Source of the DNA: Candidatus Parcubacteria bacterium
GTDB taxonomy: Bacteria > Patescibacteriota > Minisyncoccia > JAHIHE01 > JAGLIN01
Assembly (NCBI GenBank): GCA_023140775.1
Contig: JAGLLA010000011.1
Location: 1 to 44,180 of the forward strand
Direction of reading: 5' to 3'
Length of the DNA stretch: 44,180 nt
How positions within the stretch are numbered: position 1 is the first letter of the stretch; each line of letters opens with the position of its first letter. Below, piece by piece: positions 1 to 44,180 of this stretch. The translations under genes and the position numbers were made by a program. The notes below the pieces were generated by a model. That model searched no databases. It had not been told where the DNA came from and was given only the letters and a program-made list of their open reading frames with translations.

Positions 1-47
1 CAATATGAGGTGGACTAGCACAAAAATTGGTTATATTAATAAAAGTA

Positions 48-74
48 TGCTATAATTTTAATAAATGTTATAAT
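48..74 (+). promoter_or_regulatory. Two tandem extended -10 elements (TGnTATAAT) upstream of the surface locus
   Basis: TGCTATAAT at 48-56 and TGTTATAAT at 66-74. Confidence 0.55.
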
Positions 75-196
75 AGTTTTTATAGTAAAAGGATTGTAAT
101 TTGAAAAATAAATAAATAAATTTGAATATAAAAAAATTATAAAAATGGACAAGGCATAAAAATATATGCCTTTCGATATTAATTTAAAATAAATAT

Positions 197-1282
197 ATGA
201 CAAAAAAATCAAAAAAAATAAGTAAGAAGTTCGTAGCTCTAGTTTGCATGTTCACACTTGTGTTTTCGTACTCCGTCGTAAATGAAACGAGAGCGGCATT
301 GGCAATTATTAGTGACACTTTGACTGATTCTAGGCTTGGAGCTACTTCAGATCATATAATCGCATTTACAGTTAAAGCTGGAAGTCTGACGGCAGGTGAT
401 ACTGTAGTTGTTGTCTTCGAGGCAGATTTTACGACTACTAGTGTTGTTTTTGCGGATATTACAATTGCTGACGATACAGATTCTTATACTGTTGATGATG
501 GCGCATGTGCTTCAAATGAATTAGGCATTACGGGAGAGGGGACGAATACTATTACTTTTACGCTTTGTAGTGGAACTACTATTGCAGATGAAGAGCCTAT
601 CACAATAACATTTTCAAATTCACATATTACTAATCCAGCATCAGCTACTTGTGGTGGAAGTGATAATAGTTATGTTTGCGCAATAACTATCACGACATCA
701 GATGAAGCTGGTACGGCAAAAGTTGCTATAGTCTCTGGAGTTTCAGTTTCTGCTACAGTAGATGAGACATTAGCTTTTACGATTGCGGGGGTTGCTAATT
801 CTGTGGCTCAGAAAACTGGTGTTACAACAACGATTGATACAAGTGGTGATGCAACAACTCTTCCATTTGGAACTCTATCTGTTTCTGCGAATACTATTGT
901 TGGTCAAAATCTAACAGTTTCGACAAATGCTACCGGTGGCTATTCAACTACTCTTGAATATACTGCAGCCTTGACATCAGGAGCTGATACAATTTCAGAT
1001 CATAGTGGAACTAATGCGACTCCAACTTCTTTTTCTGGAGTTGGAACTGAAGGTTGGGGTTATACAACAGACGCAACTCCTTTGGGAACGGGCACAACTA
1101 CTCGTTTCGGTACTAACAATGTATGGGCTGGGCTAAGTGCTACTCCTTATGAAGTGGCATACAGTGCAACACCAATTGCATCTGACTTGACTAAGATTGC
1201 CTATCAAGCAGGAATTTCAGGAACGACTGAAGCAGGGTCGTACACCACAACTCTTTTCTATATCACTACGCCGATATACTAA
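197..1282 (+). CDS. Secreted Thr/Ser/Gly-rich two-domain beta protein with WxL-like/pilin-like C-terminal domain; putative major surface subunit
   Basis: Basic N-terminus, hydrophobic core and AxA-like site; Cys pairs in N-domain; C-domain VSVSATVDETLAFTI...LPFGTL...LTVSTNATGGY ending YTTTLFYITTPIY; no TM anchor; directly upstream of a DUF916-like gene. Confidence 0.7.
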   Translation: MTKKSKKISKKFVALVCMFTLVFSYSVVNETRAALAIISDTLTDSRLGATSDHIIAFTVKAGSLTAGDTVVVVFEADFTTTSVVFADITIADDTDSYTVDDGACASNELGITGEGTNTITFTLCSGTTIADEEPITITFSNSHITNPASATCGGSDNSYVCAITITTSDEAGTAKVAIVSGVSVSATVDETLAFTIAGVANSVAQKTGVTTTIDTSGDATTLPFGTLSVSANTIVGQNLTVSTNATGGYSTTLEYTAALTSGADTISDHSGTNATPTSFSGVGTEGWGYTTDATPLGTGTTTRFGTNNVWAGLSATPYEVAYSATPIASDLTKIAYQAGISGTTEAGSYTTTLFYITTPIY

Positions 1283-1303
1283 TTTAATTTACGGATTTGA
1301 AAT

Positions 1304-2269
1304 ATGAAGATTATGAAGAAAATAGTTTATTTATTTTTAATACCAATTATAAGTCTAATCTTTGGGTCTTTAATATCTAATGTTTTTGCACAAGAAAGTG
1401 TGGGAATTTTTATTTCTCCAGTGAGATTTGAGTTGACAGCCAATCCAGGAGATGTAATTGGAAATAAGATAAAAGTTAAAAATCCGACAGATAGTACGAT
1501 TTCACTTCGAGTTACAAGCGAAGACTTTAAGGCAATTGGCGAAGAGGGACATGTTGCTATTGATATTCAGGAAAGCGAATCAGACAAAAAAGTTTATTCA
1601 CTGAAAAGCTGGATAAAAATTCAACCAAACGAGTTTATTCTAAATCCAGGAGAAGAAAGAATTATAGATTTTATAATCGAAATACCAGAAAATGCGGAGC
1701 CAGGTGGAAAGTATGGTTCAGTTATTCCAACAATAACTGGTTTAACTGGAGAAGAGTTTACAGGAGCAACGGTTTCTTCAAGTGTGGCTGCTTTAGTTTT
1801 ATTGACTATTTCTGGTGATGTGAAAGAAGATATATTAGTCGATAGTTTTGTCGCTCCTAATTTTTCTGAGTATGGTCCCGTGCCATTTGAAATTAGATTT
1901 AAGAACAATGGAACGGTACATGTTGCGCCAAGGGGATATATAACAGTTGTTGACTGGATGGGAAATAAAGTTGATGATGTAGAGTTTTCACAGTTTAATG
2001 TAATACCTGGTGCTGTGAGAAAAATTAATAAAAAACTAGATAAAAAGTGGTTATTGGGAAAATATACGGCTACGCTCGTTGGAAGTTATGGAACGTCTAA
2101 TACTCCTTTAATTCCATATGTTACCACTTTTTGGGTTTTTCCATGGAAAATCTTCTTATCTGTTTTCGTAGTACTTTTGCTATTTATTATATTTTTCTAT
2201 ATTACAAGAAAGAGATGGAAGATGGCTTTGAAAATATTGCTTAAAGGTGAACATCGTGCACAAAACTAG
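1304..2269 (+). CDS. DUF916/WxL-interacting-like protein (PapD-like Ig domains) with C-terminal membrane anchor
   Basis: Signal peptide; ISPVRFEL..PG, SWI, L.PGE...F.I.IP.NAEPGG.YG, N.G.VH..P.G motifs; C-terminal TM followed by RKRWK. Confidence 0.75.
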   Translation: MKIMKKIVYLFLIPIISLIFGSLISNVFAQESVGIFISPVRFELTANPGDVIGNKIKVKNPTDSTISLRVTSEDFKAIGEEGHVAIDIQESESDKKVYSLKSWIKIQPNEFILNPGEERIIDFIIEIPENAEPGGKYGSVIPTITGLTGEEFTGATVSSSVAALVLLTISGDVKEDILVDSFVAPNFSEYGPVPFEIRFKNNGTVHVAPRGYITVVDWMGNKVDDVEFSQFNVIPGAVRKINKKLDKKWLLGKYTATLVGSYGTSNTPLIPYVTTFWVFPWKIFLSVFVVLLLFIIFFYITRKRWKMALKILLKGEHRAQN

Positions 2270-2301
2270 TCTATATTTATAAATTCTTATATCTTCTGCT
2301 T

Positions 2302-2332
2302 AAAAAATGACATTCATGATGTCGTTTTTTTT
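2302..2332 (+). terminator. Intrinsic terminator
   Basis: AAAAAATGACAT-tcatg-ATGTCGTTTTTT hairpin with T tract. Confidence 0.65.
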
Positions 2333-2378
2333 GTTGTAATTATTTTTTAATTCAAAATTAATATGTTATAATACAAAA

Positions 2379-3698
2379 ATGAATACAAAAAGGAGATATA
2401 ATAATTTACGATATAAATTTGTCCCTGTAATATTTTTTATTGCAGTTATTTGCTCCTATTCAGTTTTTCAGACAAAGGCTATGAAAGTTTCTAATATCAG
2501 CGATACTATCTCTGACGCAAGGGTTGGAATTGCAAATGTCACTCATAATATTTCTTGGTCTGGAAGTTCTGCTAACACTTTATATTGTATTAAGGTTTTA
2601 TTTTGCACTACTTCAGGTGGTGGTTGTACTGTGCCGTCTGAGTTTAATAGTGTTTCAGCTATCAAGGAAAATCTTTCTGGATTAACTAGTTTAAATTGGG
2701 TTTTGGATAATACTTCAAACGGAATTTTGAAATTGGTAAATGTAGCAGGAGAGAGTCCTACTCCTAGTGTTGGTATGGAATTTTCAGGAATTACAAATCC
2801 GATCGTGAGTGGTAGTCTGTATTTGAGATTAGGAACTTATTCGGATGCGGGATGTCTAGCACAAGTTGATAATGGTATTACTATAATTAATATTGAAGAA
2901 CAAGGAATTAGTGTTTCGGCAACTGTTGGAGATACTACTCCACCGCCACCTAGCGGTGGGGGTGGGCAAATTACTCCATCTGGTTATGCCACAGTTGTAT
3001 TCAAAGGTAAAGCTTATCCTGGTTCTTATGTAACGATCTTAAAGGATGGAAATGTGACAGCCACTCTTAGCGCTGATCCAGGGGCTAATTTTGAGGCAAC
3101 TTTGACAGGCTTATCTGCGGGTGTTCGAAATTTTGGTTTGTGGTCAGAGGATAAGAATGGTGTAAAATCCATGACCTTAAGTTTTTCATCAGCCTTAACT
3201 GCTGGTACTGTTACAACTTTCTCTGGCTTGTTCTTGCCTCCTACTATTAATATTGAAAATAGCAGCGTAACAAAGGGAGAGATAATAAATATTTTTGGCT
3301 ATTCTTATCCTGCGAGTGAGGTTAATATTTTTTTAAATTCTGAATCAGAAATAGTTAAAAAAGTAACAGCTAAAGAAGATGGTGGTTGGCTTTTGGCATT
3401 TGACACTTCTTTGGTTGAAACTGGAGACCATAGTGCTCGTTCAAAAGCGGTATCGCCCGAAGCGGAAATTTCTCTTTTTTCGCAGGTTGTTGATTTTCGA
3501 GTTTTGAAAGAAGGGGAACAAGGAGCTTGTCAGGGGGCGGATTTAAATTTTGATAAAAAAATTGATTTAATCGATTTTTCAATTATGTTATATTTTTGGG
3601 ATCAAGCAATGCCATCTAATATATGTGCCGATATAAATTCTGGTGGAACAGTTAATTTGGTTGATTTTAGTATTATGATGTATTATTGGACCGATTAG
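2379..3698 (+). CDS. Secreted multi-Ig-like protein with C-terminal dockerin domain
   Basis: Signal peptide; N-domain resembles 197..1282; PPPPSGGGG linker; duplicated Ca-binding motif ADLNFDKKIDLIDFSIM / ADINSGGTVNLVDFSIM. Confidence 0.8.
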   Translation: MNTKRRYNNLRYKFVPVIFFIAVICSYSVFQTKAMKVSNISDTISDARVGIANVTHNISWSGSSANTLYCIKVLFCTTSGGGCTVPSEFNSVSAIKENLSGLTSLNWVLDNTSNGILKLVNVAGESPTPSVGMEFSGITNPIVSGSLYLRLGTYSDAGCLAQVDNGITIINIEEQGISVSATVGDTTPPPPSGGGGQITPSGYATVVFKGKAYPGSYVTILKDGNVTATLSADPGANFEATLTGLSAGVRNFGLWSEDKNGVKSMTLSFSSALTAGTVTTFSGLFLPPTINIENSSVTKGEIINIFGYSYPASEVNIFLNSESEIVKKVTAKEDGGWLLAFDTSLVETGDHSARSKAVSPEAEISLFSQVVDFRVLKEGEQGACQGADLNFDKKIDLIDFSIMLYFWDQAMPSNICADINSGGTVNLVDFSIMMYYWTD

Positions 3699-3830
3699 AT
3701 TTTCAAATAAATATTAGACAACCAAAGAAAATTTTGTGGAATTTAATAAAATTTGGTTATTATGAAAAAATCAATAAATATTGTATAATATTAATAAAAG
3801 TATAGGATAATATAAAATTAAATATAAGAA

Positions 3831-4973
3831 ATGCAAAAAATTATCGTTACAATTTTTTCTTGTCTTTTTTTGGTAGTTCCTTTCGTGGTTAAGTCTGCTG
3901 ATATCTTTTTAATTCCGCAAGCATTTGAATATTACAAAGACAATACATTTATTAAGGAGGTTTATCTTGATACAGAAGATGAAAATATTAATGTTGTAGA
4001 GTCGAAAATAGTTTTTAATTTTGATGTTTTGGAGGCTGTTGATGTGATGACGGGTAATTCAATAATTAAACTTTGGGTAGAAGAACCAAGAATATCAAAC
4101 AAGGAAGGAAAAATTAAATTTTCAGGAGGAATACCTAATGGATACAAAGGAAATGGATTGTTGTTTAAAATATTATTTAAGGCAAAAAATAGTGGAGATT
4201 GTGGATTTAATTTTATTAGTGCTAGTATATATTTAAATGATGGCAAGGCGACGAAGGAAAATGTAGATATTATAGAAGATAACTGCAATATTGTAGAAAA
4301 GTTAGAAAATCTTATTGAAGTTTCATCAACAAGTCATCCTAATGAAAATAAATGGTATGGCGATAGTAATTTAAGTTTGCAGTGGGATTTGATTGAAAAC
4401 ATTGATTATAGTTATCTTTTAAGCAAAGATTCATTATCTATCCCTGATATGATAGCTAATAGGCCAGAAGGTGATTTGATTTGGATGGATTCAATGTCAT
4501 ATAAAGGTTTAGATGATGGAATTTACTATTTTCATTTAAGACAAAAAAAGATTGATAAGAAATGGTCAGAAAAAACAACATACAGAGCAATGATTGATGC
4601 GAGAAAACCAGAAAAGCTATTTGCTCAAGTGGAGGATATTGAAGGAAAAAAATATTTAGTTTTCAATGCGGAAGACAAAACTTCAGGAATTGAAAAATAC
4701 ATGATTTTGGAAAAACCGACAAAAAAAATAACTGATATTTTTCGAAAAATTGATTCAAAAGATCTGCTAATTGCGGTTAGTCCATATCTTTTAGAAGATC
4801 AAAAACTTCAAAGTGATATAGTTATTATGGCAATTGATAAAGCAGGTAATGAGTCAAGAATCGAAATTCTTGCTACTGAGGATGATTCTTCAATTTTACA
4901 ATTTTCAGTATTGTTATTAGCTATAATTATATTAATTATAATAATATTGATTGCGAAAAGGAAAAAAAAGTAA
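3831..4973 (+). CDS. Cohesin-domain surface protein with C-terminal TM anchor
   Basis: Signal peptide; INVVE..I.F..D.LE...LWVEEP...G.I.FSGG.PNG...LF.I.F.AK..G..LNDG pattern; C-terminal TM plus KRKKK. Confidence 0.75.
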   Translation: MQKIIVTIFSCLFLVVPFVVKSADIFLIPQAFEYYKDNTFIKEVYLDTEDENINVVESKIVFNFDVLEAVDVMTGNSIIKLWVEEPRISNKEGKIKFSGGIPNGYKGNGLLFKILFKAKNSGDCGFNFISASIYLNDGKATKENVDIIEDNCNIVEKLENLIEVSSTSHPNENKWYGDSNLSLQWDLIENIDYSYLLSKDSLSIPDMIANRPEGDLIWMDSMSYKGLDDGIYYFHLRQKKIDKKWSEKTTYRAMIDARKPEKLFAQVEDIEGKKYLVFNAEDKTSGIEKYMILEKPTKKITDIFRKIDSKDLLIAVSPYLLEDQKLQSDIVIMAIDKAGNESRIEILATEDDSSILQFSVLLLAIIILIIIILIAKRKKK

Positions 4974-5192
4974 AGAACGAATTTTAATATTTATATTATC
5001 TTTGTTGTTTTTCTGACCATTTCATGCAATCGTTCTATCGTTAATTATAATTATATTTGTAATATGCCTTGTATTCAATAGAGGAAACAAAAAAAAGAAA
5101 AAAATTTGCAATGAAATTAAAAGAAAAAGAAGAAGTAATTATAAATCAATTAAGAAACATTGAAAGAGATAATAATAATCAAAATTTATAAT

Positions 5193-6917
5193 ATGAAAAA
5201 AATTATATTCATATTTGCATTATTTTTACTTATCATAATGCCAGCAGGGAAAACTGAAGCTGCTTCTTTATATATATCTCCAGTAAATGGAGAATATTTA
5301 GTAGATTCATCTTTTTCGGTGTCAGTTAGTGTAAATAGTTTAGGAACTTCAATTAACGCTATTGAAGCTGTTATAAATTATCCAGCTGATATTCTTGAAG
5401 TTAAAAGCATTTCAAAAAGTAATTCGATTTTGAAATTATGGATAAAGGAGCCAACATTTTCAAATGGGGTTATTAGTTTTAGTGGAGGAACTCCTGCTCC
5501 AGATTTTATTGGTTCGGGGAATAATATCGTTGTAAATTTTCTAGCGAAAAAAGAAGGAAAAGCAAGTTTGTTAATTTCTGAAGGAATGGTTTTAGCGGCT
5601 GACGGAAGAGGAACGAATGTGCTAACTTCAAAAAATGGTGCAATTTTTAATATTATTACAAAAATTAAGTCACCGATGCCACCTGATGACAGAAAAAAAA
5701 TAGTTATTCCAGATGCGAAAAAGATTATTAATAAAAAACCTGAAAAAATATTAATATCATCCAAAACACATCCAGACCAAAATCAGTGGTATAATAATCC
5801 AAATACCATAATTTCTTGGAAAATGCCAACGGATATTATTTTGCAAAATTTAAATTTTGACATGGAACAAAAATTATCGTCAGATACAATTACCAAGAAT
5901 TTATTTGATAATAATGAATATAATGATATTAGTGATGGCAAATGGTATTTTAATATCAAAGTAAAAAATAATTATGGATGGAGTCCAATTGCAAGCTATA
6001 AAATTAAAATTGATATCAAGAGTCCTTATGATTTTGAAATAAGAATTGAAAATAATAATGATGCAACTAATCCTAGTCCAGAATTATATTTTAAGGCAGA
6101 AGATGACTTATCTGGTATTGGTTATTATGAAATGATAATTGATGATATTAACCATTTCTCAATAGTTCCTTCGGAAGTTAATCCTTTTATAATGCCAGTG
6201 CAAAGTCCTGGATTGCATAGTGTAATCGTAGTTGCAGTTGATAAAGCAGGTAATCGAACAGAAAGTAAAACATCGATAAATATTAAATCAATTGAAATTC
6301 CTGAAATTACTATATACCCTCAGATATATAAAGCAGGAGATGAGATGATGTATCTTGAAGGAAAATCAATGCCTGAATCAATTTTAGTTTTGAATTTCAC
6401 TAAAGATGGAAAGATAATAAGAAATTGGGAGACAATCAGTGATAATGAAGGAAATTGGAAATATTTTACTGAAGAATTATTTAAAGAGGGGACTTATATA
6501 ATTTCAGCTCAAACAAAAGATGCAAGAGGGGCAATAAGCTATCCTTCTGAGGGGGAAGAGATTAAAATATTATTAAGTGGTTTTGCTATTGGTTCGTACG
6601 TAGTTAGCTATATCCCGTTTGTACGGATATTATTGCTGCTATTATTGATTATATCGATAGTGATTTTTGTATTTATAAATAGATCAAAAAAAGAAAAGAG
6701 AGCGATTATAAGAGAAATTTTTGAAGCAAGGGTAAGTTTGAAAAAAAACTTTAGAATATTAAAAAGCAAGATTGAAAAGAGGATTAAAATCATTGATGCT
6801 AAACCAGGATTTAATAGCAAAGAGAAAAAGATAAGAGATGATATATTTAGTGTTTTGGAAAAATCAGAGAAAAATATTGGGAAAGAAATTAAGAATATTG
6901 AAGATGAAGTAAAATAG
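5193..6917 (+). CDS. Cohesin-domain surface protein with Ig-like domains, TM anchor and cytoplasmic coiled tail (start revised to ATG 5193)
   Basis: MKKIIFIF signal peptide; INAIEA.I.YP.D.LEV..LWIKEP..FSGG..AADG.GT; shares S.THP...WY, DG.YF, AED..SGI, DKAGN with 3831..4973. Confidence 0.78.
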   Translation: MKKIIFIFALFLLIIMPAGKTEAASLYISPVNGEYLVDSSFSVSVSVNSLGTSINAIEAVINYPADILEVKSISKSNSILKLWIKEPTFSNGVISFSGGTPAPDFIGSGNNIVVNFLAKKEGKASLLISEGMVLAADGRGTNVLTSKNGAIFNIITKIKSPMPPDDRKKIVIPDAKKIINKKPEKILISSKTHPDQNQWYNNPNTIISWKMPTDIILQNLNFDMEQKLSSDTITKNLFDNNEYNDISDGKWYFNIKVKNNYGWSPIASYKIKIDIKSPYDFEIRIENNNDATNPSPELYFKAEDDLSGIGYYEMIIDDINHFSIVPSEVNPFIMPVQSPGLHSVIVVAVDKAGNRTESKTSINIKSIEIPEITIYPQIYKAGDEMMYLEGKSMPESILVLNFTKDGKIIRNWETISDNEGNWKYFTEELFKEGTYIISAQTKDARGAISYPSEGEEIKILLSGFAIGSYVVSYIPFVRILLLLLLIISIVIFVFINRSKKEKRAIIREIFEARVSLKKNFRILKSKIEKRIKIIDAKPGFNSKEKKIRDDIFSVLEKSEKNIGKEIKNIEDEVK

Positions 6918-7059
6918 ATTTTTATTAGATATAAAAATTTCTTAAGAGAATAATATTAAATGAATAATATATGATATTTTAAATAAAGATTGCAGAAAAT
7001 TTACATAATTATGTAGATTATGTTATAATATTAGCAAATACTATAATAAAAAAATAAAC

Positions 7060-8289
7060 ATGAAAGTTTTAATGTTTGGATGGGAATTTCCTCCTCATAA
7101 TAGCGGGGGGCTTGGGACTGCTTGCTATGGAATTACAAAGGCTTTATCTGAAAAGGGCGTAGAAATTAATTTCGTTTTGCCGAGAAATTATGGAATTGAA
7201 GAAAATTTTTTGAACGTAATTCATACCAAGTTGCCAAAAATTAAAATGAGAGAGATCGATTCATTGCTTGTTGCTTATATGAATTCTATGAGCTACAAAA
7301 AAATGTTTTTATCCTTAGAGGACAAAAAAAATACAGAAAATTACTGTGGAGATTTATTGCAGGAAGTTCATAGATATGCTCAAGTTGCAAAGGAAATCGC
7401 GCAAGATGTGGAACATGATATTATTCACTCTCATGACTGGATGACATTTCCATCAGGAATTGAGGCAAAAAATCAATCCAGAAAGCCACTTGTTAGTCAC
7501 GTTCATTCGACTGAAGATGACAGAAGTGGAGGGCAAGGGGCAAACCCCCATGTGTTTGAAATCGAAAAAAGTGGAATTAAAGAGGCTGATAAGGTTTTGG
7601 CGGTAAGTAATTTTACGAGGAATAAAATTATAGATAATTATGATATTGAAAATGGCAAAATTGATGTAATTTATAACGCAGTTAACAAGGTAGACTTTGA
7701 TGATGTATGTCTCTCTAGGCGTTTGAATTTTGGAAAAAATAAAATAGTTCTATTTTTAGGAAGATTGACACTGCACAAAGGACCTGATTACTTTTTGAAA
7801 GCGGCTAAAAAGGCTTTAGATAAAAATAGAAATATTATTTTTATAATTTCAGGTTCGGGGGATATGGATAGTCAAATTATTGAACAAGCAGCAGACCTTG
7901 GTATTGCGGATAAAGTTTTATTCACTGGATTCTTGAGAGGAGAAGATCTAAAAAAAATTTATAAAATGGCTGATCTATACGTAATGCCTTCTATCTCTGA
8001 ACCATTCGGGATTACTTCCTTGGAAGCAATGGCGAGTGGAACTCCTGTCTTGATTTCAAAGCAGTCTGGAGTAAGTGAAATTTTGAATCATTGTCTCAGG
8101 GTTGATTTTTGGGATATTGATGAAATGGCAAATAAAATTTTGTCTGTTGTCGATTACAATGAGTTGAGAACATGCTTAGCTGACAATGGATTATCAGAAA
8201 TTGATAAATTTACATGGAACAAAGCTGCAGACGAAATTATTAAGGTTTATAACACTTTGGTCATATCAAAAAAAAGAATTAATATATAG
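7060..8289 (+). CDS. GT4 glycosyltransferase (glycogen/alpha-glucan synthase-like)
   Basis: MFGWEFPP..SGGLG, HSHDWMT, EPFGITSLEAM. Confidence 0.9.
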   Translation: MKVLMFGWEFPPHNSGGLGTACYGITKALSEKGVEINFVLPRNYGIEENFLNVIHTKLPKIKMREIDSLLVAYMNSMSYKKMFLSLEDKKNTENYCGDLLQEVHRYAQVAKEIAQDVEHDIIHSHDWMTFPSGIEAKNQSRKPLVSHVHSTEDDRSGGQGANPHVFEIEKSGIKEADKVLAVSNFTRNKIIDNYDIENGKIDVIYNAVNKVDFDDVCLSRRLNFGKNKIVLFLGRLTLHKGPDYFLKAAKKALDKNRNIIFIISGSGDMDSQIIEQAADLGIADKVLFTGFLRGEDLKKIYKMADLYVMPSISEPFGITSLEAMASGTPVLISKQSGVSEILNHCLRVDFWDIDEMANKILSVVDYNELRTCLADNGLSEIDKFTWNKAADEIIKVYNTLVISKKRINI

Positions 8290-8319
8290 AAAGTATTATT
8301 ATTATTTAATATTAAAATT

Positions 8320-9525
8320 GTGCCTTCGATTTGCTTTTATTTTCAAGTTCATCAACCTTACCGGATAAAAAAATATTCAGTTTTTGATATTGGGCAAGAT
8401 CATAGATATTTTGATGATGATAATTTAAATGAAAAAGGAAATAGGGCGGTCCTGGAGAAAGTTGCTCAAAAGTGTTATATTCCAACAACTAAGATTCTTC
8501 TTGATCTTGTGCATCGACATCCTGAATTCAAAATAAGTTTTTCTTTTTCGGGAACTGTTTTGGAGCAATTAGAAAAATATTCTCCTGAAGCTCTTAGTCT
8601 CTTTCAAATACTCGTTAAGACGGGAAATGTTGAGATTCTTGATGAAACATATTATCATTCTTTATCTTTTTTTTATTCAGATGAAGAATTTATCAAGCAA
8701 GTAAAAATGCATCGAGAAAAAATTGAAGATCTTTTTGATTATCAGCCGCGAGTTTTTCGAAACACTGAATTGGCATATAATAACGAGCTTGCTGTTCTTG
8801 TGGAAAAAATGGGATATAGCGGAATAGTGGCAGAAGGGTGGGAACATTATCTGAATGAAAGGTCGCCAAATTTTTTATATAGACCTAAAGGAACAAACAG
8901 GATAAAACTGCTTTTAAAAAATTATAAACTTTCAGATGATGTGGCGTTTAGATTTTCCAATAAAGGATGGAAGGAATATCCTTTGGATGCTTCAAAATTT
9001 AGTCAATGGATCAATTCTATAAATGGCAGTGGTGATACAATAAATTTATTTATGGATTATGAGACATTCGGAGAGCATCAATGGGAAGATAGTGGCATTT
9101 TTGATTTTCTCAAAGCATTGCCAGAAGAGATATTGAAACATCCTGATAATATTTTCAAAACTCCTTCAGAAGTAATTTCCTCTTATGATTTTGTTGGCGA
9201 ATTAGATATCCATAATGTTTTGACCTGGGCAGATACCGAAAGAGATTTAAGCGCCTGGACAGGCAATTCAATGCAAAAATCATCTTTGAAAAAGCTTTAT
9301 GAGCTTGAAGATGATGTGACAAGTTCAGATGATGACTTGATTAAAGAAGATTGGCGAAGACTTCAGACCAGTGATCATTTTTATTATATGTGTACGAAAT
9401 GGTTTTCTGATGGAGATGTTCATAAATATTTTAGTCCTTACGAATCTCCATATGAAGCATTTATAAGTTTTGTTAATGTTCTAAATGATTTTAGATTTAG
9501 ATTAGATAAAATTAAAAGTAATTAG
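8320..9525 (+). CDS. GH57 alpha-amylase-like glycoside hydrolase
   Basis: FQVHQP, ETYYHSL, FRNTEL, LSDD.AFRFS, MDYETFGEHQW, LQTSDHFYYM. Confidence 0.92.
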   Translation: MPSICFYFQVHQPYRIKKYSVFDIGQDHRYFDDDNLNEKGNRAVLEKVAQKCYIPTTKILLDLVHRHPEFKISFSFSGTVLEQLEKYSPEALSLFQILVKTGNVEILDETYYHSLSFFYSDEEFIKQVKMHREKIEDLFDYQPRVFRNTELAYNNELAVLVEKMGYSGIVAEGWEHYLNERSPNFLYRPKGTNRIKLLLKNYKLSDDVAFRFSNKGWKEYPLDASKFSQWINSINGSGDTINLFMDYETFGEHQWEDSGIFDFLKALPEEILKHPDNIFKTPSEVISSYDFVGELDIHNVLTWADTERDLSAWTGNSMQKSSLKKLYELEDDVTSSDDDLIKEDWRRLQTSDHFYYMCTKWFSDGDVHKYFSPYESPYEAFISFVNVLNDFRFRLDKIKSN

Positions 9526-9567
9526 TTAATTTCAACATTGTTTTTATTTTATTAATTAAATAAGAAA

Positions 9568-9837
9568 ATGAAAAAAACAAAAAATATTATCAGTGCAAGC
9601 GATGAACTTTGTTTTTGGTCTTGTGATGGATTAGTATTAAGAAATCTTGAGGATCTAAAAAAGTCTTTGATGAGAATGAGTAAAAAGACTTTTGAATATC
9701 ATGTAAATCGAGAAAAAAATGATTTTGCGACTTGGATAGATAATGTTTTGGGAGATAGGGTCTTGGCAAATAAGCTGAAAAAGATAAAAACAATTAAAAC
9801 AACGATCAAGACGATCGAGAATAATCTAAATAAATAG
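9568..9837 (+). CDS. Small DUF5752-like protein
   Basis: FW..DG..LRNL.DL...F.YHVN.EKNDFA.WI..VLGD..LA pattern. Confidence 0.65.
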   Translation: MKKTKNIISASDELCFWSCDGLVLRNLEDLKKSLMRMSKKTFEYHVNREKNDFATWIDNVLGDRVLANKLKKIKTIKTTIKTIENNLNK

Positions 9838-9879
9838 TTATTGAAGTTCACTTATAATTTAATTCATAATTTAATTACC

Positions 9880-10278
9880 ATGACTCAAAAAATACTACTA
9901 GTAGAAGATGACAAAGAAATTAGAGAAATTTACCAATTAAAATTTAAGCTTAGCGGATATGATATTGATGTGGCAGAGGATGGCGCAAAAGCAATGAAAA
10001 TGATAAAAGAAATAAAACCAGACTTGGTTTTACTCGATATTCTTCTGCCGTATAAAGATGGTTTTGAGATTTTAAGGGAGGTAAAAAATATGGACGATGT
10101 CGAAATGAAATCTATAGAATTTGTTATGTTATCGAATCTGTCAAATGACGATGATATTCAAGAAGCCAAAAAATTAGGTGCTATTGACTATATTGTAAAG
10201 GCAAAAAATAATCCAAGAGAGATCGTGGAAAAAGTAGAGATTATTTTAAAAAATATAGTAGATAAGCATTCATTATGA
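9880..10278 (+). CDS. Single-domain response regulator (receiver only; start revised to ATG 9880)
   Basis: ILLVEDD, PDLVLLDILLP..DGF, LSN, GAIDYIVK. Confidence 0.9.
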   Translation: MTQKILLVEDDKEIREIYQLKFKLSGYDIDVAEDGAKAMKMIKEIKPDLVLLDILLPYKDGFEILREVKNMDDVEMKSIEFVMLSNLSNDDDIQEAKKLGAIDYIVKAKNNPREIVEKVEIILKNIVDKHSL

Positions 10279-11219
10279 TTGAAATACGAAAGGACTATGT
10301 TTTAGATAGATGGAGCTATATCGCTGATGATCGAGGAAAGAGACCAGAGCAATTTAAAAAAGTTAAGGAGTCTAAGAGCGATTCTATTTGTTATTTTTGT
10401 CCTGGAAACGAAAGTTTAACTCCTCCAGAAATTGGAAGATTAAAAAAAGGAAAAAACGATTGGAAGATCAGATGGTTTTTGAATAAGTTTCCTATAGTCA
10501 ACGAAGATTCAAATCAAGAAATAAAGAACACGGGGCACTTTTTTGAATCAAGGGGAGGCTTTGGTTTTCATGAGATCATAGTTGAGACTCCTGACCACAG
10601 AAAGCAACTTGCAGACTTAAGCATTGCTGAGCTGAAAAGCATTTTAAAAACGTATTCATTGAGAATTGCCAAACTTAGTGAAGAAAAAAGAATTAGGTAT
10701 GTACAAATTTTTAAAAATAGTGGATCTGAAGCTGGAGCATCTCTCGTTCATTCTCATAGTTAAATTGTGGCCATGGACATTGTGCCTCAAGCAATACAGG
10801 CAAAAGTGGAGGCTGTTAAAAAATATAAAAAATGTCCTTATTGTGATATAATCAAACCAGAGGAAGACAGCGAGCGATTTGTATATGCAAACGAAGATTT
10901 TATAGTGCTTTGTCCTTTTGCTCCAAGATTCAATTATGAAATATTAATTTTGCCTCGCAGACATTATTTGAACATATCCGAGTTAGATGATGTAGAAATG
11001 GAGAATTTAGCAAAATCATTTCAAAAAGTTCTTTCAAAACTTGGCGCAATGAACATACCCTATAATTTTTATCTACATTATTCTCCCCAGGGCGAAAATT
11101 TGCATTTTCATATTGAAATTGTACCGAGAATAAATAACTGGGCTGGATTTGAATTGGCAACTGATTTCAATGTCATCACGGCTGCGCCCGAGGAAGCAGC
11201 TAGATTTTATAAAGAATAA
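10275..11219 (+). pseudogene. galT: Galactose-1-phosphate uridylyltransferase (GalT)-like gene with one in-frame TAA at 10761-10763
   Basis: RGKRP, CYFCPGNE, NKFP, HEIIVETP.H, GASLVHSHS*IVA, CPYC, HFHIEIVPR; both ORF halves lie in one frame. Confidence 0.85.
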
Positions 11220-11282
11220 GGATAAATCCTATCGGATTAGTGATAAGTATTTTTTGGTAATTTTAATAAAGGAATAAGATCG

Positions 11283-13118
11283 ATGAAAGTAATAAATAAG
11301 TATAAAAAAATAAAGATAGTTAAAAAGGCCGAAGCTTGTACTGGCTTGATGCTGGGCAATGATCTGGGTAATTATTTTTATTTAACAAATGGTAATGAAT
11401 CTCGTTATCAGGGGTTTTTTTATGCAAATGGTCGTAATTATAAAGATGAACTGGAAATTTACAAGATTATTGATGGAATAAATATTGTCGATAGTGGTAA
11501 GATCGATGAAATAGAAAATAATTTTTATGAAGTTAGTAGAAGATATAAAAATGGTATTTCAGAGAAATATTTTTTGCCCAATGGATTTAACTCACTTTGT
11601 GTGCAAATGAATAGGAAGGTTGTAGCTCAACTTGTTCTTGATATGAGGGCTCCATATGATTCGAGGGAATTCGGAAGGTTCTATGATATAAAGTTTACGA
11701 AGCAATGCATCTTAATCAAATTTACTAAACGTAGAAATGAGATCGAGGACTCAGTTTGTGAAGACAAAAAGGAGTTTTCTTTATATCTTGCAATAAAAAC
11801 AGATCGTAATGATTTTGTTAAAATTGAAAAATTTGTTTCAAAATATTATCAAAAAGATTATAATCGAAATTCATTCCCTTGTGGTCGATTTGTTTATGAA
11901 TCGATAAATCTTGAATTTAAAAAAGCAGTTTTTTCAGTTGCTAAAACTCCTCAAAAGGCGATCGATGAGGCGACTGAAGTTTTCAAAAACTTTAGAACAC
12001 TTAATGACAAAGGAAAGAATTTATATAAAAAATTAAAAATTAGGAAAATTACTGATGATGAAATCAAAATGGCTTGTTTGTGCGCGCAAAACTCTGTATA
12101 TACAATGATGGTTGAAAATTACAATAAAAAAGGAGTTTATGCTGGACTACCTTGGTTTTTTCAGTTTTGGCATAGAGATGAAGCGATTTCTCTTTTGCAA
12201 ATATATAATTTAAATGAAAATTTAGCCAAAGAAATAATTTTAGCTCAAATTAAATTTATAAACGAAGATGGACAAATTGCAAGAAAAAGATTTTACAAAA
12301 TGGATGGTGATGAACTGGCCAGTGTTGATGCTTTGGGATGGCTAGCTAATAGAACAATTAAATTAGATGAAAAACATATTTTTTCGGAAGATTTTAAGTT
12401 GGATGTTGTGTCTAAATTAGAAAAAGCAGTTGTCAGATCAATTCAGAAGAAAACTAATGGTGAGGGATTGGCAATGAGCCAAAAAAATGAAACTTGGATG
12501 GATAGTTTAGCGAGAGATGGAGAGAGAATCGAGATTCAAGCTTGTCGGTTAAATATATATAAACTTTTATATAATTTTACAAATAATGATCAATACGAAA
12601 TTTTGGAAAAAGAATTGAAATCAAAGGTTCTTGAAAAATTTTATACTAATGGAATTTTGCGTGATGGAATTAGTGATGAGACAATAAGATCAAATATTTT
12701 TATTGTGGCTTATTTATATCCTGAGCTTCTCGACGATGAAAAATGGGAAGATTGTTTTGATAAAATATTACCAAAGCTATATCTTGATTGGGGTGGTATA
12801 GCATCGCTTGATGTGACAGATAGTAATTTTATTTCAGAAGATACAGGAGAAAATAGTTTGAGTTATCATAGCGGTAATAGTTGGTATTGGATTAATAATT
12901 TAACGGCTCTTGTTTTGTATAGGATAAATCCTCATAAGTACTCTGATTACATAAATAAGATAATGGAAGCAAGTACGAATGAAATTTTATATAAAGGAAT
13001 TGCAGGGCATCATAGTGAAGTTAGTTCGGCTGAAAAACAAACGTCTTCTGGTTGTGAAGCTCAACTTTGGAGTAGCGCAATGTATCTTGAAGTGTTCGAT
13101 GAAATATTAGGAGATTAG
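11283..13118 (+). CDS. Amylo-alpha-1,6-glucosidase / glycogen debranching enzyme (GH133-like)
   Basis: AGLPWFFQFW.RDE, TWMD...R.G..IEIQ, YHSGNSW, SE...Q.WS. Confidence 0.85.
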   Translation: MKVINKYKKIKIVKKAEACTGLMLGNDLGNYFYLTNGNESRYQGFFYANGRNYKDELEIYKIIDGINIVDSGKIDEIENNFYEVSRRYKNGISEKYFLPNGFNSLCVQMNRKVVAQLVLDMRAPYDSREFGRFYDIKFTKQCILIKFTKRRNEIEDSVCEDKKEFSLYLAIKTDRNDFVKIEKFVSKYYQKDYNRNSFPCGRFVYESINLEFKKAVFSVAKTPQKAIDEATEVFKNFRTLNDKGKNLYKKLKIRKITDDEIKMACLCAQNSVYTMMVENYNKKGVYAGLPWFFQFWHRDEAISLLQIYNLNENLAKEIILAQIKFINEDGQIARKRFYKMDGDELASVDALGWLANRTIKLDEKHIFSEDFKLDVVSKLEKAVVRSIQKKTNGEGLAMSQKNETWMDSLARDGERIEIQACRLNIYKLLYNFTNNDQYEILEKELKSKVLEKFYTNGILRDGISDETIRSNIFIVAYLYPELLDDEKWEDCFDKILPKLYLDWGGIASLDVTDSNFISEDTGENSLSYHSGNSWYWINNLTALVLYRINPHKYSDYINKIMEASTNEILYKGIAGHHSEVSSAEKQTSSGCEAQLWSSAMYLEVFDEILGD

Positions 13119-13165
13119 AGTAGATTTTTTTGATAATAGGTATTTATTTTTAATTTTAAAATTAC

Positions 13166-14353
13166 ATGGTGATGGCAAAGAAGAAAAAACATAAATATAA
13201 AGCTCTTTCTGGTGGGCAGGCGGTGGCAGTAGCTATGAAGCAAATTAATCCTGATTTAGTTGCGGCATACCCAATTACTCCGCAAACTCCAATTATCGAA
13301 ACTTTTGCGCAGTTTGTAGCAGATGGTGAAGTTGATACTGAGCTAATCGATGTGGAGTCAGAACACAGTGCTCTTAGTGCGGTGGTTGGAGCATCGGCGG
13401 CTGGAGGTAGGGCAATGACTGCAACATCTTCGCAGGGCCTAGCCTTGATGGCTGAAATTGTTTATATCGCTTCTGGCTCCAGGCTTCCAATCGTAATGGC
13501 TATCTCAAACAGAGCATTGTCTGCTCCAATTAATATTCATTGTGATCATTCAGATTCGATGTTTTTGCGAGATGCTGGTTGGATCCAAATGTACAGTGAA
13601 GATGCGCAAGAAGCCTACGATAATATGCTGATAGCTCTTCGAGTTGCAGAAAATAGAAAAGTTTTAACGCCGGCAATGGTAATGCAAGATGGTTTTATTA
13701 CATCTCATAATGTTCAAAATGTTAAAATTTTAGATGATAAAGTTGTGAAAAAGTTTGTTGGAAAATACGAAAGCGAATTTCCACTTCTTCATATGAAAAA
13801 ACCAGTCACAGTTGGACCTCTTGATCTGTTTGATTATTTTTTTGAACATAAATATCAACAGGCAGAGGCAATGGAAAATAGCAGAAAAATAATAAAAAAA
13901 GTTGATCAAGAGTTTTATAAGCTCACCAAAAGAAAATACGATTTTGTTGAAAATTACAAGACTAACGATGCCGAACATATTATTGTGGCACTAAGTTCAA
14001 CATGCGGAACGATAAAAATGGTTGTAGATGATCTAAGGAAAAAAGGAAAAAAGGTGGGACTATTGAAGATTAGAGTTATGAGACCATTTCCTAATGATGA
14101 AATTTTCAAATCTCTTGGGAAAGCAAAGTCTGTAGCAGTTCTTGATAGATCAATGTCCTTCGGAAACTTTAGTCCAGTTTTTACGGAGGTAAAATCTGCA
14201 TTATATAATTTAAAAAGCAAACCAGAACTTTATAATTATGTGTATGGCATTGGTGGTAGAAATATAGGAATGAGCGATATTGAAAAAGTGTTTAAGAGCT
14301 TGATTAAAAAATCTTCGTCAAATAGTATAAACTACATAGGTCTGAGAAAATAA
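13166..14353 (+). CDS. porA: Pyruvate/2-oxoacid:ferredoxin oxidoreductase alpha subunit
   Basis: AAYPITPQT, ESEHSA, TATSSQGL, NRALSAPINIHCDHSD, GIGGR. Confidence 0.92.
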   Translation: MVMAKKKKHKYKALSGGQAVAVAMKQINPDLVAAYPITPQTPIIETFAQFVADGEVDTELIDVESEHSALSAVVGASAAGGRAMTATSSQGLALMAEIVYIASGSRLPIVMAISNRALSAPINIHCDHSDSMFLRDAGWIQMYSEDAQEAYDNMLIALRVAENRKVLTPAMVMQDGFITSHNVQNVKILDDKVVKKFVGKYESEFPLLHMKKPVTVGPLDLFDYFFEHKYQQAEAMENSRKIIKKVDQEFYKLTKRKYDFVENYKTNDAEHIIVALSSTCGTIKMVVDDLRKKGKKVGLLKIRVMRPFPNDEIFKSLGKAKSVAVLDRSMSFGNFSPVFTEVKSALYNLKSKPELYNYVYGIGGRNIGMSDIEKVFKSLIKKSSSNSINYIGLRK

Positions 14354-14369
14354 TAATTAATCTTATTCT

Positions 14370-15326
14370 ATGAATAAAGAAATAACTGACATTTTTGATC
14401 AAATTAGAACTTTTAAGATTCAAGGAGCAACTATCATAGCAAAGAATATCATAGATTCTTTAACGGGACATATAGATGATATTGCAGAAGCGTCAAAGGA
14501 TAGAGATGAATTTATTGCACGCATTAAGAATATTGCCAGGAAGCTTGCTGTGGTTCAGCCCATTGAATCAATGGCGCAGAATATAATTGGTTTTATCATA
14601 TTTGAACTTCAGGATCCTAGTATTAATGACATTGAGGACTGCAAGAAAACGATGAGAAAGTCAACGTTTTCTCTAAATAGAACTATTGCAGAAAATGAAA
14701 AGAAATTTATAGAAAATGGAACTGATCTAGTTAGATCAATTACAAAAAAAACAAGACCACTTAATATTTTTACGCATTGTTATTCTTCGGGAGTAAGAAA
14801 TATATTAGAAAAAATTAATAATAGAAATATTGATATAAAGGTGTTTAATATTGAAACGAGACCTGTTTTTCAGGGAAGAATGACCGCAAAGAAAATGTCC
14901 GATATTGGTATAAATGTGACCATGTGTCTTGATAGTGCTACTCCATTTCTGATAAGCAAGAAGAGTGGAAGTAATATCGACGTAATTTTAATTGGCGCCG
15001 ATTCGGTTTCTTTGAGTGGATCGGTTGTGAATAAAAGTGGTGGATATGGAATGGCTTTGTCAGCTTTTAGTGAACAAATTCCAGTATACATCGTCGCTAG
15101 TCTTTTGAAAATTAAGAAAGGAACCACCAGCTTTGTAGACATCCCAGTTGAAACAAAACCCTTCAGAGAGATTTGGCCAGAGGCGCCGATTGGAGTTGAT
15201 ATTATGAATTTGGCTTTTGATGTTATTCCTCCCGAATTTATAACTGGATTTATTACGGAATTTGGCATATTAAAGCCCGAAGAAATCAAAGATACAGTAA
15301 TTGAGCATTATCCAAGATTGATCTAA
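14370..15326 (+). CDS. eIF-2B alpha/beta/delta family, ribose-1,5-bisphosphate isomerase-like
   Basis: IQGA, THCYSS, ETRPVFQG, IGADS, NK.G, N.AFDV.P, ITEFG. Confidence 0.8.
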   Translation: MNKEITDIFDQIRTFKIQGATIIAKNIIDSLTGHIDDIAEASKDRDEFIARIKNIARKLAVVQPIESMAQNIIGFIIFELQDPSINDIEDCKKTMRKSTFSLNRTIAENEKKFIENGTDLVRSITKKTRPLNIFTHCYSSGVRNILEKINNRNIDIKVFNIETRPVFQGRMTAKKMSDIGINVTMCLDSATPFLISKKSGSNIDVILIGADSVSLSGSVVNKSGGYGMALSAFSEQIPVYIVASLLKIKKGTTSFVDIPVETKPFREIWPEAPIGVDIMNLAFDVIPPEFITGFITEFGILKPEEIKDTVIEHYPRLI

Positions 15327-15410
15327 AAAAAGTGGGGTAGTGTTTTTTATTTCTGTGTACAGTATTAGAACATTATTTCTAAAAATAATTTTTATAAATA
15401 AAATATAAAT

Positions 15411-16106
15411 ATGGCAAAGATGAAAAATGGGAATCTTTATGTTCTCTCGTTGGGTGGGTCGTTGATCGTTCCTGACGAAATCGATTATAAATTTGTAAAG
15501 AAATTCAAAGGTTTGATTGAAAAAAAAGTAGCAAAAGGTAATAAATTTATTATTGTATGTGGTGGCGGAGGGTTGAACAGGAAATATAATGAAGCGGCAA
15601 AAAAAGTGAGAAAATTGAGTAATGACGAACTGGACTGGGTTGGAATTTATGCCACCAGATATAATGCTCAATTTATCAAAATATTATTTGGTGATTTAGC
15701 ACATTCTGAAATAAATATAAATCCTCATAAAAAAACGCTAACAAAAAAGCCAATTATAATTGGGGCGGCATATATACCGGGATGGTCAACTGATTATGAT
15801 GCGGTATATTTGGCAAAAACTTATGGTGCTAAAAAAGTGGCAAATTTGTCTAATATTGATTTTGCATATGACAAAGACCCAAAAAAATATAAAAGTGCTG
15901 TGCCTATCAAGAACATAGATTGGAAAGGTTTTCGAAAAATAGTTGGTGATAAGTGGGAGCCAAGAATGAACAAGCCTTTTGATCCAATTGCTTCTCGTGA
16001 GGCAGAAAAATTAGGACTAGAAGTTGCAATTTTAAATGGCAAGAAATTGAAAAATTTTGAGAATTATCTAGATGGGAAGAAATTCGTAGGTACAATAATA
16101 AAATAA
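15411..16106 (+). CDS. pyrH: UMP kinase, archaeal-type
   Basis: SLGGSL, CGGG, D..GI.ATR.NA, PGWSTDYDA, SNID..YDKDP, PFDP. Confidence 0.88.
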   Translation: MAKMKNGNLYVLSLGGSLIVPDEIDYKFVKKFKGLIEKKVAKGNKFIIVCGGGGLNRKYNEAAKKVRKLSNDELDWVGIYATRYNAQFIKILFGDLAHSEININPHKKTLTKKPIIIGAAYIPGWSTDYDAVYLAKTYGAKKVANLSNIDFAYDKDPKKYKSAVPIKNIDWKGFRKIVGDKWEPRMNKPFDPIASREAEKLGLEVAILNGKKLKNFENYLDGKKFVGTIIK

Positions 16107-16118
16107 GCTAAGAATTTT

Positions 16119-16982
16119 ATGCTTTGGATGATTTTTGCTTTTTTAACAGCAATATCTAATTCTTTTAAAGGAGTTTATGGTAAAAAGAGTAGTAAAACTG
16201 TTGATGTTTATGTAGTTTCTTGGTTTTTAAGATTTTTCGGAGTTGTTTTTTTGTTGCCATTTTTTTATTTTTTTGAAATTCCTACACTTGGAGATGATTA
16301 TTGGATGGCTTTGTTAATTGGGGGAAGTCTTAACGCAATTACAACTGTTCTTTTTATTAAAGCGCTAAAAATATCAGATATTTCGATTGTATCTCCAATA
16401 GCCACTTTTACTCCTTTGTTCTTACTTGTTACGTCTCCGTTAATTGTTAATGAATTTCCAACTACAATTGGTTTTATTGGGGTATTATTTATAATTTTAG
16501 GATCTTATTTTTTAAATATCAATGAAATAAAAAATGGTTATTTGGAACCTTTTAAAACTCTTTTGAAAGAAAAGGGTGCTTCATTAATGTTTATAGTGGC
16601 ATTTATTTGGAGTATAACTTCTAATATTGATAAAATTGGAGTTCAAAATTCATCTTCTGTTTTTTGGGTTTTTTCGGTAAATTTGTTTGTGGCAATCTTA
16701 ATATTTCCAATATTTTTGCTAAAAGTTTCTAATCAAAAAGCAAACATTTTAAAAAATATAAACAACTTAATAATTCTTGGTTTATTAACAATGCTAACAT
16801 TAATATTTCAGATGATTGCGATTACCTTAACATTAGTTATCTATGTTATTGCAATTAAAAGAACTAGTGCGATATTTAGTGTTTTTTGGGGGTATTATTT
16901 CTTTAAAGAGAAAAATTTTAAAAATAGATTGTTTGGGTCTTTAATCATGGTTTTAGGAGTTATCTTTATTATATTATCATAA
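16119..16982 (+). CDS. EamA/DMT family transporter
   Basis: About 10 TM helices in two repeats; FKEK...G...GV C-terminus. Confidence 0.88.
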   Translation: MLWMIFAFLTAISNSFKGVYGKKSSKTVDVYVVSWFLRFFGVVFLLPFFYFFEIPTLGDDYWMALLIGGSLNAITTVLFIKALKISDISIVSPIATFTPLFLLVTSPLIVNEFPTTIGFIGVLFIILGSYFLNINEIKNGYLEPFKTLLKEKGASLMFIVAFIWSITSNIDKIGVQNSSSVFWVFSVNLFVAILIFPIFLLKVSNQKANILKNINNLIILGLLTMLTLIFQMIAITLTLVIYVIAIKRTSAIFSVFWGYYFFKEKNFKNRLFGSLIMVLGVIFIILS

Positions 16983-17053
16983 TGTTTAATAAAAAATAAA
17001 CCTATTATTAGATAATAAATTATATTAAATATCTATAATAGGTTTTTCATATT

Positions 17054-17926
17054 TTATATTTCACATCCACAAGAAAAAAGATTATCCATTATTTTTTCAA
17101 ATTGAATGTTGGGGAAAATTTCATTAGCCCATGCTTCCATTACTGCATATTGTCTTGCAACTTTTTCGAGATGACGCCTTTCTCGCTCCCCTCCGAAATC
17201 AACGTTCCACTTTAATGGTTTTTTTCTACCAATTACGCCCCAGTTAAAAGGGTCGTTATCGTTAGAAAGGAGTTTTAGCATGGCATGAAAATCTTCCATG
17301 CCAGCAAGAGGAACTTCTCCAAATTCTTTTGTTAATACCTTTTTTCCGACACCATTGCAGGATTCGCTAAATCCCTTAACGGATAATAAAGTTTTTAAGT
17401 TCCATAATGCTACGGTATTTTGTGGAACTTTCCATTGAGGTCTTTCCCAATGACGTTCTCTTAACACTCCGACAACCGCTAAGTTTTTTTCTTTTGCATA
17501 TTCAAGCGCTGTTTCTACATAATCACCGTCAAGATCAATTTCAGGTGACCAAATTAGCACCCACTTTGCATTATTATTATTTGCGATTTCAAGACCAGTA
17601 TTTAGCGCCGTGGCACTTCCAGGATTGTCTCCCCATTTTTTACATAAGTGAACAACTATTTTACCACTTGTTATTTCATTAGGAAATGATTTTTCAAACG
17701 CTATCTGTGTCGGCGTTTTTCCGTTTGAATCAATAATTTCAGCAAGCGGATTACCTATTTCTGTGTTGACGAGTATAATCAAATCGCCAATCACCGTTTT
17801 TGTAGTCTGAAATAGTCTTCTTATTGGATTTTGAACCTTTTTTTCGAATAAATATTCGTCGAAGAGTTTTCCATTTTCTCCAGTTCCAGCTTGAAAGGAA
17901 CGAACTATACATGTAACAACTTTCAA
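17054..17926 (-). CDS. Hypothetical protein, possibly divergent GT-A (GT2-like) fold (start revised to TTG 17926)
   Basis: AAGGTGA RBS before TTG; ALNTGL...WVLIWSPE and GMEDF resemble GT2 motifs without DxD. Confidence 0.6.
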   Translation of the reverse strand: MKVVTCIVRSFQAGTGENGKLFDEYLFEKKVQNPIRRLFQTTKTVIGDLIILVNTEIGNPLAEIIDSNGKTPTQIAFEKSFPNEITSGKIVVHLCKKWGDNPGSATALNTGLEIANNNNAKWVLIWSPEIDLDGDYVETALEYAKEKNLAVVGVLRERHWERPQWKVPQNTVALWNLKTLLSVKGFSESCNGVGKKVLTKEFGEVPLAGMEDFHAMLKLLSNDNDPFNWGVIGRKKPLKWNVDFGGERERRHLEKVARQYAVMEAWANEIFPNIQFEKIMDNLFSCGCEI

Positions 17927-17973
17927 AATTATCACCTTCTTATATATTTTGTATATCACTTATGCAATCTTAA

Positions 17974-18002
17974 AATATATCATTGTTTAATAAATATGTC
18001 AA
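17974..18002 (-). promoter_or_regulatory. sigma70 promoter for 17054..17926
   Basis: Minus strand TTGACA-N17-TATATT, preceded by TGA (extended -10). Confidence 0.75.
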
Positions 18003-18076
18003 TAGCTTGTATAAGTTCACATACACTCTGAACCCTCATAAAGAAGAATCAGATATATGCAAAAAGGATATAAGAA

Positions 18077-18125
18077 ATTGGCAAAAAGGTAGATTTATTG
18101 TAAACTAATATTATATGAAACAAAT
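18077..18125 (+). repeat. Direct repeat copy 1: promoter plus tsaC-like start
   Basis: 43/49 identical to 22397-22445; contains TTGGCA-N17-TAAACT and ATGAAA. Confidence 0.8.
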
Positions 18126-18324
18126 TAAAAACTGGATTGATTCGGATAGATCCTTTTGATTGTCAGTTAAAATTAATGAGAATATATATTCTCATTGCAT
18201 TTTACTGAAAATCTAATATTTCAAAAGAATGTTTTTGCACCTCTTATGTTAATGTGTTAATATGATATTAATTTATCTTGTATTAATAAAACAATTTGCA
18301 ATATAAGATCAAAAGCGCTTTGTT

Positions 18325-21300
18325 GTGATAGGATGCTATGTGTTTATTAATGAAAAATATATAAACATGAAAAAGACGGTTTGTGACATTAAAGGTCAAA
18401 AGAAAAAAGAAGCAAAAAATGAATCTTTTTTCATTTTTAGTCCAAAATTTAACAAAACACTAAGTTCAAGACTGAGTAGTTTTTTATATTTCAATAAATC
18501 ATTTTCTTCTCAACATTTTGATTGCTGTTACTATAAAAAACAAAAGAATTCAAAGACTGTTCAGTATAATATTTCTGGAATGAAGAATAACAGAGTTCCA
18601 ACCATATCCACGCAGAGCTTTATACTAAAATCTCTTACTAGATCCATCTTAAATCTCAAATTAACTATAACGAAGCTTGAAGCTCACAAAAAAGCCACTG
18701 CTACTCTTCTTGCTTTTATTCTTATTTTTCAAACCATAAGCGGTGTTTTTTTTCCTCTTGATATCATAAATAAATTTGGGAACATAGCTGTTCATAAGGC
18801 AGATGCAGCATGGTATTCTGTTGGAGGAACATGGAGTTATCGAAAAGAAATTACAATTGACAGCACTAAAGTCTTGAACACTGATCAATTAAATTTTCCC
18901 ATTCTCATCTCTCACTCTGATTCCGCTCTTAAGCACACTTCTAATGGCGGGAAAGTGACAGACCTTGAAGGAGATGATATTATCTTTATCTCTTCTGATG
19001 GTAACACAAAACTGGATCATGAAATTGAAAAATATGACAACTCTACAGGAGAGATTGTTTCTTGGGTGAAAATTCCAACTCTTTCATCTTCAGCTGATAC
19101 AACGATCTATATTTACTATGCCAACTCAGCCATCACCACTTCTCAAGAAAACATCTCTAGTGTCTGGGATGATGGAGGAGCTGATAATTTCAAAATGGTT
19201 CAACATCTCAATGAAGACCCATCGGGCTCTGCCCCACAATCAACAGACTCGACTCAATATAATAATGATGGAACGTCAGGAGGAACGATGTTGACAGAAG
19301 ATCAAATTGCAGGACAAATTGACGGAAGTTTAGATTTTGATGGAAGTGATGATTATGTTGAATCAGATGATAGTGCTAGCTTAGATATTTCAGATGCTTT
19401 AACTATTAGCGCATGGATCAATTCAGATTCAATGACAAATGCTTATGACGATAGGCAAACCATTGCTACTAAAAGGCAATCTTATTATTTTGAATTAGAT
19501 GCTGGTGTGCCAATGATCTATTTATATGGTGTTGGAGGATGGTATTTAGCTACTTCGACATTATTGGCTAATAATTGGTATTATGTAACAGCAACTTACA
19601 GCGGTTCTCAAGTTGTTTTTTATGTCAATGGAATAAATGCTGGTAGCGATAATGTAAGTGGGACAATTGATCAAACTACTTATCCTTTGAGAATTGGATG
19701 GCTTGATAACGCTGTTGTTCCCAATAATAGATATTTTGATGGTCAAATCGATGAAGTCCGTATTTCTAACATCGCCCGTTCAGTAGACTGGATCACGACT
19801 GAATATAACAATCAATCACAACCAACAGAGTTTTATTCTCTTGGCATTGAAGAAAGTCAATCGCCAGTAGATCTTTCCGCCTGGTCATATAGAAAAGCAA
19901 TCACGATAGATAATACCAAAATTTCAGGTTCTACCAATTTAATCAACTTTCCATTTCTCATTGATCTTCCTACAGATGTAAATCTTCAAGCAAGCGCTCA
20001 AGTAGATGCAGATGACATTCTGTTTACCACAAGTGTCACAAATTGGTCATCTGCCACTCAAAATGACAAATTGGCTCATGAAATTGAAAGCTATATTTCT
20101 GCTACTGGAGAACTTCAAGTCTGGGTTAAACTCCCAGTTCTTGATTATAACGATGATACTATTATCTATATGTATTATGGCAACGCCAGTATCACTTCCC
20201 AACAAAACTCAACTGCAGTCTGGGGTTCAAATCAAAAAATGATTCAACATCTCAGCGCGGACCCATCGGGCTCTGCCCCACAGTCAACAGACTCAACTCA
20301 ATATAATAATAATGGAACGTCAGGAGGAACGATGCTGACAGAAGATCAAATCGCGGGACAAATTGACGGAAGTTTAGATTTTGATGGAGTGGATGATTAT
20401 GTTGATTTATCAGACTACGGGAGTCGATCAGGATTTAACACTTCCACTGGTGCAATTGAGATGTGGTTTAATCCCACAGGAGATGGTTATTTTAGTCAGC
20501 TGCTAAATTTTAGAAAAACCAGTATTCGGGACTTTATTATTGTTAGAGAAATAAATGAATCATATATTAGATTTTTCGGCGAAATTGATGATGTTGTTCA
20601 ATTTGATCTATCGACACCAGCTGGTTCAATTTCGGCAGGTAATTGGAGTCATTTTGTCTTTCAACAAACAGGCTCAGGAATTGAAGTTTATATTAACGGG
20701 GAAAGACAAACATTAATTGGTTCGGGAGAAAGCGCCACAATGTGGCTGGCAGATGTTTTTCCCGCATCACAAGATTTTACAATTGGTCATCATGGTTCTT
20801 GGCAGGATGGGGTTGGTACAGCATATTTTAATGGCCAGATCGACGAAGTTCGCATTTCAAACACGATTCGTGGCACGGATTGGATTTTAACAGAGTATAA
20901 TAATCAAAGCTTAGCTTCGTCATTTTCTACTCTTTCGATAGAACAGGTTTATGAAATCGCTATCACTGGAAGCGCAGTTCAAACAGCAGGACTAAGTCAA
21001 ACTATTACTATTACCGCTAAAGACGCAGAATCTAGCGTTATTGCCAATTTCACAGGAGATAAGTCAGTCATTTTTTCTGGTGCCAATGATTCACCAAATT
21101 CTACCGCACCAACTTGTACCGATAAAGATGCAGTGGATATTGATTTTGGATCTGCAACAATTTTGACTTTCACTAATGGAGTTGCTACATGCGATTTGAA
21201 ATTATACAAAGATGAAATTGCCACCATTACTACGAATATTAATTATGTGACGGACACTAATTTGGACATCACAGTTTCTCCAGCAGCTCTTGAGAACTTT

Positions 21301-22239
21301 TTTATTGATGTTCCAGAAAACGCTAATTATGGAGTTGCGTTTCCGATAACCATAACAGCAAGAGACATCTACCAAAATACAACTACAAATGTTTCAGGAA
21401 ACATTACTTTTAGTGTTGATCAAAATGGAACAATTATACCATCTACAGTCGCCAATACTAATTTCACTGATGATGGAACTCATACAGATAATTTCACAAT
21501 CACCAATATTAATGGACAATCTTCTGTTACTATCATTGTTGCAAATGAAAGTTCCACGGGGACAGATAATATTTTAATTTTAGTAGCAGCTGGTGGAGTA
21601 ATCGTTAGACCGACTCCTCCAATAATTAATTCTAATTTTGGACTTCCTTCTATTCAAATAATACAAACAGATGGCAAAAAAATCTTAATTTCTAATGTTC
21701 AAAATTCTTATCAAATGGCCATCTCCACGACCTTAGATTTTCAGAATGTTTCTTGGGAGCCATATAGAAAGGAAAAAGAATTAAACTTCTCTTCAGGTAT
21801 CACAAAGCTATATGTTAAATTCAGATCAATTACTGGCGGAGAAACAAAAGTAATTGAGAAAGAAATAATCCAAAATTTTGAGTCAGAAAAACTTCTCGAT
21901 GGCGATATTATCAGAATAGAAAATGATTATAAAATATATGTTAAAAAAGGAGATTATCTCAGACATATTCCGAATCCAATAGTATTTAGTTTTTATAATC
22001 ATTTAAAGTGGAACAAAATAGTAACTATAACACAACAACAATTCAATCAATTCAAAATTTCAAATCTAGTCAGAGAATTAAACGACAACAAGGTTTATGA
22101 AACAAGAGATAGTAAAACAAAGCACTGGCTTAATGTTTTAGTAGAACAATTTGTACGTCCTAACAGGTCCTGGGATATGGTTTATATTGTCAATAATAGG
22201 GAAAGAGATTTTTATGATATTGGAGTGGATGTAAAGTAG
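18325..22239 (+). CDS. Large surface protein: 2x(DUF2341 + LamG/ConA-like), Ig-like domains, C-terminal repeat domain; true start probably downstream (e.g. ATG 18580)
   Basis: WSYRK.ITID.TK, L.HEIE, WVK.P.L, IY.YY.N twice; GSLDFDG.DDYV...FDG.IDEVRISN twice; hydrophobic N-terminal segment. Confidence 0.85.
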   Translation: MIGCYVFINEKYINMKKTVCDIKGQKKKEAKNESFFIFSPKFNKTLSSRLSSFLYFNKSFSSQHFDCCYYKKQKNSKTVQYNISGMKNNRVPTISTQSFILKSLTRSILNLKLTITKLEAHKKATATLLAFILIFQTISGVFFPLDIINKFGNIAVHKADAAWYSVGGTWSYRKEITIDSTKVLNTDQLNFPILISHSDSALKHTSNGGKVTDLEGDDIIFISSDGNTKLDHEIEKYDNSTGEIVSWVKIPTLSSSADTTIYIYYANSAITTSQENISSVWDDGGADNFKMVQHLNEDPSGSAPQSTDSTQYNNDGTSGGTMLTEDQIAGQIDGSLDFDGSDDYVESDDSASLDISDALTISAWINSDSMTNAYDDRQTIATKRQSYYFELDAGVPMIYLYGVGGWYLATSTLLANNWYYVTATYSGSQVVFYVNGINAGSDNVSGTIDQTTYPLRIGWLDNAVVPNNRYFDGQIDEVRISNIARSVDWITTEYNNQSQPTEFYSLGIEESQSPVDLSAWSYRKAITIDNTKISGSTNLINFPFLIDLPTDVNLQASAQVDADDILFTTSVTNWSSATQNDKLAHEIESYISATGELQVWVKLPVLDYNDDTIIYMYYGNASITSQQNSTAVWGSNQKMIQHLSADPSGSAPQSTDSTQYNNNGTSGGTMLTEDQIAGQIDGSLDFDGVDDYVDLSDYGSRSGFNTSTGAIEMWFNPTGDGYFSQLLNFRKTSIRDFIIVREINESYIRFFGEIDDVVQFDLSTPAGSISAGNWSHFVFQQTGSGIEVYINGERQTLIGSGESATMWLADVFPASQDFTIGHHGSWQDGVGTAYFNGQIDEVRISNTIRGTDWILTEYNNQSLASSFSTLSIEQVYEIAITGSAVQTAGLSQTITITAKDAESSVIANFTGDKSVIFSGANDSPNSTAPTCTDKDAVDIDFGSATILTFTNGVATCDLKLYKDEIATITTNINYVTDTNLDITVSPAALENFFIDVPENANYGVAFPITITARDIYQNTTTNVSGNITFSVDQNGTIIPSTVANTNFTDDGTHTDNFTITNINGQSSVTIIVANESSTGTDNILILVAAGGVIVRPTPPIINSNFGLPSIQIIQTDGKKILISNVQNSYQMAISTTLDFQNVSWEPYRKEKELNFSSGITKLYVKFRSITGGETKVIEKEIIQNFESEKLLDGDIIRIENDYKIYVKKGDYLRHIPNPIVFSFYNHLKWNKIVTITQQQFNQFKISNLVRELNDNKVYETRDSKTKHWLNVLVEQFVRPNRSWDMVYIVNNRERDFYDIGVDVK
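19192..19361 (+). repeat. Internal repeat copy 1 in the DUF2341 gene
   Basis: About 170 nt, roughly 14 mismatches versus 20236-20405 (hand count), offset 1044 nt. Confidence 0.9.
20236..20405 (+). repeat. Internal repeat copy 2 in the DUF2341 gene
   Basis: Encodes DPSGSAPQSTDSTQYNN.GTSGGTMLTEDQIAGQIDGSLDFDG as in copy 1. Confidence 0.9.
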
Positions 22240-22396
22240 TGGGGTATATATAGAGATTACTATGATATATCTTGATTAAAAGAATATATTTTTCGCTACT
22301 GATCTTAAATATATACTATATCTTATTTGCAAGTGAGTAAAAACTTATAGCGCGGTAATTGAATTAAATCAATGAGATGTTAATCTGTCTTTTTTT

Positions 22397-22445
22397 ATTG
22401 GCAAAAAGATTGATTTATTGTAAACTGAGACTATATGAAAAAAAT
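22397..22445 (+). repeat. Direct repeat copy 2: tsaC promoter and start
   Basis: TTGGCA-N17-TAAACT, then 8 nt to the tsaC ATG. Confidence 0.8.
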
Positions 22446-23082
22446 AAATTTAGATATAAATGACATTGAAAAAGTGACTAGCACTGCCTCTGAGGTTTTA
22501 AAAAGTGGCGGTGTCATTATTTTTCCAACTGATACCATTTATGGAATGGGGGCAAACGCTTTTGACGAAGAGACAATTGAGAAGGTAAAAAAGATCAAAG
22601 ATCGTGAGAATGAAAAACCTCTGTCAATATTTGTGAAAGATATAAGGTCGGCACGAAGAATTGCCTGTATTGATTTAAATATTGAGAAAATATTAGATAA
22701 CATCTGGCCAGGACCAATCACTGTTGTTTTGAGAAAAAAAGATATTGTGCCTTATTCCTTAACTGGAAATGGAGAAACTGTTGCGATTCGAATTCCTCAA
22801 AATGATTTTGTTTTGAAATTATTAAAGAAAGTAGATTTTCCAATTATAGCAACAAGCGCAAATATATCAGGTGAAAAAAATTTATTCAGTGCAGATGAAA
22901 TTATGCAAGAATTTTCCAAGAGCAAACCTAATCCTGACTTATTCGTCAGCTCAGGAGACATTCAAGACATTCAAGCTTCAACGATCGTAGATCTGACAAC
23001 TACAATTCCAAAGATCATAAGAATGGGAATTGTCGGAAAAGAAAATATGCAGAATTTTTTTAATAAATTTAATATCAACTAG
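22435..23082 (+). CDS. tsaC: L-threonylcarbamoyladenylate synthase (Sua5/YrdC)
   Basis: PTDTIYG, K.R...KPL, WPGP.T, AIRIP, TSANISG, STIVD. Confidence 0.95.
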   Translation: MKKINLDINDIEKVTSTASEVLKSGGVIIFPTDTIYGMGANAFDEETIEKVKKIKDRENEKPLSIFVKDIRSARRIACIDLNIEKILDNIWPGPITVVLRKKDIVPYSLTGNGETVAIRIPQNDFVLKLLKKVDFPIIATSANISGEKNLFSADEIMQEFSKSKPNPDLFVSSGDIQDIQASTIVDLTTTIPKIIRMGIVGKENMQNFFNKFNIN

Positions 23083-23085
23083 TCT

Positions 23086-24285
23086 ATGTCTAATTATTTT
23101 CTCGATCATTATTTGAAACACACTCTCAGACATGAAATCACAGAGCTCTATGCTTCGGTTGCAATTAAAAATTTTGCATTCTCAATGGTTACAATATTTG
23201 AACCAATATATCTTTACACTTTGTATGGTTCATTGTCAATTGTGTTCGCGTATTATGCAATTGCTTATACTCTTTATTTCTTTACGGCTTCTTTTGGGGC
23301 AAAAGCTGCTGCAAAGTATGGTTTTGAACATTGTATATTTTATAGTATTCCATTCGGAATTTTATACTTCTTGACACTTTCTCAGTTAGTCAATTATCCT
23401 TGGTTGGCATTTGTCGCTATAATTTTTATGGTTGTCTATAAAACATTTTTTTGGCCTTCCTATCATACCGATTTTGCTCATTATGGAGCCTCTGGATACA
23501 AAGGAAGGGAATTAAGCGTTCTGACCTTTATTCTGACAATCGCAACAATTTTAGGTCCGATTATTGGAGGAATAATTTTGGTTAATTTTGGTTTTCAAGT
23601 GCTTTTTGTTGTTGTCTCTTTGATAAGTTTAGTCTCGGCTATACCTCTATTTGCAACTCGTGAGCAATTTGAGCCACATAATTTTTCGTATAGGGACTCT
23701 TTTAAACGATTCTTAAAACCTTATGGGCACTACAAGAGAAAAGATTCAATTGCTTATTTTGGTTTTGGAGAAGAAGTGATTGCCTCAATCGGGTGGCCAA
23801 TTTTTATTTTTCTTATCATTGAAAAGTTTGATTTGATAGGAGTTTTGATCAGTACGATTGCAATTATAATTGCCATTGTGTCTTTGTATGTCGGAAAGTT
23901 ATCTGACGTTTTGCCAAAAAAAGATAAGAAGAAATTAGTTGCTTATGGAACGATTGTCTATGTGATCTCTTGGATCTTAAGACCTTTTTCTGCAAATTGG
24001 CTGGGAGTGCTCTTAGTAGATATTATGTCAAAGGGCTCAAAAACAACTATTAATTATCCTTTGTATACTTTTATATATAGCGCGGGAAAAAATCATAAAG
24101 GTTTTTTGAAATATAATATGTTCTATGAAATGTCATTATCGGCTGGAAAAGCGCTTGCGGCTTGGAGCGTTGCCTTGATCGCGCTAGTTTGGGGCTATTA
24201 TGGAAATTTTGACTTTTGGATCGTAGCCTTTTCTTTTGCTGGAATTTGGTCATCGTTATATCTTTTTAAATTTTATAAGTCTTAA
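23086..24285 (+). CDS. MFS transporter
   Basis: About 12 TM helices; LGPIIGG, GKLSD motifs. Confidence 0.85.
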   Translation: MSNYFLDHYLKHTLRHEITELYASVAIKNFAFSMVTIFEPIYLYTLYGSLSIVFAYYAIAYTLYFFTASFGAKAAAKYGFEHCIFYSIPFGILYFLTLSQLVNYPWLAFVAIIFMVVYKTFFWPSYHTDFAHYGASGYKGRELSVLTFILTIATILGPIIGGIILVNFGFQVLFVVVSLISLVSAIPLFATREQFEPHNFSYRDSFKRFLKPYGHYKRKDSIAYFGFGEEVIASIGWPIFIFLIIEKFDLIGVLISTIAIIIAIVSLYVGKLSDVLPKKDKKKLVAYGTIVYVISWILRPFSANWLGVLLVDIMSKGSKTTINYPLYTFIYSAGKNHKGFLKYNMFYEMSLSAGKALAAWSVALIALVWGYYGNFDFWIVAFSFAGIWSSLYLFKFYKS

Positions 24286-25088
24286 TGGAAATTATTCAAT
24301 CGATTATTTTAGGATTTGTTCAAGGGCTTGCTGAATTTTTACCGATTTCAAGTTCTGCTCATTTGATTTTAAGCTCAAGGCTTTTTAACTGGCAAGATCA
24401 AGGACTGTCTTTTGATGTAGCCTTGCATCTTGGAACATTGATCGCAGTACTAGTGTATTTTAGGAAGGATTGGTATGATATAATTGTAAACTCATATCTG
24501 GTAAAAAATTTACGAAGTTTAAAGTTCAAGACAAAAGAACTAAAATTAGATATATTTTTTATCATTATTGCTGCCACAATTCCAGGTGTTTTTGCAGGTC
24601 TTGTTTTGAATGATTATGCTACAAATATTTTTCGTAATCCAGCTCTGATTGCCATGACCTTATCAATTGGTGCCTTGCTTCTGTTTTATTCTGATAGGGT
24701 TGGAATAAAAAAAGAAAATTTCACAGCATTAACCTTGAAAGCTGGGATTGTAATCGGTCTTTTTCAGGCCTTGGCGATTATTCCTGGAGTTTCTCGTAGT
24801 GGGATCACGATTACAGCGGCACTTCTCTTAGGTCTCTCCAGAACTGCCTCAGCGCGATTTTCATTTTTACTTTCTACGCCAATAATTCTGGGGGCGGGTA
24901 TTATGGAATTTCCAAATTTAATCAAAGAAGGTATTGATATTAGCATTTTAATTGGCATTATGACGGCGGCAATTAGTGGATATTTGGCAATCAAGTATAT
25001 GATTCGGTATGTTGAAAATAGAAGTTATAATATTTTTGTAGGATATAGAATAGTCTTGGCTATTTTTATATTATTTTTTCTATTGTAG
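24285..25088 (+). CDS. uppP: Undecaprenyl-diphosphate phosphatase
   Basis: QGLAEFLPISSSAH, PGVSRSGIT, ARFSFLL. Confidence 0.96.
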   Translation: MEIIQSIILGFVQGLAEFLPISSSAHLILSSRLFNWQDQGLSFDVALHLGTLIAVLVYFRKDWYDIIVNSYLVKNLRSLKFKTKELKLDIFFIIIAATIPGVFAGLVLNDYATNIFRNPALIAMTLSIGALLLFYSDRVGIKKENFTALTLKAGIVIGLFQALAIIPGVSRSGITITAALLLGLSRTASARFSFLLSTPIILGAGIMEFPNLIKEGIDISILIGIMTAAISGYLAIKYMIRYVENRSYNIFVGYRIVLAIFILFFLL

Positions 25089-25110
25089 TTTTTGTTCCAA
25101 GAGATATGAA

Positions 25111-25142
25111 AAAAGAAGTTGAATGGAAATTCAACTTCTTTT
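25111..25142. terminator. Bidirectional intrinsic terminator between convergent genes
   Basis: Perfect 14-bp inverted repeat AAAAGAAGTTGAAT-GGAA-ATTCAACTTCTTTT. Confidence 0.85.
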
Positions 25143-25176
25143 AAATTGCGCTTAGTGCTTTTTATATAGTACTGCT

Positions 25177-26148
25177 TTATATACTTTCCCAAGTCGAGGA
25201 TTCGACATTCACATCAATATTGGCGCGATTGTCTTTTATGATTCTTCTCACTTTTCCATTAAAAACAAATCCGTCGGTCATATCTGCGCTTTCAATGAAA
25301 GCTCCATAAAATTTGAAGGGGGCGATCTCTTGACTTCCCAGAATTGCAACTGGGTCAAATTTTTTCTTGAGCTCCATTTTTTCAGAATATATTTCAAATA
25401 ATTCCCAAAGATTTTTTTCTGTCTCTGTCTCTGGTTCAATGACATTTAATCCAAGGTCAGATGCTTCATCTCTGGTGATAGGGTAGCCATGAATACAAAT
25501 GTCACCAGTGATCTCGTTGACAATGTTGGCGATTTTTTCTTTGTCATTGATTGCATCAAAATGCATCAAGAGAAGTTTTTGAGTGATTTGTTTTGCCATC
25601 CTGGTAGCGCGATAAGCATTTCCAAGTGAAAGAGGATGGATCTTTGTGGTTAGATCTTCAAAGACATTAACCATCTGATCATCCTTGACGCCAGCTTTTT
25701 CTTTGGCAAGGAGAAAATAGGAATTCAGATCTTCTACGCTAATTTCCATTTTTTGATTTTTATTCAAAGGGTTTTCAGGATTAAAAGGATGTCCCGTAGA
25801 GGGATCAACTGGACTAAGTTCACCAAGTTTACCCATGACGATCTTGTCTGCTCCAATTGAAATCAAGGTGCCAGCACTATGAGCGCGATAGGGGATAAGC
25901 ATTTCAATTTCATCAGCATAACTTCTGATCAGCTTGATAAGTCTGATTGGAGTAATCATATCTCCACCTCTGGTGTATAGAAATAAACTGATCTTATTTT
26001 GTTTGCCAATCTTTTCTAAATGTTTGGCAAAGATCGGAATAATATCATCTGCCACTTTTGTGACGAATGGTTGTCTGTCGCCAGTGACATAAGTGATAAC
26101 TTTTGAATTCCGCTCTTTTTCAATTTTGCTTATTAAATTTTGAGTCAT
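25177..26148 (-). CDS. SDH-family ClpP-fold serine proteinase (DUF114-like)
   Basis: L.T.GG, AHSAGTLI, LSPVDP, HGYPI.R.EA..LGL. Confidence 0.85.
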   Translation of the reverse strand: MTQNLISKIEKERNSKVITYVTGDRQPFVTKVADDIIPIFAKHLEKIGKQNKISLFLYTRGGDMITPIRLIKLIRSYADEIEMLIPYRAHSAGTLISIGADKIVMGKLGELSPVDPSTGHPFNPENPLNKNQKMEISVEDLNSYFLLAKEKAGVKDDQMVNVFEDLTTKIHPLSLGNAYRATRMAKQITQKLLLMHFDAINDKEKIANIVNEITGDICIHGYPITRDEASDLGLNVIEPETETEKNLWELFEIYSEKMELKKKFDPVAILGSQEIAPFKFYGAFIESADMTDGFVFNGKVRRIIKDNRANIDVNVESSTWESI

Positions 26149-26185
26149 ATGTTTTTAGTTATTATTAAATTTTATAAATAAAATT

Positions 26186-26238
26186 TGTCATCCTGAACAA
26201 TGTCATGCTGAATTTATTTCAGTATTGATTCAGGATCT
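26186..26238. repeat. Nested REP-like palindrome
   Basis: TGTCATCCTGAAC..TGATTCAGGATCT with TGTCATGCTGAATTTATTTCAGTAT in its loop. Confidence 0.8.
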
Positions 26239-26370
26239 TTTATCGATAATAAGTTAGGCTGTTTTATTAATTACATTACTGCAATTAACCTCCTATTCTT
26301 AATAACTTAACATTTTTAGACATAAATTGCAAAGTTTCGATTATATTAAAAAGAGAAATATGAATAATTA

Positions 26371-26410
26371 CTCCCTCCCTGATAAGGGAGGGGAGGGTTG
26401 GGGTGGGTTT
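26371..26410. repeat. GC-rich REP-like palindrome
   Basis: CTCCCT-gata-AGGGAG then GGGAGGGTTGGGGTGGG. Confidence 0.65.
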
Positions 26411-26505
26411 GAAATTTCGCAAAACAATAAATTACATCAAGTTTAGAAACCTTTTTTTATTCTATTTGATGTATTAAAGATTGTAAATATGCAAAAAATA
26501 TACTT

Positions 26506-26631
26506 TGTCATTCTGAATTTATTTCAGAATCTATCATCTGCTACCACTAATTTTGTGATTTATAGGTTAATATAACCTATACTCCAAAAGATTCTGAATC
26601 AATACTGAAATATATTCAGCATGACATTGTT
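26506..26631. repeat. Inverted REP-like doublet
   Basis: TGTCATTCTGAATTTATTTCAGAATCT (26506-26532); 26589-26631 is the reverse complement of 26196-26238 with 2 mismatches in 43 nt. Confidence 0.8.
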
Positions 26632-26654
26632 AATTTCTAATTCCATCATCCCAC

Positions 26655-26789
26655 TGTCATTTTCGACAGAGCGATAGCGACGATAAATCTATACACTAGC
26701 TAAAACTCTTCACGATTTAAATAGTTTTTCAGCCCAAGATTGATGAGCCTTGGGCTTATAAACCCCTTAATCCCCCTTGTTAGGGGGAA
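26655..26789. repeat. Three further short palindromic elements of different types
   Basis: TGTCATTTTCGACAGAGCGATAGCGACGATAAATCT; AGCCCAAG..CTTGGGCT; TCCCCCT-tgtt-AGGGGGA. Confidence 0.6.
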
Positions 26790-26841
26790 ATAGTGAGACT
26801 TGTCTAGTTTACAGATCGAGATAAAAAAAATTTTAGATTAT

Positions 26842-27208
26842 AAAAAAACAGGCCTTGATGCCTTTTTGGGATAATGAGAAATTGAGATTAAAAGAGGACG
26901 AAGTTGATGTATTATTTAAAGTTTACATCGACATATGCCTTGTTTCGTCCTCATTTGTTATTTTGTCATATGACACTTCCTTCATAGCTCTAGGCTATGA
27001 TTTTTTGCAATTGCGCAATTTGCGCTCTGCGGCCGGTGTACTGGTGATCAGAAATTGGTCTTATAATCTATTTTGCATTTTCTGAAATCTTTTGTATCTA
27101 TTTTCATTGTTACTTATTCCTCTCGAATCTAATACACCTTAGTGCAATTTTGTAGATTCTATATTTTAAAGTCCTGTCTTTCTAGCAAAAACTAGAAATC
27201 GACTTTAC
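26842..27208 (-). ncRNA. Putative structured ncRNA, unit A (about 365 nt)
   Basis: Own promoter 27214-27242; series of hairpins; terminator AGGC-atcaag-GCCTGTTTTTTT; no ORF over about 20 aa noticed on this strand. Confidence 0.55.
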
Positions 27209-27213
27209 TAAAT

Positions 27214-27242
27214 AATCTATCACGATATCGAAATCTTGTCAA
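27214..27242 (-). promoter_or_regulatory. sigma70 promoter of unit A
   Basis: TTGACA-N17-TAGATT with TGA extension; TTATGCACA at 27260-27268. Confidence 0.7.
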
Positions 27243-27367
27243 CCCCTATTCAGAAAAACTTATGCACATCACAAAACTTTACATAATCAATAAAAGTACT
27301 AGAATAAGGAATATGGTTGTGAATAGAAAATTATTTTGAATTTTTATAGGAAATAAAAAAAGTAATT

Positions 27368-28981
27368 ATGATCGAGATTGAGACAATATTTGAAATGTTT
27401 GGAGGATTGGCGATTTTGCTCTACGGAATTCATCTTTCAGGCGTTAGTTTGCAGAAGATCCTAGGATTTAGATTGGAGGAAATTCTCACAAAAACCAACG
27501 ATAATCCGATAAGAGGTCTGACGATCGGTACAGGGATCACGGCTGTGATTCAAAGCAGTGGTACGACCATCACAATGCTAGTTGGATTTATCAGCGCTGG
27601 TCTTTTGACTTTTGGTTCGGCAATACCTGTGATGCTGGGGGCAAACATTGGAAGCACAATTACAACCCAATTAGCATCCTTTCAGATCGGTGTATATGCT
27701 TTGCCAATTTTGACCGTGGGGGTTGTGATTCACATCTTTTCAAGCGGAAAAATAAGAAAGAATATTGGTGAAGCTCTTGTGGGCTTTAGTTTTTTGTTTC
27801 TTGGTATGAATTTTATTTTTTCTAGTGCTCATTCTTTGTCTCATGATACTTTGGCAGTAAATTTGATAAATTCTTTTTCTTCTACGCCATTTGTCTATAT
27901 ATTTGTACTGGCAATTTTAACGTTGATAATTCAAAGTAGTAGTGCTACGTCTGTCGTTGTTGTTGCCTTGGGATTGACGCAAGCCATCGATCTTCAAATT
28001 GCACTTTTTATGATCTTGGGAGTTAATCTCGGTTCTAGTTTGAAAGTTATTTACATAGGAGCAAAAAGAAGAGGTTTTTTAAGTGATCTCGCTATAACTC
28101 ACATATTGCTCAATGCTATAGGGGTGATTATATTTGTGATGTTCTTCAAATATTTTATTTATGTAGCAAGTATTACTTCTTCTGACACAGGAAGACAAAT
28201 TGCAAATGCTCATACAATATACAATCTTGTCACAGCGTTGATCGTCCTCCCCTTTGTTCCTTTTGTTGTGAAATTGATTAATAAATATGCCCCAAAAGGC
28301 GAAATAGGAGAGTTGAAATTTTCTTATCTAAGTCGAAAACTTCTTTATACTCCTTCGGTCGCGCTTAGGCAGGCTAATCGCGCCGTGGTTGAAATGGCAA
28401 ACAAGACTTCAGAAATGCTTGAAATGTCAAGAGTAATATTTTTTGAAAATAAAATAGAGTTGCTGGAAAAAGTTGAAAATTATGAAAATGATGTAGACGA
28501 AATGACCGGAAAAATTTCAGAATATATGTCTCAAATTTCCCAACAAAATTTAAGTAAAAAAGACTTAATGAAACTTTATAGTCTCATGCATTCTGTGACA
28601 GATCTTGAACATTTGTCTGATCATATTTTGGCAGTTTCTGAATTATTTGTGGAATTAAAAGATGAGGATATAGAGTTTTCTGAAAAAGCAGATCGCGAGC
28701 TTACCGCGATATTTGGTAAATTAAGAATTATGCAGAATTTGGTGACAAAAGCCCTGGAAGAAGATAATTTACATCTTGCTCATGAAATTATTAAGCATGA
28801 GAATAAGGTAGACGAAATTGTGAAAAAATCTTATAGTAATCACCTTGAAAGAATGAACAAGGGAGTATGTTCGCTGGAAAAGGGAAAATATTTTGCTGAA
28901 ATTCTGATGAATCTAGAGAGAATTGGAGATCATTCGGATAATATCGCCTATGCAGTAGTTGACAGGTTCCGGTATAAATAA
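27368..28981 (+). CDS. Na/Pi cotransporter family protein with C-terminal PhoU domains
   Basis: QSSG/QSSS repeats, GANIGST, ANAHT.YN, DLEH..DH, NLERIGDH. Confidence 0.92.
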   Translation: MIEIETIFEMFGGLAILLYGIHLSGVSLQKILGFRLEEILTKTNDNPIRGLTIGTGITAVIQSSGTTITMLVGFISAGLLTFGSAIPVMLGANIGSTITTQLASFQIGVYALPILTVGVVIHIFSSGKIRKNIGEALVGFSFLFLGMNFIFSSAHSLSHDTLAVNLINSFSSTPFVYIFVLAILTLIIQSSSATSVVVVALGLTQAIDLQIALFMILGVNLGSSLKVIYIGAKRRGFLSDLAITHILLNAIGVIIFVMFFKYFIYVASITSSDTGRQIANAHTIYNLVTALIVLPFVPFVVKLINKYAPKGEIGELKFSYLSRKLLYTPSVALRQANRAVVEMANKTSEMLEMSRVIFFENKIELLEKVENYENDVDEMTGKISEYMSQISQQNLSKKDLMKLYSLMHSVTDLEHLSDHILAVSELFVELKDEDIEFSEKADRELTAIFGKLRIMQNLVTKALEEDNLHLAHEIIKHENKVDEIVKKSYSNHLERMNKGVCSLEKGKYFAEILMNLERIGDHSDNIAYAVVDRFRYK

Positions 28982-29163
28982 AATCAGTAAAAATCTTGGA
29001 ATAAATAAAAGTGACATAAAGGTAATCAATACAAAAACAGGAGATTGATGTATAATGCTCTAGGAAAAGATATCCTAGGGTAATTTTTTTATGTGAATTA
29101 GGTTATTTTTAGGCTTTTTGTTTTTTTTGTGATAAAATAAAGGTATAATTATTTATTTTATGT

Positions 29164-30135
29164 ATGATCGGAAATTGGATAGATGTGATAATCGTGATAT
29201 ATTTGTTATTTTGTTTTATTAATGGCACAAAACAAAAATTGTTTTTTTTGATTATTAATATAATAAGTTTCATAGTTTCTTTTGGGTTATCCTTTTTCGC
29301 TTATTCGGTTTTAGCGTCTGTATTTTTGATTTATTTTGAATTGAGTGAAGTTTATGCAAATATCATCGGATTTTTTATTAGTATATTGTTTTTCAGGGTG
29401 ATTACTGTTTTTATTTTAAATAGAACAATAGATCGTAAATTATTTACAATACCTAAAATAAAAATAAGAAGATTTATTTATGGATTAATCGCTACCTTAT
29501 ACGGCATGATTGTAATCTTTCTGATGATGTCAATTGTTCATTCATTTTATTTGCCGAGTCTTTTTAGGTCTGAACTTGACTCTTCTGCTTTTGGGAGTTT
29601 TGTAAAAACTGACCCTATAGGTATAAATCAAGATTTTGAGAAAATATTTGGCGATATTATAATAGAGACAACAAACGATATAGAGGCTTTGATGGATGTG
29701 CAAGATGCTGAACCTCCAATCGAGCTGGGTTTTCAAGTCTTTGATTTGCGAATTGAGAATAATTTGGAAAATGAAATGCTTCTATTGGTGAATAAAGAAC
29801 GGGAGTTGAGAGGATTTAAACCTCTAGTTGTGGATGATAAATTACGCGATGTTGCTAGAAATTATGGAAAGGATATGTTTGAGAGAGGGTATTTTGGGCA
29901 TATTGATCTTGAAGGAAGGGGTCCAGCTGACCGTATGAATCTGGGAGGAGTATTATTCACTGCTTCTGGTGAGAATCTTGCCTTGCAACCAAATCTTTCT
30001 ATCGCTCATGATGGGTTGATGAAAAGCGATGATCATAGAAAAAATATTCTCCACTTCTATTTTCACAGAATTGGAATTGGTGTGATCAACGGCGGAGAAA
30101 AAGGGATGATTTTCGTGCAAAATTTCGCTGATTAA
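29164..30135 (+). CDS. CvpA-like membrane domain fused to CAP/SCP domain
   Basis: NWID... 4 TM N-terminus; LVNKER, YFGH, GENLA, S..HR.NIL, RIGIG, Q.F. Confidence 0.85.
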   Translation: MIGNWIDVIIVIYLLFCFINGTKQKLFFLIINIISFIVSFGLSFFAYSVLASVFLIYFELSEVYANIIGFFISILFFRVITVFILNRTIDRKLFTIPKIKIRRFIYGLIATLYGMIVIFLMMSIVHSFYLPSLFRSELDSSAFGSFVKTDPIGINQDFEKIFGDIIIETTNDIEALMDVQDAEPPIELGFQVFDLRIENNLENEMLLLVNKERELRGFKPLVVDDKLRDVARNYGKDMFERGYFGHIDLEGRGPADRMNLGGVLFTASGENLALQPNLSIAHDGLMKSDDHRKNILHFYFHRIGIGVINGGEKGMIFVQNFAD

Positions 30136-30487
30136 GAAGTCTCTGAAAAACGCATTTTTTGTCATTTCTGAGAAGTTGGGAATCCAGGATTTAGTTCAAA
30201 AAATAAATAATCAGAAGAAAAACTTCTTTACTTATCAGGTCTTTTTTAAAAAAATATGAAAAAACATTCATCAAAAAAATGTATAAAAGGAAAAACTGCA
30301 TACAGGGTTTGTAGTACTTTCAGAAATAATTGTAAGAGAAAAACAATTAGAAAAAAAATATAGAAGCACTTTGAATTATGTAATTATAATTTTTCATTTC
30401 ACGGAATTCGATAGCTGGCGAATCATTTTGAGAGACAATTTGATCGTGTTTTGTAATTTAAGGTAGTAATTAAATGTAACAGAGCCT

Positions 30488-31396
30488 ATGACAGACAGAA
30501 GAGATTTAAAATTAAATTTTTTAATTCAAATTATTATTGCTTTTTTGTTAACTGCTTTTTTTACGCTAGTCATCACGAATAGCATGATAACTGGAGATGT
30601 TTTTTATACAACAGAGCCCGTACAGTCTGTTTTCGTTCCTCCTCAAGCAGTCCCAGTGCAAGGAGCAAATTATCAATTTGCGCAAATTGATTTGTTCCAA
30701 TTTCTACTTTCTTTTTTTATTGCTACTTCTTTGATGCTTTTTTTTCTGAAGGCTTTTAGGGGGAAATTTCTTTTTGAATTCTTTTTTTCAGGTGCAATAA
30801 TTTTTGGAGCTCAGGGATTATTTGGAATTTTCTTTACGAAAGGAATTGCATTTTTTGCATCAGTGTTGATCGTTGTGATTCGATTTGTCTATCCAAGGAT
30901 ATGGACGCAAAATTTCATTATTATAATTGGAATGTCCGGAATTGCAGCCAGTCTCGGAACAGGTGTCAGTCCATTATTAGCTATAATAATACTTGTTCTG
31001 CTCTCGATATATGATGTAATCGCGGTATATAAAACTCGTCACATGGTTAAACTTTTTCAAGGTATGGCAAAAAGAGGAGCTGTTTTAGCAATTGTGATCC
31101 CCAAAAAACTTTCTTTGTGGTCTCGTAAATTTGATCTCATTAATTCGGAAAATAAAGATGAATTTATTTTTATTGGGACAGGGGATATTATTCTGCCATT
31201 ATTTTTTGCTGCTTCAACTTTTTTTCTGGGAGTCAAATTTTCAATTGCAATTATATTTGGGGCAATTATCGGATTTGTTGTCGATCATCTGATTTTTATC
31301 GTTCAAAAAGAGAAAAAACCAATACCAGCTCTTCCGGCAATAGCATTGTTCTCTATAGCTAGTTATTTGATTTCCTTATATTTATTCAATTCTTAG
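30488..31396 (+). CDS. Presenilin/SPP-like GxGD intramembrane aspartyl protease
   Basis: YD (SIYDVIAVYKT), GTGD and PALP motifs in a polytopic protein. Confidence 0.88.
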   Translation: MTDRRDLKLNFLIQIIIAFLLTAFFTLVITNSMITGDVFYTTEPVQSVFVPPQAVPVQGANYQFAQIDLFQFLLSFFIATSLMLFFLKAFRGKFLFEFFFSGAIIFGAQGLFGIFFTKGIAFFASVLIVVIRFVYPRIWTQNFIIIIGMSGIAASLGTGVSPLLAIIILVLLSIYDVIAVYKTRHMVKLFQGMAKRGAVLAIVIPKKLSLWSRKFDLINSENKDEFIFIGTGDIILPLFFAASTFFLGVKFSIAIIFGAIIGFVVDHLIFIVQKEKKPIPALPAIALFSIASYLISLYLFNS

Positions 31397-31435
31397 TCAT
31401 AATGTTCTAGTATTAATTTATAACAAAAAATATAA

Positions 31436-31864
31436 ATGTCAGATGAAAAAAGATTAAAGGTGATTATAAGAAGATTTTTTATCTTCCAAAAGTTTTTATT
31501 AAGTGGAATAAAATTATTATTTTCTAGGCCTTATTGGAAGAATAAAATAATAGTGAATTTGACAGTTTCGAGTTTATTTTTAAATTTTTCTTTATTAATT
31601 TATTTATTTTATAACCAGATAAATGGAAATTATCCAATAATTCTTCATTATAATTTCATTTTTGGTGATGATTATCGAGGAGACTATGAGCAGATCTATT
31701 TAATTTTTACAGTCGGATTAATTGTCATTATCATAAATTCAATTTTGGGTTATATTTTATATTTAAGAGAAAAATTAGCTTCTTATTTTCTTATGTTTAG
31801 CGCTTTCGTGGTGCAAGTATTTTTACTTGTTGCTGGATATTTAATCATTTCAATAAATTCATAA
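31436..31864 (+). CDS. Hypothetical 3-TM membrane protein
   Basis: ILHYN..FG.D..G loop between hydrophobic helices. Confidence 0.7.
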   Translation: MSDEKRLKVIIRRFFIFQKFLLSGIKLLFSRPYWKNKIIVNLTVSSLFLNFSLLIYLFYNQINGNYPIILHYNFIFGDDYRGDYEQIYLIFTVGLIVIIINSILGYILYLREKLASYFLMFSAFVVQVFLLVAGYLIISINS

Positions 31865-31880
31865 AATAACTGGATGTAAG

Positions 31881-31912
31881 ATCAATAATCGTCTATTAGG
31901 GCGATTATTGAT
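31881..31912 (+). terminator. Hairpin, probable terminator
   Basis: ATCAATAATCGTC...GGCGATTATTGAT inverted repeat; weak U tract. Confidence 0.55.
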
Positions 31913-31989
31913 TGATAGGGTTTTGTTATTGGCAAAATAATAAAAGTAGATTAAGATTATAAAGCAGTATATGTTAATTATTTTTAAAT

Positions 31990-34803
31990 ATGAATAAAAT
32001 AATCATCAAAGGTGCTCGAGAGCATAATTTGAAAAATATTGATCTTGAACTTCCACGTGATAAATTCATTGTTTTTACAGGTATATCGGGATCTGGAAAA
32101 TCTACGCTGGCTTTTGATACAATTTTTGCTGAAGGTCAGAGGAGATATCTAGAAAGTCTTTCAAGCTATGCTCGTCAGTTTCTGGGACAAATGGAAAAGC
32201 CTGATGTTGATCACATTGAAGGTCTTTCTCCGACGATTTCGATAAGTCAAAAAGCGACCTCCCATAATCCACGTTCCACGGTGGGAACAATCACGGAGAT
32301 CTATGATTATATGCGACTTTTTTTTGCAAAGATTGGAGTTCCACATTGTGTAAACTGTCAAAAACAAATTACTGCGATGACCGTGGAGCAAATGATTGAT
32401 AATATTTTAGATAAATTTGAAGGGAAAAAAATTAAAATTTTTTCTCCTATAGTTCGTGGCAAGAAAGGGGAGTATCTTCAGCTTCTGAATGATATTTACA
32501 AAAAGGGATATCACAAAGCGAGAATTGATGGAAAGCTCGTTGGCTTGGATGAGAAAATTGATTTGGCGCGATATAAGATACATCGGATCGATATTTTCAT
32601 TGATGAAATTGTGATTAACGAAGAAAATTTAAGTCGAATTTTTGAAGATGTTGAGCAGGCTGTGAACTTGTCCGATGGGTTAATGTCAGTTGTTTCTGGC
32701 AGAGATGAATTGATAATGAACAAAAAGCTGTCGTGTTACGATTGTGGAATTGCTTTTGTTGATATTGAACCTCGACTATTTTCTTTTAATAGTCCTTATG
32801 GGGCATGTCCTAATTGCAATGGTCTTGGCAATAAGATGGAAATTGATGCGAAACTTGTCATCCCTGATCACAACAAAACGATCAGTGAAGGAGGTGTTTT
32901 GCCTTGGAGTTATAAGTCGAACAATTATTATGGTTCGCTTTTGGATTCTATTGCGCAACAATTCCAGATTCCTTTGAACGTCAGATTAAAAGACATTCCC
33001 AAAGAAAAATTGGATATAATCTTATATGGCGGAAAGGAGGAGGAGCAGCTTGAAGTTCGATATTATACGAAAAAGGGAAGTAATGTCTTCCACTTGAAAT
33101 TTAACGGGCTTGTTAATGATCTGAAAAGAAGATATTTCAAAACTGATTCCTCGGCTGTCAGAAAAGAAATTGAAAAATATATGAGCATAAGTTCTTGTAA
33201 AACTTGTTTGGGGTCAAGATTAAAAACAGAAGCCCTGTCTGTCAAAGTTCATGGAAAGAATATTGCCGAAATTTCTGCTATGTCCATCAATCATTCTTTT
33301 GAATATTTCCGTAATCTGAAATTGAGCAAAAGAGAGGAGTTAACCGTAGGAAAGGTGGTTGTTGAAATTACAAATCGATTAGGTTTTTTGGTAGATGTTG
33401 GATTGAATTATTTGACGCTTGATCGAACAGGAACCACTTTGGCAGGAGGAGAGGCGCAAAGAATTCGCCTGGCATCGCAAATTGGCAGCGCTCTAGTGGG
33501 AGTTCTTTATGTCCTTGATGAGCCTTCAATTGGACTTCATGCCAGAGACAATAGGAAGCTTTTGGATACTTTGAAGCATTTGAGAGAGATCGGGAATACT
33601 TTGATCGTCATTGAACATGACGAGGAAACAATGAGAGAGGCAGACTATTTAGTTGATATTGGACCAGGAGCTGGAGCTCGCGGTGGAGAAATCGTTTTTG
33701 CTGGAAGTTACAGTGGAATTTTGAAGTGCAAAGATTCAATCACAGGACAATATCTTTCTGGAAAAAAGAAAATTGAAGTACCCAAAGTCAAAAGAAAAAT
33801 GGGCAAGAACTTTTTGACGGTTTACAAGGCGACGGAAAATAATTTGAAAAATATCGATGTGAGTTTTCCTCTGCGGTCTTTTGTTTGCGTGACGGGCGTT
33901 TCCGGAAGTGGAAAATCAAGTTTAGTAAATGAAGTTTTGTATAAATCACTAGCAAGAAAACTTCACCATTCTTTGCAAAAACCAGGAGCGCATCAAAAAA
34001 TTGAAGGAGTCGAAAACATTGACAAGATTATTCAAATTGATCAATCGGCGATTGGCAGAACTCCGCGCAGTAATCCAGCGACATACACGGGTCTTTTCAC
34101 GCCAATTAGAGAAATTTTCACATTAACAAAAGAGGCAAAGGCGCGGGGTTATCAGCCTGGTAGATTTAGCTTTAATGTTGCGGGTGGAAGATGTGAAGTT
34201 TGTAAAGGTGAAGGATTTATCAAAGTTGAAATGCAGTTTCTTCCCGATGTCTATCTGCCATGCGAGATTTGTGAGGGAAAAAGATATAATCAAGAAAGCT
34301 TGAAAATAAAATATAAGGGAAAAAATATTGCTGAGGTCTTGGAAATGACAGTGGAAGAAGCAGTAAATTTTTGGAAAGATGTTCCTCAGGTTTATGATGT
34401 CTTGAAAATATTAAAAGAAGTGGGATTGGGCTATATTCATCTTGGGCAAGCTGCCACAACGCTTTCCGGAGGAGAGGCGCAAAGAATCAAGCTGGCAGCT
34501 GAACTTTCCAGAAAAGCAACTGGTAGAACTTTGTATATTCTTGACGAGCCGACCACGGGTCTTCATTTTGATGATATAAAAAAGTTATTAGATGTTTTGA
34601 ATCGTCTTGTTGATGGCGGGAATACGGTCGTGGTCATTGAGCATAATTTGGATGTCATCAAGTCTGCTGATTATATCATTGATCTTGGTCCCGAAGGAGG
34701 AGAAGATGGTGGCAGAGTTGTTGTCACAGGGACCCCTGAAGAAGTGGTAAGACACAAGGAATCATTCACGGGTATTGCTTTGAAGGAGCTATTTAAAAAA
34801 TAA
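31990..34803 (+). CDS. uvrA: Excinuclease ABC subunit A
   Basis: GAREHNLKN, two Walker A GxSGSGKS, zinc-finger CxxC pairs, L(A/S)GGEAQRI twice. Confidence 0.98.
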
Positions 34804-34923
34804 AAAACAGCATAGATGCTGTAGCTTTAGAAGTGGAGGAAGTGGGAGGTGTTTGTTTGTGTAATTGTTTTGTATTACACCACCTCCCACTTTATTGTTT
34901 TTGTATGTCGAGTGCACTTATTA
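34802..34923 (-). ncRNA. Putative small RNA, unit B (about 120 nt)
   Basis: Promoter 34930-34958; perfect 12-bp stem 34840-34851/34881-34892; terminator ACAGCA-tcta-TGCTGTTTTTT with U tract on minus strand only. Confidence 0.6.
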
Positions 34924-34929
34924 AGAATA

Positions 34930-34958
34930 AGAGTATCATAAATACAATATTTTGTCAA
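34930..34958 (-). promoter_or_regulatory. sigma70 promoter of unit B
   Basis: TTGACA-N17-TACTCT with TGA extension. Confidence 0.7.
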
Positions 34959-35009
34959 GAGCTAAAATTCAAACCATGAAATTTATCTGTTTATCCAGTT
35001 TTTAAAAAT

Positions 35010-35323
35010 AAAAAAACAGGCCTCTGCCTTTTTGTATGATGAAAAGTGGAAGAGTGGGCATTGCTTATTTTGTTAATAAGCTTAAAATTGTATTTTAAAA
35101 TACCCACTTTCCTTTGGTCAAAAGAGATAAATATAATTTGAAGGGAGAATAAGGTGATGTTATTTCAGGCATTAAATTTTCCTGAGTTTTGTAGCGAATC
35201 CGGCTAACTCACACCTCTCCTTTTCTCCTTCGTCTTTCCTCTTTTCTTCTTTACAGGGATCCCTCTGGATCCCTTCTTATTTGGCTAATCTGTGTTACCT
35301 TACAGCTGGCAACTTTGACTAGC
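35010..35323 (-). ncRNA. Putative structured ncRNA, unit C (about 315 nt)
   Basis: Promoter 35330-35358; 5' hairpin at predicted TSS; two multibranch domains; G-U pairs only on minus strand; terminator AGGC-agag-GCCTGTTTTTTT. Confidence 0.65.
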
Positions 35324-35329
35324 ATTAAT

Positions 35330-35376
35330 AACGTATCATACATCAAATAACTTGTCAACCCTTTCGTTGTGGATAA
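35330..35376 (-). promoter_or_regulatory. sigma70 promoter of unit C with a perfect DnaA box
   Basis: TTGACA-N17-TACGTT with TGA extension; TTATCCACA (minus) at 35368-35376. Confidence 0.72.
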
Positions 35377-35407
35377 AAAAACGAAATTTTATAATAATCT
35401 AAATATC

Positions 35408-35444
35408 AAAAAACTAGTCAATTTCTGAATTGACTAGTTTTTTT
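35408..35444 (-). terminator. Intrinsic terminator after prfA (bidirectional form)
   Basis: AAAAAACTAGTCAATT-tctg-AATTGACTAGTTTTTT. Confidence 0.88.
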
Positions 35445-35461
35445 GAATATACGAATCTAAA

Positions 35462-36523
35462 TTATTTTTCTCTCAGCTCTTGTTCAGCTAGCGAAAGAGA
35501 ATCGATGATATTTTCAATATTTCCTTCGAGAACATTTTCAATTTCGTGCCAACTTTTTTTGATGCGGTGATCAGTAATTCGGTCTTGGGGAAAATTATAA
35601 GTCCTGATTTTTTCACTTCGGTCACCAGTTCCGATTTGACTTTTTCGTGCTCCGGATTCGGCTTTTTCTCTTTTTTCTTCTTCAATCGCCACAAGTCTAG
35701 AACGCAGAATTTGCATTGCTTTCGCCTTGTTTTTGAGTTGTGATTTTTCATCTTGACAGGAAACAACTAATCCACTTGGAGCATGAGTAATTCTGATGGC
35801 TGAGTCGGTGGTGTTGACGCTTTGCCCTCCTGGACCAGATGAACGGAAGACGTCAATTTTCAAATCTTCACTCTTGATCACTAAATCAGTTTCTTCAGCT
35901 TGAGGCAGTACGACAACTGTGACAGTTGAGGTGTGAATCCTTCCTTGTTTTTCGGTTTCTGGAGTTCTCTGGACTCGATGTACTCCACTTTCAAATTTCA
36001 TTTTTGAATAGACATCTTGACCGTTGATCTCGAAGATAATTTCCTTGAACCCGCCAACAGTGCTTCGATTTGAATTTAAGATGATTATTTTCCAACCATT
36101 CTGTTTTTCAACGAATTTTGCATACATCCGAAAAAGTTCACTGGCAAATAAACCAGCTTCGTCTCCACCAGCCCCGGCTCTAATTTCAACTATGACATCT
36201 TTTTCATCTTTTGGATCTTTTGGTATTATCAAAGATTTAATTTCTTTTTTAATCTCGGCAAGCTTTTTTTCTAGATATTCGTTTTCTTCACGGGCAAGTT
36301 CGATCAGCTCTTTGTCACTCTCTTCTTTAACAATTTGCTTATTTTCTTCAATTTCTTTTTCTGTCTTGAGATATTGTTCATATTCATCAACGATCTCTTT
36401 TAGCTTGCTCTGTTTTTTGCTAAGATCTTTGAATTTTTTTGCATCAAAAACAGCCTCATTACTACTGAGTTCTTTGGTAATTTGATCGTATTCTTTTTTT
36501 ATTATTTCCAGCTTATTTTTCAT
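35462..36523 (-). CDS. prfA: Peptide chain release factor 1
   Basis: GGQ motif, PxT (PET) motif, [27 protein letters not shown]; downstream of rpmE. Confidence 0.97.
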
Positions 36524-36597
36524 GTTTTTATATATGAAATGACCCTATTTTTCCTATATGAATAATATAAGTAAAATAGGGTCATTTATGATTACGG

Positions 36598-36894
36598 TTA
36601 TTTTTCAGTTTTGGCATCTTCGATCTTTTGCTTGGCTTCAATTTTCTTCTTTGATTTTTCTTCTCGTTTTGTCGCTTTTGACCTGAGGGAATCTTTCTTT
36701 TGCTCTTCCATCTTTTTGAATCTCTCAACTCTTCCTGTAGAATCAACAATTTTTTGTTTTCCAGTATAAACAGGATGACATGAGCCACACACTTCAATGC
36801 TTATGGTTGCGATGGTCGATTTGGTCGTAAAAGCATTTCCACAAACACATTTGACGTTACATTCTTCATACTTTGGATGTATATCTTTTTTCAT
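36598..36894 (-). CDS. rpmE: 50S ribosomal protein L31 (zinc type) with Lys/Glu-rich tail
   Basis: [28 protein letters not shown]. Confidence 0.97.
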
Positions 36895-36929
36895 ACTTTA
36901 TTTTTGAAATATAATTAAATTCACATTTT

Positions 36930-37440
36930 TTAAATGCAAGCAAATTCTAACAGATATTTTTCATTTTGGCAAGTACTTGCGAAAATATTAATGAAAACCC
37001 TAAGTATACAATAGATTGAGTGATTCATTTGAATAGCTCGCAAGTTCAAATACTTTGGTATTATTCGCTTTGATGAACTGTCATTTGTATGATTTATGTA
37101 ACAGGTGACATTGGGTGCGCTTAAAAAAAGCACTTTTAATTTGTTTGCAATTTTATCAATGATCTTAATTTCCGCATCTTCTGCTGTTTTAGGTTTATTC
37201 CGTAAAGATCGGTCACTTCGACAATAATCTTATTTGCAACATTTCTTTCAAGCAATTCTTTTGGAAATAAAATTATTATTTTTCTTGGGTCGGTCTTCAA
37301 TTCTTTGATATATAAATTTCTGTCTTCAGCTTGGTCGCAATTTCATGAAGCGCTCTTTTGATGTATTCGGTACTCTCTGTAGTTTGATGATTTACAGCGC
37401 ATTCGTTTCTTGTTCGTCTTTCTTTTGTGATTGATATCAT
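36930..37440 (-). pseudogene. Doubly frameshifted small hypothetical gene
   Basis: Three consecutive open frames from ATG 37440 join into one protein-like sequence if single bases are restored near 37315 and 37200. Confidence 0.45.
36944..36972 (-). promoter_or_regulatory. rpmE-prfA promoter
   Basis: TTGCCA-N17-TAGAAT with TGT extension. Confidence 0.7.
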
Positions 37441-37527
37441 ATATGAAGTGTATAATACAATTTACGTAACTTTTTTTGATGTGTTATTTAATTCATTTTT
37501 GCTTTGAATATTGTTAAATCGTACCGT

Positions 37528-37556
37528 TTGACTTACCGAGTTAAAAGTTGTATTCT
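37528..37556 (+). promoter_or_regulatory. lepB operon promoter
   Basis: TTGACT-N17-TATTCT. Confidence 0.6.
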
Positions 37557-37588
37557 TAAGTAAATTAAATGATAAATAAAATATAATA

Positions 37589-38191
37589 ATGACTGATAGT
37601 AATATAGACTCAAATGGTAAACGATCTGAGTTAGATTTTTTATCTGAAGTAAAAAGTTTTTCATTCGAAACAATTAAAATTGTGATTATAAGTTTAATTG
37701 TTATAATTGGAATTAGGTCTTTTGTAATGCAACCATTTTTTGTGAGTGGGCAAAGTATGGAGCCTAATTTTCATGATGGAGACTATCTAATCGTGGACGA
37801 ACTAAGTTATAAGTTTGGAGATCCGAGTCGTGGAGATATAATTATTTTTCATTATCCAAATGATGTAAGACTATTTTATATAAAAAGGATAATTGGTCTT
37901 CCGGGTGAAAAAATCGAGATCACGAACAATATTATAACGATATTTAATTCTGAAAATCCGGAGGGTATGAAGCTTGATGAAGATCTTTACATACCATCTG
38001 ACAAAATTATTTTACGAGATTATGTTAAGGAGTTGAAAAATGATGAATATTATGTTTTAGGAGATAATCGGGTAGCAAGCGCAGATTCTCGAGTTTGGGG
38101 AGTGTTGAAGAAGAATTTTATAGTTGGACGCGCTTGGATACGAGCTTGGCCATTTGACAGTATTTCGGTTTTTGAAAAAATCGAATATTAG
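37589..38191 (+). CDS. lepB: Signal peptidase I
   Basis: SGQSMEP, IKRIIGLPGE, GDNR..S.DSR.WG. Confidence 0.96.
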   Translation: MTDSNIDSNGKRSELDFLSEVKSFSFETIKIVIISLIVIIGIRSFVMQPFFVSGQSMEPNFHDGDYLIVDELSYKFGDPSRGDIIIFHYPNDVRLFYIKRIIGLPGEKIEITNNIITIFNSENPEGMKLDEDLYIPSDKIILRDYVKELKNDEYYVLGDNRVASADSRVWGVLKKNFIVGRAWIRAWPFDSISVFEKIEY

Positions 38192-38230
38192 AGCGGTGCT
38201 GTCGTTATCATAAAAAATAACAATAAAATA

Positions 38231-38770
38231 ATGAAAATAGTTGCAATTAGTGGCAGTCCAAGAAAAGGGAATACCGAATTTATGTTAAAAAGAATTTTAA
38301 CTCAGGCAGAAAAAAGTGAAGTTAGTACTGCGTTGATTTTACTTCGGAATAAGAGAATTGAGTTTTGCGATGGTTGCCTGTCTTGTGATTCTTCTTTTAT
38401 CTGCAGAAAAAGAGATGATATGCAAATGATATATTCAAAACTAGAAGATGCAGACCTTATTATTTTGGGAAGTCCGACATATTTTGATAATGTGACTGGA
38501 ATGATGAAAAACTTTATTGACAGACTGAATATATATAATGTAAATAAAAAACTAAAAGGTAAAAAAATTATTATTGTTAATGTCGGTCAAGATGTTTCAG
38601 TTATTAGTAATAAAGTCGTAAAATATTTTGAATTATTATCTGAATGTCTTGAAAGTGTTGTGATAGGAGACTTAAGCTTAATTGCGAAAGAAGATCAAGA
38701 TATCGAAAACGATCCTGAACGGATAATGAAGATCGATGAGTTTGTCAAGAGCATATTAGGTCAAAATTAA
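38231..38770 (+). CDS. Flavodoxin-fold iron-sulfur flavoprotein / NADPH-dependent FMN reductase family
   Basis: SGSPRKGNT, CX2CX2CX5C, SPTYF, KNFIDR. Confidence 0.88.
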   Translation: MKIVAISGSPRKGNTEFMLKRILTQAEKSEVSTALILLRNKRIEFCDGCLSCDSSFICRKRDDMQMIYSKLEDADLIILGSPTYFDNVTGMMKNFIDRLNIYNVNKKLKGKKIIIVNVGQDVSVISNKVVKYFELLSECLESVVIGDLSLIAKEDQDIENDPERIMKIDEFVKSILGQN

Positions 38771-38792
38771 TTATTAATTTATAATAAAAGTT

Positions 38793-40118
38793 ATGCCAAG
38801 AGTAAAAAAGGAGATTCAAGAAGTAAAAAAAAGAAGAAGAAAAAAAATGACTTCAGTTCAAACGGTAAAAGGAATGAAAGACATCTTGCCCCCCGAACAA
38901 CTTCTTTGGGATCATGTCTTGGAAAATGGTAGAAAATTATGTAAAAACTTCGGTTTTGGAAAGATTGAAACTCCTATCCTGGAAAGAACTGAACTGTTTC
39001 AAAGAGGAGTTGGAGACAATACTGATATAGTCGAAAAAGAAATGTTCTCGTTTGAAACTCAGGGAAAAGATACGGTTTCTTTGAGGCCTGAAGGTACGGC
39101 GGGGTTAGTCAGAGCATATATTGAAAATGGAATGAGCAGGTGGTCGCAGCCCGTAAAACTATATTATGAAGGTCAAATGTTTCGATATGAAAAACCACAG
39201 GCGGGAAGATATAGGCAATTTCATCAGTTTGGATTTGAAATATTTGGAGATGAGAGTGCGGCAATAGATGCTCAGGTAATATATTTAGCCTGGAAGATCT
39301 TTCAAAAAATTGGAATCAAAGATATAAGTATCCAGATCAATAGTATCGGTTGTACGGAATGTAGGTCAAGTTACAAGAAATTACTTCAAGACTATTATGA
39401 AATGAAAATAAATAAATTGTGTATGGATTGCAAAAGAAGGCTTAACACTAATCCGCTGCGACTTTTGGACTGTAAGGAAGAAAAATGCATGCAGGTTGCA
39501 ACATCTGCTCCGCAAATAATTGATCATTTATGTGTAACTTGTCATGATCATTTTAAAAACGTTTTAGAATTTTTAGATGAGATCGAGATAACTTATGTGC
39601 TAAATTCAAGACTAGTAAGGGGATTGGATTATTATTCAAAAACGGTTTTTGAAGTATGGGAAAATAATTCTGAGGGTCAGCAGTCTTCTCTTGGCGGCGG
39701 TGGAAGATATGATGGTTTGGTGGAAATGCTGGGAGGAGATGAAACTCCTGCAGTTGGATTTTCGTTTGGTGTCGAGAGAACAATAGAGAGCTTGCTTGGA
39801 AAAGGAATTCAACTAAATCATAATATTAAGAAAGAAGTTTTTCTTGTCCAATTAGGAGATAAGGCAAGAAAAAAAATATTAAGACTTTTTGATAAGTTGA
39901 TAGACGCTAATATTGTAGCCGGTGAATCTTTGGGTAGAGATAGTATTAAATCTCAATTAAGAATGGCAAATAAGTTCAATTCGAAACTCGCCTTGATCAT
40001 TGGTCAGAAAGAGGCATTAGACGGCACAGTTATTATTAGGGATATGGAAAGTGGAATGCAAGAAGTTGTTGTCATGGATAACGTTGTTGAAGAAGTGAAA
40101 AAAAGATTAAAGAAATAA
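38793..40118 (+). CDS. hisS: Histidine--tRNA ligase
   Basis: LRPEGTA, FRYEKPQAGRYRQFHQ, LVRGLDYY, GGGRYDGL. Confidence 0.98.
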   Translation: MPRVKKEIQEVKKRRRKKMTSVQTVKGMKDILPPEQLLWDHVLENGRKLCKNFGFGKIETPILERTELFQRGVGDNTDIVEKEMFSFETQGKDTVSLRPEGTAGLVRAYIENGMSRWSQPVKLYYEGQMFRYEKPQAGRYRQFHQFGFEIFGDESAAIDAQVIYLAWKIFQKIGIKDISIQINSIGCTECRSSYKKLLQDYYEMKINKLCMDCKRRLNTNPLRLLDCKEEKCMQVATSAPQIIDHLCVTCHDHFKNVLEFLDEIEITYVLNSRLVRGLDYYSKTVFEVWENNSEGQQSSLGGGGRYDGLVEMLGGDETPAVGFSFGVERTIESLLGKGIQLNHNIKKEVFLVQLGDKARKKILRLFDKLIDANIVAGESLGRDSIKSQLRMANKFNSKLALIIGQKEALDGTVIIRDMESGMQEVVVMDNVVEEVKKRLKK

Positions 40119-40133
40119 AGTAAGTAAATAATT

Positions 40134-40463
40134 ATGGCTTGCGTCTTTTGTAAAATTATAAATAAGGAGATTTCAACTGATATTATTTTTGAAAATGATA
40201 ATGTTGTTGCGTTCAATGATATAAATCCAATTGCACCAGTTCATGTTCTTGTGATACCGAAAAGACACATAGGCTCTGTTATCGATATTGAAAATGAAGA
40301 TGTAAATTTGATGGGTGAGTTGATCTTTGTGGCCAAGAAAATTGCCGATAATCTTAACATTTCACAAAAGGGATACAAGCTTCTTCTCAGAGTTGGAAAG
40401 GATGGAGGACAGGAGATTCAGCATATTCATTTGCATCTGATAGGCGGGAAAAAGCTTGATTAA
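40134..40463 (+). CDS. HIT family nucleotide-binding protein
   Basis: CVFCKI, DINP.APVH.LVIPK.H, HIHLH triad. Confidence 0.95.
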   Translation: MACVFCKIINKEISTDIIFENDNVVAFNDINPIAPVHVLVIPKRHIGSVIDIENEDVNLMGELIFVAKKIADNLNISQKGYKLLLRVGKDGGQEIQHIHLHLIGGKKLD

Positions 40464-40597
40464 GTTACAATAGTCAGTGTTATATCTGGATATGCATTTT
40501 AGTTAGATTTCCTTGCTAAATTATTTTTTTGTGTTATACTGATTTTGGATGGTTTTTAGAATTAATTAAAATAAATAGAAAGTGAGAGTGATAAAAG

Positions 40598-40843
40598 ATG
40601 ATAGAAGTTAAGAAAAAAGACAATGAAAGTATTGGAAGTCTTTTAAGGAGATTTTCGAAAAAAGTTCAACAAAGTGGTCTTCTCATACAAGCAAGAAGTT
40701 CAAGATTTAAAGATAAGAATCAAAGCAGGTCAGAAAGAAGAAAGAGCGCCTTACGAAGAAATGAAATCGTTACTGAAAAGGAAAAGTTACGAAAACTGGG
40801 TAAGCTGGAAGATGATTATCGTACAAATTATCGTACAAATTAA
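40598..40843 (+). CDS. rpsU: 30S ribosomal protein S21
   Basis: V.KK.NES..SLLRRF.KKV..SG; precedes yqeY-like gene. Confidence 0.85.
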   Translation: MIEVKKKDNESIGSLLRRFSKKVQQSGLLIQARSSRFKDKNQSRSERRKSALRRNEIVTEKEKLRKLGKLEDDYRTNYRTN

Positions 40844-40860
40844 TTTTGTTTAATATCGTA

Positions 40861-41310
40861 ATGATGGATCTAAAAGAAAAGATTAGCGTTGACCTTAAAA
40901 ACTCTATGAAAAGCGGAGATGCCAAGATTCGTCAGGTTTTGAGAATGTTAAATTCTGATATCAAAAATTTTGAAATTGATAAAAAGACAGAGGCAACTGA
41001 TGATGAAATTCTGGGGATCATCAAAAAGAATGTCAAAAGTAGAAAAGATTCAATTGAGCAATACACAAAGGGAAATCGCCAAGATTTAGCAGAAAAGGAA
41101 AATGAGGAACTATTGATTTTGGAGAAATATATGCCAGTGCAAATGACCGAAGATGAAATTCGCAAAATCGTTCAAACTGTTATACAAAAACTTGAAGAAA
41201 TAAATCCTTCAGATTTTGGAAAAATAATCGGGATGTCTGTGAAAGAAACAAAAGGAATGGCTGATGGGAATATTGTGAGTAGGATCGTGAAAGAAGAATT
41301 GAATAAATAA
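40861..41310 (+). CDS. GatB/YqeY domain protein (start revised to ATG 40861)
   Basis: DLK.SMK, K.RKDSIEQY..GNR.DLA..E..E...L..YMP, G.ADG. Confidence 0.92.
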   Translation: MMDLKEKISVDLKNSMKSGDAKIRQVLRMLNSDIKNFEIDKKTEATDDEILGIIKKNVKSRKDSIEQYTKGNRQDLAEKENEELLILEKYMPVQMTEDEIRKIVQTVIQKLEEINPSDFGKIIGMSVKETKGMADGNIVSRIVKEELNK

Positions 41311-41332
41311 TTTTTCTCTGGTTATTTTAGTT

Positions 41333-41363
41333 ACACAAGAGCGTATTACATACGCTCTTGTGT
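41333..41363 (+). terminator. Hairpin/terminator after yqeY-like gene
   Basis: Perfect 13-bp stem ACACAAGAGCGTA / TACGCTCTTGTGT. Confidence 0.7.
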
Positions 41364-41435
41364 TGTATATATTAATTTATATCCAATATATGTTTAATGC
41401 TGTTTAAAATGTATTATTAATTTAACAATAAAATA

Positions 41436-41557
41436 ATGAGTTGGTTCATATTTGCAATGGGTCGTCGAATTATATTTTAAAAAAATAACTTAACAATAAA
41501 AAAACTAGTGGATTAGTTTTAATTATTTTAGGTATAATAATTTTATCAAGAAATTAA
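41436..41557 (+). pseudogene. Collapsed EamA/DMT transporter relic (N- and C-termini only)
   Basis: MSWFIFA start joined to LTIKKTSGLVLIILGIIILSRN* end. Confidence 0.5.
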
Positions 41558-41574
41558 ATTTTATCTTGAATTAT

Positions 41575-42036
41575 ATGATTTTACAAATAAAAAATTTCAC
41601 AAAGCAGAAAATTAACAAAAAATATTTGGATCAAATTGCGAATGAAACATTGAAAATTATCAAGATGAGAAAACCAGTTGAAATTAGTTTGGTGATCACG
41701 GGAGAAAAGAGGATTAGGTCTTTGAACAAAAAATACAGAGGCATAGACAAGGTTACCGATGTTTTGTCATTTGGAAATGAAGAGCCTGATGATACTGAGA
41801 GATTTATAATTCCGCCTGATGATGTTTTGCATTTTGGTGAAATTTTTATATGCTATCCTAAAATTGAAAAACAGGCAAAAAAGAAAAAACATTCGATAAA
41901 AGAAGAGTTTTCAATTTTATTGATTCATGGTATATTACATTTAGCAGGATTGGATCACATGGAAAGTTATGAAAATTCAGAAATGAAAAATATTGAGAAT
42001 AAAGTTTTGAGCGAGAGACGCGACGCCAGATTTTAA
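41575..42036 (+). CDS. ybeY: rRNA maturation endoribonuclease YbeY (start revised to ATG 41575)
   Basis: LN..YRG.DK.TDVLSF, HGILHL.G.DH. Confidence 0.95.
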   Translation: MILQIKNFTKQKINKKYLDQIANETLKIIKMRKPVEISLVITGEKRIRSLNKKYRGIDKVTDVLSFGNEEPDDTERFIIPPDDVLHFGEIFICYPKIEKQAKKKKHSIKEEFSILLIHGILHLAGLDHMESYENSEMKNIENKVLSERRDARF

Positions 42037-42053
42037 ATTTTGATATAATTGTA

Positions 42054-42428
42054 ATGTTTTATCTTAAAAGATTTGTAAAAAGTATTTCATATGCGCTTAA
42101 GGGTTTAAGGATCGCTTTTAAGGAGCAAAACTTCAAAATTCATATATTGTTTTCAATAATTGTCATTTTTTTTATAATAAGTTTTCAGTTAAGGTTGTGG
42201 GAATCAGTGGTTCTGGTCATAATGATCGTCTTAGTTCTAGTTCTTGAGATAATAAATTCGATCATTGAAAGAATCGTTGACATCCTTGAGCCGAGAGTTC
42301 ACCCTTATGCAAAAAATATCAAAGATATGATGGCTGCGGCAGTTTTGGTTGCATCGTTAGGCGCTATTGTAATTGGATGTCTGATTTTTTTACCCTATTT
42401 TTTTTCTTTTGTGCAGTATCTGAAATGA
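42054..42428 (+). CDS. dgkA: Diacylglycerol/undecaprenol kinase (DgkA family)
   Basis: A..G, EQNF.IH, E..NS.IE..VD, KD..AAAV. Confidence 0.92.
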   Translation: MFYLKRFVKSISYALKGLRIAFKEQNFKIHILFSIIVIFFIISFQLRLWESVVLVIMIVLVLVLEIINSIIERIVDILEPRVHPYAKNIKDMMAAAVLVASLGAIVIGCLIFLPYFFSFVQYLK

Positions 42429-42553
42429 GACCTTTTTTATTTTTCAAAAATGTATTATAATGAAAATATAGAAAAAAAATATTTACATATTATTTGTAAG
42501 GTGTATTTTTAATACATTTTATAATTTTAGTTTATTTCTTTTTATTAAAAATT

Positions 42554-43789
42554 ATGTCAAGAGGAGATATTTTAACTGGAATAGATATTGGAAGTAGCGC
42601 CATTAGAACCATTATTTCTCAAAAGCAAGAAGGAGATATCAAGCCATTAATTTTGGGAGTGGGAATAGCACCTTCTTATGGTATTAACAATGGAGTGATT
42701 GTTGACATTGAAGAAACAATCGTTGCTATAACAAAATCAAAAGAAGCGGCAGAAAGAACTGCTGGAATACCAATTGAGCATGCGTATATTAGCATAAACG
42801 GTAAACACACATCTTCTCAGTTTTCAAAAGGAGTTGTTGCTGTTTCACGAGCTGACGGTGAGGTTAGCGAAGAGGATGTCAATAGGGTGATAATGGCTTC
42901 TCAGGCCATATCAATGCCAAATAATAAGGATATTATTGCAGTTATTCCTTGTGGCTATACGATAGACGAACAAGAGAAAATCAAAGATCCTGTTGGAATG
43001 AATGGTGTCAGATTGGAAATCAACGCTCTAATAATTGAAGGCATGGCTCCTTATATAAAAAATTTATATAAGTGCGTTCAGCGATGTGGAATTGATATAG
43101 ATGATTTAGTTTTTGCTCCTCTTGCCGCTGCAAAAGCCGTTTTGTCAAAAAGGCAAAAAGAATTAGGTGTAGTGGAAATTGATATCGGAAAATCATCTAC
43201 GGGAGTTTCTGTTTTTGAAGATGGGGGTATTATCCATTCAGTTGTTGTACCGATCGGAGCTGGTCATATTACAAATGATATAGCCATTGGACTTCGTACT
43301 TCTATTGATATAGCTGAAAAAATAAAGATTGAATATGGAACAACGCTTGTGAAGGAAGTGAACAAAAAAGATCGAATAGATCTATCAAAAATTAGTAAAG
43401 ATGAAGAAGGAATATTTACAAGGAAATATATTGCAGAAATTGTTGAAGCAAGAATGGAAGAGATCTTCACGATGGTCGATAAGGAGCTAAAGAAGGCTGA
43501 CCGAAGTGCTATGTTGCCAGCTGGTGCTGTGATAACTGGAGGAGGGGCAAAGATGACAGGAGCTATACAAATCGCTAAAGAAGTATTGAGATTACCTGCT
43601 CAAATCGGATTTCCAATGGAACTTAATGGTATAGTTGATAGGGTTGATGATCCTTCTTTTGTAACTTCTGTAGGACTTATTGCCTGGGAGCCTGAAGACG
43701 TCTCAAGGCGTAGTGGTGGACATTTATTGCCTGATTTTAATAAAATTATGCAAAAAACAAGAAAAATTTTTAAGACTTTTTTGCCATAA
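42554..43789 (+). CDS. ftsA: Cell division protein FtsA
   Basis: GIDIGSS, P.GM.GVRLE, DIG, GAGHITNDIA..L.T...AE.IK, TGGG. Confidence 0.97.
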   Translation: MSRGDILTGIDIGSSAIRTIISQKQEGDIKPLILGVGIAPSYGINNGVIVDIEETIVAITKSKEAAERTAGIPIEHAYISINGKHTSSQFSKGVVAVSRADGEVSEEDVNRVIMASQAISMPNNKDIIAVIPCGYTIDEQEKIKDPVGMNGVRLEINALIIEGMAPYIKNLYKCVQRCGIDIDDLVFAPLAAAKAVLSKRQKELGVVEIDIGKSSTGVSVFEDGGIIHSVVVPIGAGHITNDIAIGLRTSIDIAEKIKIEYGTTLVKEVNKKDRIDLSKISKDEEGIFTRKYIAEIVEARMEEIFTMVDKELKKADRSAMLPAGAVITGGGAKMTGAIQIAKEVLRLPAQIGFPMELNGIVDRVDDPSFVTSVGLIAWEPEDVSRRSGGHLLPDFNKIMQKTRKIFKTFLP

Positions 43790-43936
43790 AATTTGAATCA
43801 GAAATAAAGAATAATTAAGTATATGAGTGATTAAATTACAAACTTTATTGATTTTGGTTTAGGATTAATATGTATTATTGCTACATTTCTTGTTATTTTA
43901 TAGTGGTATAAAATTTATTTTAGCAAGAGGAGGTTA

Positions 43937-44052
43937 ATGATAGGAAAAAGAGATTTGGAAAAATGTTTATATATGGGTGTGTAGTGTTGATTATTCTTAG
44001 TGTAATTTATGCTATATTAATTTCAGTACCAGTTGCTTCTCCTTTGTTATAA
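43937..44052 (+). other. Possible small single-TM peptide gene (frameshifted, or starting at ATG 43963)
   Basis: AGGAGG before ATG 43937; hydrophobic ORF 43963..44052 MFIYGCVVLIILSVIYAILISVPVASPLL. Confidence 0.4.
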
Positions 44053-44180
44053 GAGTATAATTTTTCAAAAAACGATTATTTTAAACTAATTAATCGAGTT
44101 ATTGATTTGTAGTTCTTATTATATTCCTAATCGGCTTGCCTAAATTTTTGAAAAAGGGTAAAATAAAATTATAGAAATAA

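Follow-up and report, generated by a model that had tools for sequence, protein, structure and literature searches.

What do the five co-oriented genes that open a contig of a Candidatus Parcubacteria bacterium build together? The original prediction, drawn from the window (the whole stretch of DNA analyzed, 44,180 nt), was a fiber combining two normally separate systems, an usher-less chaperone/donor-strand pilus and a dockerin–cohesin tether. Our analysis supports, with a probability of roughly 0.6, a Pam-type, usher-free pilus of a CPR bacterium that is assembled through donor-strand exchange with the aid of a chaperone and anchored by dockerin–cohesin binding. Novelty is confined to the putative tether, as the pilus core is already known from two 2026 preprints (PMC13278184; 10.64898/2026.10.17.759780); dockerin, cohesin, WxL, and DUF916 are not mentioned in the main text of PMC13278184 (supplements aside).

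All five proteins carry a hydrophobic N-terminal segment, in line with their predicted export. In the same Kyte–Doolittle scan, C-terminal membrane segments were found in g2, g4, and g5 only and are absent from g1 and g3. No catalytic domain was detected in g1–g5 by Pfam or NCBIfam searches, as had been anticipated. The features of the locus are collected in Table 1.

Table 1. Features of the g1–g5 locus (nucleotide positions refer to the window, residues to the respective protein).
Feature	Position (nt)	Strand	Residues	Description
Extended −10 box TGCTATAAT	48–56	+		first of tandem pair 5' of g1; consensus match, putative promoter
Extended −10 box TGTTATAAT	66–74	+		second of tandem pair; consensus match, putative promoter
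g1	197–1282	+	361 aa	ORF; Pam-type pilin
g1 signal peptide			1–33	
g1 N-domain			34–177	β-sandwich
g1 linker	716–766	+	174–190	donor-strand motif GVSVSATVDE; donor strand around 179–190, VSVSATV at 182–188
g1 C-domain			191–361	acceptor, Ig-like
g2	1304–2269	+	321 aa	ORF; putative membrane-anchored chaperone (PamC/PamD-like, DUF916/WxLIP-like); two β domains
g2 transmembrane helix			273–305	followed by basic tail ending KILLKGEHRAQN
Hairpin and U-run	2302–2333	+		g2/g3 intergenic; candidate intrinsic terminator or attenuator
Extended −10 box TGTTATAAT	2364–2372	+		6 nt 5' of g3 ATG
g3	2379–3698	+	439 aa	ORF; predicted donor-only base subunit with dockerin; signal peptide
g3 N-domain			35–173	pilin-type
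g3 donor strand	2898–2936	+	174–186	motif GISVSATVGD; predicted insertion between g1 strands 220–227 and 344–356
g3 linker			187–200	Pro/Gly
g3 Ig domains			203–285, 296–376	
g3 dockerin	3531–3692	+	385–438	repeats DLNFDKKIDLIDF and DINSGGTVNLVDF, helix after each
g4	3831–4973	+	380 aa	ORF; cohesin, putative membrane anchor 1; signal peptide
g4 cohesin			~22–155	followed by middle domains
g4 transmembrane segment			within 351–380	KRKKK tail
g5	5160–6917	+	585 aa	ORF; cohesin, putative membrane anchor 2; start probably ATG at 5193, where alignment to g4 begins
g5 cohesin			48–148	followed by middle domains incl. Big_13
g5 transmembrane segment			within 475–511	charged cytoplasmic tail, ~74 aa

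The AF2 model of g1 (pLDDT 90.8) consists of an N-domain, a free linker that is coil in the monomer, and a C-domain. Residues 219–361 match the NCBIfam family CPR_Pam_pilin_C (NF058581; E 9.8e-7, 29 bits). Scores of g1 on this family, 29–31.5 bits, lie below the curated 55-bit cut-off; 45 of 60 g1 family members match it, and the g1-family profile (A1) finds the pilins of canonical Pam operons, defined by a C-domain above that cut-off, with E values of 1e-15 to 1e-27. At the level of sequence, g1 is thus a homolog of the donor-strand-exchange pilin of CPR bacteria resolved by cryo-EM. The predicted unanchored pilin stands as a Pam-like pilin lacking a C-terminal membrane segment, but its proposed WxL likeness was not detectable and is not supported: no WxL family in Pfam was matched at E ≤ 0.01 by any of the 60 members, whose sole Pfam matches are two, Beta_helix and CarbopepD_reg_2, and the C-domain matches CPR_Pam_pilin_C instead.

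The second protein was expected to be membrane-anchored and DUF916-like, and g2 reaches 27.0 bits on Pfam WxLIP_PGBD (DUF916), just under the 27.3-bit cut-off; 10 of 13 family members match this model, and the g2 family profile matches EfmWxLIP1 in the PDB (E 0.005). The A3 profile in turn matches the ORF 3' of canonical Pam pilins with E values of 9e-54, 1.6e-54, 8e-68, and 2e-71. By this homology, g2 is a relative of the membrane-anchored Pam chaperone and would chaperone g1. A C-terminal transmembrane helix is reported in both PamC and PamD (PMC13278184), and the DUF916/WxLIP family acts experimentally as a chaperone for the Elr pilus (10.64898/2026.10.17.759780).

g3 was described as a dockerin protein sharing the N-domain of g1. 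BLASTP aligns only aa 3–58 of g1 with it (E 4e-6), and the A1 profile covers g3 over profile positions 9–198 (E 3.2e-10). The two proteins have the linker strand in common (ISVSATV in g3, VSVSATV in g1), but the acceptor C-domain is missing in g3 (AF2 model, pLDDT 83) and is replaced by the Pro/Gly linker, two Ig domains, and the dockerin. Complex prediction places the g3 strand in the groove of the g1 C-domain, in contact with both g1 strands named in Table 1 and antiparallel to the last one, with an ipSAE of 0.84 (runs 0.84, 0.83, 0.85) vs 0.01 for the best of three controls; contacts agree by at least 84% between runs, and partner pLDDT is at least 83. Among solved complexes, 58 of 80 pass the mark for such scores, as do 2 of 110 mismatched pairs; custom alignments were used, and a pass denotes likeness, not binding. 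Since g3 offers a donor strand without an acceptor domain and is predicted to dock into the g1 groove, the model points to g3 as the basal subunit of the fiber, the adaptor role originally assigned to it. Copying of the donor strand of the own locus by the dockerin protein gave a weak signal in a global test (self mean 20.3 vs 19.7 non-self; 78 of 2000 permutations reach the observed mean; own locus top in 2 of 82).

These data bear on a reading after the older csc WxL/DUF916 model, in which g1 would remain monomeric and envelope-held by g2, with g3 as a second surface protein on g4/g5. It would suit the DUF916-like character of g2, since members of the family were initially viewed as surface proteins that bind WxL and peptidoglycan (PMC10599100). 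We consider it improbable, because resolved filaments of homologous Pam pilins show donor-strand exchange (PMC13278184), the DUF916 protein ElrE primes and nucleates a donor-strand-exchange polymer (10.64898/2026.10.17.759780), and the linker strand of g1 is free and conserved, with a g3 counterpart that is predicted to occupy the groove of g1.

The dockerin of g3 scores 17.1 bits on Dockerin_1 in hmmscan (E 0.006), below the Pfam gathering score, and 31.2 bits, above the cut-off, together with adjoining stretches in a six-frame genome search. D388, N390, D399, and D429 are invariant; the second Ca loop has G where the family consensus is D. g4 and g5 are cohesin-family paralogs with C-terminal membrane helices, as proposed: 27% of 383 aligned columns are identical between them (E 4e-29), and although their Pfam Cohesin scores of 17.9 (E 0.0037) and 21.9 bits fall below the 24.1-bit cut-off, 19 of 34 family members match Cohesin (best E 1.6e-8), and 29 of 30 named ESM Atlas matches of g4 belong to the Cohesin set (top score 0.94).

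Cohesin and dockerin modules could also mean cellulosome-like display of enzymes on cohesin scaffolds. Shared with that system are the duplicated Ca-loop/helix dockerin, the cohesin β-sandwich modules, and cell-bound cohesin anchors. In cellulosomes, anchoring scaffoldins attach through SLH domains or sortase motifs, whereas the anchor here is a transmembrane helix at the C terminus and the client a pilus subunit. Among five genomes searched, PF00404 has one match above the cut-off in each (G000, G006, G017, G039, G267), always in the g3-type gene; G017 holds one further match below it. With a single such dockerin per genome, a suite of dockerin-bearing enzymes for display is lacking, and the five proteins themselves are devoid of catalytic domains, which makes enzyme display highly unlikely.

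Gene order recurs in the synteny survey. In all five genomes the g3-type gene is flanked by the chaperone on one side and the cohesins on the other, and in four of them all matches of the cohesin profile (A4) fall at this locus; in G267, a different contig adds one weak match, which covers the middle domain. The closest relatives are labeled Paceibacterota and Moraniibacteriota. Among 16 relatives' loci, cohesin ORFs are present in 15, a chaperone-like ORF in 12, and the complete pilin–chaperone–g3–cohesin order in 7. The 80 species-genome loci with a g3 relative, which overlap the 16 in at least 5 contigs, contain at least one cohesin ORF in 74 cases, at least two in 66, and a chaperone ORF in 62.

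A genuine Pam-type pilus need not be held by the dockerin–cohesin pair: g3 could be a length-limiting cap that releases the fiber, or the cohesins could form a separate scaffold for g3-type adhesins or cell–cell links. In a phylum sample of 401 genomes, Pam C-domain matches (E ≤ 1e-5) and cohesins are not associated at the genome level (odds ratio 1.29, p 0.32): 35 genomes have both, 63 Pam only, 91 cohesins only, and 212 neither. The 91 agree with an independent cohesin role, as do the ease with which Pam pili detach (PMC13278184, Discussion), the two to five cohesin paralogs per single dockerin, and the rarity of the pilin N-domain, found in just 12 of the 80 g3 relatives while many others have different N-terminal modules or none. 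Against this, the g3-type gene is the sole over-cut-off dockerin of all five genomes and keeps its place beside the chaperone, whose family also occurs in those 62 dockerin loci. Where an A1-type pilin is missing, the genes directly upstream encode a chaperone of divergent type and pilin-like proteins whose N-terminal strand matches (in L040, ADSSSTSVTIT vs ADSSATSVTII), and a donor-only subunit is by construction cell-proximal in a base-growing fiber. We regard a pilus that is not anchored by this pair as a rather unlikely explanation.

The canonical system offers a direct comparison. PamR is a single-chain anchor with an N-terminal strand, two Ig-like domains, and a transmembrane helix (PMC13278184). 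Operons in G274, G360, and G225 contain a PamR-like protein (strand, Pro-rich stretch, Big_6, PKD, transmembrane helix), whereas the canonical Pam operon of G267, above the cut-off, also ends in an Ig–Ig–dockerin protein and two cohesins. The g3-family profile (A2) weakly matches the G274 PamR-like copy at positions 174–245 (whole-protein E 2.5e-5) and does not match those of G360 or G225.

In the anchored-pilus reading, Sec would export all five proteins, and g2 would fill the open groove of the g1 C-domain, holding freshly exported g1. The linker strand (VSVSATV) of an incoming g1 would then displace the chaperone from the groove of the previous subunit, so that the fiber grows at its base. 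Incorporation of g3, a donor without an acceptor, would stop growth and release the fiber from the chaperone. The g3 dockerin, extended on the Pro/Gly linker and two Ig domains, would bind the N-terminal cohesin of g4 or g5, both held in the membrane through their C-terminal helices. g3 and g4/g5 would thus fulfill as two polypeptides the role of single-chain PamR, or that of the LPxTG protein ElrB and sortase in enterococci, and the fiber may serve contact with a host or substrate. The 70%-complete assembly, in which the contig begins 196 nt ahead of g1, yielded neither a tip subunit nor a second chaperone; the tip subunit is outside the assembly.

The closest known system is the Pam pilus of Ca. 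Mycosynbacter amalyticus and other CPR bacteria (Troman et al., 2026 preprint, PMC13278184). Its PamA and PamB pilins have the same layout of N-terminal β-sandwich, linker donor strand, and open Ig-like C-terminal acceptor domain, its chaperone is likewise membrane-anchored by a C-terminal helix, it has no usher and CPR hosts, and pilin and chaperone are both homologous at the profile level. It differs in that g1 falls below the family cut-off, in lineage (Paceibacterota-like here, mainly Saccharimonadia and Microgenomatia in the preprint), and in that the PamR-type anchor is replaced by a dockerin-bearing donor-only subunit and separate membrane-anchored cohesins. The Elr/WxL pilus of Enterococcus faecalis (Sleutel et al., 2026 preprint, 10.64898/2026.10.17.759780) shares a membrane-anchored DUF916-type chaperone, a linear donor-strand-exchange fiber made without an outer membrane, and a donor-only terminator at the base, and also has modular tip adhesins. 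It is reported as confined to Bacillota and is anchored by LPxTG and sortase, whereas sortase was found in one of the five genomes here; the 60 g1 family members scanned lack a WxL match, and the donor strand of g1 is internal.

Chaperone–usher pili (Pap, Fim) resemble the proposed fiber in chaperone donor-strand complementation followed by exchange, a donor strand antiparallel to the last acceptor strand, an acceptor-only tip, and a donor-only terminator. The differences are a two-domain pilin with an internal donor strand, a membrane-anchored chaperone, and, as expected for CPR bacteria, no outer membrane and no usher (0/5 genomes searched). Among solved structures, TLP-1b (9ikk_A; Z 8.6, rmsd 2.9 Å, 142 residues aligned) matches the g1 C-domain best, with a Z score that can mean a common fold only; TLP-1 gave no sequence match to g1. 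The environmental TLP-1a/b fibrils (CryoSeek, PMC11494351), whose producers are unknown, are also built by donor-strand exchange, but as an 8-nm tube in which protomer n+4 donates an N-terminal strand.

Candidate expression signals accompany the locus. The terminator proposed after g2 corresponds to a hairpin of −12.7 kcal/mol (z −5.27; 0/200 shuffles fold equally well) with a U-run, absent from the output of the consensus terminator scan. Both tandem extended −10 boxes predicted ahead of g1 were found, with a third TGNTATAAT box before g3, from which the g3 transcript may start leaderless; the window contains 12 such boxes vs 4.27 ± 2.22 expected, a number reached in none of 100 shuffles.

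The five ORFs at 197-6917 (g1 to g5, Table) all lie on the + strand and each begins with an N-terminal hydrophobic segment, as the original prediction of five co-oriented exported proteins had it; a C-terminal membrane segment is found in g2, g4, and g5 only. Neither Pfam nor NCBIfam returned a catalytic domain in any of the five, again as predicted.

Features of the pilus locus, its surroundings, and the compared loci
Feature	Position	Strand	Remark
g1, pilin	197-1282	+	
g1 C-terminal domain	aa 219-361	+	NF058581 CPR_Pam_pilin_C, E 9.8e-7, 29 bits
g2, chaperone	1304-2269	+	
g3, dockerin protein	2379-3698	+	
g3 dockerin repeats, DLNFDKKIDLIDF and DINSGGTVNLVDF		+	duplicated Ca-binding loop + helix segment
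g4, cohesin family	3831-4973	+	
g5, cohesin family	5160-6917	+	
Two TGNTATAAT boxes	5' of g1	+	third box 6 nt before g3 ATG
TGTTATAAT	2364-2381		ends 6 nt 5' of g3 ATG
Tail motif of g2	2216-2266		K-x-L-x-KGEH
Repeated contig start	1-26		first 22-26 bases also begin contigs C10 and C34
Candidate surface protein	18325-22239		1304 aa; Laminin_G_3 + DUF2341
PamR-like anchor	L064:5659-6552		ends KLSKGEHPFD
Non-Pam pilin-like type	L040:10333-14019	-	
Non-Pam pilin-like type	L046:5389-9458	-	
ORFs of ~205-215 aa	L075:5049-5684; L076:5058-5693; L070:1546-2184; L085:1987-2601; L091:1849-2493		donor-like motif

The main text of the Pam preprint (PMC13278184) describes, from cryo-EM of filaments in a CPR bacterium, the pilins PamA and PamB, in which a linker strand joins a nine-strand N-domain to an open C-terminal Ig-like domain and which assemble through linker-strand donation with no usher. 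Also in the operon are PamC and PamD, chaperones that carry a membrane helix at the C-terminus, the tip protein PamT, which consists of a C-domain only, and the anchor PamR, in which an N-terminal strand is followed by two FnIII-like domains and a TM helix. The AF2 model of g1 (pLDDT 90.8) has strands at residues 36-177 and 192-359 joined by a coil (178-191), and the linker is unpaired in the monomer; together with the g1-family profile (A1), it reveals the Pam layout of N-terminal beta-sandwich, linker strand, and C-terminal Ig-like domain, the donor strand of g1 being internal. A1 aligned over the full length with the pilins of four canonical Pam operons (those with a pilin C-domain over the NF058581 cut-off; E 1e-15 to 1e-27), and the g2-family profile (A3) matched the ORF adjoining these pilins (E 9e-54 to 2e-71). 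Because both profiles match the four canonical operons, g1 and g2 are assigned, on sequence grounds, as a divergent pilin and chaperone of the Pam system. The divergence is visible in g1 itself, which stays below the 55-bit cut-off of NF058581 in the single search and in the genome search (31.5 bits); this family, the sole NCBIfam family matched, is nevertheless hit by 45 of 60 g1-family members at E <= 1e-3. Gene 1 had been called pilin/WxL-like: the pilin half of that call holds, but none of the 60 members matched a WxL Pfam family at E <= 0.01.

Among solved structures, the g1 C-domain (window 767-1279) is best matched by TLP-1b (9ikk_A; Z 8.6, rmsd 2.9 Å, 142 residues), in PMC11494351 a pond-water fibril of unknown producer that is assembled by donor-strand exchange. 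CPR-like bacteria may be a source of environmental fibrils such as TLP-1b. The matches of the g1 N-domain in VIA-align (YweA, Z 11.1; Gram-positive pilin Ig domains, Z 9-10; cohesins, Z 7.5-8) are taken as fold likeness only. From the PDB, a Foldseek search with the g1 model returned the two-Ig MSCRAMM adhesins SdrE, ClfB, and FnBPA (E ~4e-7), which we rejected as a generic two-domain likeness with TM scores of only 0.2-0.26; no Pam structure was among the matches, and searches of the PDB with the g1 sequence and the A1 profile gave nothing relevant. The pilin is also a mosaic: protein P0010 is 67% identical to g1 over residues 1-200 (N-domain and linker), and its C-domain does not align. In the two closest relatives, the pilin shares 33-36% identity with g1, against 50-65% for g2-g5. 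Evolution or exchange seems to be quicker in the fibre protein than in the parts for assembly and anchoring.

The chaperone connects this locus to a second pilus literature. Encoded beside the pilin and ending in a TM helix (residues 273-305), g2 has the features of a PamC/PamD-type chaperone, and its likeness to DUF916, part of the earlier description of a TM-anchored DUF916-like protein, lies at the Pfam threshold: g2 scores 27.0 bits against Pfam WxLIP_PGBD (DUF916; cut-off 27.3), ten of 13 g2-family members match this family at E <= 0.01, and the g2-family profile matches the solved E. faecium EfmWxLIP1 (9i25_C) with E 0.005. One of the four canonical Pam chaperones matches WxLIP_PGBD as well (E 0.0018). 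No DUF3324 was seen in g2. In the main text of the Elr preprint (10.64898/2026.10.17.759780), on the Enterococcus faecalis pilus, the WxL pilin ElrD is primed for donor-strand exchange by the DUF916 protein ElrE, the fibre is terminated by an LPxTG protein, and the system is reported as confined to Bacillota. The Elr pilus and the present locus would be similar in a DUF916-type chaperone, but a WxL pilin is not seen in the g1 family, and Elr anchors by the LPxTG terminator and sortase whereas g3 ends in a dockerin. The Pam chaperone family of CPR bacteria and the DUF916/WxLIP family of the Bacillota Elr pilus, compared through g2 and loci L063-L066, appear to be distant homologues; the chaperones look related and the pilins not detectably so because the g2 family matches WxLIP_PGBD and none of the scanned g1-family members matches a WxL family. 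Such homology would mean a common origin of CPR Pam and Bacillota WxL/Elr pili and bears on a single origin of the monoderm chaperone pathway, a connection that the main texts of PMC13278184 and 10.64898/2026.10.17.759780 do not make, neither naming the other's system. The tail motif (A3 consensus KILxKGEH) closes g2-family chaperones, and the PamR-like anchor at L064 ends likewise; it may be a common cytoplasmic sorting or docking signal.

As originally proposed, the dockerin protein g3 shares the N-domain of g1 (A1 profile against the g3 N-domain, E 3.2e-10); it is without an acceptor domain. Its AF2 model (pLDDT 83) comprises a signal helix, a beta-sandwich (residues 38-173), and a short strand (178-183), from which a disordered PPPPSGGGG stretch leads on to a pair of Ig domains and a dockerin with two helices (397-405 and 427-438). 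The linker strands read SGVSVSATVDE in g1 and QGISVSATVGD in g3, and the motif h-x-V-S/T-x-T-V/I recurs in the pilins at eight loci. The dockerin protein of the same locus carries it directly before a Pro/Gly linker at six of the eight; at L048 it directly follows the signal peptide, and the L066 protein differs at the motif position (SIDIFADV). Complex prediction for g1 190-361 with g3 35-200 gave scores of 0.84, 0.83, and 0.85 (ipSAE 0.84) against 0.01 for the best control, the score being a model confidence obtained with alignments that we built ourselves. In the predicted complex, g3 174-186 lies between g1 220-227 and 344-356 and would run antiparallel to the last g1 strand, with g1 352 facing g3 177-179, 349-350 facing 181, and 346-347 facing 183. 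The predicted antiparallel orientation is the topology of strand exchange, not of chaperone complementation. On this model, g3 must be the last-added subunit and hence sit at the fibre base, because the fibre grows at the membrane-held chaperone and a subunit that can only donate is necessarily added last; both the donor strand without an acceptor and the predicted complex favour the role of basal adaptor first suggested for gene 3. A global test of donor-strand mimicry across 82 loci, with the donor segment set to the 12 residues that precede the first Pro/Gly-rich window, gave a weak result, and the donor-cutting rule fails where a Cys-rich module intervenes; the resembling strand pairs of the genome studied here (G000) and of L040, L075, L076, L083, and L093 are illustrative only.

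Single-sequence hmmscan scores for dockerin and cohesin, the two halves of the putative tether, are all sub-threshold; the cohesin domain finds its support at family level. The g3 dockerin scores 17.1 bits against PF00404 in hmmscan and 31.2 bits, over the cut-off, with neighbouring stretches; all 33 sequences compared keep D388, N390, D399, and D429, and the second Ca loop of g3 has G at its fifth position. The TM-anchored cohesin paralogs of the original prediction are g4 and g5 (E 4e-29 to each other), each with an N-terminal cohesin-family domain, Ig-like domains in the middle, and a TM helix at the C-terminus, to which g5 adds a charged cytoplasmic tail. Against Pfam Cohesin (cut-off 24.1 bits), g4 scores 17.9 and g5 21.9 bits, and 19 of the 34 members of their family match it at E <= 0.01 (best 1.6e-8). 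In the ESM Atlas, 29 of 30 named matches belong to the Cohesin set; the cohesin-family profile (A4) matched solved cohesins in the PDB weakly (E 0.09 and higher). Two to five cohesin paralogues per locus (window 3831-6917 and relatives) accompany a single dockerin protein, with two in G000 and three in its closest relatives.

We searched five genomes, G000 (70% complete) and four others (96-100%). PF00404 gave one over-cut-off match in each of the five, in every case the g3-type gene, and G017 holds one further, sub-cut-off match elsewhere in the genome. All cohesin-family matches adjoin the g3-type gene in four of the five; the exception is G267, where a different contig holds one additional, weak match to the middle domain. 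Tethering of the g3 dockerin to the g4 and g5 cohesins, if real, would find its support in this adjacency and in the pattern of one dockerin with all cohesins next to it. We rejected a cellulosome reading of these modules because no enzyme was found among the five proteins and each of the five genomes has only a single over-cut-off dockerin. Chaperone-usher pili differ by their outer-membrane usher: PF00577 was found in none of the five locus-bearing genomes and was detected in an E. coli control genome, in agreement with the expectation that an usher would be missing. Sortase (PF04203) was not found in G000 (70% complete), G006, G017, and G267, leaving G039 as the only positive of the five.

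While the Pam system shares the layout of g1 as well as g2 with this locus, a PamR-type single-chain anchor is absent here; g3 consists of the strand and two Ig domains, then the dockerin, without a TM helix. PamR-like proteins are present in G274, G360, and G225, whose operons end in a protein made of strand, Pro-rich stretch, Big_6, PKD, and TM. Because the canonical Pam operon of G267 ends in an Ig-Ig-dockerin protein plus two cohesins and those of the three other genomes end in a PamR-like protein, g3 and a cohesin together look like PamR divided over two proteins.

The genes co-occur in other genomes, as predicted. Around g3 relatives we compared 16 loci from 61 related genomes: cohesin ORFs are present in 15, the sixteenth being cut by a contig end, a chaperone-family ORF is present in 12, and the order pilin, chaperone, g3, cohesins is kept in seven (one with the pilin cut by the contig start). 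In 80 loci from species-representative genomes, at least five of which are contigs also among the 16, at least one cohesin ORF occurs in 74 and at least two in 66, and a chaperone ORF in 62; a full A1-type pilin is found in 14, a protein with the C-domain only in 20, and a dockerin protein with the pilin N-domain in 12. NF058581 is matched by 98 genomes of a 401-genome phylum sample at E <= 1e-5, and 33 are over its cut-off. Both the Pam C-domain and the cohesin family occur in 35 of the 401, Pam only in 63, cohesin only in 91, and neither in 212, a genome-level association that is not significant (odds ratio 1.29, p 0.32, kin not being independent). Other pilin types, as in L040 and L046, may explain some of this gap, an idea on which the global mimicry test gave its weak result.

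At these two loci, a non-Pam pilin-like type (proteins of 308, 466, and 616 aa) carries, directly behind the signal peptide, a strand (ADSSSTSVTIT; ADIATTSVTVI) like the N-terminus of the same-locus dockerin protein, and a divergent chaperone (A3 profile, E ~1e-7) is encoded between the pilin-like proteins, upstream of the dockerin gene. The 308-aa protein of L040 had no sequence match in the PDB. In the ORFs of ~205-215 aa, the donor-like motif comes soon after the signal peptide (e.g. ISVSATV at aa 48), and those of L085 and L091 additionally match the Pam C-domain part of A1; they may be minimal one-domain pilins without an N-domain.

Upstream of the pilin, the two closest relatives (L035, L036) encode a second chaperone and a protein ending in an acceptor C-domain, which has 2066 aa in L035 and is cut by the contig end in L036. 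Proteins of this kind are candidate tip adhesins; those of L035 (2066 aa), L066 (1094 aa), and L048 (568 aa) had no Pfam match at E <= 1e-3. No acceptor-only tip subunit was found in G000; its assembly is 70% complete, and with 196 nt of contig ahead of g1, the corresponding place falls outside the contig. The repeated contig start is probably a branch of the assembly graph, at which the tip adhesin and second chaperone of the relatives may have been lost in G000.

Since an usher-free chaperone pilus has already been described, the locus adds a divergent member from a lineage that resembles Paceibacterota. Its putative dockerin-bearing terminator and cohesin anchors are, as far as our searches show, not in print: literature on dockerin or cohesin in CPR, Patescibacteria, or Parcubacteria yielded nothing on such a tether, a search for dockerin, donor strand, and pilus found one 2013 review only, and the main texts of PMC13278184 and 10.64898/2026.10.17.759780 mention neither dockerin nor cohesin, although their supplements may list such neighbours. 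We propose, at slightly less than even odds (about 0.45), that the donor-strand-exchange fibres of many Paceibacterota-like CPR bacteria are completed and attached by a portable module with three parts: a DUF916-type membrane chaperone, a dockerin-ended donor-only terminator, and a set of two to five cohesins anchored in the membrane. The original observation is confirmed, and its mechanism is supported as far as computation goes. If true, this module would add a third way of anchoring such pili where there is no outer membrane, next to the PamR TM helix and sortase/LPxTG, and would give non-cellulosomal cohesin-dockerin pairs, which are widespread modules, their first defined cellular role. 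A real tether would hold donor-strand-exchange pili by a non-covalent, probably Ca-dependent plug and socket, a link open in principle to release or exchange. A large part of bacterial diversity belongs to CPR bacteria, which apparently live in attachment to hosts, and description of how they build and hold surface fibres began only in 2026. The components (dockerin, cohesin, pilin with chaperone) are small and soluble and lend themselves to expression and assay without cultivation of the organism.

The locus lies at the start of contig C3 of an assembly of 638 kb in 49 contigs. The closest named relatives of g3, by depositors' names, are from Candidatus Paceibacterota (65% identity) and Candidatus Moraniibacteriota (63%). 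The four sequencing runs listed as carrying the DNA are all DNA runs of one study labelled cold seep metagenome, and one of the four may be the source; no RNA run was among those listed. Two predicted signals were recovered: tandem extended -10 boxes lie upstream of g1, and g2 and g3 are separated by a candidate terminator, a hairpin followed by a U-run (-12.7 kcal/mol, z -5.27). The window contains 12 extended -10 boxes, an enrichment over the 4.27 expected. Because TGTTATAAT stands so close to the ATG, its position suggests that the g3 transcript is leaderless. The genes downstream are housekeeping genes (a glycogen-related GT4/GT5 gene, GH57, debranching enzyme, PFOR, and others), and the large candidate surface protein with Laminin_G_3 is encoded outside the locus.

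Follow-up and report, generated by a model that had tools for sequence, protein, structure and literature searches.

Within the window (the whole 44,180-nucleotide stretch of a Candidatus Parcubacteria contig analysed here, from the MAG of an ultra-small Patescibacteria/Parcubacteria bacterium of the candidate phyla radiation), three minus-strand units, which we call A, B and C, lie at two loci (Table 1). Unit A is divergent from a Na/Pi-cotransporter/PhoU gene, and the next minus-strand gene after it encodes an SDH-type, ClpP-like protease. Units C and then B stand in the spacer between prfA and uvrA, where the end of B faces the 3' end of uvrA. As prfA has its own terminator between its end and unit C, the possibility that C is the 3' UTR of prfA was ruled out.

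Table 1. Genes, predicted transcripts and their elements at the two loci.
Feature	Position	Strand	Description
Protease gene	25177-26148	-	SDH-type, ClpP-like
A pyrimidine-rich tail and terminator	26842..26893	-	tail UUUUAAUCUCAAUUUCUCAUUAUCCC, terminator AGGCAUCAAGGCCUG + U7
A last hairpin	26894..26952	-	purine 5' arm GAGGACGAA, pyrimidine 3' arm UUCGUCCUC
A SD-like site and mini-ORF	26958..26983	-	SD-like GAAGGAAG (26976-26983), mini-ORF AUG ACA AAA UAA (26958-26969)
A G+C-rich hairpin	27007..27030	-	GCAG-A-GCGCA-AAU-UGCGC-A-AUUGC
A short ORF1	27048..27107	-	MKIDTKDFRKCKIDYKTNF plus stop, after SD-like GAGAGGA
A 5' hairpin P1	27167..27208	-	outer stem GUAAAGUC/GACUUUA around inner UUUCUAG/CUAGAAA
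Unit A transcript (predicted)	26842..27208	-	about 367 nt; fold z, orthologue profiles
Promoter of unit A	27214..27242	-	GGGG + TTGACA (27237-27242), 17-nt spacer with TG, -10 TAGATT (27214-27219)
Na/Pi-cotransporter/PhoU gene	27368-28981	+	
B tail, then terminator	34802-34822 (terminator)	-	tail CCUCCACUUCUAAAGCU, terminator ACAGCAUCUAUGCUG + U6
B purine/pyrimidine hairpin	34839-34893	-	inner hairpin GUGUAAU...AUUACAC
Unit B transcript (predicted)	34802..34923	-	about 122 nt; fold, 3' profile
Promoter of unit B	34930..34958	-	AGCTC + TTGACA, 17-nt spacer, TGATACTCT
C hairpin, then CU-rich tail	35053-35110 (hairpin)	-	AAAGUGGG...CCCACU, CU-rich tail, then terminator 35010-35033
C GGGAUCC hairpin	35255-35274	-	
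C 5' hairpin	35284-35323	-	
Unit C transcript (predicted)	35010..35323	-	about 314 nt; fold, 3' profile
Promoter of unit C	35330..35358	-	GGG + TTGACA, 17-nt spacer, TGATACGTT
prfA terminator	35404..35448	-	AAAAACTAGTCAATT-cagaa-AATTGACTAGTTTTTT
prfA	35462-36523	-	

The promoters and terminators that an earlier note on this DNA had described are present: each unit is preceded on the minus strand by TTGACA-N14-TGATAnnnT, with a 17-nt spacer that includes the TG, and each closes with a related terminator. In a pattern search of the window, TTGACA-N14-TGnTAnnnT has four matches against 0.08 expected, a number that none of 100 dinucleotide shuffles reaches; three of these head units A, B and C, and the fourth (17974-18002) lies upstream of a protein gene. 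Across the entire 638-kb assembly the pattern occurs at 27 sites, or 38 if the gap is relaxed to 13-15 bases. The promoter type of unit A also heads the orthologous units of 10 other genomes, and the AGCT(A/C) upstream of the unit B promoter is common to units of four related genomes (G001, G002, G003 and G014). By direct reading, the terminators are CAAAAAGGC-atcaag-GCCTGTTTTTTT in A (ending at 26842), CAAAAAGGC-agag-GCCTGTTTTTTT in C (ending at 35010) and ACAGCA-tcta-TGCTGTTTTTT in B (ending at 34802). Of the three, a consensus terminator scan reported that of B alone, those of A and C being missed because their stems have just three G-C pairs.

Unit A is a member of an RNA family of 0.36-1.1 kb that is fixed beside the Na/Pi-cotransporter/PhoU gene: of 23 related genomes, 11 have full units next to it and two more have partial ones. 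When profiles made exclusively from the orthologues of other genomes were run on the assembly, unit A came top for the 5' part (E 0.052), the middle (E 0.03) and the 3' end (E 5e-5). The conservation takes the form of stems that have changed yet still pair, in support of the earlier reading. The outer stem of P1 has 93.4% of cells paired over 11 orthologues (34-63% in slid controls), with changes on both sides at two of six pairs, a score reached by 9 of 500 shuffles; the arms of the last hairpin differ in sequence and have kept their pairing in G003, G001, G002, G017, G010 and G009, their purine-then-pyrimidine order not being universal in the family (mixed arms in G006, G008, G011 and G015). 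A GCGCA...UGCGC core with a (C)UGCA flanking stem and an ACAAAA bulge recurs in G003, G001, G002 and G017, and two elements are repeated across genera, YUUAAUCUUC in the tail and GGCA-UCAA-GGCCUG at the terminator. From the raw alignments of the 5' and 3' parts, MAFFT/RNAalifold derived no consensus structure, and the covariation statistics are modest because the sample, of 11-12 A-type and 7 B-type units, is small and drawn from closely related genomes.

Where the earlier note falls short is in having found no shared ORF. Neither strand of the units or of their orthologues has a conserved long ORF; however, 9 of 11 A-type units have an SD-led ORF of 16-33 codons at the position of ORF1, and all 11 full-length ones have an SD-led mini-ORF of 2-8 codons, mostly with UAACAAA after its stop. 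Conserved small ORFs of this kind are the very result that the note had named as speaking against its reading, and unit A can no longer be called simply non-coding. The ORF1 stop codon of unit A shares bases with a conserved GAUC box, 5 nt separate the end of the mini-ORF from the last hairpin, and we think it probable that ribosomes engage both short ORFs.

Could unit A then be mainly an mRNA for a small ORF1 protein of 16-33 residues, with hairpins that serve as UTR stability elements and no regulatory role for the RNA itself? The recurrence of ORF1 and the strong promoter and terminator of the unit speak for this, as does an in-frame Phe codon (xUU-UUY) followed by basic residues, which is repeated among the orthologues (partly judged by eye). 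The peptide is barely conserved, with an ambiguous frame in G003 and G001, yet P1, the GC hairpin, the UAACAAA box and the tail are conserved; moreover, ORF1 takes up only about 60 of the 367 nt of unit A, is cut to two and four codons in G015 and G022, and is not replaced by a longer conserved ORF in G006, where the unit grows to 1.1 kb. We therefore hold a mere small-protein mRNA to be unlikely. A small SD-led ORF within a highly structured RNA with its own promoter and terminator would also suit a type I toxin-antitoxin-like locus, ORF1 being the small toxic peptide, but this is barely credible: the ORF1 peptides are hydrophilic and basic and have no membrane-spanning stretch, no antisense promoter-terminator unit was seen, and the antisense ORFs are not conserved.

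The succession of leader ORF or mini-ORF, hairpin and terminator is, in addition, the layout of ribosome-mediated attenuation. Leader-peptide attenuators comprise the trp/his-type and erm-type leaders, and two-codon minigenes are exemplified by lambda bar; unit A is like these in placing a very short SD-led ORF directly before a hairpin and a U-run terminator, and, as in them, an ORF-bound ribosome should remodel the hairpin. If the units were cis-acting leaders or attenuators, the short ORFs and terminator of A would control read-through into the protease gene. The Y arm CCUCUUUU could pair with the terminator sequence CAAAAAGG (direct reading), and G000, G003 and G001 have the protease gene downstream. 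However, the downstream gene is not conserved, the next one being on the opposite strand in G017, G011, G014, G008 and G022, and the protease gene is set off from unit A by some 700 nt and has a conserved promoter (TTGCAA-N17-TGTTAAGTT) of its own in between. Unlike the leader attenuators, unit A has no conserved gene of the same orientation downstream, and so ends at its terminator with nothing to regulate in cis; B meets the 3' end of uvrA and C precedes B, so that neither of these has a gene to control. Control in cis is accordingly very unlikely.

Units B and C are tandem, ORF-free relatives of an sRNA found in the prfA-uvrA spacer of related genomes, where complete B-type units are present in 6 of 16 genomes, with a further one truncated at the end of a contig and another in reduced form. 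Unit B contains no ORF at all, unit C no SD-led ORF longer than two codons, and 6 of the 7 units of the B-type set likewise have none above that length. The terminator of B is nearly identical to that of the G003 unit and its inner hairpin has the same form in G003 and G001, and C agrees with the G001 unit in its terminator and in the bases that follow. The hairpin arms differ between genomes and keep their pairing, as in the compensatory change from stem GGCUUGAG/CUCAAGUC in G003 to GGCCUGAG/CUCAGGUC in G001 (direct reading). In B the 5' 30 nt are unpaired, and in C a long purine/pyrimidine domain lies 3' of the GGGAUCC hairpin. The 5' domain of their relatives is missing from both, a profile of it giving no match to either, and C has no full-length orthologue.

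The strong structure attributed to all three units is borne out by their folds, which beat dinucleotide-shuffled controls with z from -4.4 to -6.7 (C -6.66 and A -4.37, each with 0/100 shuffles as good; B -5.75, 0/200). Among the orthologues, 13 of 15 units tested have z between -2.0 and -7.5, and the B-type unit of G006 (z = -0.8) and the partial unit of G008 (z = -1.8) fold no better than shuffles. Purine-then-pyrimidine hairpins are not enriched genome-wide, with 15 against 15 of the opposite order.

Whether the units form one paralogous family, as first proposed, is a question with a divided answer. The 3' ends are related: the last 43 nt of A and C score 41, against 20.9 +- 2.5 in shuffles (0/500 reach 41), and a 3' profile built from five prfA-uvrA-spacer units of other genomes and run on the 638-kb assembly has its three best matches in C at E 0.03, B at E 0.4 and A at E 2.6, the values for B and A not being significant individually; neither is that for C in another profile search (E 0.12-0.16). 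The motifs said to be shared, GGGTTGACAAG by A and C and AAAGTGGG...CCCACT by B and C, were both found. As plain sequence, the similarity of B to C (71/500 shuffles reach the observed score) and of A to B (93/500) is not significant. What both families share is a 3' module consisting of a CU-rich unpaired stretch (mean pyrimidine fraction before the terminator 0.72 in the B type and 0.65 in the A type), a short G+C hairpin with CUG as its last bases, and a U run. The idea of conserved ends with variable middles fits A, B and C, and the common 3' module stands, but A at the Na/Pi locus and B/C in the prfA-uvrA spacer belong to different families.

Might the units nonetheless be non-functional, as remnants of rearrangement, mobile repeats or chance pairings of promoter and terminator in an A+T-rich genome? 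One could point to the missing full-length orthologue of C and the missing 5' domain of B, to loci in flux (G011, G014 and G015 retain remnants, and G015 has a tandem duplication as well), and to BLAST searches of the relatives, which show no DNA similarity outside the terminators. Against this, the promoter pattern occurs at 50 times expectation in the window, units of different genera retain their position, architecture and pairing despite sequence change, and one or two copies per genome are not what dispersed repeats would leave. We regard this explanation as highly improbable, and A, B and C as likely to be real conserved RNA genes. From their anatomy, conservation, structure and ORF content we infer that they are transcribed separately, and on balance we lean towards the full reading: genuine RNA genes of two lineage-restricted families that lie outside Rfam, with the regulatory role set out below.

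The view that the units match no recognised RNA class agrees with the Rfam search, which gave no matching family either in the window or at 17 ortholog loci. The RNase P RNA and tmRNA of the assembly lie elsewhere, and SRP RNA was excluded, since searches of the genus yielded no Ffh or FtsY domain and those of the family no SRP54 RNA-binding M domain. The sole match to csRNA (RF02379), at 35353-35440 on the opposite strand, scores 19.6 bits with E 6.9, against a gathering score of 57. 6S RNA (RF00013) is not detectable in the assembly or five relatives, so that its role has no holder in these genomes. This gap would favour units that act as protein-binding or housekeeping RNAs, for instance as a divergent 6S-like RNA on RNA polymerase, which they would resemble in their top-class promoters and in looking like abundant, structured RNAs; alternatively, they could act as a sponge that takes up a protein or ribosomal component with affinity for CU-rich or GA-rich RNA, with the GGA/GGAGG purine arms and the pyrimidine arms, which are like the 16S anti-SD, as possible binding sites for ribosomal components. 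In either form we find this quite unlikely. The units differ from 6S RNA in having no covariance-model match, no 5'-3' closing stem, no central bubble of the 6S type and very variable lengths (122 to 1106 nt), and CsrA was found in 0/5 genomes. Another unit of the assembly, C34:16700-16981, has a more 6S-like shape than A, B or C.

How would these RNAs act? We envisage trans-acting regulators that work by base pairing independently of Hfq, which was found in 0/5 genomes. Both the CU-rich tail and the 3' arm of the hairpin look like an anti-Shine-Dalgarno sequence (one example being CUUCCUCCACUUCU in B), and the tail would base-pair with purine-rich ribosome-binding sites on mRNAs, a mode of action that we put forward tentatively, as possible rather than probable. 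No regulatory target of the units was found, and the A-type tails are not notably complementary to the start region of the neighbouring cotransporter gene (z -1.3 to +1.2 in 12 genomes). Unit A may, in addition, be a dual-function or translated regulator similar to RNAIII or SgrS, in which ribosomes on the short ORFs would affect the structure or stability of the RNA.

Staphylococcus aureus RNAIII, SgrS/SgrT and SR1/SR1P are dual-function sRNAs of Firmicutes and enterobacteria, and these, RNAIII above all, appear to be the closest known systems to unit A. The resemblance extends to a strong promoter and intrinsic terminator of its own, a length of several hundred nt with many hairpins and an internal SD-led short ORF, conserved 5' and 3' ends around a variable middle, unpaired C/U-rich sequence close to the 3' hairpins with the potential to pair with SD sites, and a genome without Hfq. 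By contrast, there is no relationship to them in sequence or in Rfam, the host phylum is different, and all 11 orthologues carry the second mini-ORF beside the last hairpin; we know of none comparable, of 2-8 codons, in RNAIII, SgrS/SgrT or SR1/SR1P. For B and C the parallel is rather with the streptococcal csRNAs (Rfam RF02379) and RsaE/RoxS, which are Gram-positive anti-Shine-Dalgarno sRNAs. Like them, B and C are 120-320 nt long, ORF-free, probably Hfq-independent and headed by their own promoter, with an unpaired C/U-rich stretch complementary to GGAGG-type sites just before an intrinsic terminator. They differ from the csRNAs in that the promoter is of a plain TTGACA type, with no CiaR-type direct repeat seen at the -35 box, and from both groups in that much of their CU-rich sequence is locked in the purine/pyrimidine hairpin.

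Read on the minus strand, the window matches the earlier note's description of three RNA units, A, B and C, almost to the letter (see the table). By their layout all three are predicted to be transcribed separately: each starts from a promoter of its own and stops at an intrinsic terminator, without a gene that it could serve as a leader. C is set apart from prfA by the terminator of that gene, upstream of C, and B abuts the 3′ end of uvrA. The promoter pattern TTGACA-N14-TGnTAnnnT has an expected count of 0.08 in the 44-kb window and an actual count of four, a number reached by 0 of 100 shuffles, and three of these four sites head units A, B and C; the 638-kb assembly holds 27 of them. That the units would be structured was likewise borne out by folding against dinucleotide shuffles (z = -6.66 for C, -5.75 for B and -4.37 for A). 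The assembly itself comprises 49 contigs, of which the window is contig 3, and is 70% complete with 33% G+C; among RF1 genes of named genomes, those nearest to its own come from a "Patescibacteria group bacterium" (81% identity) and from Parcubacteria/Moranbacteria MAGs (62-63%), and its relatives have genomes of about 1 Mb.

Units A, B and C and the features around them in the window
Feature	Position	Strand	Description
Unit A	27242 to 26842	-	Promoter TTGACA, 17-nt spacer, TGATAGATT; terminator AGGC-AUCAAG-GCCU + G + U7; divergent from the Na/Pi-cotransporter/PhoU gene, within the 1.2-kb gap before the protease gene
ORF1 of unit A	27107-27048	-	MKIDTKDFRKCKIDYKTNF
Unit C	35358 to 35010	-	Promoter TTGACA, 17-nt spacer, TGATACGTT; terminator GGC-AGAG-GCC + UG + U7; in tandem with B between prfA and the uvrA 3′ end
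Unit B	34958 to 34802	-	Promoter TTGACA, 17-nt spacer, TGATACTCT; terminator ACAGCA-UCUA-UGCUGU + U5; in tandem with C
prfA	35462-36523	-	
prfA terminator	35404-35448		Upstream of unit C
uvrA	31990-34803	+	
Na/Pi-cotransporter/PhoU gene	27368-28981	+	
SDH-type ClpP-like protease gene	25177-26148	-	

A BLAST search of the units against their own genome and 40 relatives returned only terminator-sized matches, and orthologues of unit A were therefore sought by synteny, with the cotransporter gene as the anchor. This gene is present in 23 of the 24 family genomes (the window's own, G000, and its relatives G001-G023), and the region upstream was read in all 23. A full unit of the A type lies in the same place and orientation in 11 of them, with lengths of 372 nt in G000, 360 in G002, 415 in G017, 428 in G003, 433 in G001, 442 in G010, 495 in G015, 629 in G022, 658 in G009, 934 in G011 and 1106 in G006. 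Two further genomes retain parts of it (the 3′ part in G008, the terminator alone in G014), and no such unit was recognised in the remaining 10. From the 5′ end, the recurring parts are a promoter, often with GGG in front; a 5′ hairpin (P1) beginning GUGAAGUUGA; a short ORF led by a Shine-Dalgarno (SD) sequence, with its stop at a GAUC box; in the short forms a G+C-rich hairpin, GCGCA...UGCGC within a CUGCA stem, whose place is taken by larger domains in the long ones; an SD-led mini-ORF; a last hairpin; a pyrimidine-rich tail with YUUAAUCUUC; and the terminator GGCA-UCAA-GGCCUG-U7.

Unit A is the best match in the whole assembly to each of three profiles built without the window's genome, with E-values of 5e-5 for the 3′ end, 0.052 for the 5′ part and 0.03 for the middle. 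In a trimmed alignment, 93.4% of the cells of the P1 outer stem are paired, compared with 34-63% in slid controls, and two of its six pairs show two-sided changes (A-U vs G-C); 9 of 500 shuffles attain the score of this stem. Automatic consensus folding of MAFFT alignments gave no pairs for the first 80 nt of the A-type units and three for the last 110 nt; the variable loops defeat the alignment, and for P1 a trimmed alignment was successful. Among the eight A-type units of up to 500 nt that were scored (complete ones from G000, G003, G001, G002, G017, G010 and G015 and the partial one of G008), six fold at z ≤ -2.7, G010 stands at -2.05 and G008 at -1.8. A degenerate promoter-plus-5′-stem pattern used on metagenomes is too loose: it picked up at least 119 stretches, and none of the 80 kept had the cotransporter gene or an A-type terminator. 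In G015 (locus L150, 3944-4438 and about 480 nt upstream) the A-type promoter and 5′ part are tandemly duplicated, with an identical 28-nt promoter string occurring twice, 476 nt apart; this could be real or an assembly artefact.

The earlier note had found no shared ORF, and for unit A this does not hold. The longer of the two short ORFs, ORF1 (16-33 codons, SD-led), occupies the same position in 9 of the 11 complete A-type units, and is shortened to two codons in G015 and to four in G022, where an overlapping AUGA, read by eye, leads into a 28-codon frame. Its peptide is poorly conserved except for a Phe codon followed by basic residues, and the frame is ambiguous in G003 and G001. All 11 have the mini-ORF, which is 2-8 codons long, lies behind a strong SD (mostly AAGGAGG) and would encode MTK, MKM, MRI, MTM, MTQ, MKKI, MRRF, MF, MI, MYYKHF or MIFKKIKF; in the short forms it closes with UAA(C)AAA, a few nucleotides ahead of the last hairpin. 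No longer conserved ORF was found on either strand of the A-type units, and a protein gene antisense to A (a 76-codon ORF at 26855-27085, plus strand) was rejected, as it is not kept in the closest relatives, nor even shared by G003 and G001. Could these short frames belong to a leader-peptide attenuator or to a type I toxin-antitoxin pair? The former is contradicted by the downstream gene, which varies among genomes and is often on the opposite strand; the latter by the hydrophilic and basic nature of the ORF1 peptides, by antisense ORFs that are not conserved, and by the fact that no antisense unit was seen. The very strong SDs of these short ORFs contrast with the adjoining cotransporter genes, which (window 27243-27367 and orthologues) have an A/U-rich leader before the start, without a GGAGG-type SD.

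Units B and C have relatives of their own (the B type) in the spacer between prfA and uvrA. All 24 family genomes have prfA; the region downstream was read in 16 of them, six of which carry a complete spacer unit: G000 with two (C and B), G001 (214 nt), G003 (215), G014 (173), G010 (254) and G006 (309). The unit of G002 is cut by a contig end, that of G008 is reduced, and G011 and G015 keep 3′ remnants only. The relatives share a 5′ stem, GUUGGCUUGAG...CUCAAGUCAA, which through a compensatory change reads GGCCUGAG/CUCAGGUC in G001; a hairpin with purines in its 5′ arm and pyrimidines in its 3′ arm, whose sequence varies by genome with pairing kept (GAGAGAAGGG/CCCUUCUCUC, AGAGAUAGAGAGAGAG/CUCUCUCUAUCUC, GUGGGAGGUG/CACCUCCCAC); an inner hairpin, GUGNNAU...AUNNCAC; and a CU-rich tail with a terminator. 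Unit B retains the inner hairpin and has a terminator nearly identical to that of G003, and the terminator of unit C, along with the bases beyond it, resembles that of G001; a profile search found no match to the relatives' 5′ stem in either. B and C have the stem AAAGUGGG/CCCACU in common, and their plain-sequence similarity is not significant, the observed score being reached by 71 of 500 shuffles. Six of the seven B-type units are free of any SD-led ORF of more than two codons, the exception being a TTG frame of 21 codons in G010, and fold z-scores range from -3.9 to -6.9, except in G006 (-0.8). Of 401 genomes sampled across the class, four carry the B-type promoter-plus-5′-stem pattern, three of them being members of this family. 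In G001 (locus L113) an SD-led ORF of about 135 codons, absent in G000, G003 and G014, sits between prfA and the B-type unit; the homologous stretch of G002 (L114), read by eye, has a TGA in that frame. The ORF represents an indel of the spacer.

Do A, B and C then form one paralogous family, as had been proposed? The shared 3′ ends speak for it. The last 43 nt of A and C align with a score of 41, compared with 20.9 ± 2.5 for shuffles, none of 500 reaching it, and when the last 70 nt of the five B-type units of other genomes are made into a profile, its three best matches in the assembly are C (E 0.03), B (E 0.4) and A (E 2.6), ahead of one at E 6.8; singly these E-values are weak, but the ranking is telling. 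In 19 of 19 units the 3′ end consists of a pyrimidine-rich stretch followed by an A-rich spacer and a short G+C hairpin, and in 15 of the 19 the terminal hairpin ends in CUG right before the U run. The terminator of C is not simply an A-type terminator, a profile of the A orthologues scoring it only at E 0.12-0.16. What does not stand is the single family in the strict sense: the A type and the B type fall into two orthologous groups that differ in their 5′ domains and in the fixed genomic homes that they occupy. Hairpins of the purine-then-pyrimidine form are a trait of some of these RNAs and not of the genome, where they number 671 vs 642 in the opposite order under a loose definition, and 15 vs 15 under a strict one.

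As regards known classes, the suggestion that the units match none of them agrees with Rfam 15 (4227 covariance models, gathering score), which has no match in the whole window, nor in 11 A-type and 6 B-type ortholog loci. Permissive searches of both regions gave chance-level matches only, to snoRNA and miRNA models, to STnc370 (E 1.7) and, on the opposite strand, to csRNA (E 6.9). ARAGORN found no tRNA or tmRNA in the window, and the assembly has its tmRNA (contig C6:38702-39098, 122.6 bits) and its RNase P RNA (contig C2:1945-2451, 154.3 bits) elsewhere, which argues against both identities. A 6S RNA measures about 180-200 nt, with a closing stem that joins its two ends round a large central bubble; A, B, C and the G014 unit fold as separate hairpins in a row with no end-to-end stem, A-type and B-type units range from 122 to 1106 nt, and the 6S model (RF00013) has no match at E ≤ 10 in the assembly, nor at E ≤ 0.1 in five relatives. 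An SRP RNA is equally at odds with the data: RF00169 matches neither G000 nor any of five genomes and RF01854 none of five, and its protein partner Ffh, like FtsY, was not found in the genomes searched (24 for the M domain of Ffh, four for the GTPase domain and for FtsY). A protein sponge of the CsrB/RsmZ type would call for CsrA (PF02599), found in 0 of 5 genomes, four of them at least 94% complete, and an Hfq-dependent sRNA for Hfq (PF17209), also found in 0 of 5. Incidentally, the 367-position model of RNase P RNA is matched over 507 nt in G000, which suggests one or more large insertions in this RNA.

How might these RNAs act? Hfq-independent Gram-positive sRNAs that target GGAGG-type ribosome-binding sites by base pairing classically carry a CU-rich unpaired stretch beside the terminator. 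Both types have a 3′ module of this kind, with the recurring tail motifs YUUAAUCUUC in the A type and CACUUCU/UUCUUCU in the B type (CUUCCUCCACUUCU in unit B, for instance), and by this likeness A, B and C would most likely be trans-acting base-pairing regulators, whose CU-rich module would pair with GGAGG-type ribosome-binding sites of their targets. Pairing of the A-type tail with the start region of the neighbouring cotransporter gene, the sole target examined, gave no signal in 12 genomes. The features by which a dual-function sRNA is recognised, a short ORF kept in position and a predicted ribosome-binding site, are found in the A type only, and unit A would resemble RNAIII or SgrS in being translated or serving two functions. 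The mini-ORF invariably stands beside the last hairpin, which suggests a remodelling of this hairpin on ribosome binding. Perhaps the mini-ORF serves as a ribosome landing pad: translation initiation or termination at this site would unwind the purine/pyrimidine hairpin and so make the CU-rich tail accessible, or else would affect termination or decay of the RNA. We regard such a translation-gated riboregulator as an unlikely reading of the A-type RNA; if it were true, this RNA would report the cell's translational capacity to its targets, and the A type together with the ORF-free B/C family would be the first described layer of RNA regulation in Patescibacteria.

Regulatory RNAs running from promoter to terminator are a well-known kind of system. 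The A-type and B/C families, and the A-type architecture with two SD-led ORFs, are absent from Rfam and match nothing that we can name. A large part of bacterial diversity falls to the Patescibacteria (the candidate phyla radiation), and to our knowledge almost nothing is known of their gene regulation; a full-text literature search, judged by titles and the openings of abstracts, brought up no description of sRNAs or 6S RNA in them. Here, two concrete, conserved RNA gene families are defined, with promoters, ends and structural modules, in hosts with genomes of about 1 Mb, and both should be useful for RNA family libraries and thereby for the annotation of these genomes. In the A type, a fold that is elaborate and can expand (0.36-1.1 kb) goes together with two short ORFs that have predicted ribosome-binding sites, an architecture that could link translation status to riboregulation.

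Beyond these families, G000 and G001-G023 seem to lack the signal recognition particle pathway. The SRP54 M domain (PF02978) was found in 0 of 24 family genomes and the SRP54 GTPase domain (PF00448) in none of the four genus genomes, one of which is 98% complete; FtsY (TIGR00064) was over the cut-off in none of those four, with one 18-bit fragment, and the DTAGR motif is absent from the six-frame translation of G000. The same searches were positive in 14 of 14 control genomes, and the absence, if real, is a notable loss.

Elsewhere in the assembly, a promoter-to-terminator unit of about 190 nt (locus L004, contig C34:16700-16981, minus strand; AGCTC-TTGACAAGATTTG...) has 5′ and 3′ parts that pair into one long interrupted hairpin of 6S-like shape, and has no Rfam match, even at permissive thresholds. 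Candidate ORF-poor units with a perfect extended promoter and a terminator lie at C6:21970-22110 (+), C6:31210-31340 (+), C45:18065-18329 (-), C14:30171-30354 (+) and C49:39187-39398 (-), and the genome may encode a dozen such RNAs. The first of these also begins AAAGUCA, and has a purine/pyrimidine stem, AAGAAGAG/CUCUUCU. Upstream of the protease gene, at 26270-26345 (-), a promoter-like TTGCAA-N17-TGTTAAGTT precedes AGGAGGT and a start codon with a stop directly behind it, AUG UAA; G001, G002 and G003 keep the promoter and SD, and the AUG-UAA is found in G000 and G001 only. Lastly, a short intergenic hairpin, CCCCUCCUU-loop-AAGGAGGGG, at 26372-26393 of the window, is repeated at C6:31839, C20:16465, 16928 and 17023, C28:10829, C30:3809 and C19:1163, with similar C-rich hairpins flanking the units in G001 and at 26770-26800 of the window; it may be a small repeat element or a type of terminator.
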